NCBI GenBank assembly: GCA_951406725.2
Contig: OX597821.1
Location: 37,634,001-37,698,000 of the forward strand
Direction of reading: 5' to 3'
Length of the DNA: 64,000 bases
DNA from: Octopus vulgaris
Taxonomy: Eukaryota
Part shown: positions 1-64,000 of the stretch, one piece after another
How positions within the stretch are numbered: the first letter of the stretch is position 1
How the letters are laid out: every line of letters begins with the position of its first letter
The notes under the pieces: generated by a model
Told to the model about the DNA's origin: nothing
The model's database searches: none
The model's input: the letters and a program-made list of their open reading frames with translations, nothing else
Made by a program: the position numbers and the translations under genes

Positions 1-1423
1 AGTGGATATTGAAACTGTTGTTTATTCACTTGTAGAATATGGTGTAATGCAAATCTTTGAAGAAGACCTTCGGCAAAAACTGATCATTGCATTAGAAAAT
101 ATGTGATGCCATAGCTTCTACGATATCGGAATAGTTAGAAAACGGAGTATTACTCCATGGGTATTTAACAGGCAAATCCTGTTACTGTAACGAATTACGA
201 TCTTTCAAAATATAGGATATTTCTGAGAGAATATTACAGGGAACTGTTTTGGAACCATTCGTATTTCTAATAATTCTCTCGGATATTCGTCCACTAGCTA
301 GACCGATACGGCAACTGAAGTTCCGATGATGTAGAAAGCAAGATGATGTCGGTGCAATATAAGAGTGGGTTTCCTTGAAACTTCAATCATGACACCATCA
401 GCCGACTCACATGAGGCAGAAGACATTGCAGTATCATAACCTGTGTGTAGCATAGGAAGAAAATTAATAAGGATGCACATAGTACTAAGATGGCAGCAAT
501 ATGCAGAGATGACTGACAGAAAGGATTCTGAGAACGCTTGCAGCCAAGATAATAGGAAACAACGTCAGTGCTGTGAAAGACATTTGTTTTTCAGTCGGTA
601 TGATTTTTGTCGCCAAATATTGTCAAAGCTTACAGTGGAAATCGAAGCAATCAAACGCTTTTACTGATGTGATTGCATCACTGCTGTTGAGTGTGATTTC
701 TGAAACGATGACTTCCTTAAAACTCGATCGCCGAGAGCGAACGATGAGAGGGTGTCCAATGATACACACCTCTACATACGCGCACGCACACTCACACACA
801 TACATACACACACACATGTATGTGTGCGGAATTTACTGCAAATCGTGCATTAACCATTTTCCACGAACTTGAAGGCGTTGCATGGTAGAAATGAACAGCA
901 ACGATATATCGGAACTTATGAATGACAGCAGACAGCGACAAAAATATGAAAAAAAGATCGTTGTTAGGACACTTTAATTATAGAACTCCCTCACCAAGGG
1001 GCTAACACAGGACTAATCAATCGCACGTAAGAGTCCCAAGGGCTGGAAAGACACTCGCACACACATACACATACTGTAGATGACACATCTGGGAGCAGTG
1101 ATATTAAAATCACTAATTAATTAAGATGATTAATTAATCATATGTTTCAACAAGAAAGTCGGTTGCAACGGATTTGATTGTAGAGTAAAACCGCGTTAAC
1201 ACTGCACCCACCGACGAAAAGAAAGAGATTAAATGTGTGTGTGTGTACGTATATATACTCGTATATGTGAATGACATGTATAAGTGGATTCTTAAATGCA
1301 CCTCTCTCTCCCTCTTTCGCATATATATATATATATATGTATATATATATGTATATATATGTGTATATATATATGTATATATATGTGTATATATATATGT
1401 GTATATGTGTATATATATATGTG

Positions 1424-1455
<32 letters not shown>

Positions 1456-1685
1456 TATACATATATGTACATATATATATGTGCATATATATATATATGT
1501 ACACATGTGTATATATACATATGTGTGTATTATGGGTGTGTGTATGTGTGTGTACAGTATATTAGATTATAAATGCATATACTTTTATAATGTTTTATAT
1601 ATATACATATATATATATATGATTATGCGTATATACGTACATGCCTATGAAGATATATATACATACACAGTCACATATATAAATG

Positions 1686-1733
<48 letters not shown>

Positions 1734-1809
1734 TGCATTATATATAAATATATTTGAATATGTATGTATGCCCATACTTATATGTATATATATGCATCTG
1801 TATGTATGT

Positions 1810-1962
1810 ATGGATGGCTAAGTGGTTAGGGGTATTTAGCTTACTCTCATAAGGGTGCGCACGTGTGGGGAGTTTTTAGCCACCTGCAAGTTAGTCACAC
1901 GAGCAGATTGTTCTGTTGATATCGGATCACCCAGAATCCTCGTCGTCGTAACCGATGGGGGG
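1810..1962 (+). mobile_element. Internally deleted tRNA-SINE-like fragment (family D)
   Basis: A-box-like TGGCTAAGTGGTTAGG and a GC-rich tail ...CCTCGTCGTCGTAACCGA. Confidence 0.4.
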
Positions 1963-1990
1963 GGGGGGGAAGTTAATCACCCGCACGTAT

Positions 1991-2031
<41 letters not shown>

Positions 2032-2120
2032 TGCATATATCTGAACACACCAACACAGGCGCACTCTTACGAGCATACGCCTAGTTTTCCTCCATGCATC
2101 CACAGGCTTTCATCCATCCG

Positions 2121-2123
<3 letters not shown>

Positions 2124-2166
<43 letters not shown>

Positions 2167-2236
2167 TGCATATATACACATACATACATATATACACACA
2201 CACATATATACATACATACATACATATATATATATG

Positions 2237-2282
<46 letters not shown>

Positions 2283-2319
2283 TATATACATATATATATT
2301 ACTATAAATATATATATGA

Positions 2320-2373
<54 letters not shown>

Positions 2374-2624
2374 GCATATATATATATACTTATATATACA
2401 TGTATATATATTTATATATATATGCATATATATATACTTATATATTTATATATATGTATATATATATATATATACTTATATATATTTTTATATATATGTA
2501 TATATATATATATGCACTTATATATATATATATTTGTATATATATACATATATTTATATATATGTATATATACTTATATATATATCTATTTATATATATA
2601 TATATATTATATATATATATATAA

Positions 2625-2679
<55 letters not shown>

Positions 2680-2723
2680 GTCTATATATATATATGTTTA
2701 TAGATATGTATATATATTTATAG

Positions 2724-2787
<64 letters not shown>
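2124..2787. repeat. Long degenerate (TA)n tract
   Basis: Directly visible. Confidence 0.95.
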
Positions 2788-2789
<2 letters not shown>

Positions 2790-2805
2790 ATATGTATATA
2801 TCTAT

Positions 2806-3143
2806 AGGCACAGGAGTGACTGTGTGGTAAGTAGCTTACTTAGCAACCACATGGTACCGCGTTCAGTCTCACTGCATGGCACCTTGTGCAAGTGTCCTCT
2901 ACTAAAGCCTCAGGCCAACCAAAGCCTTGCTTGTATAACTATGTATATGTGTGTGTATGTGTCCCAACATTACTTGAACACCGATGCTGGTGTGTTTAGA
3001 TCCCCGTAACTTAGCGGCTCGGCAAACGAGACACTTGCAACAAGTACTAGTCTTACAAAGAATAAGTCCTGGGTCGATTTTCTCGACTAAAGGCGGTGCT
3101 CCAGCATGGCCGCAGTCTAATGACTGGAACAAGTAAAAGAATA
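2806..3143 (+). mobile_element. SINE family A, diverged
   Basis: GGCACAGGAGTGACTGTGTGGTAAG head and GGTGCTCCAGCATGGCCGCAGTC tail. Confidence 0.88.
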
Positions 3144-3195
3144 AAACAATATACTTACAGACACACACACGTACACACACTCATATATGTATGTG

Positions 3196-3226
<31 letters not shown>

Positions 3227-3253
3227 ATATTTATATAAATATGTATATATATA

Positions 3254-3304
<51 letters not shown>

Positions 3305-3541
3305 GTGTGTGTGTGTATGACTTCATAACACTCGAGAGAGAAGGTATGTACAATTAGTGGTGAGGTCATAATCTGACTCAAAATCTGTTGTCTACCTGGC
3401 TTTCGTTTTCTATGTCTATATACAAATACATATTTTTGAATGCGTAAGTAGGAATGTATATATATATATATATATATGCTTATGTTTAAATATGTACAGA
3501 ATTTTGTATATAAACGCATATATTTATATATATATATATAT

Positions 3542-3619
<78 letters not shown>

Positions 3620-3922
3620 GCATGTTTATATGTGTGTGTGTATAAAAATATGTGTGTATGTACTTTGTAATCTCCATGAATAAGAATGCAGGCGAAAGAG
3701 AAATCTTAGCTGATAGTACTCAGTACAAGGTACTTAAAGCGAATGTAGACTTATATAATTATTTATACTAATAATCACAGTAATAATTGATTCCTGGCTG
3801 GCGAACGTCTTTTTACGAGATCGAACTCGGTTAGATATTGGCTTGAAATGACTGCAGTGTGATCGCTTACATAAATATATGTGGCCGTGTAGGTTTGTGT
3901 GTATGTGCGTGCGTGTGTGAGA

Positions 3923-3953
<31 letters not shown>

Positions 3954-4091
3954 CATGTATGTATATGTATATGTGACTGTATATGTATATATGCATATAA
4001 AAATATATGTATACATGTATACACACATTTCAAATAATACAAGCGTGTATGTCTTTGTCTTGCATGTATAAATACTTACGGTATCTGTTGA

Positions 4092-4422
<331 letters not shown>

Positions 4423-4479
4423 CACATTTATATACACAAATATATGTATGTCTGTATGAATGTATGTATGTATGTTATG

Positions 4480-5474
4480 GTATATTGCAAACCTTGTAAC
4501 AGACGTCCATTTTGATTCAGTCACTAATGACGTCACTGGTTCGATGAAATTGCAAGATATATATTTCAGCTGGTATTGAACACGCTTTCTCCCAATGAAT
4601 ACTTTCAGTTTATTGACTGCGATAAAACCATATCATATTTAGGTCGCCATAATGCACCCCTCCCCCATCGGGGCCTTAATGTCTGGCGGATGCAGATGGC
4701 ATTCAGTGCTCCTATGCGATCCTATCTATCTGCGTAGCAACGTTAAGATAGCTCCTCACCTCATGATGGTAGTGGAGACATATTCCGTCTTGCTTAAAAT
4801 ACATTTTCTGTTCATATTCCGACTTCTGTCGAAAGTGTGGCATGATGGATTGTTGTATATAATTCAAAAATACAGTACCAGTTACAAGGCTGTCAAAGAG
4901 AAATCCTTCAGTTAAGTGCAAAAGCTATCAGTCTGACCTTCTCCCCCACTCGTAATGTGCAGCTTCTTGGTTGTCCAGTAACTGCACTTGTGACAATATT
5001 AGGTATTGCAGCATAAACGCCATCACTTCTAGGAATTTGGGTTTAAAAACGCTGCCTCTACTGCCCAGTTTTTCCTGAGTCACATAATTCAATTCTCCAA
5101 TCGGGATCATTTCTATTGAGGACGTAGACAAATAGAATAAAGTATTCGATGAGGTACTTCAAAATGTGGTAGTGCTCGATTTTGGAAACCTCTTTCGCCA
5201 GTTATTTACTGAGCAGGTTTTTCTTGAAGATTGATGTAAGGCCACTTTTGTCTCATTGGTATCTTGGATGTTTGCAATCTATTGTGGCGACGTTTGTGGG
5301 GAAAAAGAAAAGATCATACTCTCCAGCTACGTCTTTCCACTTTCACACCAGAATAATTTTCCTTTGCTCAAAGTTTAGTCACATCTCAGCCATTAAAAGT
5401 AGTTGTTTCCGAAACCGAAATATTTTGATTTAAAGACCGAGAAAATATATGTATATTTCTTGAGACAAGGAGAT

Positions 5475-5478
<4 letters not shown>
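4480..5478 (-). mobile_element. Decayed Tc1/mariner (DUF4817/Tc3A-like) transposon
   Basis: Fragments MAEM.LNFEQRKIIL, NDPDWRIELC, FLFDSLVTGTVFLNYIQ...YFKQDGICLHYHHEVRSYLN. Boundaries approximate. Confidence 0.75.
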
Positions 5479-5536
<58 letters not shown>

Positions 5537-5829
5537 ATAAAATGTTAGGAGATACGAAAGGTGAATATATTTATTTAACCACTTGTCACCACTTGTCACC
5601 CTTAAGATTATGGCTGTTTCGCAGCATTCATCACGTGATAATAATTTCAGTGTATAATAAAAAAAAATATTTCACTTGTCCACCCTGATATGCATGCTAT
5701 GCAGTATGCAATAAAATTGTATATTTACAAATCAGTGCAGATAAAGAAAGTTAAGTCATCAGATCACCAGAGCATCATGGTTATATCAAAGCTTGAACTC
5801 CGTGATAGCTACATAATTCTATGAATCAA

Positions 5830-5912
<83 letters not shown>

Positions 5913-5926
5913 GACTACGACTACTA
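5830..5926. repeat. (ACT)n trinucleotide repeat
   Basis: Directly visible; source of the poly-T ORF. Confidence 0.95.
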
Positions 5927-6229
5927 CACATACATATATGTATTTATACACACGCACACTGACACGCCACACGATGAATAAGGTCCTAACCTTGGTTGTT
6001 ATAATTGCTACCCTTCGGTTGCCTACCGTATTTGGAAAAACCCAGCCAGCCAGAAAAGTTGTTCATATTAAGAATGTTCTTATATCACTTATTCTGCTTC
6101 ATGCCATCCAGTATGGGCTAGATTGTTATCCTGTTTCCCCAAACCAGAGCATATATTGTTTAACTTAATCCCTATGTGTATCCTAGTTCCGACTCGTGTC
6201 CATCCTTTCGACTGCTACCGAAAAGTACA

Positions 6230-6920
6230 CATCAACGTTTCTATCCCTGTGTGCTGTAGGACCCCTAAGTAATGCAGTTTAGAAACTTAGCAGCTTTATA
6301 GGTAACACTTTCATGGCTGTAGGTTTACTAGACTTTCTTAAGGGCTTTCATATAGTATACATTAGCTATGCTAGGTCTGCTGAAGAGGAGAAGTTATTAA
6401 AGCGCAGTACATGAGCTGACACTTTCACTTTGCTTGTCTTCTAGTGTTGTTTCCGATTTATAATCTGGACGTTGTTAGCAAGAGTTGAGGACTTCCGTTT
6501 CTCTTTCACAAATGATCAGCCATGACTGGTTGTGTGCCTTCCCCGAATCACAGTTTTCCAATGTTTTTCCTGCCTGACTTTTAGTGAAACCCTCTGTATT
6601 CAATGCCATAGCTACGTGTTATAGAATACACGCAGTTCTCATGTTCGAGGCGTTGTGCGTGGCGAATAGCCCTGAAAAGGAGGTCTGTCATTGAATTCTC
6701 TCGTATTTTCTCGACATGCCTCTTATGTAAAGCAGACAGATGCTAGAACAATTTAAAAATTAAATATTGTGGCGCCTTATATCTTGACTCTTAGAAGCAT
6801 GATAACCTTGCGAGAAAGTTGTTAGTGTGAAGGGCCTTTTTAATTTGAATCACCTCATATTGGTGAGTACCTGAGCTGCCACATATCAGTTTTGTTTGAT
6901 CTTGTAGACAATCGATGACT
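6230..6920 (+). mobile_element. Possible very decayed RTE-like RT remnant
   Basis: Only faint, correctly ordered echoes of LAYADD and LLYG.ETWTL motifs; no clean translation. Confidence 0.25.
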
Positions 6921-7036
6921 CTTCTTTACGGCATATCGAAGGTTGCAATCAAACTCGTCCGTCAAATGTTGTGACACATGAGTTTCATGAAACCACCCCA
7001 TCCGAAATTCTGAGAAAATGTACATACCCTCAACCT

Positions 7037-7071
<35 letters not shown>

Positions 7072-7179
7072 AATAAATGTATTATATGTGAATATGTGAA
7101 TGTATATGTATATATGCGTGTATATGTATGGACATGCATATATATATATATGTGTGTATATACACATATATATATACGC

Positions 7180-7230
<51 letters not shown>

Positions 7231-7609
7231 CTTATATACTTATACACACACACGTATACATATATATATATATATATATGTACACGTGTGTGTGTATAAG
7301 TATTTGTAAGTAAACACTGTAGAACAGTATCATAATGCATTTTGTTCCCGGAGCAAGCTGGACTCTTGCAACCTTCCTTCAAACATTCCCACGCAGCTCA
7401 TGCCTGTTCCCCGGATACCCCTTGCTGCGTCAACCTGCTCTACTCACTCCGCCCACAACTTCATTCTCAGAACGTCACGCCACCCCAATCTCCCTCCCCA
7501 GTCCCCCTTCCCAATTCCCTGTAGGTGCTGATTTGCAACGGTTCAAGGTTCAAGTAGAACATTAATGGCAACAAACTTATCGGCCAAAATGAGTTTCAAA
7601 TGACACGGG

Positions 7610-8920
7610 GTCAAACGGGTGCGACAAAAGAATTGAAACACCTTGTTAATTGGAAGTGTTTTTTTTTTGTTTAATACGGTATTAGTTCACCTTTGGTACC
7701 AATCACAGTTTTAGGAATGAACGTGTGCAGGTTCTGACTGATTGTTCGGAGAATTTGATCCATTCTTCATGGGAAATGCTATAGCTCTTTTAGCGACGAT
7801 GGCAGAGGAAAAAGCGGCTCCTCACTTGCTGCTCTAAGATACACCATAAATACTGGATTTTATTAAAATCTGATAAGTGTGTGTGTGTGTGTTTGAGTGT
7901 GTATGCGTGTGTGTGTGTTTGTGTGTGTGTATGTGGTGGGGGCAATATAAGTGGTCTTCTTTTGTGTTCTTCCTATCAGTTTTGAATAACAATAACCGCG
8001 TGATTCGCCGCATTGTTATCCTGGAAAAAATGCGGTGCATTAAGGAACAATGTTTGTACCATATGATGGTACAAACACTAGAAAAATACTCAAATAATCT
8101 TGGGCATTAAGTTTGTTTTGTAGAAAAATCGAGCGAGCAAGAGAATTCTTTGGCGTGGTTGCCCTAATTAGTACAGAACAACCTCTGTGTTTCACGGCAG
8201 GATCCTATGAGTCAGAATTGAAGGCATCTTTGGAACTGTTTCCTGACAAACTCAACCCGGAAGTGGGAAAATGATGGGGGGTAGGGATGGGGGTGGGGAT
8301 GATAATTCTTGAAAGATGATATTGTTCCATTGAATCATTGAACAATTTTGATAGTGAAGAGATTATTTTTCTGTATATCAATGTTGATGGAGGACAGGAG
8401 ACGTTTATCAGTTGCCGTCCTTCCGTGGTATTCAGCTTTAAGGAGCTCACGATGAACAGTTTTGGTTGATACAAAATTGGTAAGGTAGTGGTTTAGCGCT
8501 TCTCTCACTTTTGGTGATGTAGTTCGATAGGTTTCCCACACAATACGTTTTTCTATACCGTGGCCACTCTTCACCTGCTTTGCCTTCCATGCAGAACTGT
8601 GCTTGCCAGAGGTGGTTTTTGCCTTGGTTTTCCAATGCCAACATTATTTTAGAGATTATGCTTCTCGAAACATTAAACAGTTCAGTGATTTTAGTGGCTA
8701 AAACTTCACCCATCCACGTCCCCCAAATTTATCATCTTTGGAAATCAGACAGGTCACGCATTTTAGCTTATTTCAATGTAAATATCTCTCATATGATGGA
8801 ATACAAAACGTTCATAATGCATATGAACACACTCACACTCCAACAGTTTTGAATTGTTCATTCTACAAAAGAAAAGAAATAATTAAAAGGAGCGTTTCCT
8901 GTATTTCGTCCCTTCCTTGT
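7610..8920 (-). mobile_element. Near full-length decayed Tc1 (DD34E-type) transposon
   Basis: From ATG at 8761: MRDLSDFQR...TKITELFNVSRSIISKIM (HTH), VSTKTVHRELLKAEYHGR, AVKHRGCSV, FQDNNAANH, SDFNKIQYLWCILEQQVRSR. Imperfect TIRs near 7612-7642 and 8886-8920. Confidence 0.9.
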
Positions 8921-8968
8921 GTGTGTGTATAGCAGTATATATGTGTTTGCGTGTTTATATATATACAT

Positions 8969-9011
<43 letters not shown>

Positions 9012-9041
9012 CATACATACACGCATATATATATACATATA

Positions 9042-9095
<54 letters not shown>

Positions 9096-9191
9096 TTCAG
9101 CAAAATTTAGATTCAGATGAATATGGTACTTAAGTTAAAGGCACCAGAATTTTGTATGGTATTATTCATATAAATCAAATGGGGTGATTAT

Positions 9192-9296
9192 AATCAAAAT
9201 AAGCAACAAGTATATCCAAGGTAGAGTAGTACAAGTGTTTCATGCTACTTCATTTTATTAAACACTCTACCTTGGATATACTTGTTGCTTATTTTG

Positions 9297-9299
<3 letters not shown>
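9192..9299. repeat. Perfect 36-bp inverted repeat, 36-bp spacer
   Basis: 9192-9227 AATCAAAATAAGCAACAAGTATATCCAAGGTAGAGT is the reverse complement of 9264-9299. Confidence 0.95.
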
Positions 9300-9371
<72 letters not shown>

Positions 9372-9498
9372 TTATGGAGATGTACTTGAAAAGCAAGTGA
9401 CCTGATCTGAGAAAAGAATTGCAGCGTGAAAGGTATTTACAAGTCATTTAACAAAAACTCAAAAACCGTGAGAAAAAAATTCAACATTTAATGAATCC

Positions 9499-9528
<30 letters not shown>

Positions 9529-9529
<1 letters not shown>

Positions 9530-9836
9530 CACGTGATCACGTGACCGACCAGACCATCAGATGTTGTTACACATCGCTGGTCACAATGAGTTCGCATTGT
9601 TTTAGCCTTCGAATGACGCCACCCCGCTGGCTAAGCGAGCAGGCCAACAGTGGTGGTGAAAGGCCAACAGCGAGTGGTGAAAGAGGACAGCAGGGATCAC
9701 CACCCTCTGACGGAGCCTCGTGGAGCTTTTAGGTGTTTTCGCTCAATAAACACACACAACGCCCGGTCTGGGAATCGAAGCCACGATCCTGCGACCGCGA
9801 GTCCGCTGTCCTAACCACTAGGCCATTGCGCCTCCA
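9529..9836 (-). mobile_element. tRNA-derived SINE family C
   Basis: Minus-strand head TGGAGGCGCAATGGCCTAGTGGTTAGG...GCTTCGATTCCC (A/B boxes). Tail ends in repeated CACGTGAT. Confidence 0.8.
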
Positions 9837-10276
9837 CTATATAAACATACTATATAAACATACACGTCACATATGTCTATAAAAAATATATATATGTGTG
9901 TGTGTGTGTATGTATGTATGTATAAAACAATGTCTTACTCCTTTAATTGTTTCTGTCGTGAAAGACTGGCACTACACTTGAGTTTTTGATTTGGAATCTG
10001 CTGGTTGCGACGAATGGATGAGTGCAAACGAAATGTTGCTCACACTTCATGATTTATAGGATTTGATGCAGTTCCGAGTTCTACGAAAACGTTGTACACG
10101 GTTTGTTTTCGTCTGCTGGCATTTATTCGTACGTTAAGACTGAGACAAACAGCAAGAGAAAATTCGGTGTTAGTGCTTCCTTCCTCAAACTTCCGGCTGC
10201 AGGAGTTCGTCATCAGCCAAGTAGGTTATTGCTGGTTCAGTCATTTGAGTACATGAGCAGATACAGGGAAAGATAA

Positions 10277-10368
<92 letters not shown>

Positions 10369-10875
10369 CATATCTCGTCCGTCAAGTTTGACAGTGATCT
10401 AGCTGCTACAGAGGCAGATACAAGATTAGCGCAAAATTTTACTGTGAGAAATCCTTATCTCGATTTCAAAGACTCTGCCCAGCGGCAAGATAAACTGAAA
10501 ACCACTGAGGTTGTACAAAGAATGTGTGCTATTCCCCAAATAGCTGAAGGGATCTCCAGACTTGGCAATGGCATGGATAACAAGCTATAATATATCAAAT
10601 GTTTACCTTGTAACATGGTTTCTGTACACTATATCTGTATGTTGCCACCCGAGCTAGTGACCTCATTAGATTTCTGACGCCAACTTCGAAATTATGGAGA
10701 TGAGTTAGTCATTTCTTTTATGCTTCATTTCAATGATACACAATGTCCTCCTCTCTGCACGGACAAACTATGACACGGCCGTTGACCATTGAAGTCCTCT
10801 TTCATTGGTGTCCTTTTCATGCAGTCACCCCCCCCACTCACGTAGCAAAGTTTTGTGCGCATTGTGCATATGTCC

Positions 10876-11160
10876 TTTATCTTTGTTTTAGCCATTAGGA
10901 TGCGCCCATGTCATTAGACTGTGCCTTGAAAGGTTTAGCTGACCAAATCGACACCAGTATTTCTGGTTTTTAAAGCCCGGTACTAATTCTATCAGTTGTT
11001 TTTTGCTGAACCGCTAAGTTGCGAGAACGTAAATAAACCAGCACCGGTTGTGAAGCAGTGATGGGGAACAAAGCTAAATCAAACACACACACACACACGA
11101 CGGGCTTCTCTCAGTTTCAATCCACCACATCTACTCACAAGCCATTGGTCAGGTCGGGAG
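10876..11160 (-). mobile_element. SINE family A, old partial copy
   Basis: GAACCGCTAAG, CGACGGGCTTCT.TCAGTTTC and ACTCACAAG motifs. Confidence 0.7.
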
Positions 11161-11421
11161 AAAGAAAACCACTTTTTTTAAAAATGGTTTTGTTTCTCCC
11201 TTAACGATTCCTTGCAGAATGATCTTGCCAGGCCACTAAATCTTGTGTTTCGTTCGATCTCAGATCTCAAAATAAGGTTTCCATGATGTGCAATGGTAAT
11301 GGTAGGCGTCGTAAAGCTGTTCATATGCAGAAACCGAAGAATTTGCATAGCTCCCCATTTCCGATGCTTGAATCTGTCTATCTGTCTGTCCGTGTCTTTT
11401 CTATATATCTAATCTAATCTA

Positions 11422-11476
<55 letters not shown>

Positions 11477-11479
11477 GCC

Positions 11480-11510
<31 letters not shown>

Positions 11511-11592
11511 TTCTCTTTGATAATCTGTCTGTATATATATACCTTCACAAACATGTTTAATATACAGTGAACGTGTGTGTGTGTGTGTGTGC

Positions 11593-11623
<31 letters not shown>

Positions 11624-11914
11624 TGTATGTATGTATGTATGTATGTATGTATATGTACGTAGCTGTCTGATTGTTTCTATCTATCTATCTATCTATCTAT
11701 CTATACGTACACATGTGTTAGTGCGTGTGTATGTGTGTGTGTGTGTCAGTGTACTCTTTGTCTCTCTCTATCTCACTCACACACGCACACACCGTTCATC
11801 AGACAATTGTAATAATACAGACTAATATAGAAATGTTCGAAATTCTGAGAATATATAAGAGTTTCTGGTCACCAATTCAACGAAGAAGCATTTAAAGCTG
11901 ATTGGGCAACAATA

Positions 11915-12125
11915 TGGCGTGGCCGAATCGTTAGAATGCCGCGGAAAACGTTTTGCGGTACTTTTTCTACTTCCATGCGTTCTGATTTCAAATTACATCA
12001 AGGTCAACTCTGCCAGTCGTCATTTAGTGGCCGATAAAAATAATGCACAAATCATATACTCTTTCCGATCTAAACGGCTAGCACCTCCGCCCAAATACCG
12101 GGTAACCCTAATTCCAAATTACAGA
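11915..12125 (+). mobile_element. SINE family B, old copy
   Basis: GGCCGAATCGTTAGAATGCC...TTCTGATTTCAAATT...GGTCAACTCTGCC. Confidence 0.6.
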
Positions 12126-12152
12126 GAAGCTATGTGTGTGTGTGTATGTATG

Positions 12153-12216
<64 letters not shown>

Positions 12217-12244
12217 TATACTTTAGTGTATATGTTTGAACTCC

Positions 12245-12335
12245 CAGTAAGAAACTTTATTTGCAACCACGCAATCATGGGTTCGATCCCTCTGCGCGTC
12301 TTCTTAGGCAAGTGGCATTTTCTATACTCTCCCGT
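12245..12335 (+). mobile_element. SINE family A-like head fragment
   Basis: CAACCAC...GGGTTCGATCCC...CTTAGGCAAGTG. Confidence 0.55.
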
Positions 12336-13202
12336 CAGCTCACAGCTTGTAGTTGAAAATGAGTCGGCGGAAATTATACGCAAGCTCGTCGAGTTGCTTA
12401 ATGTAATTGTAAATAATTGTGAGATATTCAACCATCTGGCCGTTAGGGAAATCAAGAGTAGGTACTTCAGTTGATGGAACAACATATTCCTCGTCGTTCA
12501 TTGACGGAGATCCTCAATATACGCGCATAAATGCGCACCTGCTGTTAGCCGATATCGAGTTGTGTCCCTTCAATTCGAGATGTAATTACATCAATCGATA
12601 AATTGAGATCGAAGTACATATTGGGTTTGATATGATCCACTAAGAATTCGTCCTCTTAAATGTCGAGCAGTGACGGGTGTAAGAGAGTAAAGGAATACGT
12701 ACACACACACACACACACACACGCACACACACATGTAGTCACATATTTGTGTATAAAAACAACACACACACACAAACATACACACATACATATGTCATAT
12801 ATTCACTTTCAAAAACATATTTATATACATATATAAAGGCATATATATTAATTCTACGCATGCACGCACACGCACGCGCACGCACATTTTATTCGTTGAT
12901 ATATATATATATATATATATATATCTGATATTAAATTGCAGAGAAGCTGCGTGTTGATTTTATTTGCTTTCATTCAGAGGCATTGGTTTCGTGCGAGAGT
13001 ATGTGTGTGTGTGTGTGTGAACATTTGTTTATGTGTATACATATATATTTGTGTGTGTGTGTATGCATGAATATTTGTATAATTAAATAAATGCCTGCAT
13101 ACATTTCCATATACAATCAAAAATATTTATACAAGAATGTATATATTTATAAATACATTACGGACACACGCACACACACGCACACACACACACACACACA
13201 CA

Positions 13203-13264
<62 letters not shown>

Positions 13265-14559
13265 TCTATCATATATGTATAAGTATTTATGTATATTAAC
13301 ATACTTTAAGATTTTCCTAATGATGTAACTTCTGAGGTGTATATGTTTGACAACCATATTTTGATGTTTTACTCTTATGTGTATGATGTTTGTATATTAT
13401 ACGCATGTTTAAGCTGAAAATATCTTCCTGTCTGCATTTTCCTCTTGTATCTGATATTTTTTTTATCTGTTTTCGAACTTTAATAGTTTTTTCTTTCGTT
13501 TCTGTGTTCCCTTTCTCCTTTTATGTGTCGCTGAACATCTCCACTTTCTTCACTGAAATATTCTAAAGCGACACTTTATCTGTTTATCTGTGCCTCTATT
13601 TTTAGTTATATTCCTCTATCGGTTGTTTTCTTGTGTGTTTGTATTTGAGTGTTTAACACATTTGGAACGACTCTGCTGCTATAAACATGTCACCTAAGTC
13701 TGCATCTGAAAGAAAACTGTCCGACTGATTGTCATTGAACAACTCAATAACCGACTCCATCCTTGTAATTCACCGATCTACTGTCTTCACACACTGCTAC
13801 ATCACTTCTCAAATGATAGATGTAGCAGTAAAACCCTATACCCCAGATATAGCATATACCCGTTTCTCCTCCTTGCGTCACAGTCTTATTTCGCCAATCA
13901 CTGACTCAGCCTCTTTTCTCCGGAATATCAGCCATCTGGAAAGCTCATTCCACTTTGTTGAAATTTGCTGTTGATGAGCTTTATGTCAGCCCTATTGAGC
14001 TGATCAATGGAAATTGCACTCCAGCCTTGACCATCGCGTTTAATAATTCATGCATTACCTAGTTATAACTACATTATCGAATAAGTTATCTCTAAAAAGT
14101 AATTGGGTGTTATTTAAGGAAGATGTTGACTGCTGTTTCTAAAACATCGACAGACCTCATAAAATCTTCCATTGTTACGGGTTCTTCAGAGACGCCATTT
14201 TATAGCTCTGGAAGGTGGCCACAAACCTTCCCAACTCCATTGACCATCCTGCTACGCTCACCTATTCCTTCAACGTTGTTGGAGGATTTTCTCAAACACT
14301 TTGATCATATAAAAAATGTGAGACTCAGTGTTAAAGTTGCTAGCGTTTCGGTGGGAGACTTGCTTACTTTGGTGTCTCCGTGTCCCTCTTATAATTGAAA
14401 TATGGCTCCTATCTTTGGATCTCTTGTCTTTTCAACTTGACGATATATTTTAAGAGAGGTTTCGGAAAAATTTTTTTGTGCAGAAAATTTCTGGATCTTC
14501 TTTCGTTGCATTTTCAGATCTTGTAACATGGCGAGAACAGTGCTTGATAAATTAAATGG

Positions 14560-14599
<40 letters not shown>

Positions 14600-15670
14600 A
14601 ATATGTATATTTATGTGTGTATGCGTGCTTCTGTGCGTTTGTAGGTCAGTGTTTATATATATATATCTATATATATATATAGGTAAAGCTTGTGCTTGTA
14701 AACATTTAGCGAGTTGTGGAAAGGCACAGAATAAGCCAGGAACGTGTCCAAGATAATTCAAAGAATTAGATTTTATGATTACAGTAGATATGTATCTCAT
14801 TCAAATACAGGTGGTAGGCATAACTCCATACCTAGACATTTCTCCTGCAATAAACTTTAAAAATTGCACTGTATTGATATAAACTCCAATAATTTTATCA
14901 ACAATCATTAAAGAATTAATAAATAATATTAGTAATTGCATATTCAGTTTATCCTTTGGCAAGGAGTACTTTGTGCAGCTCATTACAATAATCCATTGAA
15001 AGATAGTGGCTTTGTAGAACGAAATATATAGTATAATGCGCTATATAGTTTAAATTTTCGTTCCATTATTGCTAAGATTACCATATTTCTTATAAATAAG
15101 CAGCTCCCAGTGGAACATAGATCTTTAATAGAATTAAAGTGAGTTACAGCTCTCAAAACGTCTCAACTTTCGTAGCCAATATAAATGGATGAAGCTTTCC
15201 TGTATCATCATGCAACGTTTTTTTCTTAACAACCCTAAAGTCTGACACTTCAGTGACATGTCTTTCTGAAGCATTAATCAACCACGTTAAGTTGTCTCTT
15301 GCAAATAACAGCGAAATAAAAAAAAGACACTACACGAGGGTCGCTGAACTTCTCTTTACGTTTCCTGCAACATATGCATACATTCAGAAACTAAAGAAGT
15401 CGATTTACTATTCAAAAATGTCACTTGTATGCCATTTGCTCTGAAAGGTGTGGCCTTTATCTTTCGAAGAAGTTTCACGTCTTTGGATAATTCTGCAATA
15501 ATAACCGAAATCTTTGAATTCAGGCATACATTTAATTCGATATTTATTGTGGGATTTCCAAATCCAACGGACTAAAATAGCTTATTTTTAACATAATAAA
15601 TTTTCCAATGAGGGGAAACACCACAGTAACGAAGCTACTAATTCGGTTTAAATTAAACTGCTTATAATTA

Positions 15671-15720
15671 AAGTGGTGCTCCAGCATGGCCGCAGTTAAA
15701 TGACTGAAACAAGTAAAAAT
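15671..15720 (+). mobile_element. SINE family A 3' tail fragment
   Basis: GGTGCTCCAGCATGGCCGCAGTTAAATGACTGAAACAAGTAAAA. Confidence 0.75.
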
Positions 15721-15808
15721 GTGTGTGTGCGTGTGTTTGTGTCAGTTTTGAAGTTGCGAGTTGGGTGATTCTGGTTGATAACGTAAACATACATGCACAC
15801 ACACACGC

Positions 15809-15875
<67 letters not shown>

Positions 15876-15899
15876 ACATATAAAATGTAATTATGCATT

Positions 15900-15998
15900 G
15901 GTTTATTATCTCTCGGTACGGCCGTTCAAGTGTACGCGTGCGAATGCGTGTACACGCAGCATTTTCGAAGAGTGAATACGGCCGAATGAAATCTAGTA
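15900..15998 (+). mobile_element. Short Helitron/Helentron-like element
   Basis: Repeated TACGGCCG, internal hairpin GTGTACGCG...GCGTGTACAC, terminal CTAGT. Confidence 0.35.
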
Positions 15999-16784
15999 TA
16001 ATTGCCTGAAATTACTCTTTATTGTACAAATAAACAATTAAAGCATTAAATATGAAAAAGTAGGGAAATACTTGTAATCCAAATTCATATTTTTGATGTG
16101 TAACATAGAATACGATTCATTGATATGAATTTATAAAATATTAATTTATCTGGTTGTATTGATTGACCGAGGTGTGATGTCACCATTTGTTAATAATGAA
16201 AACAAAAGTATTTGATTCAAGAGAATAAATAATAGCAACCATAATCATATCTCTAACTATTTTAATCATGTATAATACTCGCAATAATATAACGATGCTC
16301 AATCTTGAAGCAGTTCTAAGAACAAAGTGGAACACATGTTTACTTTGTCTAAAACCAAAAATAGGAAAAGTCAGATCTCGAAATATTAGGTGGTATATTC
16401 CACTCTATGGCTTTGAAGAAGAAAACTTAGGATCTAGAAACTTCTTAAAACCCCTAGAAATACACTTCCATATTGACACAGGCACTACCAAATTTTCACG
16501 ACAAACGCAATTAAAATTTTATTCTTTTTCCTACAGAAATTTGCCAAGATCCTCACCACTTCTCAAAGGTTAAACATCTGATAAAGGGCTAAGTGACTCC
16601 AACTCTCCCAACCCTGATTCATGCCCTGTGAATACAGGTTTAACTAAGGTTTGCCAATACATTGTTAGGCGAATCAAGAATTGAAAGTCTACAATATAAA
16701 CCTATTTAAATTCAGATATAACTGCAACACCCACCTCTTCAGAAACTACAACTGAGCTGGCCATTTTTCATTGGCTAAGTATAT

Positions 16785-17168
16785 CTCTTTACTCTTTTAC
16801 TTGTTTCAGTCATTTGACTGCGGCCATGCTGGAGCACCGCCTTTAGTCGAGCAAATCGACCCCGGGACTTATTCTTTGTAAGCCCAGTACTTATTCTATC
16901 GGTCTCTTTTGCCGAACCGCTAAGTGACGGGGACGTAAACACACCAGCAGGGGGACAAACACAGACACACAAAGACACACACACATATATATATATATAT
17001 ACATATATACGACGGGTTTCTTTCAGTTTCCGTCTACCAAATCCACTCACAAGGCATTGGTCGGCCCGGGGCTATAGCAGAAGACACTTACTCAAGATGC
17101 CACGCAGTGGGACTGAACCCGGAACCATGTGGTTGGTTAGCAAGCTACTTACCACACAGCCACTCCTG
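16785..17168 (-). mobile_element. SINE family A
   Basis: Near-identical to 47897-48308 apart from a short internal deletion. Confidence 0.92.
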
Positions 17169-18776
17169 TTGATATTCAAGAAATAACTCTTTCCCATTCA
17201 TTTAAAATAGTGAACCCTCCAAATAACAAAAATGTACGAGGGTAACAAGAAGTCATCGATCTTTGACTAGTAAATCTTCTCTCCTACTTCTGGGACTTAA
17301 CAACGCGTTTTAATTACCTTCTCCTTTCTCGAACTTACGTCTTTAGTACCTTGCCCGATCAGTCTGTAAAATTCGTTCCAGAAAATACTGGCTTCTTTCT
17401 CTCTACAATGATGTTTGCAACCCTTCTGCTTTCGTCATTATCATTCTATTTTTGGCTCTTCCGCTTCTTCTTTCCTCTGAAATCGAGCAGGATGCGACCA
17501 ATCATATACATTATCAGATATAAAAACTAAGTCTCAGTTCTAGAACTCCTTGACAGATTCTATGGAGTGGGGAAGGAAACTAAACAAGACTTCTAAGTGT
17601 GCTTCTGTTTTCCTCACTCTATGTATTGTATGTGCTTTTGGGTTTTTATCTTTTTAAACTATCGTGTATATAATGTGTGCGTCTTTGTGTATAGTAAGTT
17701 AAATAAATATTCACTGCTTCAGCCGCACAACCCTTTCAGTAATGTCCCTGTTGTGCTTCGACTGTTTCCCCTCCATAACACCATTTCAGTTTAGACCAGA
17801 TACGTCCTTTATTTGTTAATAGTTAAAAGTAGGAAATGGTGTAAAACCAGAAAGTTAGTAACTAAACAAAATAGGACAAGGTAATAATTATTTTTTGCAT
17901 ATTCTTTCGCTTCGGCTTTCCAAGATTGATTGAGTGGGCATTCATTTGTGTTTCACCAACGTATACTGGCTCAATCAGGCGAGGTGACAATATATATTTA
18001 GATGTCACCCCTGTAAAACATAGCAGAACGTTGGCGCGTAAACACTACATAGAAATGACAGAGGCTAAATTTAAGTGATGCATCTTTAAGCATAACATGG
18101 TAGGCCCTATATAAATGATACAAATTACAATTTAGCACCGTCGGAAGTAGTCTTATATTGAAATAATTCGTGAGTTATTTAAGCATAATGTCTGAATGTG
18201 TCGCCATTTCGACAACTTGCAACTTAAATCCTGGAAACTTACATCAACACCTGATAGACATAAAACCAACAGGCAGCGTTTCTTTATTTCTTAACTGAGT
18301 CATTACATTCTATAAAATTACATCAACACCAGATTAAGCAATCAAACAAACAAACCTTTACTTGTTAAACACTTGATGTGATTCATTACATTAATTTTTT
18401 TTTTATTTCCCACTTGTTCGTTTTGAGCCTAAAACACTCCTTCTTAATCTTTGAACGTTTTACTGCCGATGTTTTGATACCGTAACCTTGATATAAGTTC
18501 CAGTTTCGACATAGGACAAACAACCCAAGCATATATAAACAGGCGTGTCTCGTACATCAACCTGCACATAACCGGATATGCCCCAGCCCAGATGTGTTTT
18601 TCATAGGATATTGATGGTATCATCGCTTATTATTGAATATATATCCGCATGAAGCAGGGAGTAACTATACATATATAGTAAAGTTAGAAATAATGCTTGG
18701 TACAGTATTATATATTTGAAAAATATGAATAAGGGTGGCTTCAATAAATCAGCAGAAAAGCTATTCCTGTTCATCT

Positions 18777-18834
<58 letters not shown>

Positions 18835-20542
18835 CTGTTCATATATATGTATGCATTTGTTTATGTAATCTCTCTCCCCCTCTCTATCTATCCGTCCGTC
18901 AGTCCGTCTCTCTGTCCATCTATTTATCTATCTATTTGTCATCCTGCTGTTATATCTTTGTGGTAAATGAAATGAATCGATGAACATTTCTAGGATAAAT
19001 CAATCGTTATTGAGGCTTTCAAAATCCTGTTTAGTCTAAGATACATTCCGTGTATTAACTCAGCAATACATTTTGTGTTGCTTTCATTGAACTCTGATCA
19101 GAATCTGTCAATTCGTCTGAGACTTGTTTCGGCAGATTGAAACACAACACTTAGTTATTTGTTTTGTTCATAATGAAATGATTGAAAAATCCTTCTTTTG
19201 TTCGCCATGTTGCGATTCGGATATGCATTACATCTGTCGCTTCCAGATTAATAAAATTGCTTACTGAATGAAGTATAGTGCTAATAGTAGACCAAATCAA
19301 ATGCATAAAGAGTTCGAAAACAGAAGAAATTGGTTTGGCTTGAGAAACAGGAAATGTCTAGAGTTTCGGGTAGAATAATTAGTCGAAGAGTATTGCCAAA
19401 ACGTTCGCCTTTTTCCTTCTAAATGGTAAACCAATTTATTCCACTTTAAACTCTTTCATGCTAGTTTCCTAATTTCCTAATATTATGTAGTCTAAGAAAT
19501 GATGTCCTTATGACTGGACGATTGAGGCATTGATGTCTTTAACTCTGAAATAATGTCGGTTAGTTTCACTTCAGACACGCTACGATGTTAAACTCCGCAC
19601 AAACTTCAGAGTTCTACAAATGCTATCGATGAAATTAGCGTGTATTTAGGTCTCCATACAGAAATATACTTCACTAACGCTATGCATTTTTTAATCCACC
19701 AGTGTTGATAAAATAGTACACGGGATTGGCAATATTTGGTTAAAATCCTTTATCTCTTGAGTTCCACTTTATTTTATTGACCCCGTTCGGGATCCATAAA
19801 TTTAAGAACCAGCATCGGGGATTGATGGAAAAGCCTTTGTCTCAAGAAAGGAGCTACCTTTTTTGTACATTTTAAAAGATCAGCCAAGAGAAGCGTTTAT
19901 AAATATTTGAAAAAAATACCATCCTTGCTTAAAAAAACCCACAACAGGAAATAACAAAAAAAGTTAAAGAATCTCCGTCGCTTCAGAACACTATTGATGA
20001 TGACGATGATGACGAGAAGGAGGAAGACAACGTAATAAAATGAATCGTCCAATGAATATCTCATAAGTGTCGTGTCGATACATTAATTGTGGTGACGTGA
20101 TGACGTTGGCTGGATACACAACTCACCAAAGAACAAGCGTGAAATAAGAAACTTCAAAGTCAGGCTTTTCATTAAGACAAAATAGTCATATAATAAAACT
20201 GCATGAGGCTGAGGTTGTGCGTTGATTGAAGATATTACGTCTACCGGGTGTTTCTACTGTTTGCCAAGTCACAACAAGGACTTCAGGCATACAGTACTTT
20301 ACGCGATATGCGTGCAGTTCCAAGTAATGTCGACTTTTGCAATACATCTAGATTGTAGGCTATTTCTAAAGTTTTCAGATGTTTTTTCAGATTGGTTGGT
20401 ATCGAACCCAATGCTCCGCTAACAATAGAGACAACCTTTATATTTGACTCTCATAGCTGCCACATCTTCGTGATCTCAATCTCAGGTCTCTATATTTATC
20501 AACTTTTTCTCTTTCTTTGATGATGATATTATTATTATTATT

Positions 20543-20740
20543 AAAGCGCGCTGGCAGAATAGCATACGAGACAAAATGTTTAGCAGTGCTTCGTTTGTCT
20601 TCACGTTCTGAGTTCAAATTCCGCTGGGGTCGACTTTGCCTTTTCGGGTCGATAAATTAAGTACCAGTGAAATACTGGGTCGAGGTAAGCGACAAGTACC
20701 CTCCCCCAATATTTCAGGCCTTGTGCTTTTAGTAGAAAGG

Positions 20741-20781
<41 letters not shown>

Positions 20782-21161
20782 GATTTTCGTCTGTCTTTAC
20801 ACCCTGGGTTCAAATTTTGCCGGGGTGGATTTTGTCTTTCATCCTTTTGGGGTCGATAAATTAAGTACCAGTTGCATACTGGGGTTGATGTATTCGACTA
20901 TCCCCTTTCTCCAAATTTCAAGCGTTGTGCCTAGACTAGAAACGATTACTAGTGTTAAAGCGTGCTGGCAGAATCGTTGTTAGCATGCCGGACAAAATGT
21001 TTAGCAGCATTTCGTCAGACTTTACATTCTGAGTTTAAATTCCACCGACATCGACTTTGCCTGCCATCTTCCGGGGATCGATAAAACAAGTACCAGTCAA
21101 GTACTGAGGCCAATGTAATCGACTACCCAACATTTCAAGCTTTGTATCAATAGCAGAAGGG

Positions 21162-21198
<37 letters not shown>
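20543..21198 (+). mobile_element. Three head-to-tail SINE family B copies (Nin/Deu-like domain) with (ATT)n tails
   Basis: GCTGGCAGAAT...GAGTTCAAATTCC...TTTCATCCTTT.GGGGTCGATAAATTAAGTACCAG. Copies start at about 20543, 20785 (partial) and 20956. Confidence 0.88.
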
Positions 21199-21199
<1 letters not shown>

Positions 21200-22117
21200 G
21201 ATAGTAAAATTAAAAATATTTGAAGTTATATTTCGTCATTTTGTGTTTAATTCCGAATACTCCTATATTAGTCAACATTAACCCCAAATCTGCTTTCTGA
21301 TATTCTACAGTCATTCCATCAGATATATGCAAGAAAAAAAAAAAATTATAACAGGCAAATGAAGAAAAAAAATAACAGAAGGGAAGAAAACTGAAACTGA
21401 TTTTTCTGTTTAATCCGATATCAGTAGGATTGATCGCATTATTTGCTTTTAGTTTCAGACCTTCCAAGTTATTAAACAATTTTTTTGGATATTTTGTTCT
21501 TTACGTTAGGTACCGAAGAAGTACAAAAAAAAAAAAAGGAGAGAGATAGAGAGAAAAAAACCCAACCAAAGCTACTTGAAAAGATGAACTAAATAGAGAA
21601 ATATTCAAAGAAAGGTAAAGATATAAAAAAAAAATGTAAAAAGAAATCCAAATTATCTGAAGACGAAAGGCAAGAAAGAACGAGGGAAAAAAAATTCTCA
21701 CGAATAAAAAAAAAAAAGAACGAAAGAAAAAAAGAATTGAAAAAGGAAATTATAAAACACAAAGAATTAAAAAAAAAAAAGAAATAATATTTAAAAAGAA
21801 CTGAAACAATGCGAAAGAAGAAGAAAGATATGAACGGAGATTGTAAGAGACTAAAATAAAAGTAGTTTAATGAGTTGCTGTGTTCTGATGATTGTGACTG
21901 ATGATGGTTGTGACTGATGATGGTTGTAGGAGAGTAGGGCAATGTTTAACTACTGTTCACTCTATATACCCAGCATTGAGAGACATGCAACATTATATTA
22001 TTGATCTCTCTCTCTCTCTCTCTCTCATTCCTCTTTACCACATTATCTACGTATCTTGTTTTTATTCACTTCCTTCCGAAAAGACGGTTACTAATCGCCC
22101 TCCCCCCCACTCAAATC

Positions 22118-22450
22118 TATCAAACTTTCATTCGTTCCTGTTCTTCCTTCACTTTTGTTTTCTTTCTCTTTCTTTGTATTCTTCTTAGTTTCTTTCTCTA
22201 TTTCATTCTCTTTTGCTGTCTCATATTTCACACACACACTCTTTCTTTCTTTCTTTTTTCCTTCTTTCTTTCTTTCTTTCTTTCTTTCTTGTTCTCTTTC
22301 TTTCTTTCTTTCTCTCTATCTGTCTATCAACATCAAACTTTCATTCGTTTTTGCTCTTCCTTCACTTTATTTTCCTTCTCTTTCTTTGTATTCTTCTTAA
22401 TTTCTTTCTCTATTTCACTCTCTTTTGCTGTCTCATATTTCACTCTCACT
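22118..22450. repeat. Local direct duplication of an about 120-bp pyrimidine-rich unit separated by (TCTT)n
   Basis: ATCAAACTTTCATTCGTT...TTTTGCTGTCTCATATTTCAC at about 22119 and 22332. Confidence 0.85.
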
Positions 22451-22496
<46 letters not shown>

Positions 22497-22541
22497 GTCT
22501 GTCTGTCTGTCTGTCTGCCTGTCTGTCTGTCTGTCTGTCTA

Positions 22542-22593
<52 letters not shown>

Positions 22594-23221
22594 CATACAT
22601 TTACATTCACTCGCAACTCTTATATCAATGGCAATAAGCAAAGAAGCTCCACTCTGCTCTCACTCCCAATTTTTAGCCCTTTACCTATTCTCCATTTAAT
22701 TCTCCATCCCTCGCACTTTTTCCATTTCCTTGATTTTATTTTTTTTGTATTTGTATTCCTCGCATTCTTCACGTGGTTCTTTACTCTCCTTTACCCTCCA
22801 ACAACAGTTTTTATGCCATTTTATGGTGCCTTACAGTCTCTAACCTATCCAAATCTCTCTCTCTATCTAATGCGTATACATTGTGTGTGTGTGTGTGTGT
22901 TGCATGCAGGGAGGAGACGCGTTATATTGATAGCAAAATTCGTTCTGTAAATAATTCTTTTGAACCTTTTTCGTCCTATTGCTTCACACACGCGCACACA
23001 CAGATATTTGGTTAATACACACAAGCAACAGTCTACATAATAGTAGCAGAATCAGCACAGCTGTTCTAAGCCTGCTTTCAAAGAAGCACACACCCACATA
23101 CAAAAGTTAATTCGTGACTGACTCGTGTAGCATGATATAAATTTGTACATGTATTTATAACAAAGTGCATAGGTATACACACACACACACGCGCTTACTT
23201 CTAAACGTATATGTCTGTCTA

Positions 23222-23258
<37 letters not shown>

Positions 23259-23654
23259 ATGTATGTATATATACACATATACATGCATTTAAATATAGAC
23301 ACGCTACGCGTAGACTCATTGCCCTTAAAGCAAGTACGTTAACACAATATACGCTATTGTATAAGACTGAGCGTGTGTGTAAATATATACGAATAAAGAT
23401 ATATATGTAATATATACAACGCCTCCATACGTATATAAATAAAACATTCATACATATACGTGTGTATGTACACACACACACACATACACACACACACATC
23501 TCCACAGCTACATCAGTATATATTTACCTGCATATATATACATGCAAATGTATTTGTGGTTATAAAAAAATATACACAAACATAGATCAATGTATGTATG
23601 TTTTAAAGAATGCTCTGAACGTAAACATGAGATGAACCTGTAGTTGTTTTTTTT

Positions 23655-24666
23655 TTATTCATTTACCTGTTTAAATTACTGAACATGCGGTCATGCTGGG
23701 GCACTTTCTCGAAGAGTTTAATCTAACAAAGTGACCCCAAATTTTATTTTAAGTCTCGTTTCTTATTCTATTGGTAATTTTTTTTACCTAATTGCTAAGT
23801 CAAGGGAACGTAAACAAACTAACATCAATTGTCCGTCATTGGCGACGCATTCACACAGATGTGTGTGTGTGTGTATATAATATAATATAATATAATATAA
23901 TATAATATAATATAATATAATATATATATATATATATATATATAGGGGTGGGTAAAACAGGAGGTATACAGTTGCTTAATATGAATGGAATATTCTTTCC
24001 ATTTCTCTATTTCTGTTTTAAATCTAAACAATTCATAAGTCGACTTAGGGTCTGCGGGAGATGCCTGGTTCATTGGAAGCCCTCCTTTTTGTTTTGATTT
24101 CTGGGGACTTTGAATGAATGCTTGAACTACTTTCATTTCATTCTCTTCAGAAGTAACATCGACTGGTCGACCACTTTTCTGTGCTTTGTAGATGGACCCA
24201 ATCTATTCAAATTTGTCACGTATTCTGTAATCTGTTAATCTTGACGGAGCTGGTCTTTGGAATTCTTCAGTCCATTTCTGTCTAACCGCTTCTGCATCCT
24301 CTGTTTTCTGGTACTGCTTGATGATCCACTTTCGTTCATCATTGGTCAAATTTCCAGTAATATAAGGATTATCTGAAATTAGGAATCATTATTTTATTAT
24401 AGAAAAATGTTAAAAAACAAGAATCATAGAATTCTTATCTTAAAAAAAAGAAATAAAGAAATGAAAAGAACATTCCTACTTGTACCCACCCTTTTTATAT
24501 ACATACACTGCAGGCTTCGATATAGTTTCCAAATTTACCAAATCCATGCACAAGGCTTTCATCGGCTCGCAGTTCAAGCTTAAAAAACTTGTCCAATATG
24601 CCGCATTGCTGGACTGAACTCGAAACCAGGTGGTTGCGAAGCCAAATTTCTAACCCCCAGTCACGC
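23655..24666 (-). mobile_element. SINE family A, old copy split by a mariner insertion
   Basis: Tail half at 23655-23850 and head half at 24510-24666 flank the mariner. Confidence 0.75.
23943..24493 (-). mobile_element. Internally deleted DUF4817-type mariner nested in a SINE
   Basis: Imperfect TIRs GGGTGGGTAAAACAGGA / TCCTACTTGTACCCACCC. Translation ERKWIIKQYQKTEDAEAVRQKWTEEF...RIRDKFE*IGS...SGRP...SEENEMKVVQAFIQSPQKS. Confidence 0.85.
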
Positions 24667-24693
24667 ACATATTATTAATAATTTGCTTGATTT

Positions 24694-24912
24694 AAGGTGG
24701 CGAGCTGGCAGAAACATTAGCACACCGGGCGAAATGCTTAGTAGTATTTCGTCTGTTTTTACGCTCTGAGTTCAAATTCCCCCGAGGTCGACTTTACCTT
24801 TCATCCTTTCGGGGTCGATAAATTAAGTACCAGTTGCGTACTGGGATCGATCTAATCGATTGCCACCACTCCCCAAGAATTTCGGGCCTTCTGCCTAGAG
24901 TAGAAAAGAATA
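24694..24912 (+). mobile_element. SINE family B
   Basis: tRNA-like head plus CCTTTCATCCTTTCGGGGTCGATAAATTAAGTACCAG. Confidence 0.9.
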
Positions 24913-25569
24913 AATTGTTTTGTCTATTCTCATCAAAGTCCGTGATTTATTGGTTAATGATGAGCTCCTTATGCACTTACTAGTGATACCGCATGATACC
25001 CTTATGCACTTACTTACGTGTATGTGTGTGTGTGTGCGTGCGCGCGAGGCCTTTGAAATTTCACATAGCCGTCCAAATTTAATTTCTATTTTCACCCAAT
25101 GTTTGGTGCCAGTCACTGTTACTCGGAAAATACAATTATTCTAATGTGGTTTGAATGTTTTATTTTGTTTTAGATCTCAGAAAATTACAATTCATCATCT
25201 TTTATCGTTAAAATTAATCATTTATTTTTCTTGAGTCTTCTCGTCTTCGCCTTTAAGGTTTATCTTTTCCTAAAGACCCTTCATAGAAGGCACTGGAAGT
25301 ATAGAGAGACGAAGAAGCAAATTCCGGCCATGAAAGACGGGTTGAAGTTACTTTTAGTTACTAAACGTGGACCAATAATATTGGAAACGGGCTTTTGAAC
25401 TCGATGAATGGGGAGAAAAAGAAGTGCAGCTGAGCCATCCGTCCAAATATGCCACCAATATTCCATAGAAAGGTACACAACCGACATAAATTCAGAGAAA
25501 AAAGGATGGACGAGCTTTGTGATGAAAACCGGGGTCATGAATGAAAAAAGTTTAAGAATTGCTGCTGTA

Positions 25570-27099
25570 GACTACTGAGCCCTGCTTCTTGCTTATTTTT
25601 ATAGTTCTTTAATGCTCTTTACCATACATAGTTTTGCTCTTATTATTGACAGCGTTTCCCAAAACACAAGAAGCACATATTTTTGGTATATCCAAACTGC
25701 AGTTCTAGGAGGAGGGAAATCACCTTTAAAACACCACAAATATTCCACCTGTAAACTGAGTAATTAACACCTTTCAGAAAGAGTTCCATCGGTTCATAAG
25801 TTTCTTCCACATCGACAACATGACCCACAGGAATGGAAGGCTTTTCATTACCATTATGTGACAACACAGTTTTGAGGCTAACCTTATTCGAGTCTATAAA
25901 CAATCTCCATTCGTTAGCCACATGCACCTGTCCTAATTTTTGCATGAGTGCATTAATGTCTGTACAGAAACAATCATTATTATCTTGCTCGAAAAAGACA
26001 GATAAGCCTTTATGGCGAGAACGGAAAATGGAAATTTTTGTACCTTGCTGTAGGAGATTCCTTTGTTGTAGTTTGGATCCCAAAATTTCTGCCCCCTCCT
26101 TTGACAATGCTAGGCCTCTTACTAAATCGTTCAAACCTTCTTGATTAAACTTGCCTGGCTCATTTTTCTTAGAATCACCTACTTACTCTTCGTCGCTAAG
26201 AGAGTCCGGGGATTCATCATGCGACGTGTCAAGATTTTCAAGTGAAGCATGTGAAAAGGGAACTGGGACAGGGTTCTCGAAGTAATGTGGGACCGGTTTT
26301 AGAGCCGACTTACAATCTGCATACACAATTTTTGATTTGGTTTTCTTTGAGAAACCACTAATATTAATCATGCAACAGTAACAATCAGAGACATTATTGG
26401 TTGGCTCACGCCATACCATTGTTGCAGCAAAAAGTATTCCCTTCCGTTTCCCATTCAGTCACTGTGTAAGCCTTGAGTAACGCATATTGCAACATTTGTG
26501 AGGTGCTCACCTTGTGTCCTGGTCCCCAACTTTACACTCGAAATAATATTTATAGGCAGTTTTAATTTGATGGCAATATTCCTCCGCTGGTCACGTGGAG
26601 CAAATTTTCCACAGACATAACAAAAGTTGTCTGGGTGATTCACATAACCTCTCCTATTAATGATCTAACACAATGAACACAGTTAAAACAGTAATCACGG
26701 AGAGAGAGAGAGAGAGGGACACACACACACACACACACACACATATACCACACGTGATGGCAGAACAAATGACACTAAGAGTTACCAAGAACAAACTGTT
26801 GTATTTGGCATTGTACACAATACGTCAGCGCCATCTATTGCTAAACTAAATAATGAACTTTCTCATGGTTTGTTTCATTGCTGTTATTTCTTTAATTTTG
26901 AATTAAGACCGCTTTCATTTTAGCAAATTTTATAATACGGCTTTATCTAGCCGAAAGTATAGTTATAATCTTGCGCATGCACATAACTCAAAATCCTGAT
27001 GTGATAGAATAATTCTGAGTGCGGATTCGGAATCAGCATCCTCGATTTAGTCTAAAACACATGCTTTTACTTCAGTAGCAAAATCTTTGTTGTCCAGTG
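25570..27099 (-). mobile_element. Chapaev3-like (CMC) DNA transposon relic, 5' part with transposase pseudogene
   Basis: ORF pieces NHPDNFCYVCG, GDQD..APHKCC, VWREP...DCYCC...PVPH, NDLVRGLALSK...WRLFIDSNKVSLKTVLSHNGN...W.ICG.LKV...GYTK.MCFLC. 5' terminus CACTGGACAACAAAG at 27099, followed on the plus strand by TTA. Family name from recalled motifs. Confidence 0.85.
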
Positions 27100-27169
27100 T
27101 TATCTGAACATAAAATGCCGTGTTTATAAACAATTTCTAATAGTTTAGTATCACAACTACATCCAATAC

Positions 27170-27355
27170 TATAACTATCATATCATTTCCGTCACAACCG
27201 TCAATCTACTACCGCCTTCACCCTATCTATGCCTACTATTACTCTCACCCCAACATGAGGAATAGTAGAAGTGTCATTGAATAGTGAGGAGGTGGGGATC
27301 AAAGTGTGACACTCTGACACACACAAATTCGTTTTGGCATTTATTATTACAGATA
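27170..27355 (-). mobile_element. Helitron-like repeat, copy 1
   Basis: Shares TATGCCTACTATTACTCTCACCCCA.CATGAGGAATA...GTGTGACACT with about 28095-28228. Minus-strand start TCTGTAATAATAAATGC. Confidence 0.55.
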
Positions 27356-27375
27356 TTACATTATTATATTATATT

Positions 27376-27592
27376 AAAGCGGCGAGCTGGCAGAATCGTT
27401 AGCACGCCGGGTGAAATGCTTAGAAGTCTTTCGCCTGTCGCTAGGTTTTGAGCTCGAATTCCGCCGAGGTCGACTTTGCCTTTCATCCCTTCGGGGTCGA
27501 TAAAATTAGTATCAGCTATGTACTGGGGTCGATGTAATCGACTTAATCCCTTCTCCCAAATTTGAGGCCTTGAGCTTCCCGTATAAAGGATT
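27376..27592 (+). mobile_element. SINE family B
   Basis: Same head and Nin/Deu-like domain as 24694. Confidence 0.9.
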
Positions 27593-27672
27593 TATTAATG
27601 TCACACTGACTTTCACATTTATTATATTAGATGTTTTAATTTTAGGGAAACTTTATTTCAATTAAAGTGTAC

Positions 27673-27721
<49 letters not shown>

Positions 27722-27757
27722 CACACATATATATATATATGTGTGAGTGTCTGTGTG

Positions 27758-27796
<39 letters not shown>

Positions 27797-27920
27797 TAAA
27801 GAAAGCAAAAGGCTAAATGTGTGTGTAAAAGTGTTCAGCATGTTGGTTCAGTTTTCAGTATGTTGGCCACAGGAATTTCTGGCAAAGAGACGTGGTTAAA
27901 CAAAGTTGTGCATCATCTCC

Positions 27921-27967
<47 letters not shown>

Positions 27968-27969
27968 TC

Positions 27970-28228
27970 TCTCTTATTACTCCCACTGCCACCATCAACG
28001 CTACTACTTTTAATAATACATCATCAACTCTCCCTAGATTTCTTTGTCTCTCTCTTTCTTTCTCTCTCTGTTTGTCTTCGTCATCGCCCTCACTGTCTCT
28101 ATGCCTACTATTACTCTCACCCCAGCATGAGGAATAAAAGTGTCACTGAATAGTGAGAGAGGGGGTCAAAGTGTGACACTGACACACTTAAATTAAATTT
28201 CGCATTTATTATATTAAAAGTATAGATT
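27970..28228 (-). mobile_element. Helitron-like repeat, copy 2
   Basis: Minus-strand start TCTATACTTTTAATATAATAAATGCGAAA. Homologous to 27225-27355. Confidence 0.55.
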
Positions 28229-28300
28229 AAGGACAAAAAAATCAAATTCTCACCGCAACAATCTGTCGTTGAAACTTTCCTTGTTATCAATTACATTATT

Positions 28301-28370
<70 letters not shown>

Positions 28371-28708
28371 ACCACAAACACAAAGCCACCACCATCACCA
28401 TCATGCACAGATATCCTTGGTTTTCCTGACGAAGGGAACATGAGTAGATCACTTAGAATTAACAATCAAAGCATTAATACTGTGTGTGAACTGTTTTATT
28501 AAAATAGTGTGTCCAACAAAAGGCATTTTGTTGGAGTCACCATTTTACATTTTACAAAAAAAAAAAGCTGAAAATTACAATTGACGGTGAAGTACTCAAT
28601 ACCATACAATAGTGCGGAAGTATTTCTATGTTCAGTTGATGGCATTTACAAGACTAGTCTTGTTTCTTTAAAATTTTGAACTCAATTGAGTGGCAGTTAA
28701 TACGAATG

Positions 28709-28712
<4 letters not shown>

Positions 28713-28775
<63 letters not shown>

Positions 28776-28840
28776 TCACTCACTCACTCACTCACTCACT
28801 CACTCACTCACTCACTCACTCACTCACTCACTCACTCACA
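28713..28840. repeat. Compound (CA)n-(CACT)n
   Basis: Directly visible. Confidence 0.95.
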
Positions 28841-29163
28841 CGCACAAATACACACACATGTATATGTGTGTATACGTATGTATATATGCATGTGTGTGTG
28901 TATACATGTACATACGCACACACGTATTATGATCATGAACTCAATAAACTACGTGTCTTGAATTGCAATTAAAACTTACAGCGATTTGTGTGTGGCGAAA
29001 TATATAAAGGTCAGAAAGAGAACCTTAAAAGTTCTTTACAAGTGAAACCTGCAGAATTTTTGGTTTTCTTTTGTATCAAAGCTCACCATCAGCCGACAGC
29101 AAACGAATGATTGTTCTGTTGGAAGCTTGCTGTCATTGTTGCCATTGTTTCCAATTTGTTGTG

Positions 29164-30093
<930 letters not shown>

Positions 30094-30254
30094 TTTAAAT
30101 TTTAGTGCCAGATGTATTTCAGAATATTAACTTCCTCATATTCCAGCAGAATTTAAATATGTTGGGTTTATCCGAAACGGTTTAATTTTTAGATAACAGA
30201 TATTATGGGAGTTATTGTAACGTTTATTATTATTACGAAATAATCTAATCTTAG

Positions 30255-30425
30255 TTTTGGTTCAAGGAACATCAGGTCTCAATACTTAATTGGAATTTTA
30301 ATTTATCGACTCTGAATGGATGAAAGATAAAAATTCCCTTGTAGGTATTTGAGCCCCGAATGTAAATAGCCCCAGCATGCATTGCAGTGTCCCGGTGCTT
30401 GAATGAATTTACCAATTCAGTACCC
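30255..30425 (-). mobile_element. SINE family B, old copy
   Basis: TTTATCGACTCTGAATGGATGAAAG...GTATTTGAGCCCCGAATGTAA, the reverse complement of family B motifs. Confidence 0.5.
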
Positions 30426-33400
30426 TTAATAAATAAATGCAGATATGTCATCCTATAGAGAGTATAACTATCAGAAAATGAGAAATGGACAAAGATTGAT
30501 AGTTTAAAAGGTTAACTCATTGGTGCATACGTTTCTTCTGTTATGGTAATATTTATGTATATTGTGTCATGGAACCATCATCCTATGAGATAGGATTTAA
30601 AATCTATTCCAGGCACATCATTCTGTTGCTAAACAAAGATTTCATCCTCCATTGCTTCATGTTTATCTCTTAGAAAGAAGTGACACACCTGCAGTTTTCC
30701 TTTCAAATAAATTTAACACCCAGTTTTCAAAATCTATTGTTTTCAAAACATACTATCATATGTCACTTAAATTATTATAGCAATTTATTACATTGTTCAG
30801 TTTCTTAGGGCTTTAGTGATTGAATGAAAGCTAGATTAATCGAAAATAGGTTTTGACTTGCCCTATCTTTCAGTATCCATTTTTGTCTGGCCAATTATAT
30901 TTGAAAATGTCGGCGTCGGCAATCAGCGAAGTGGAGAAAACAAACGAAAATAATTATCAGCTTTAAACAAACAAAATATTGTCAAGTCAAAACCAATTGA
31001 AAGAAGTCTTTGATTTAATTTTGGGCGTTAATTGTGTCTCCACGATAAAAGAAAATGTTAACATATGTATTAGACACAGTTAACTGAAATACGAAGTCCA
31101 TTATCTCCGACTCTTATTTGGTATTTGAAGTTTGGTGTTGTTATTTTTTATTTAAAAATTATAAATAAAACAATTACTTGGGGCATATTTTCTGTCAGCT
31201 GGTATTTTCTTTCAATTTTTAAAAATTCCAATTAAGAAATATTTAATTTTAATAATTTAAAGAACTTGAATAAAATCTATATATATAAAAATATTCTTCA
31301 TCACCGAGTTATTCTCGATGTTTTAATCTGCTACTACAAAATCCCTCCAGAATTAAATAATCTTTTTTTTTTATTCCTCATCCATATCTAGAATAGGGTA
31401 AAATAAGCCAGGTCTCTGATATCAGCAATGTCCTTATATAGTTTATAAAGTAGGAACAGAGAGAGCCTTGTAAAAAATCTGCATATTTACTTTTGTTCAG
31501 AATTAAAACATTTCAATTTCAAAAGATAATTTTAATAACATCCTCTAGATTGTGTTTTGACTCTTTTTCTACGCTCAGTTCATTGTTAAATAAACACCCC
31601 ATCGGTATGTACCCTTTCTGAGGAGGTGCCTTAAGTTTGTATGATAACCAAATTGCTTGGTTTTTCCATAACTAGTATTGTCATTCGGATATTATTTTCT
31701 GAAGGTTAATTAAAAGGTTTTCTGATAACCGAATCATATGAAATATGTTACATTTAGACTCAATGAACCAATTAGAATATGCAATATAGATATCCTTAAA
31801 AAATAATACGAATTATTAAGCAAAAAAATGCAAATTTCTCATAAATTCTGTGAGGCTTACGGCCGAATGCATAATTCAAGTTTATCTATACTGATAAATT
31901 TAAATGCTATAGTCTTTCCATCTTTGATAAAAGGCTGGTTTGCTTCTCAATTTAGTTTTTCTTCCGATATCAAAATGTACTGAAGCGTGTAGAGCTGTTT
32001 TGTCCAAACTTCGAAGAAACAGTTGAAGTAGATTTAAATAAATCTATCAAGTGTGTGTTCATTATTATATTCAATACATATTAGTACACTTCCATCCGAT
32101 CATTGCATTTGGAGGAACTTTGTATAATAACTTCTAACTTTAATCCTACTGACTATGGCGGCTACTCAAAAGTCAAATGAAGAACCATGTTCAAAGTACA
32201 TTGTGCATTGAGAATCTGTCACCAAATAAATGATAACCTGGAACCCTTAAAAAAGACAACCACAACATTATATCCTCCCAATGTGACAGTATTGGCTGCT
32301 TTGGTACCCACCCTGTCTCTCTGAAAATACTTTCTACTTTTCTTATCAGTTCATTTATCTACTTTTCTGCATGCCAATTTATATTTGGTAACAAGATAGA
32401 TATCTGCTCACACACCGTATGTTTATCTTTTGACTTATATGAATTGCTACCTTCTATCGGTTAGAATGTTTCTGCAGTATATAAAACATAGAGAATATGA
32501 ATATCAGTTCTGTAAAATTACGTCAGCACACAACAACAATTATTCATATCCAGATTAATGTTAGTCAAGTTTTTATAAGAAGTATTAACCACTTTAAAGG
32601 TTGTGTAATTAAATATGCTAATAGTTGCTGGGTTGTATACCAGACGTCTGAAAATTACATTAAACTTGTTCTCGTTTGTTGTTGCTAAAATGTAAATATA
32701 GAGTAAATGCTTAATCCCAGTTAACTGTTCAGCAACAATGGCGTTAGTTATACGAGTTACATGTCTAGAAAGCATCTAATGTTTGCACTAATACTAGATT
32801 TATGGGTCGGTTTTATGGCTAGACTTTCAAACAGTTTCAAATACACATTCTGTTGTGCATTATGAAATTACCATAAAGGCAACATCTCTAGAAGCAGATA
32901 AAGACCACAGTTGAACTCATTTTTCATTGATATAGATGTCATTTATATTGGCTTCTATCTGTATACGTAATTCTCTTTTCCATTCAAATAGTTTATGCTG
33001 TCCACTAGCCAGTATTCTGGTCACAGAAAATATTTGATGACAAAACATATTTCACTTATTATAAAACTTTTCCACAAATATAAATTAGCTGAAAAAGAAC
33101 TGCATCATTATTTGTCTGTCACAGCGGAAGTATTTGATTCCGCTGAAAGATATAATAGTAAATGGAAGTTTATCTAACAGCTGTTACAACGAAGAACTCT
33201 GACTTCATTAGAATATGAACAATGATGCTTAGTAAGTTTGTAAGTTTTGAATACTTATAAAATAACTGTCCTAAATTCCATTTTCGTGAAAGTGTTATTA
33301 CAAGAACCGGAAATATCAAGAGTATAGTAATGAATGAAGGTTGTCTAGTTAGGGGGTCACTCGCTTGATATAATAAAACTATTGTCTGTGATTGTATCCA

Positions 33401-34195
33401 AGATAAAACATATTTTGCCGACAAACGCTGCTTTGCGGTTCTTCTTTAATGGAATGTTTATATCAAATGTTCATTAATATTAATTGAGAGGATTTGTTCT
33501 ATGTCTGATTAGAAGAAGCAGGACCTATTTTTTTTTATTTAAAAATTTTCTTGGCGAGACTTTGTTCTTCATGCAGTTTGGATGACTGGACAGGAACACG
33601 TCACATCTCATCTTTACTTTAGCCTCTCTTGTAATGAAGTCATTAAATAGTACTTAGTCATCTTTAAGAAACTTCAGTCAATGATCTAGAAACTACTGGA
33701 TTATCTTACTCTATTACCAGTATTTATTTTATCATATTTGTAGATAGCGAGCGTGTCAGTCAGAAATCAAATTCCAATGTAGATAGCTTGGAATGATGTG
33801 CCGTTGAGACATGAGCTGACCTGGGCACCCCTACATTTAACCTCTCCCTTCAAAGATGGCGTCGAAATAGCAGCAAAATGAAATAACTTCCTGTGAACAG
33901 TGATTGAAGTTGACTGGAGCTTCAACGACTCACACTTGATTTATAAGAAACTGTTGGATAATACTCACTGACGGCTTGACCCAAGCTAAGGTTAGGAGTC
34001 AGGAAATTAGAATTAAGCTGTGCTTCAGCTGTAATTTATCGGTTTTTCTTTTGCTTCCATTGACTGTGAAGGTTCTAACAGTTGGTAAGATAAAAAGGAA
34101 ATTCTTAGGAAAATCTGAAAGCATCTGAGAAATCATGTATTCTTGTATTTCTTTGCATATAAAGAGAACACATATTATTATATGAACTGTTGGGA

Positions 34196-34227
<32 letters not shown>

Positions 34228-34701
34228 CTGGAACAAAAAACAACCAAAAAGAAAACACGAGCAGTAGCAAGATGTAATGGTGTTAAGAGAATGATGCTGT
34301 TTAAAGCGATTCCTATCCAATTATATCAACGGAATCGGTAAATAACCGACAGCGACTGTCTCTCATTAGAGCTTCGATTATTTATTTTCATTGATTTATT
34401 GATTGGCCTACTGATAATTATTAATTAAATATCCTCTTTTTATCTTATTGACACTCACGAGATAAAAAAAAAAGTATTGGCAAAAATATTAAGACTGGAA
34501 AGAAGTAGTTTTTCCAAGCAAATACGAGTGATTTGTGTGTGTGTGTGTGTCTGTGTGCGTGTGTGTGCGCGCGCACATGTTTATCTGGGGATTTGAGATT
34601 TTCTTTTTACAGTCGACTAAGGATGGTAAACATAGGTTGAATATTTTCATTTCAAAGTAAAAGAGAAAGATAGATAGATAAATAGAGATAGAGGTAGAGA
34701 G

Positions 34702-34737
<36 letters not shown>

Positions 34738-36135
34738 AATGTAGTGACGGAGAAAATTAGAAATTGTATATCAGATGATCTGTATTTTATCAGTTTTAGA
34801 AAATTTAATAATTAGACACACTGGATTTTAATTGGAAAGCTTGTTAAATAAAATATGGGAAAAGTGTTCGTAGTTTGAAAAGAATGTGATTCTTGTTTCA
34901 AAAGCAACAAGGAGTATAACATTTTGTGCGAGTATATTTTGATTTAACCAAAATGCTTTATAGTTTCTTCAATGACAAATTTGTAATTTGTATACACCAT
35001 TTATTAAAGTATTAAAATTAAATGAAATAATTGACTAATGGTCGGATAATATTGTCGTTTCCAGTAATCTTTACTTAGTCCTGTAGATTATTGATTATTA
35101 AGGCTAAAGTCGTGGATATTCTTTCTCTTCAATGCTGTAGAAATTTTATTTCCCCATGGCCGATAAAAACATGCACAGCGAGCATAAGGGTTCAGTTCCC
35201 TTTACGTGTAGTTTCAGAAGAGGAGATTAATATTTTCTTAGTTTCTTCGACATCTCGATTCTTAGTTTGATTCGTTGGGGGTCTTACTATACGATGTTAT
35301 GAAATATTCAGTGTGAGGCACACTGCCGAGAGTAATTTCAGTTTAGAGAGTTTGCTATTGTAATTAATTGTGCACTGATTTCAATAGCAAAGGTTTGGAA
35401 TTTGTATCGCATCGTTTAATAACTCTTTATAGCTTAACTGGAAAAAAGGACAGATTAAGCAACTTCACTTTGCGATTTGAGTCGTAGTTTTTCGTCTGAA
35501 GAGAAATTGGTCCAGCCTAGGCTGAATCGGCGCATCACATGAAGCTTGTCCTGATTCAGCGACTTATCATCCGATATTTCGCTCTAATCATTGACAAAAA
35601 GAGAACCGATTTTGTGGATGGTGACAGAAATAACCCTAAATTGTTATAGTCGGGGTATTTACAATATTGAAATACAATCCTCCTCTGTAAACGGATACTA
35701 AATGACATGTTAATATCATTTAAGGTTACACGTTAATATTTAGTATTGTTTCTGACTCTTATTGATAAGATTTGCTTTTCTAAAAAATATAAATCTTTAC
35801 ATTTGACTTTCAGAATAATTATCGTATTTTACATACTATATTCTGGTTGCATAATTTACTCTGTCTTCCCCCACCAATGTTCTTGCCAATGGTCTATTTC
35901 TCTGACCCATGATTTAACCATTTGTTTCACCACCCCCAGTTTATAAACCGTGTTCATCTCTCACCATATCTACTGCCCAGTCAATATCCAAGACCTTTGC
36001 TGTCCATATTTGGGGAGATATTTTTCAATTTCATAAAAGATAATAGGCGTTACCCTCTTTAATTGCTCTATTTAAATAATCTTACAGAATATTTATAAAA
36101 CATTTTAACATTTAATTCTTGATCCTTAGACGCAG

Positions 36136-36203
<68 letters not shown>

Positions 36204-36578
36204 ATACACACACACACACACACACACGAATACACACACAAATACACAGTTGATCAGCTAACACCATTCGTATGAAACATAGGCACCACTTCCTCACGGT
36301 ATGCTAAAAACTTTGAATAAAAAAAGAGCATCAAGATACACCACATCCCCACACATTTAATTTCTAAAACAAAATACTTGTACTAATATCATCACACTCG
36401 TAAATAGAGATCATATCCATCTATCGTAATATACATTATTCGTTTATAAAACTGTATGACTTCTAAATATCATGCGAGGCAAATACTGCCATTGAAATTT
36501 TCAGCTGTCACAAATGAATTTGCTTACATGAACTCGTATACTTCAATATAGTTGATACCTTTATGTTTAAATATTTAA

Positions 36579-36801
36579 CCCATTAAGTCCCAGAGTACTT
36601 AAATTTCTGAATATCACTTTTAAATTTTTACGGATGATTGAAAATAGGTTAAAATGAAAAGAATAATTATTAAAACTCCTTTACTTCAAGTAGAAATGGG
36701 AATACTCGGTGTCCTATAAATAGGACACTGAGACAATGTGATATAGCTTATTTAATGTTCCCATTTAGTGTCCTGTTTATAGGACAGTGGGACTTAATGG
36801 G
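36579..36801. mobile_element. piggyBac-type MITE
   Basis: TTAA on both sides. Perfect 14-bp TIR CCCATTAAGTCCCA / TGGGACTTAATGGG. Subterminal palindromes GTGTCCTATAAATAGGACAC and GTGTCCTGTTTATAGGACA. Confidence 0.9.
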
Positions 36802-37842
36802 TTAAGAACAGAAAGTTAATGAAATATAGTTAGATATACCAGTAATGCATGTGGAATTTTCCCTGTAGCAGAATAAATGTGATATAATCTTAAAAAAAAA
36901 AACAGGATTTAAGTAGAGATTTATTCTAAACAATATGAAAACACTAACTTCTTCAGAGAATCTGACGAATTCCATTCTGAACTCATTCCCAATATTTTCA
37001 GTTTCCGTGGAAATGATTAAAAAATATGGGGAATGAAGTTAGAAATTTACAAAGACCAGCACTTAACATTGAGATTGTTATTTTTCAAAAGTCATTGTGC
37101 TTTTGTTTTCGAACCTATACAAGGAAAAACAATCTGGGACGAATCACAATGGAGCCAAATGAAGCTTCTTTATTGAGTAATATTAGAACACTGGAAAGAA
37201 ACGTCTGTAGAGTTTGAATTGTTTTGAAACAGGTGTTGGTAGCTGTCAAGGTTGTGGCGTTATCCAGGATCTCTGACAGTTATTCTAGGTTATTAAATGA
37301 GATAGCTTATTTACATTGTAGTCTGTTTACTTTGTTGAGTTACTAATTGTTTCTGGTCGCTCAATAAACAAATATTACTAAATCAATATGAAAAGTTAAA
37401 AGCAATTTTTTTTTGTGGCAGCCTTAATATCTTGAGAAGAAAGAAATGAACACAAAACTGATTTACCTATGTACACGATAAACGATTTTGTCATTTTTGT
37501 CAACGATTTTTTACAGGGAAGTAATTAAGAAATTAATTAGTATTTGATAACTAATTATCGTCATAATGGTATTTGGAATGTAATTATCCTGATAATGTTG
37601 TCAAACATGAAAGTGAATGAAAGACAACACGAGGATTAGATTTACAAAGGATAATTACATGATGTCGAAAGGAAGTATTGGCGCTCAGAGATGGTGAAAA
37701 TATCCTGATTAATGGAAGATAAACCAGAACATTGGAATGGCGGCTTCATGTGTTGTAATTCTGTTAATGGTGTTGAGTGAGATTTATGTTAATTACTGAC
37801 ATGTGACAGATTTCTGTTTCTCTGTGCCTGTATGACTCTCAG

Positions 37843-37900
<58 letters not shown>

Positions 37901-38722
37901 CTGGTGCAGTAATAAATTTCTGTGGGTTATAAATTTGATATTCTTACCAGGTGAAATATGATCAAAGACTTTCCAGCCTTGACTACACCTCTTATTTAGA
38001 AATATTTAGTCCATGGCTGCAATGTTATGTGTCCTTTCTTATTAAGTCAGTTAAGTGTGACTTTTGGGCGATTTGGTTACTATTTCTTGCAGGAGTAGCG
38101 ACTGCATTTGTTGATTCGAATAAAATACCCGCTATATACTGAGGTTGAATCGATCCATAATGTTTTCCCTTTGAATATTTGACGCAGTTTCAATGCTAGG
38201 AATTATTATTTGAGCTTCTAACTGAATCAGTAAAGTATTGTGCCCATTGAATCAATTCCAAAAAGCCTACCTTTAAACAGTAGCAGTGATAGGTCTTTTA
38301 TTACTCACGTTTTCCAGCCTTTCTTCTATTTTCTCGCCATTCCACTCGATCACGCTTTTACTTAACTCTTCACTAAACAACATCTTTCTACTGTTGATAT
38401 TTCAACTGCACACCGTTTCTATTCTATTCCAACTACCTTACTTCCACAACTACCTTCTGCTTTCATATTTCCATCCCTGCCACAATTTTATTTTATTATT
38501 TTCCTCTCAAATTATTAATATTCCTCTATGGTATTCTCAATTTTTCTCTTCACTAATTTCGTATCAAATTTAAGTATCTCTTTTGCAAGCTGGCTCCTTC
38601 CAGCCATCTTGTTTTCATCTTTTCCTCTCTCATTTATTTTTAGTTTGCCTTTTCCTACCATTAGAGTCACATTCTTTTTATATCAATAGCTTTTTGTCTC
38701 TTTCAGAATACATACACGCACG

Positions 38723-38778
<56 letters not shown>

Positions 38779-38925
38779 CCGCTGTTAACTGCCTCTGAAA
38801 ATTCCATCTATATAGATTGACTTCACAACTATTTCTATTCTTTAGATCAGTTTATTTAATTCTGCACACACACACACGCTAACCATACACCCTCCACAAA
38901 CACACTCTATCTATCTATCTATCTG

Positions 38926-38990
<65 letters not shown>

Positions 38991-39949
38991 GCTACAAACT
39001 CCCGCATTTTAGTCTCTTTTCTCTCTTTCTCTCCTTCTCCTTTTCTCTCTTGTTTATCTAACCACCTTTCTCCGACTCACTCAGTTTACCTAGCACCTAT
39101 CTTTTACTCTGAAATTTCTTCCCCCCTCCATCACTGTCACTATTTTGCCATCTCCCTCTTCTGTACGTCCCCCACATTGCAATCTTTTTATTCGCCATTC
39201 CCTTTCAATATTGTTTTACTCACTCTGTCTCATTTTTCCATTCTCACTCAACTCGTCGCTGCACCAAATATACATATTTATTTCTTTATCTAACCACACT
39301 TTCTATTATTGCATGAACACAGCTTTCTCTCTCTCTCTATCACACACACACACACACATACACACATATACACACACACGCACTCTCTCTTTCTCTAATA
39401 TTATGTCATCTCAGATCTCTTCACATCTGATATATTTGATTGATCTGTTTTGATGTATTGCTTTTATGCATGTTTGATACATGTAAGCTCACGCGATTCA
39501 ACGTTCTTTTCATAATAAAATATTGTCATACGGACAAACATGGATTGAGTATTCGGTTCCTTTTTCGTTGCTAGGCAAAGTTAAACATAAAATCTTAAGA
39601 AAAAAAAAAGAGCTACACAGTAATAGGTATATTTATAAACTTGATCAGTTGAGATTTTGCTGGTCGATATTTTATGAGAAAAGTTAGACGGGGAAAAGCA
39701 GCTCTGGCATGGAAAATTGGATTAAAAGTGTATATATATATAAATACACACACACACATGTGGAGTAAGGGGAAAAATACAATAAGGACGTCGATCGAAA
39801 CTTTCGGTGTAGGGTGATACAGTTGGCCATTTTATAAGCCAGAGTACAGGGTCGATAGACTCGACCTTAGAATTTCTAGGACTTTCCTTCAGCTCCGAAA
39901 ATGAAACGCACATTCTGAGTTCAGATCTGTCCTGATTAACGATGTCTTT

Positions 39950-40460
39950 AGCCTGAAATTTACAAGTACCGTCATTTGTACCGTCAGGTAGTGCAAGATT
40001 GGTATTGCGTTCAGTTTAATTATGTCTCCCAGGGACCACAACTTGTGGTCTAAGATGAAGAACATTTTCTCCCTTCTGTAGAAATTTTTCATCTACTTCT
40101 CACATCTGTTCATAAATACTTGCTGAAACTAATAAGCAGAATGACTCTACTACATCCACTCACAGATTCAGATCGAGTCGTTCAGGCTTTGTTGTCAGAT
40201 TTTTCATGTCCTTGTTCTCGTGGTCCCTAAAATATTAAACTACAGTTTCATGACCTTGTTAACTTCTCTGTTCTATCACGTGATGATTTCATTCTTCAAG
40301 ATAGGGTAATACACTTCTTTTTATTCTTCTTTTCCTTTTACTCTGGTATCAGAACGAAATGTCATACCAGTTACAATGTATGTCATCATTTCATCGCTTT
40401 CATCTTGCATTTCTCTTCCTACAAGATGGTTATAATTTTTTCTGTGCCTACAAAATTCTA
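39950..40460 (-). mobile_element. Possible very decayed LINE RT remnant
   Basis: Faint TG.T.LIP, Y.PI and KA.DS echoes across frameshifts. Confidence 0.25.
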
Positions 40461-40983
40461 GTGAATTATTACAGTAATCTTGCCACACTTGGCCGTTTTG
40501 TATTCATTTTGAGCTTATTGTTGACATTCTGAGACATTCTGATAAAATGTGAACTATGGTTCTATATGGATTCTCGCTCCCTACATTCGAATAAGCAGAT
40601 CTGCTGATCTATCATACCTGGGCTCCAATTTACAATTTAGTCCTTTTCCCTCCATGGAATTTTGAAGGAAAGTAAATTTTACTCAGTGCTATTCAGAAAT
40701 AAGAAGAGATATGAAGTGATAAGGTCAACTGATTATGGCTAAAGAAAAAGATACTGAAGATATATATATATATATATACTTTATTTACTTTCCTTCAAAA
40801 TTCCATTTGTTCTTTTCCACATTTCTTTGTTTTCTCTTTTTGGGTCCACTATTTCACTATACCGTCTCCCACTTACATAGAAACCTAGACTTATCCCCTC
40901 TAGTTCTATTACCTCATCGACGCTTATTAACCCTAATTTTCCTGACAAAGCGCATACCCTTATTTCCTGCCGTTTATATCCCA

Positions 40984-41185
40984 CTGGGAAACTGGAAGAA
41001 TCGTTAGAGCACCGAAAAAATGCTTTGTGGAATTTGTTTTGGCTCTCCAGGTTTCTGAGTTCAAATCTCACCGAGATTAAGTGTGCCTTTCATCCCTTTT
41101 GGGGTCGATAAAATAAAGTACCAGTCGAGTACTGGGTTCAATGGTATCTCTTCCACTAAAAAACGTCTCGTCTTTATAACCTCTC
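40984..41185 (+). mobile_element. SINE family B, diverged
   Basis: GAATCGTTAGAGCACC...GCCTTTCATCCCTTTTGGGGTCGATAAAATAAAGTACCAG. Confidence 0.8.
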
Positions 41186-42214
41186 AGAAGTTGGAAGGTT
41201 GTGGCAGAAATGGTTAGGGTAAATGGAGCTACCCCGAGTATGAACCTATAGATTGGACAACAACAGTTGGGTGAAGGCTTGTACCTTGGCGATCTGCGTG
41301 ATCGTGACCGAACCAAGTTGGAGACTCTCCTCTATCAGTAGGATGGCATCATGCAAGTCCGCACACATTTTGCAAACGATAATTTTTTTATTGCAATTCT
41401 TCCTCCTCTACCTTCCCCCCTCATCTTTTCATGTAAATCTGCACACATTATAAACTGTCATTGTTATATTCTCTTATCTGATGTCCCTGTGGCAAATAAA
41501 AGACATCATCATTATTATCATTATTTAAAACTGTTTTGTGGATGCGTGCTTGCATGTGTGTCGTTTTATGAGTGTAAATTCCATTCCTATATCAATTATA
41601 TGTCGGTAAATGTGACTGCAATTAAAAAAAATAGTTTCAACAAGAAGAAAAATTGCCTCTCCATTACTGCTTAGAACGTTGTTTGTACGAAGCACACTTA
41701 ATCCTGTTTGGTGACATTTGTTGGTTTATTATGATACACAGCCAACTGGGTGTTTAGCAGTTTTGAAAAACATCAACAATGACAACTCTAGAAAGTAGTG
41801 ACAAGTTGGAAAATGTAGACGAGATGTGATGGTGTGTTAGTTAAGTAGACACTGACATTTTCATACCGATGTTATGCCTTAACATTTCAGAGACAAGGAA
41901 GATTATCTAAAAAAATTTTATTCTATGTATTTTTTTTTCTTTTTCAATTTGACCAGAATATTGAAGAGTCGTTAATGACTGAATCGATAGAATGGAGGAC
42001 AAGATGTCAACTGATGTTCTCTCACTAGCAATCGGTTGTAACTATGAGCAACTACAGCAGACTATTCAATATTAAAAGCACAAAACAAATCAATGTATAG
42101 TGACTGAGAGAGAAGAGCCAAAACTAGTTGATATATTGTTCTATATTTAAGAGATGAGGAATTATGTACATTGTTTACATTTGACGGATATTTGTTCTCA
42201 TCTTGTTTGTTGTG

Positions 42215-42260
42215 AACACAACGTTTCGGCTGATATACCCTCCAGCCTTCAACAGGTGCC
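42215..42260 (-). ncRNA. Degenerate PLE-type minimal hammerhead
   Basis: GGCAC-CUGUUGA-A-GGCUG...CAGCC-GAAAC-GUU-GUGUU. One core substitution (CUGUUGA for CUGANGA). Confidence 0.65.
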
Positions 42261-42397
42261 TTGGGGGAAATTTTAAACCTAAGGTATTTTTCGATTGTTG
42301 TTGCTTGGAATCGAACTCAGAATCTTGGGGTTAGCAGCCCACGTTCGTAACCACTATGCCATATGCCCGTAGGCAAATATGGAGTGAATTTTAGGGC

Positions 42398-42740
42398 TTA
42401 CGAATCTAATATTCTCCTATCCTTCCTTAATACCAGTTCCCATATGCTGTTTATATCTGCACTCGGTCTGCTTAGGAGGTTGTTGTGTCCTAGCATATGT
42501 GCTGCTTCTTTTAGTATTCGTATTTTCCAGTAGTAGTCTCTGTCTATTAATTTAACTTCATCTCACAGGGGGAGGTGGTCTCCATTTTTCCATACATGAT
42601 AGCTATACTCAGTTTATCAATATCTCCTCATGTCACAACTTTGCGATGTTCGTCTACACTTATTTTGAAGGGCCAACATGTTTCGCCTTTGTATAGCCTA
42701 CCACAGCTGCATGGATGGAGTAGACGCAGTCTTTGGTCAT
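42398..42740 (-). pseudogene. Penelope GIY-YIG endonuclease pseudogene fragment
   Basis: Manual translation across frameshifts: MTKDCVYSI/CSCGRLYKGETCWPFKISVDEHRK...VWKNGDHLPL.DEVKLIDRDYYWKIRILKEAAHMLGHNNLLSRPS. This matches the PLE VY.I.C..C...Y.GET...R..EH...EA pattern. Confidence 0.85.
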
Positions 42741-43307
42741 AGAAGAGAATTAATTAGTTCGATAATAGAAAGTCAGTTGTACGTCATTGTTGGTGGTCTC
42801 CATTGTTATATTGATACCTATGACCTTGACTGTGTATATAAACACAGACACACATCCATACATACTGCTTGTGTCCCACGGCCGACTTTCGACCTGTTCA
42901 TTGCAAAATGTATTTTTAACCCAATATTTTCACGCTATTGATGGCTTTATGTACTTCGAATGAAACCGGTCATATCTTCGAAACACGCTGGAGTTGAACT
43001 AGGGACAGCTGATGAAGGGGATTTTTCCTTGTGTTGTTCGTCTTGTACTCTGTCTTTTCGTTGTTAAAAAAAGGTCCGTTCCATGCTTGTTTTTACGTTT
43101 TCGTTTCTCGTTGAGTTCTACGTCTATTTGTGGTGTCCTGTACTCACGTATATATATATTTATATATGCATGTATATATACATGTAGATGTAGGTACGTA
43201 CATATATGTATGTATGTATGCATATATTTTATTTATTACACTATTGTATGACTGAGCGCCCTCGCGTCGATTCGATTCGTTTCGTTTCGTTTCTTCTTCT
43301 CCAAGTA

Positions 43308-43340
<33 letters not shown>

Positions 43341-44267
43341 CGATTGTGTATGTGTGTATGTGCGTGCGTGTATCTGTGTGAGTGCGTTTGTTTGTGTGTA
43401 TGTGTGTGTGTGCACGCGTGCGTGTATGCGTTCCTAAATCCCGCAAATCTTTGCGCTCCGCTGTTTCTGTCGCTTCAGCCACATCACAAGTATCACTGCT
43501 CCACTACTAATAAAATTGCTTTAAAACACACAATCCAATTTCTGTTAGGCGAAGACTTCATTGAAAAGTACTCCGAGTGCTTAGGGACCGCACAGAAATG
43601 AGAAATGATGAACTCAATACGTTAAATCATTTAATCATCTATCATTTATTGACTTGGTTATCTGTCGAATATCAACCGTATATCATAGTTAATGGCGGCG
43701 ATGATAGGAGTGATGGGAGTTGCGATTAATTACTATGATTATTATGGGAAGGTGCAGATCGTTGCGCTGATTATTCTGTTTGTAGGGAAGATAGTGCTAA
43801 TGATCTACCATTCTGATTGACTTGATGACTGAGATAGAAATGTCAGTAACATTATTTACGACGTTTGCTTAGCACTTTAATGAAGAGCTTAAAATATGTT
43901 AAAATAGAATTAAATGACAGGAAAACAGCATTTTGAAAAATATTTTAGCACGAATTCTATAATTGATTGATTGATTGACAAGACTGAAAATATTTGGATA
44001 AAAATCAAAACAACTGAAATACGATACGGCTATCCGACAAAGGAAGAACATCTTTTATTTCACAGTTATACGATAGGGTTTATGTAAAATTCACAAGACT
44101 TTTTACGATTTACAAATATTCTGAATGAATTGTGATTTAATGATTATTGTGAAAAAAAATCCTTCAAAATTCCCCATTGAAGCTGATCTTCAGGGAGGAA
44201 TGCTGAAATATACGCATAACTTGGGGGATGAATAACTCTGATGTCTCTAATTAATTTCATTTCTTTC

Positions 44268-44310
44268 AAATTTTCGCTGAAGGAGGACACTGTCCGAAAC
44301 GTTGAATTTT
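44268..44310 (+). ncRNA. Degenerate PLE-type minimal hammerhead
   Basis: CUGAAGG-A-GGAC(ACU)GUCC-GAAAC-GUU-GAAUUU. Perfect 4-bp helix II, A9 changed to G, weak helix I. Confidence 0.5.
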
Positions 44311-45808
44311 CCAATCGTGGAAATTTAACTGTAGTGTTTTTGTCGATTTTACAACGTCTTGCCGACATAGATCAATACCAGCCTCTTTGAAGTGTGTTTG
44401 ATCCCACACACACAGACTCACACATACATATATGCTCACCCCCACATATATACATACATTTATATGCATGCATATATATATGCATATATATATGTATATA
44501 TGTATGTATATGCATATATCCAAGTGCACCTCTTGTGCATGATCTTCAACAGATTAACATCATGTGTTGTTTGTATGTACACAACTCAAGATCGATTGAA
44601 TGCACCCTCAAGCACTACTTACAGGCATCAGCTCGACTCTCTCTCCCTACTGTATGTCAAACTGTATAAGGTGGGGTCCACGTCATATTTCAGCCCTCAA
44701 GCTAGTGTGTAACCTCTCGGTTACACGTTTGATCTTCTCCAGTCACCTGATCCGTCGGAGCATGTACGGTAAACCCGACTGTCTTACGGAATCGAACTCA
44801 GCGAAGATAATATCTAATTTTTGGTTCACGTATTTCTCATGAATCTGTGCGAATGCCCTATCCATGCTGCTTCTTTCTTTTTTGAATCAACACTTAAATT
44901 CATCTGCTAACCGTTATGATTTTCTAAGCTAGCTCAGGATTTTCTCGTCTCTAGCGAAGAAGAAAACTTCTTCGATTGTTCTCTAATTCATCCTTATCTC
45001 CCTTTCTAAATATTGGGTTCATTCCCCGTGGCAACTCAAACCTCCTACAGCAGCCATATTATCGAGAGTCAGGCGCTAATAAAGGTAAGAAAATTTATCT
45101 ATCAGGACGATATATTCAATGTTGTCCTGATAGATATTGCTAGTTTCACTGATGTAGAACACGGGGTGAATCAAGTCATTTTGGCATATGGAAGCTTGAA
45201 AGCATTAATGTGGAAATAAGTCAGCACCAGAGCAAATATATCCAACAATGGTATCATTCCTTCCTTTTATTCGGGTTGTAGGTTTCGACTGTATGACACA
45301 AACGGGTAAAATATATTATTTATGATGAGAGATCTGAAACAAATTACAAATATCACAGGAAAAGATAAAGTCAGGTATATTTCTATCCTATAGAATTCCA
45401 AGCCGCCTTCTACAGAAGAGATACAGGTGCAGTGACGCTGCTGTGTTAGTCATGTCCAAATAATGGCGAAAACCTGATTGCCAATTTTTTTTTCTAATTG
45501 TTTAGAGGTGCCAAATATCTGAGTAGATTTCGATTGAGATAGAACGATGTAGTTAAACGTAGCATGAGAAAACTGGCCATTGATATCTTGTTGCCGATAG
45601 ATGTAGAGTTCGAGTCAATTGTTTGCTCCGCATGAAACTAACTCAGTCGAAGACTCCAGAAAGAATCGTGGGCAGGAAAGAAATCAACGTGGGTTGGTGC
45701 TCTGAGGGGGGAAATGGATAATGCAGGCGGGGGCTAGGAGACGAGACGACACAGGTTACGATGGTAATTCTATACAAACATGAAGTTAGAAACGACGAGA
45801 TCGTTGTC

Positions 45809-45865
<57 letters not shown>

Positions 45866-47896
45866 AGAAAGAGAAAGAAAGAGAAAGAAAGAGAGAGATA
45901 GATAGAAGTAAGAGTGAAGTCAAGATCTTTATGAGCTACATATAATAAGACCTATAATATGTCTTGTTCTTATCTATCCCTGAAGAAAGCAAAAGAAAAG
46001 TTGATCACCGTATAAAATGAGACGAACCAAATTTCAGTCAGAAGCCTTTGACAGACCCATGCTTATGATAAAGAAGAACTCACGAGGACAGCGTCTGGCA
46101 ATTTACTACGATACATACATGCGCACATACATGTATGCATGTGTGTATACATATATATATATATAAACTGTATAATTGTATTGAGTAATTCTTCAGTTTA
46201 TGCCTTTTGTATTCTTTCATCGTGGGACTAAATAATGCTGTTCACATGAGCATTGGTTGAGCACTTTACCTCGCAAAGACTAATTATGATGCACCCTGTG
46301 GAAATTTGTTGCTCTAAATACTGAACAAAATTAACTCTAACAGTTTTATTTGAAAACTGAAATGTAAATAATGTTTGCCATTGTTGTTGCGATGTTAAAG
46401 AAAGTAAACCATTTCAATAACTGACGGAAATAAATTTGTTTCAAACTAAACTTCAAGAACTGTAAACATTTCTTTAGATGTAACAAAAACATGGTTTTGT
46501 GCCTAAAGTAGAAGTGAGAGTACAACACACGATATCGTTTTAGTGAAAGACAGAAAGAAAAAATGATTGTCAACGAAACTAGGATGTTAAGTTTATATTT
46601 AGAATATGTTTAGCAGACACAGTAGTAAAGACCTAGCAGCGGCGGCGGCAGCAGCAGCAGCGTGCTGGGTGATTTCGCTTGAAGGGGAAAAGTAGGTAAA
46701 CGAAGTCGATGTATGGAAGAAGTTTCTGTAGACCCTTTCTGTTGTTGTATTAGTCATCTGAAGAAGTGGGACACTTGGTGTTCTTAAACCTACGTATGCT
46801 ACTAGCCTTACCAGACTTGAATGCTTGAAGCATTTAGAGCAAAAGCAAAAAATCCCCAGCGGTAGTAACGGCAGCGAGACGAAATATAGCTTTTGCTACT
46901 ATTTTTATTCAACTTTGTCGACTGCGCCAATTAATTTTCTTTTATTGAAATAATCTATATAATTTATATAAAGTTTGGAGACATGCTTAGACTTGTAAAC
47001 TACGATAAGAATAACACTGGTCAACAAAGAATTTGTCCAAAGGGGAAGAATACTTATATCTTATATGTTTTTGCATGCAGAATTCTAAAACAATGTCAAA
47101 TTAATCTGTTCACCCAAAGTTTTTCTGTTTTACGATATCCCACCACCCCAGATCCTGTTACGTTGCTAAATCTCAGTTAAGCTGTTGAAATGTGAAGCTA
47201 ACGGTTTAAGAAATATTCCTAGTTAAATTTTTTTGGAACAGAATTAACCTAGTGAAATCATAAATCCAGCTATCTGAATTAATGAATTAATTAATATATT
47301 TAAATTAAATGAATATATATGAAAAATATATGAATTGAAAATATCTAAAAATACTAACACACAGCAGCACAGAAAAATATTTAACACACACAGAAAAATT
47401 AAAACAAAGTACGTGGGTGAAAAGAATTTCGTGATGTGAAGAATTAAATGTGAAAAATCAACATAGAACAACGTGTGGTACAGACAACAGTGAGGTGAAC
47501 CACAACACAGCGTGCGGTTGTCATGGTAACGCTGTCTATTGATTGGCTAAAATTACCCATATTTCCCAACTTTAATTTCAAATAACACCAGGTTCTTTAA
47601 TTTACGAAATAAAGCAATCAGTTGATCGTAACCAAAATTCAGAGTTGCATCGATACACCAAAACTAAAAGCAATCTGAGCGAAATTAAAGGGGGTGTGTG
47701 TTTTATTTTGCGAATAAAAAGACTAGATTCTTTCGTTTTTACTGACAGGTGCACAGATAAATAATTATCTGTATTATGTAGCCCAGAGGGAATAATAGTA
47801 GTTAACGATTTCTGAATAAAAGTAGATTGTTTTGTAAACTGTTATAGTATATGGAATCCAGAAGTGCACAGCAGTCGTAATATATATATATATATA

Positions 47897-48103
47897 TTTA
47901 CTCTTTTACTCTTTTACTTGTTTCAGTCATTTGACTGCGGCCATGCTGGAGCACCGCCTTCAGTCGAGCAAATCGACCCCGGGACTTATTCTTTGTAAGC
48001 CCAGTACTTATTCTATCGGTCTCTTTTGCCGAACCGCTAAGTGACAGTGACGTAAACACACCAGCATCGGTTGTCAGGCAATGCTAGGGGGACAAACACA
48101 GAC

Positions 48104-48136
<33 letters not shown>

Positions 48137-48308
48137 CATATATACGACAGGCTTCTTTCAGTTTCCGTCTACCAAATCCACTCACAAGGCATTGGTCGGC
48201 CCGGGGCTATAGCAGAAGACACTTGCCCAAGATGCCACGCAGTGGGACTGAACCCGGAACCATGTGGTTGGTTAGCAAGCTACTTACCACACAGCCACTC
48301 CTGCGCCT
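47897..48308 (-). mobile_element. tRNA-derived SINE family A, full length
   Basis: Minus-strand head GGCGCAGGAGTGGCTGTGTGG (A box)...GGTTCAGTCCC (B box), CTTGGGCAAG core, internal (TA)/(TG) tract, tail ...GACTGAAACAAGTAAAAGAGT. Several copies in the window. Confidence 0.92.
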
Positions 48309-48530
48309 ATATATATATATATATATATATATAATGATAAATATCAGAGTGAGTTATATACAGTAGCGGTAACACATCGTGACGTATATTTGCCATCTCA
48401 ATATGGCTACCCCTAAGGGTGGATGCTACTGTAGTTTTTAGCCCCAGGAGGACACATTCCTCCAGCTGGCCATAGACACACTTTCTGTGTCCTGTCAGTA
48501 TTTGCAAAGGGAAGTCATCCTTCCCGTCTT

Positions 48531-48600
48531 CAACTTATGATACACACGGACTCGAGTTTCGAGGTATTGACCTCTCGTCAGCGTGTGACAATCATAGTTG
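48531..48600 (-). ncRNA. Type I hammerhead ribozyme, intact core, minimal palindromic helix III
   Basis: Minus strand reads CACACG-CUGACGA-GAGGU(CAAU)ACCUC-GAAAC-UCGA-GUC^CGUGUG. Helix I is 6 bp and extended by CAACUAUGAU/AUCAUAAGUUG. Helix II is 5 bp. Predicted cleavage between 48549 and 48548. Confidence 0.95.
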
Positions 48601-48858
48601 TCGGCGAGAATTAGATTTCCTTCACAAATACTTATACTTTTTCCAGCGTCCACTGTCGCTGATATTGAAAAAGTGAAATCAAACAATGATAAATATCAGA
48701 GTGAGTTATATACAGTAGCGGTAACACATCGTGACGTATATTTGCCATCTCAATATGGCTACCCCTAAGGGTGGATGCTACTGTAGTTTTTAGCCCCAGG
48801 AGGACACATTCCTCCAGCTGGCCATAGACACACTTTCTGTGTCCTGTCAGTATTTGCA

Positions 48859-48910
48859 AACTCGAGTTTCGAGGTATTGACCTCTCGTCAGCGTGTGACA
48901 ATCATAGTTG
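48859..48910 (-). ncRNA. Second hammerhead copy, lacking the 3' strand of helix I
   Basis: Identical CACACG-CUGACGA-helix II-GAAACUCGAG, but a 42-bp deletion next to the cleavage triplet removes CGUGUGUAUCAUAAGUUG. Confidence 0.85.
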
Positions 48911-49238
48911 GAAGTCACATACTTATACTTTTTCCAGCGTCCACTGTCGCTGATATTGAAAAAGTGAAATCAAACAATGATAAATATCAGAGTGAGTTAT
49001 ATACAGTAGCGGAACACATCCCATCTCAATATGGCTACCCCTAAGGGTGGATGCTACTGTAGTTTTTAGCTCTTCACATTCCTCCAGCTGGCCATAGACA
49101 CACTTTCTGTGTCCTGTCAGTATTTGCAAAGGGAAGTCATCCTTCCCGTCTTCAGCTGGAGGAATGTGTCCTCCTGGGGCTAAAAACTACAGTAGCATCC
49201 ACCCTTAGGGGTAGCCATATTGAGATGGCAAATATACG

Positions 49239-49274
<36 letters not shown>

Positions 49275-49523
49275 TGAATTACTTCTCTTATTAACATTGC
49301 CAATATACTGTATATATATTTACTAAGCTTTAATCCGATATCTATTATGGCGTTAAACCCACTCAAAACAAACATAAAGTAAATAACCCCTGTGACTGAG
49401 GCACCTTGTTAAACACTTCCTAATCCATAGACGGTTGAGTATACCTGTTTGCCCTTGTAATTCTTGACCTGAATTGCACTTCTTATGACACCTTCCATGC
49501 AACACAATACTGTTATATATACA

Positions 49524-49901
49524 TCTCTCTATATATAAACGGCAGTTTGTCTGTGCGTGTTTCTGTGTGTCTGTTTTCTTGTACCCTCACCCTGACCACG
49601 GCTTTCAACTGATTCTGATGAAACTTGACACACACATAGCCCAATGTCAAAATTCAAAACTAACGCAGTGAAAATTTTGAAAAGTTCCCCCAGTTCTGAA
49701 AAAGATCGGTAAATTCGACATGGGGTCGACAATCAGAAACACAAACCACAGGGGACGCAACTCGACCTTTTTAACTATCAAAAAAAAAAATTTACCATCA
49801 TTTTTTTTCCCATTTTTTTGCTATTTTTTGGCTATAACTCTCTAAAAATGCTTTATAGTTATTTCCCTTACAAACCCGAGCAACGCCGGGCGATACTGCT
49901 A

Positions 49902-49902
<1 letters not shown>
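49524..49902 (+). mobile_element. Non-autonomous Helitron, complete
   Basis: A|TC 5' end (TCTCTCTATATATAAA), 3' hairpin CCCGAGCAACGCCGGG, terminal CTAG|T. Confidence 0.85.
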
Positions 49903-49935
<33 letters not shown>

Positions 49936-50279
49936 GTAAAGGACGTCACCAACGATGAAAATAACATGAAATAGGTAAATAAACGAGTTAAAACGCGCAC
50001 ACACACAAACAGGGACACAAAACAAACATATGCGCACATAAGGATACACATTTTAGAAGAACGGAGTGGAGTAAGTGGAGCAAGAACACACACGAAAACG
50101 ATTGTGTCGCTGAAGCGGTCACAGATGTGTGACGAAGAATTTCCAGACAATGGACATGAGTTAAAATAATAAAATAAGAACAGTAATAAACGAGTTAAGA
50201 AAAAATATATAGCGCATGTTTATTTGGCCAGAAAAGAAAGACCATCCCGAAATACATCAATATATATATATATATGTAT

Positions 50280-50527
50280 AAAATTAGAAAGAACCACCTT
50301 TTATCAATTCAAAATGAACAATTAAATTACACCATCTAGAAAATACCAATGATTAAGTAAATAGCAAAAAAATAATAAAATGTTTTTATTATTTTTTTGT
50401 TATTTTTTGCTATTTACTTAATCATTGGTATTTTATTGTTATTTTAATTTTAATATTTCTATTATATGTAATTTTCTAGATTTAATTGTTCATTTTGAAT
50501 TAATAAAAGGTGGTTCTTTCTAATTTT
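50280..50527. repeat. Long AT-rich fold-back
   Basis: 50280-50327 pairs with 50480-50527 (1 mismatch). 50340-50371 pairs with 50403-50434. Confidence 0.92.
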
Positions 50528-50615
50528 TTATATATATATTATATTGTGTGAAATTTGATTTAGTATTTCTAAATTGAATTTTTTCCCTGTAAGTTAGGAT
50601 TAATATTCCCTCAAA

Positions 50616-50755
<140 letters not shown>

Positions 50756-51313
50756 GTGTGTGTATGCTTGTATGTATATGCGTGTGTGTTTGTGTCTGTT
50801 TGTATTAAAACTTTTTTCTATAAATTGCAAATGTTTCTCTTAATTCTTTCTTTTTTGATTTGCAGAAATGTGAGTGCTTCATACCATTCTTTTAATCTTT
50901 TCCTCTTATTTTCAAAAACTAAGTCAAAGATTATATTTGAAAGTTATTCTTTATCTCTTCCAGTTTCCGTATTCTTTTTCTGCCAACATTTTCTATCCAC
51001 ATCTAACACTTAAAGGTGAGAAAGAGAGAATATTTTCATAACGTTCAGATCTATTTTTAGTTGACAAGTCTGATCTCTGTTGCTCTTAAGGGCTTTTAAG
51101 AGAATAAGGTGTATGTGTTTCAGACTAGAATTGTGCAACCATTTTTGGTTGTGAAAACTACTGCCTTGCATTACTGTCACTGACGGGAACCATAGAATTG
51201 GTACCTGGCAGAGAGACAAAAGTAAAAACAAGCAGTTTTATACTTTTCCTTAAAGTATTGTCTAGTCAAAAATATAATCGAGAAATACATACACCATAAC
51301 TAATTTAAGAATA

Positions 51314-51688
51314 CAATGATACCTCGCAGTACGAGTTTAATTCGTTCCATGGCAGAGATCGTCTTACGATTTACTCGTTTTACAAATCAATTTTCCCCTT
51401 TGAAATTAACTAAAATATAATTAATCCGTTCCATCCCCACAAAACCACTCAAAAATATTTTTTATGGGTTTTAGAACAGAAAAAGTGTAATTACAAGTAA
51501 AATGACAATTATAAAAAAGAGAATGTAAAAGAAATATGTAAACAGCTTTTTTAACTGAATTATCTTAAAGACTTATGTGCTCGCACTGCGGATTTTAGCT
51601 CATACTTCAAGACAAAAATTCGCACGAGTTTCGGCTCATACAGTAAATTACTCGGACAACTGGGCACTCGTACTGCGAGGTTCTGCTC
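51314..51688. mobile_element. Tigger/pogo-type MITE
   Basis: TA flanks. TIR core ACCTCGCAGTACGAGT / ACTCGTACTGCGAGGT. Confidence 0.8.
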
Positions 51689-52041
51689 TATTTTTCTCTT
51701 CAATTCCAAACGTACAATCGATAAAATGGGAATAATACTCTTTTGCTCAAAGATTAGCTGAAATTCTGATATATCCATTAACTATTTCCAAAATTGATGT
51801 TTTGCTCTAATAAAATACTCGTAAAGCTACTACCACTCCAATGTTTATAGCCTATAAGCACAATAATTTTTTTTTATCATAGGCACGAAATTGACTTTCA
51901 CAACATATTTGCGGCTCCTTTTCATCTGTCCATTAATCAGGTATTATCGTAAACTGCTATGGATTAGAAGATATTTCAGTTTTACAAATAGATTTCTTTT
52001 TAATACAATAAGAGTACTTATCAAAGTAGTGTGTGTATTCA

Positions 52042-52079
<38 letters not shown>

Positions 52080-52426
52080 CTGGAGTCAGTTCGGTTAACA
52101 TGCTTCTTTCAAATTTGGACACGACAATCTTCAGAGGACCTATTTAAAAAAAAAAACATGTTGAGGAAAACACAGTGTGACTGCGAACCACGCAGTGTCT
52201 GATGAGACGGTTGTTTTGTCTCGTGGGCTATAAGAAATGGTAACAAACCGTTCATGTTGTTTTAGTTACATTGAAGAATCAATCAGAGCTCTCTGTTGTT
52301 TCACTTTTCGGTTTTGCAGTTTTTCTTCTCAGGGGCGGCTGGAATGGTTATAAATTTTAACATGCTTGACCAGCTTTTAGAAATCTATGGAAAATTCCTT
52401 GAACCTTTTGAATAAGTCTCTCCTCA

Positions 52427-52629
52427 GTTACTCTTACTCTTTACTCTTTTACTTGTTTCAGTCATTTGACTGCGGCCATCCTGGAGCACCACCTTTAGTC
52501 GAGCAAATCGACCTCGGAACTTATTCTTTGTAAGCCCAGCACTTATTCTATCGGTCTCTTTTGCCGAACCGCTAAGTGACGGGGACGTAAACACACCAGC
52601 ATCGGTTGTCAAGCAATGCTAGGGGGACA

Positions 52630-52716
<87 letters not shown>

Positions 52717-52850
52717 GACAGGCTTCTTTCAGCTTCCGTCTACCAAATCCACTCACAAAGCATTGGTCGGCCCGGGGCTATAGCAGAAGACACCTGCCCA
52801 AGATGCCACGCAGTGGGACTGAACCCGGAACCATGTGGTTGGTTAGCAAG
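52427..52850 (-). mobile_element. SINE family A, 5'-truncated
   Basis: Near-identical to 47897-48308 but lacks the A box. Confidence 0.9.
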
Positions 52851-53271
52851 TTAAGAAAGTTCCGTTGAAAATTAATTTGTTGCTTAATATTACTGAACAA
52901 TACTTAACACCCCTTTAGTATTTTTCTGTCTTATTTACGAGAGAGAAATGAAATAAATTAGCTTTCAGTTATTTTGTAACGAACATTGCAAATGTAGCTG
53001 TTGTTGTCAAAGTTAGCTCCAGTTTGGTTCTCAACTATCGATGTAGGCCCATTTTCTTCGGGGCAGAGTTATGCTTAACTGACCACACCGCCATTGTCCT
53101 AATTTTGTCATTTACGAAAGTATTTTCTGTTAATTCTGCTTTCTTAACTAAATCGATGCTCATTCTCTTTCTACACACTTAGGCAGATAATTTAAGTAAG
53201 AAGCAACACATTGCATTGTCCGGTTATCCTGGGTTCACTATTGCTTGTCATCAAAAAATGTAGCCATACCA

Positions 53272-53555
53272 TCTACATATATAAAACTGAGAATGTGTAT
53301 GTGTGTGTGTGCATCACTAAAACTCGAGAACTACCCAACTGATTTCAGTCAAATTTTATACATCCCTTACTTAGGATCCATGGAGTGTCATGGGCCAAAA
53401 AGATTATCGATGTCTTGCCTAATGCAAGCCGAGAGCAATATTTTATCCCTTACGCTGTTTCGGTATTACGTGTCAAAAGTGAAACAATAACATCTCTATT
53501 GTAAAGTGATATAATACTTTCACTATTATATGGTTTCAATTTCAATTACTTTCAC
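53272..53555 (+). mobile_element. Helitron-like 5' fragment
   Basis: A|TCTACATATATAAAA start, (GT)n, then AACTGATTTCAGTCAAATTTTATACA resembling the 49524 element. No 3' CTAG end found. Confidence 0.55.
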
Positions 53556-53658
53556 TATGTATGTATATATATATATATAAATATATGTATAATAATAATT
53601 AACAGAATGAGATAAAAAATCCAAGGCTGTGAATAGTTTTCAGAACATTTATATAGAG

Positions 53659-53706
53659 GTCTTACAACTGTTTCTGGTATATTTTATATATCCTTTCATC
53701 AGAGAC
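53659..53706 (-). ncRNA. PLE-type hammerhead variant
   Basis: GUCU-CUGAUGA-AA-GGAUAUAU(AAA)AUAUACC-A-GAAAC-AGUU-GUA^AGAC. 4-bp helix I and extra bases flanking helix II. Confidence 0.6.
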
Positions 53707-54931
53707 GGTGCGAGAAAATGTTTAAGTAATAATTATTGTAGAGAAGATATGAAATACAGAGGGAAGTGAAGGGATGAAAATAGAATTGAGATACGTAAGG
53801 ATATTGTATTTGCAGTCCATTATTTAAGCAGAATGGTGCATATGTAAGTTTCCTGCGCCTTGTGTGTGAGTTCCAATGGTGTTTATATTTGGTCATTCTT
53901 GTAAACGGTGTTATTGGATCGAGGTTCTTTTTCTGGAGTGACTTAAACATTGGAAATGTGTTTGTAAGGTCAAATCAAAAACAGGAAGAGAAAACACGGG
54001 GGTGGGACAAACAAGTGAAGAAAGGTGTGTTAGCTAGTGGTCAATGTAACTGTATTCTGAAGAACTAATTTCTTCCATATTTTTCCTTACTAAAAAGTAT
54101 ATAATTTAAGCTATATTAGTCTGAAGCTAATAATTTCATAGAATAACTAACAAAAGTGAACTTATTTCCTTGTGATTGTCATCTTTAACATTTCGTTTAA
54201 AGTTTTATTTGTTTTAGCTTATATTTTGATGGGGTCTTGGCGGCATAACATTGCGTAAGTCCTTTATTGACTTCTCAACTCCTTTTGGTGTGACAAGGTC
54301 AATGCCATTACGTGTTGAGCTCCAAATGTTCTCATCTGTCGTATCGACAAATCACTTTGATGAATAAATCTGAATTTGAAATGTGTGTTCGATGTCTTGT
54401 CGTTTCTGTAATTCCTTCGACTTTATACACCACATGAATGCAGAACCGTCCATTATAACGGATTGAACCTTTTCAACATCTACATACAACTCAAGCGAAA
54501 TTTTATTATTATGAAAACCTTAAATAACTGAATTTCAATCTTTGTAATATTTACCGCCACATTTCAGTCTTCAGTTCATAACCTCCAACCGCCAATCATT
54601 GTGATTTTTTTTTTTTTTTTTGTGTAGTTTCTACGAGTTTTTCTCACCAATGTCTTAATCATCACATCTTTCCATTCAGAAAAAAAAATAGTCGTTCTTC
54701 TGATGAAGAAAATCTGTTCTTCACGCTCGCTTGCATCAGTATTTATGTAGCGTTAATTTGATATGAACAAATATTTACTCAAATTATAAAATACGTATTG
54801 ATAACATGATATTTTAATTATCTTCATTCTCTACTTCATTCACTGACTTTCCTCCCATTCTCTTGTCACGCTCTTATTGCTTCACTAAAATCACTAATAA
54901 TCACTATTAGCACATACACAAGCACATGTAA

Positions 54932-54963
<32 letters not shown>

Positions 54964-54965
54964 GT

Positions 54966-54996
<31 letters not shown>

Positions 54997-57264
54997 TGTC
55001 CTGCATGTGCACGTGGGTGATGCGGAAAGAGAATTACTCACACATCCGCACGTCTATACTGATTGTTCTGTTTCTTTGTTCACTGTCCTACGTGTCCTGT
55101 CTTGTTCTAACAAACTGAACAAACAGACTGCTGTTCATGCTGTCTTTCTTTCGCTTCAACGTTTGGTTTGAAAAGAGACATACGTCTGCATACACTAATT
55201 TCATCAAAATCTCCTTACATAGACTATATTATAATGCACAACTTTCCCAGTTTAAATTGGGCTTCACTGAAAACTAATTTTCCTCACAGAAAAAGAAGAA
55301 AAAAACCCCCTCCAAACCTTTCCCTGTCCATCCCAAATCCATCCACCGATTTCTCTGCCCATCCTAAAACCATCCACCGATTATAGTACATGAAGCGTGC
55401 ATCAATGTCTGCACGATTTTCCCATCATTTGAATAATCGTTTTCTTTTAATTGTTGTAGCAGAAGTTAGGCATATATTAATAATTAAGCCTGTCTTTGTT
55501 AATTAAACAAAATTATTTTAACGGAAATTAACACGAGTTAGGTTTGAACTAGAAAATGCTCTTTTCAGTTTCTCAGATATCTTTCTACAATTTATTTTAG
55601 ATTGGCAGAAAGTTAATTGTATCGAACACACTGTATTATTGATACGATTTGTAATCAGGAGAGAAAACTAAAGAAGTTGAAACGAAATATTATACACCCA
55701 ATTCACCAACCTACTTTTACCAACATTCAACTCCGTCGCCATTGTTCCTTTTATAAGCAGAAACTCACACATTTGTAAGAGACTGGATTAGATCGTATTA
55801 ACTGTAGTACATACTTAGCGCTTAATTTATCAGTCCTAAAGACTGAGAGACCACATAAGTCTTATTTAACTTTTGAACATAAAACACAAAAGCAAAGGTG
55901 TAGCATGGGCGAAGTCACAGCGGCGGTTGACACCGGGTACAAGATTTAAAAATAATGATAAAAAAATAGTAATAATAATTATAAAAACAAAGTATTTCCT
56001 CTTCGCCGAAATATATGACTCCCCCGCCCCCTGGCACTGTCAACCCTTGAAGGGAAGATTAGTGAAAACCTTTTACTCGACGTCCCTAACGTTTCTCTTG
56101 AACAACGTTACCATATTACGTCGATGATGATGATAATGATTAAGTTGTATACAGTATAAAGACGTGGAAGATATTTCTATTTGATCAACTTTCTACGAAT
56201 GTGTTTTAGAAGTGATATCAATGATCTGTATTAAAAGAACACTAGATACGATGTTAGTTTAAGAAATGAAAGATAAAGTTTCTAGTGGTTTAGAATATAA
56301 GATATAAAAGAGCAGTGAATAATTTTCACGGGATTTGTCATTACCTGTAAACAGCAATAAAAGCAAACTTCTATTCAGCTAACATAGATTTCTATTCAGC
56401 CAACGGTAACCACACAACATCGCCTGCAATTAGCGTTAGTTTTCTTTGGCTTTGATTGTAAGCACTTAAGAAATTTCATGGCGTCATCTAATATGTAAAC
56501 AATGGCTGTTAAGGAAATGTAAACTTCGATTATTGTTTCTTTGCAGTCATTCTTATTGGCATGTATTAGATGGTTATTGATTAGTGCGGCTGGGAAGGGC
56601 ATGATCAATACGAAGGCTTTTGACTAAAATAGGTGAGGTTTTCGACTTCATAAAATGTATTTCTCGTGGGTAACAGAAATTACTAAGAGTTGCAACTGCA
56701 GTCTGATTAAAAAGTCATGAAGCATAGCCGTGTGAATAGAGACTGTGTTGACGTATAGACCGAAATATTAAATTTTCATACCTTATTTTCGAGTCGCTAG
56801 CAGAGCACTTTATTCCGCTTGCTCAGTATACATAAAAATAGATGATGATGACATTTCCGCAAGTCAGCTGATTTTAAACATAAATAAATATTATTTTATA
56901 ATTAAAACGCATCCGCCGAGGACAACACCCCACAAGTATCCTTCAAGTCATTTTCTTTAGTAATGATAAAAGCGGTGTAAGGTCAGGCATTCATCAACAT
57001 TTGGCAACATATACAGATATAACAGTGTGTGATTGTTGAATACAATGTGAGATGAGGGAGAAATACTTTTATAATAGTGTACTTTGCGGCTTTAGTAACG
57101 CATTTATCTTCTTAAATAAGCAGTCATTCTAAACGGTGCCACAACTATTTCAACTACATACATTTAGCCACCATAACAATTTTGTTTTAATCAAATTATA
57201 TATTTGCAGTGTGTTAGCATTTTTTTACTAGTTTAACTGCTACTCAACTTCAAAGGCGCCTTCT

Positions 57265-57313
<49 letters not shown>

Positions 57314-57783
57314 TGTGTGTATGTGTGTGTGTGTGTGTGTATTTTGTTAGTCAGTTAATCCTTACTTAGCAGTTCCATTTCTATCCATATTTCAGGATAT
57401 GATGAATAGCTCTGACGAAAAGAATATCAAAAACGTTTCAGATATGAGGAAATTGATTCCAATGTGTCAAATTTTAGAAGAGAGGGAGTGAGAGATAGTA
57501 TAGGAGAAAGAAAGAAAGGCAGAGAAACAGAGAGAGAAGGAGTAGAGAGAGAGGGAAACAGAAAATTACGTAAAAATGATTTTTGGAAAGAGATAGCTGT
57601 TAAACATGAGAAGCCGTGTTCGGATAACGGAAACCTTATAAAAACGGTCGGAAGCATTTTGTTGGAAGAAGCTCGACTAACTCTGACAATATTGACTTGA
57701 AGTAGCTCAGGAAACATTTCCAAATCTATTTGAATACTGAGTGATGTAAATAAACTGAGTTATTTAACGTTTAAGATATATTC

Positions 57784-57846
57784 ACATTTCAGATATAATC
57801 AACATTTCAGATATAATCAACATTCACATATAATCAACATTTCAGA
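57784..57846. repeat. 18-bp minisatellite, about 3.5 copies
   Basis: ACATTTCAGATATAATCA repeated. Confidence 0.85.
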
Positions 57847-58029
57847 AGTGTTTTGAAACGTTGATATTTTTGAAAAGTGGTCGCTATGTTCCCGCCACAT
57901 GAGAAATCTTCCACAAGTTAAATTCTCTCTGGAACTTTTGATTCTACATTTCGAAATCCAACTGCATTTGGTAGAGTTCTGATTTTTCTCGATTTACTGT
58001 TGTCGATCTCCTGACTTTGAGAGAGTCTG

Positions 58030-58088
<59 letters not shown>

Positions 58089-58244
58089 CGTCGTAAGAAA
58101 TTTGAAAAGCTAAACGCGAAACCGGTCTTTCTTCTAAACTATGTCATTGTAAGAAAAATTTTTTTAATATTCTTCAGACATATTGACGCAAATATATATA
58201 TTTTTTAACCTTTAAGCCTTCTGTAGTTTTTTCACTTTTTACTA

Positions 58245-58354
<110 letters not shown>

Positions 58355-61300
58355 ACAACAATATAAATGAGAACTAAAACAAATTTAAAGATTACGAAGA
58401 TTCCACCATGGGTAAATAAGAATGTAAACACATTTTTTTTAACCTACACTCTGGCTTTCTAATATACTCACATGCACGCACACACAGTCATACTTATGCA
58501 TTCATACATAAATACGTACATATGTCTGTGCAAGTAAATATATGTATGCAATACGTATGTGGTCTTTTCTTAATTGAGTTCTTACTTAGGGGGAGTTGTT
58601 TTTAAAAAGGAAACAAAGGCCTGTCACTTGAATTTGAATAACAATAGAGATGAATTTTAAAACACTGAACTTTAGTAAAGTCTTGCATATTTTTTCTGTT
58701 CTGCTTTCAGATTGTTTTCGTAAAGTGCCTTTTAGATGGTTACTCTCTTTGAAAACCCTGGCTTTTCTAGATTGCTACTTAAAAGGTTTTACAAACATAA
58801 TAGAGTACACTAAATAAAAACATAATTTCTAATCAGAAGAGAGTAGTTGTAGATTTTGAAACAGTTGTTCTTAGATATACTCTTACTGGTTTCGGAGGAG
58901 ATGTTCACATTTCGTGGACAGGATTTGTCTATTTTTGTCCCAAATATAGTTTGTTTGAACTTGGAAGAAGCTTTGAGGAGAATGTTTCGTTGCTAACCTG
59001 TATTTAACAACAGCGTCATTATATGTATCACAGGGCAGTGTTTCCAATGATTTGTATTATATCTTGTTTTAACTGCAAAATCGTATCGCAATGGAAGGGA
59101 ATAACTTGACATTTTTTGGCAGTTAATACTATCATCATTATGCTTTTTGCGTTAATACTATCATCATTCTCAAGTTTACAGGAAGCACCCATGTATAACC
59201 ATTTGTGGTATGCAGAGTATTGCTCTTCAGGATTTTTTTGAAGTACACTAATCTTGCAACTCGGTGCACATAAGAAGTCATCGCAAGGTGAATACTTTTT
59301 GAAGAGTTCCCCGGTTTATATGTTCTCTTCATTTTTGAGCACTTGCTGTTGTTCATCAGATATTAGGTGAAACCATTCGGCACTCAAATGATATAGAAAA
59401 TGACTTGGCTTAAGATGCCTTAGAGTAGGGTCGAGTTTGTTTATTCTGAAGTTGGTGTCAGACACTTAGTTATTTGAACCAAAACCATCAATAAGCAATC
59501 ATTACCGTCTAAACCATCGGTTTGCTAGTCAGGCTTTGTCTTTTTATTGGTGGTTTGAAGAGATCAATGATTCTGTTTTGTATTTACCTGTGAGGAGACA
59601 CTTACACTAATAGTTGTAGTAAAGACCGCAGATCATCAACTGTGGCAAAAATTAATCTCAACAGGATAAGTTCTTTAACAATGGTCAAAATGAGGATGCA
59701 CACGCATATATTGTAAGTTTGTGGGGTGTAGGGGTGTGTATATAAACACGCGTGAACGCGCGCACACACACACACACTTTCTCATTCTCTTTATTCTTTC
59801 TTCCTCCCCATCTCTATAAACTCATATTTATCTCTCCATGACGAACAAAAAATAAATGCCTAAGAATCTATTGGATAGTCAATTCATTAAATTTTAGAAA
59901 TTTGTTTAGAAACAACTGAATTGAAATGCCTACCCCCTCCCCTCAGCCCCAATATTTACAGTCTTAAGTTTAAGTTTGATTTTAACAAGAATCATTTCCA
60001 TGAATCCTGGTAATTCAGAACTGAAAATATTTGTCAAAATATTTTTGGATTTTACTTGAAACAGTAACAATTATAAAACTTGGTTACCGCTCACGCTTAA
60101 TTTATGAATTCCATCGAATTGTTTTCTACTCAAGCTTGTTCAAATCTTAGCACTGTGAATAACAACTCTATAACTCGTGAGGAGTTTCTAGAAACGGAGG
60201 CGCCAACACATCAAACTGTTTTATGATTAATTTTCCTTTCAATGCGGAAATTGAATTTTCACTGAAATTAAGTTCTACTGATAATTATCTCCCTCTTTTA
60301 TCGTTCTCAATTGCCGCTAACGAAGGAATAGTACAAAGCCTTTTCTTCTCCTGCAGCTAAGAGGCAAATACAGTCCATTAAGAATGCAATGGCTACCTCA
60401 TTTAGGATAGCATAATTACCTGTATATTCTAGAACAAAACTAATCTGAAAATATTTCCAGACAAAGGAATCAAGATGTTTTATACAGGAATCAACACAAC
60501 ACTAGTGACACGTCGCGAAGACATACTTCACTGAAAGAATCGTCATTTAATCTATAAAGTTATTCCAGATTCATAATAAAAATAAAAAAAAACTGGTTGG
60601 TAATTTATTTCAACTGGTGTCAATTTATGTATAACGGAATGCAGGGTAACAGTTCAGTTCTAACTGCGGTTAAAATTTCATTTTGTTTGTCTCACTTGGA
60701 GGTGTTTAGTCACCAAGTTGTTATTCGAGTTTGAAATTCCTTTTTCATATCCTACAGTGATTTCCCACTCAAATTACTAATGCTGCACGGCAAGCAACAT
60801 GAAACATCAGTGATATTTTAGGCTCCCACTTCACCACAAGTGGTCGTTATTAAAGAAATCAATAAGGATATAGAATTCCGTCGCTCCCTCCCTGTGAATG
60901 ATGCACAGGAAAAATTACTCAGAATCCCCGAGATAATTCTACCAATAATTTTTTGACCAAATTCGTCATAAATAGATTCAAGAAAGTTGGTACATTAATA
61001 AAGTTTCAACAACTTTATATTCCTCTGTACTAAATATTTGGGACGAGACATTGTTTATAAGTTGACTGTGATAGATGTAGAGAAAAAAATTAGTTGATTG
61101 AAAAAATTAAAATGGTAACTCTTAACCTTATTTAGTCAAATTTTAAAATGAAAAACTAATTCCTCACTTTCATGCAAAGCAAACGAAATCACTAGAATTA
61201 CAAATTGCTTCTAATTAATATACAATTGCCAAATCTTTTCTCCAATCACGTTTTAACTTACAATTTATATTTTTACTAAATTTATTCATTGAATTATCTG

Positions 61301-61379
61301 TTCCTACGAAGCTGAATTCTGCCGCCTTTGAAGAATTTAAGTACGTAACGTTTATGGAGAATTGTGTCGACGAAACAAT

Positions 61380-61416
<37 letters not shown>

Positions 61417-61785
61417 CAAATAAAATTATTGAAATATGCACCTTTATAAAGGAATTGACTAAAAATCAAAATAGAATTTCAGTGAGGTTTAAAGTGTTTA
61501 AATAATGAAAGGACTGTGCTGTAGAATCTGAATGGGAGTGTCTTGAACAAAAGTGAATAGCAGTGGAATGGTTGATGCCCTCTTATATAATCTATCTAAA
61601 ATATAGTACAACTTCCCTTTAGCAAAACTTCTACAATTTGACTTCAACTACGTTCATTTCACTCTTGAATTTGTCATTCGTGATTTTGTTGTAGCTGATA
61701 ATACTTCTGGGCTTAATCGTGCAAGAGGTTCAGGTATATGCTTACATATAATATATGTCTGTATGTTTGTATTTTTATGCACGTA

Positions 61786-61846
<61 letters not shown>

Positions 61847-62305
61847 ATAGGCGTGTGTTTGATTTAAGAAGCGCTAAATTAGAAATATAAAGCAATTCAG
61901 TTTTCTCAATTTCAGCCAAATATCATTCCAATTTAAAGGAAGTTTTCAGAAAGGAACCTTTTCGATAATATAGTTCGAAATTCACTCTTCCTTATGGAAA
62001 TAAAAACAGAGTAGTGACGGCTTCAATGCATTTAATACTAGGTTTCCCCCAACAATGGCCGACATGAGTCTGGGACTAAATAATAATCATATTCCTCTGA
62101 CTGCTAAGTCCCAGTCAAATTATGAATCACAGTAACAGGACATTCTAAAATACTGACTGCAATCTTCATTTAATAAATAAAGGCTGATAATTAGTTTCAA
62201 AATGAAAATTAATCTCATCATTAATTACGTTTTTCATTAGAATTACCCTATTTGTTTTAAAGTAACCTACTTTTATCAAATTATCGAATTGTATACATCC
62301 TGTAT

Positions 62306-62351
<46 letters not shown>

Positions 62352-63216
62352 TTTAATACTTCATCTCTTAAATTTTTTAAATATATATAAATGGTGCGAA
62401 CGCAAGAAAAAAAAACTATGAATCTGAAATAAAATATAGTTTGTTGTGTCTGTGGATTTAGTTATGGGTATAGCAAGGCTGAGTATTCCTGGAACCTGTA
62501 AACTTTGGTCTCCTATTTTGAAATGTATTTCTCAGTTAGCAGCCATGAAAGTTACATTGAGTATAAAAACCTCTTCTCTCATGAATCGACCAGTCAAAAT
62601 AGTAACCTGAGGCATTAATTTTGTCAACATCATTACATCTAGTATTATTACATAACAATATTAAACGTGTAATATCTAGTACTGTTATATAACGGTTCTA
62701 AATATTGCAAGTTTTGTACCGTTAGGTAATGATACCAGCTATTTAAGGCTTCCGTATAGGATTATGGGATGATGGCCCTTATTTTGGACAGAAATCGCAG
62801 AAGTCCAACAAGTTCCAGAGCATTTCAGAATTCAACAGCTGACCTGACAGTCTCTACGAAGTATATATGTTTGCAGTCCCCTGAAATGCAGTCCCAGAAC
62901 TTGTTCTTTGTGGTGTTGTTGATATTATTGCCCTTTCATGTAAACACACTAATAGCTCTCACGATTGAAGCTTTTGAAAGACTCTTGTACTTTTCTCCAT
63001 AGGAAGCAGAAATTTCTGTACTAATTAAAGATGAAATTAAACAAACGTATATATAATTGCAAAAGATTTTCCCCACTAAAACTGTCGTCTGCTCAGAATT
63101 GGAAAGAAAAGAAGTGTTCGGTTGATTCTGGATAGTTTCGGCTTCAATGTTGAGTGGTCGGCATATAAATGTGGAAGGTAGAAAGGAGGGAGGCGGGAAC
63201 GGAAATGGGAGAGAGG

Positions 63217-63262
<46 letters not shown>

Positions 63263-63969
63263 GAGAGGGAGAGAGAGGTTTCTTTCCCTACAGTTCAGTG
63301 TTTCTCCATCCGCTATTTTACTTGAACGTCCTCACTTTTACCATCCACCGCCATTTGTACTATCGTCCATTCACAGACGATTAGAGTCAAGTTCAATTTT
63401 CCAAATAATAAGACGTTTCCAATGTAATCATTATCTTGTAGTTCATATATATTACCTATCATTTTGTAACTAGATATATTTTCTTCGCCTCTTTTTCCTG
63501 ACAATAAACACATATTCTATTAGTTTGAAATGTTTTACAATAAAGCATGGACAACCCCCGCCAGCGTTGTTCCTGATATATCTACATAAATTATAGAAAT
63601 TGAATGAAATTACTTTCACTCCTCGTGAATAATATTGGCTGTTAGTTGTTTGAACCAATTGTAAACAATTACCAGTGCCACGCGCGGTGTCGACAAACAG
63701 GACTCGGAATACATGCATATAAAATACTTGATTCAACGCCTGACATTATACAAAGAAACGTTCACAGTACCTCGAATAATTAAAAACTAGTGACTACTTC
63801 TGAACTGAATCTGACTCAACGCGCAAAATATCATAGCTGAAAGCTTTCAGTCATCACTCTTAGCAATCCCTCCCTCCCCTTCTCTCTTTATGCTTACATT
63901 ATATATGTGTATATATATATGTGTGTGTGTGTGTGTACGTATGTGTATATATAGTATGTGTGTGTACGT

Positions 63970-64000
63970 ATTCTCTTTTATTCAGTCATTTGACTGCGGC
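63970..64000 (-). mobile_element. SINE family A tail, runs off the window
   Basis: TTCAGTCATTTGACTGCGGC. Confidence 0.65.

Follow-up and report, generated by a model that had tools for sequence, protein, structure and literature searches.

The element in the window

The window analyzed here is a stretch of 64,000 nucleotides of Octopus vulgaris DNA, and the element of interest is a 910-bp insertion between two (TA)n tracts, one at 48308 to 48333 on the left and one at 49243 to 49271 on the right, which bears out the first-pass annotation of an array embedded in (TA)n. Two abundant interspersed repeats adjoin it, at 48146 to 48307 (minus strand, with a tRNA-like head) and at 47890 to 48100, and both may be octopod SINE-type repeats. 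Farther away, a 179-aa open frame at 25643 to 26182 (minus strand) presumably resembles a DNA-transposon fragment.

Unit positions are numbered from the 5′ end of the cleavage product, with window position 48548 as unit position 1. The 352-bp period is exact over 48334 to 48860 (527 bp, 1.5 units), a region that on the minus strand contains one intact 352-bp unit at 48334 to 48685 and, from the period comparison, an exact half unit, positions 41 to 215, at 48686 to 48860. This long arm ends on the left at what is called site B below, in a 46-nt "tail" made of unit positions 171 to 216 (48333 to 48378, minus strand), a stretch that is strongly conserved even in a family 61% identical. An intact type I hammerhead lies at 48543 to 48587 (minus strand), with the cut between 48549 and 48548. 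A second hammerhead at 48860 to 48910 (minus strand) is broken by deletion of its cleavage site and the stem I 3′ strand, and the remnant of the motif at 48860 to 48897 is without C17 and that strand because unit positions 351 to 352 and 1 to 40 are missing. Besides this loss, the innermost unit at 48911 to 49154 (minus strand) is scrambled by four deletions and two short inserts, and has its 5′ end at unit position 17. There the long arm is joined via a 2-nt microhomology to an inverted second arm at 49153 to 49242 (plus strand), which carries unit positions 81 to 170 and ends at site A, so that the copy has B on its left and A on its right.

The first-pass annotation described the locus as head-to-tail 352-bp monomers. 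That holds exactly for 48334 to 48860, but the whole is not a clean array, being 1.5 intact units and 1 intact ribozyme with a scrambled unit and an inverted arm as the remainder. The unit is noncoding, as annotated, with no ORF of at least 100 aa over 48333 to 49242, and the local GC is 0.40. With a single intact hammerhead, monomer release by 2 cuts is impossible from this copy, and it probably gives rise to no circles.

The minus-strand hammerhead has the type I core, CUGACGA and GAAA, with a stem I of 6 bp plus a long extension, a stem II of 5 bp with a CAAU loop, and a stem III of 2 bp. It had been annotated as flawless, and the core and the cut site are as described, but helix III has just those 2 bp, and the active fold, at −10.8 kcal/mol, is higher in energy than a shifted, core-blocking fold at −16.9 kcal/mol. 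This lowest-energy fold masks the core through a shift of stem I; since folding models omit tertiary contacts, it is a hint only. The Rfam search proposed by the first-pass annotation aligns RF00163 (Hammerhead_1) to 48543 to 48587 over the full model length with E = 4.2 × 10−4, but its 32.2 bits fall below the gathering score of 34. The helix III pairs lie inside a palindrome, the 8-nt ACUCGAGU in this family versus ACCGGU in the 359-bp sister family described below. Canonical metazoan hammerhead motifs have been described as cleaving as dimers, and by analogy the palindromes in both families would fit cleavage as a dimer. Folded as a circle, the unit reaches −115.7 kcal/mol, versus −82.4 ± 5.6 in 60 shuffles (z = −5.9).

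A dispersed family of short arrays

Genome-wide counts were taken in genome G000 (2.8 Gb, 227 contigs). The 45-nt hammerhead motif has 407 exact copies on many contigs, versus 0 for the reversed control, which indicates that the motif is not due to chance; a second motif near the 3′ end of the unit has 723 exact copies, also with 0 for its reversed control. The dispersed tandem copies that the first-pass annotation anticipated thus exist, as a family of short arrays with units of 352 to 353 bp spread over many contigs. At least 1 full unit lies between 2 cleavage sites in 41/78 sampled insertions. With ten subfamily positions excluded, 294 of 63,357 unit sites depart from the majority, and by this divergence of about 0.5% the family is young. 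One pair of loci, L032 and L037 (G000:C1:21142268 and C1:22182571), is a single insertion inside an inverted segmental duplication that is 98% identical over 2.7 kb.

The family has relatives. A sister family, also young, has a unit of 359 bp, shares about 61% identity, and gives 37 exact hammerhead matches (loci at G000:C1:20002278-20004542, L202 to L208, and L241 to L252). An older family is about 83% identical to the 352-bp unit over positions 1 to 216. Two much older relatives of the unit, at L178:165-351 (about 65% identity) and L129:27-181, indicate that its lineage is long-lived in this genome. The first-pass annotation had held its reading to depend on other copies with a conserved core and covarying helices, and these are found across the three families. 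In 15 sequences, pairing holds for 94.5% of cells, and 13 of the 52 pairs have changed on both sides, a level reached by 0 of 500 shuffles, with slid controls far lower; as the three families are related, this covariation amounts to few independent events.

A loose hammerhead-core pattern has 4067 matches in G000 versus 390 in the reversed control, in many distinct motif families. In 21 other loci with a hammerhead pattern (L181 to L201), there is no similarity to the unit except at L189, which is a family member. The unit contains no Pol III A-box/B-box consensus, and a TATA-like word occurs once per strand. Contigs from 4 of 24 listed runs, which we guess to be RNA, include one 383-nt Logan contig that loops round the unit, and tandem DNA gives the same; Logan contigs cannot show ends, strand, level, or circularity, and they are kept out of evidence.

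Among the features that define retrozymes, we find tandem units of 352 to 353 bp, inside the 150 to 450 bp taken as the range for the class, GC below 50%, one type I hammerhead per unit, and no coding capacity. The arrays consist of units alone with no ORF attached, and by that makeup they show no LTR/PBS/PPT layout. In the available passages of Cervera and de la Peña (2020, PMC7229834), metazoan non-LTR retrozymes have units of 350 to 390 bp in Mytilus and of 330/350 bp in axolotl, and Penelope-like elements (PLEs) are proposed as their helpers. The octopus family shares with them a noncoding tandem unit of about 350 bp carrying one type I hammerhead, a short palindromic helix III, a stable circular fold, and the presence of PLEs in the genome. 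The octopus arrays differ in being short, scattered through the genome, and for the most part placed in (TA)n, with fixed ends, tails, and inversions that those passages do not describe. On the features compared, assignment of the 352-bp family to the metazoan non-LTR retrozymes is supported, and the first-pass reading of a retrozyme family gains from the dispersed short arrays, the conserved covarying core, the lack of an attached ORF, and the PLE marks of the insertions. As far as the literature searched goes, the family is a previously undescribed non-LTR retrozyme: that search, mostly open-access and without Repbase, found no cephalopod description of such retrozymes, and the supplements to the NAR 2020 paper and to a 2026 preprint could list one.

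Insertion ends and the copied template

For the analysis of ends, 82 complete segments were retained from 130 loci, after exclusion of segments that touch a locus edge, are shorter than 60 bp, are below 93% identity, or repeat the same sequence; L104, a 46-bp stump ending at A, was among those removed. The sample is biased to long, intact copies, except for the set from contig C1. Most outward-facing 3′ ends cluster at two sites separated by 46 nt, with 66/127 at site A (unit positions 167 to 173) and 48/127 at site B (212 to 220), or 114/127 together. Head-to-head insertions with 2 arms number 45, and 36 of them combine A with B (one being a segmental duplicate), 9 have one atypical end, and none are A+A or B+B. 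The one-armed segments, 37 in all, mostly end at A (26), with 7 at B and 4 at other positions. Insertions on C1 picked by the motif near the 3′ end are A+B in 15/28, and in the sister family all 7 two-armed insertions are A+B. Flanks are TA-rich on both sides of 64 of the 82 segments, on one side of 11, and on neither side of 7, and TSD-like repeats of about 10 to 13 bp flank 3 of 8 non-TA segments examined (L002, L073, and L155). The 5′ ends, by contrast with the fixed 3′ ends, are scattered, and of the 45 arm 5′ ends on C1, none lies at unit positions 1 to 3.

PLE insertions have been described (PMC3846280; 10.1101/2021.04.23.441226) as partial tandems with an inverted 5′-truncated pLTR arm and a tail of 30 to 40 bp at one end. 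For the anole element PAc in vitro, PMC11167929 places the tail between 2 internal start sites of reverse transcription, reports cutting of both strands of AT-rich DNA, and predicts a dimer. The octopus insertions are like these in their partial tandems, inverted 5′-truncated arm, one-end tail, AT-rich or microsatellite targets, and 2 internal starts; they differ in having no ORF, in a 352-nt repeat that is the whole element and is copied through several rounds, in a tail of 46 nt versus 30 to 40 bp, and in a hammerhead that is canonical rather than minimal. In sequence terms, the fixed ends, the A+B pairing, and the mostly (TA)n sites match the PLE "tail" signature. Ordinary satellite DNA, spread by recombination or by extrachromosomal DNA circles with no RNA step, would also consist of tandem units, and circular DNA templates also yield homogeneous arrays. 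Satellite spreading is made extremely improbable by 3′ ends fixed at two sites while 5′ ends scatter, by the A+B ends of the head-to-head inversions, by the TSD-like repeats, and by conservation of structure on a single strand.

Inversion junctions have an overlap of 1 to 8 nt in 32/44 cases. An inverted arm could come from the first cDNA folding back and priming its own copy, or from priming on an antisense template, instead of from a second priming on RNA. Self-priming has been proposed for rotifer PLEs, and the short arm fits within the long arm in 33/44 insertions. Also, in L042 and L073, a variant absent from the outer unit is common to the mirror-image inner units, which points to fold-back synthesis or arm-to-arm conversion in some cases. 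The short arm does not fit in the other 11/44, however, and offsets between the 5′ ends of the 2 arms spread from −158 to +165 with only 12/35 within 44 nt, so two priming events are favored; strict A+B pairing would also demand an additional cutting rule of a fold-back process. We give the fold-back origin a minor but real share of our belief, as an unlikely general route.

Variants inside the insertions bear on what the template was. Here, ten subfamily sites were excluded, positions had to be covered at least twice per insertion, and four segments, being segmental duplicates or fragments, were left out; a variant counts as "private" relative to the roughly 80 insertions sampled out of several hundred. 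There are 19 variants carried by all units of an insertion, in 15 insertions, with 8 spanning both arms and 10 present in three or more units, while 9 others are partial and 170 are in a single unit. The window element itself has one variant in 4/4 segments, including the inverted arm, and another in 3/3. Judged from these sequences, the all-unit rare variants would be explained most simply by repeated copying of one ligated monomer.

Instead, a few homogeneous master arrays might supply a linear multimeric transcript that stays uncleaved and serves the same PLE enzyme as template, with the hammerhead and any circle as by-products. HHR cleavage is dispensable for PAc in vitro, where HHR mutants left insertion unaffected (PMC11167929), and passage through the cleavage site, exact in 166/170 cases, fits a linear transcript as well. 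As about 80 of several hundred insertions were sampled, unsampled homogeneous multimeric masters could account for the all-unit variants. Single-unit variants common to different insertions form 22 pairs versus 17.9 ± 4.2 expected by recurrence, which leaves no clear trace of linear array-to-array copying, although 2 of the 22 match in rank and haplotype as such copying predicts. Against linear copying, 5′ truncation only shortens arrays and preserves the differences between units, yet arrays reach six internal units; also, there are 13 haplotypes at the ten common sites with within-insertion disagreement in only 20/600 site checks, beside the 15 insertions with all-unit rare variants. We hold the linear template to be possible but doubtful, and prefer a ligated monomer.

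Penelope-like elements and a proposed route of movement

The insertions are dispersed and have signs of retrotransposition, PLEs are present in the same genome, and the PLE footprint of the insertions points to a PLE as the helper. A search of G000 gave many matches, with 6136 GIY-YIG candidates, of which 150 were scored. An intact PLE family (L161:930-6172 in G000:C16:20834000-20842000, and L162 to L170) has an upstream ORF and a 781-aa ORF (for instance L161:2745-5087) with RVT_1 and GIY-YIG domains and a cysteine linker before the nuclease, a linker that has been described for Neptune and Nematis PLEs. It has a 456-bp pLTR and a 40-nt tail, 10 copies have a median identity of 99.1%, and its ends, also in (TA)n, are at a pair of sites some 40 nt apart, with A+B pairing in L166, L170, and L253. 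From these sequences, the L161-type PLE is probably young and active, and its ORF is a candidate helper enzyme. A degenerate hammerhead-like motif was read by eye near L161:6065-6105. At L173:1821-4983 lies a second PLE family with a 574-aa open frame and 97.9% identity to L174; it carries an inverted arm and is tailed at one end, and a CCGA-core hammerhead variant was read by eye near 4800 to 4850.

The first-pass annotation had set against its own reading the case of a unit that is simply the pLTR of an autonomous Penelope element, with the arrays as its stumps. The preprint by Li, Clavereau, and Pollet (2026, 10.64898/2026.07.22.740005) gives such a reading some weight, vertebrate retrozymes often being pLTR homologs there, and at L160 one insertion sits 265 bp behind a PLE-derived reading frame. 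That frame is decayed, with stops, next to a retrozyme copy that is 99% like the family, and L160 was rejected as an autonomous partner. L173 was rejected as a PLE with the unit as its pLTR, the 81% relative there lying some 600 bp past the PLE end, within a (TA)n tract of its own; both loci are read as retrozyme copies that landed next to or inside PLEs. C2:202403002/202406252, with motifs 3.25 kb apart, is the only same-strand pair about 3 kb apart among the 100 matches listed, and it is a satellite duplication with no RT ORF. PLE protein matches occur in 4/94 loci examined, and each unit is preceded upstream by a further unit, by (TA)n, or by unrelated DNA. When the unit was compared by BLAST with 50 PLE loci, and a three-family profile with 71 PLE and hammerhead loci, only retrozyme copies and no pLTR came up; Rfam gave no match at its gathering score in 8 PLE loci. 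Among the PLE families compared, the unit is the pLTR of none and has no significant sequence link to any pLTR, the L161-type one included, and we consider a pLTR of an unsampled autonomous PLE very unlikely.

The same preprint concludes, from co-occurrence and pLTR homology, that vertebrate retrozymes are nonautonomous PLE derivatives, and 8 of 9 dimers tested in it did not cleave, which counts against the cleavage step proposed below. The octopus analysis likewise arrives at a PLE as helper; its basis differs, being the insertion footprint with no pLTR homology found, whereas the main text of the preprint covers 35 species with no mollusc named and no analysis of insertion ends.

We consider it likely that the element in the window is a single insertion of a young nonautonomous non-LTR retrozyme that was moved in trans by a PLE reverse transcriptase with a GIY-YIG endonuclease. 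By analogy to known retrozymes, loci with at least 2 units would be transcribed, the hammerheads would cut, most likely as dimers via the palindromic helix III, and a 352-nt monomer would be ligated into a circle. A PLE protein, itself deduced from the pattern of ends, would then cut (TA)n or other AT-rich DNA, and reverse transcription would start inside the RNA at A (170 to 171) or B (about 216 to 219). The enzyme would then circle one monomer template several times, as we are somewhat inclined to believe, which would account for internal units, six at most, that carry identical private variants. In about half of insertions, both target ends may be primed, one at A and the other at B, with the cDNAs joined head to head via microhomology, in some cases leaving skips and templated inserts like those of the window copy; for this step, our judgment is evenly divided. 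Taken as a whole, each insertion might preserve the trace of a single RNA circle, made by the ribozyme and read by a PLE reverse transcriptase dimer, with A and B priming on opposite ends, both rolling round the same circle, and the cDNAs then joined; we put this forward tentatively, as a picture that falls somewhat short of probable.

Retrozymes are already known, including in a mollusc, and PLE mobilization was argued in the 2026 preprint, while the manner of movement is still a proposal. What the octopus family adds is an unusually clean record of insertion, its youth making ends, junctions, and private variants readable. The footprint is strictly of PLE type, and the variant pattern is what copying a single monomer over and over would produce. 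With its 352-nt template, on which the starts are mapped, and a 781-aa RT-endonuclease that is encoded in the same genome and 99% conserved, the family makes a compact test system, which would allow tests of rolling-circle reverse transcription and of the origin of PLE inversions and tails. If the twin-primed circle is true, the insertions would supply evidence from a genome that a viroid-like circular RNA undergoes rolling-circle retrotransposition in an animal, and the one-sided PLE tail would be explained.
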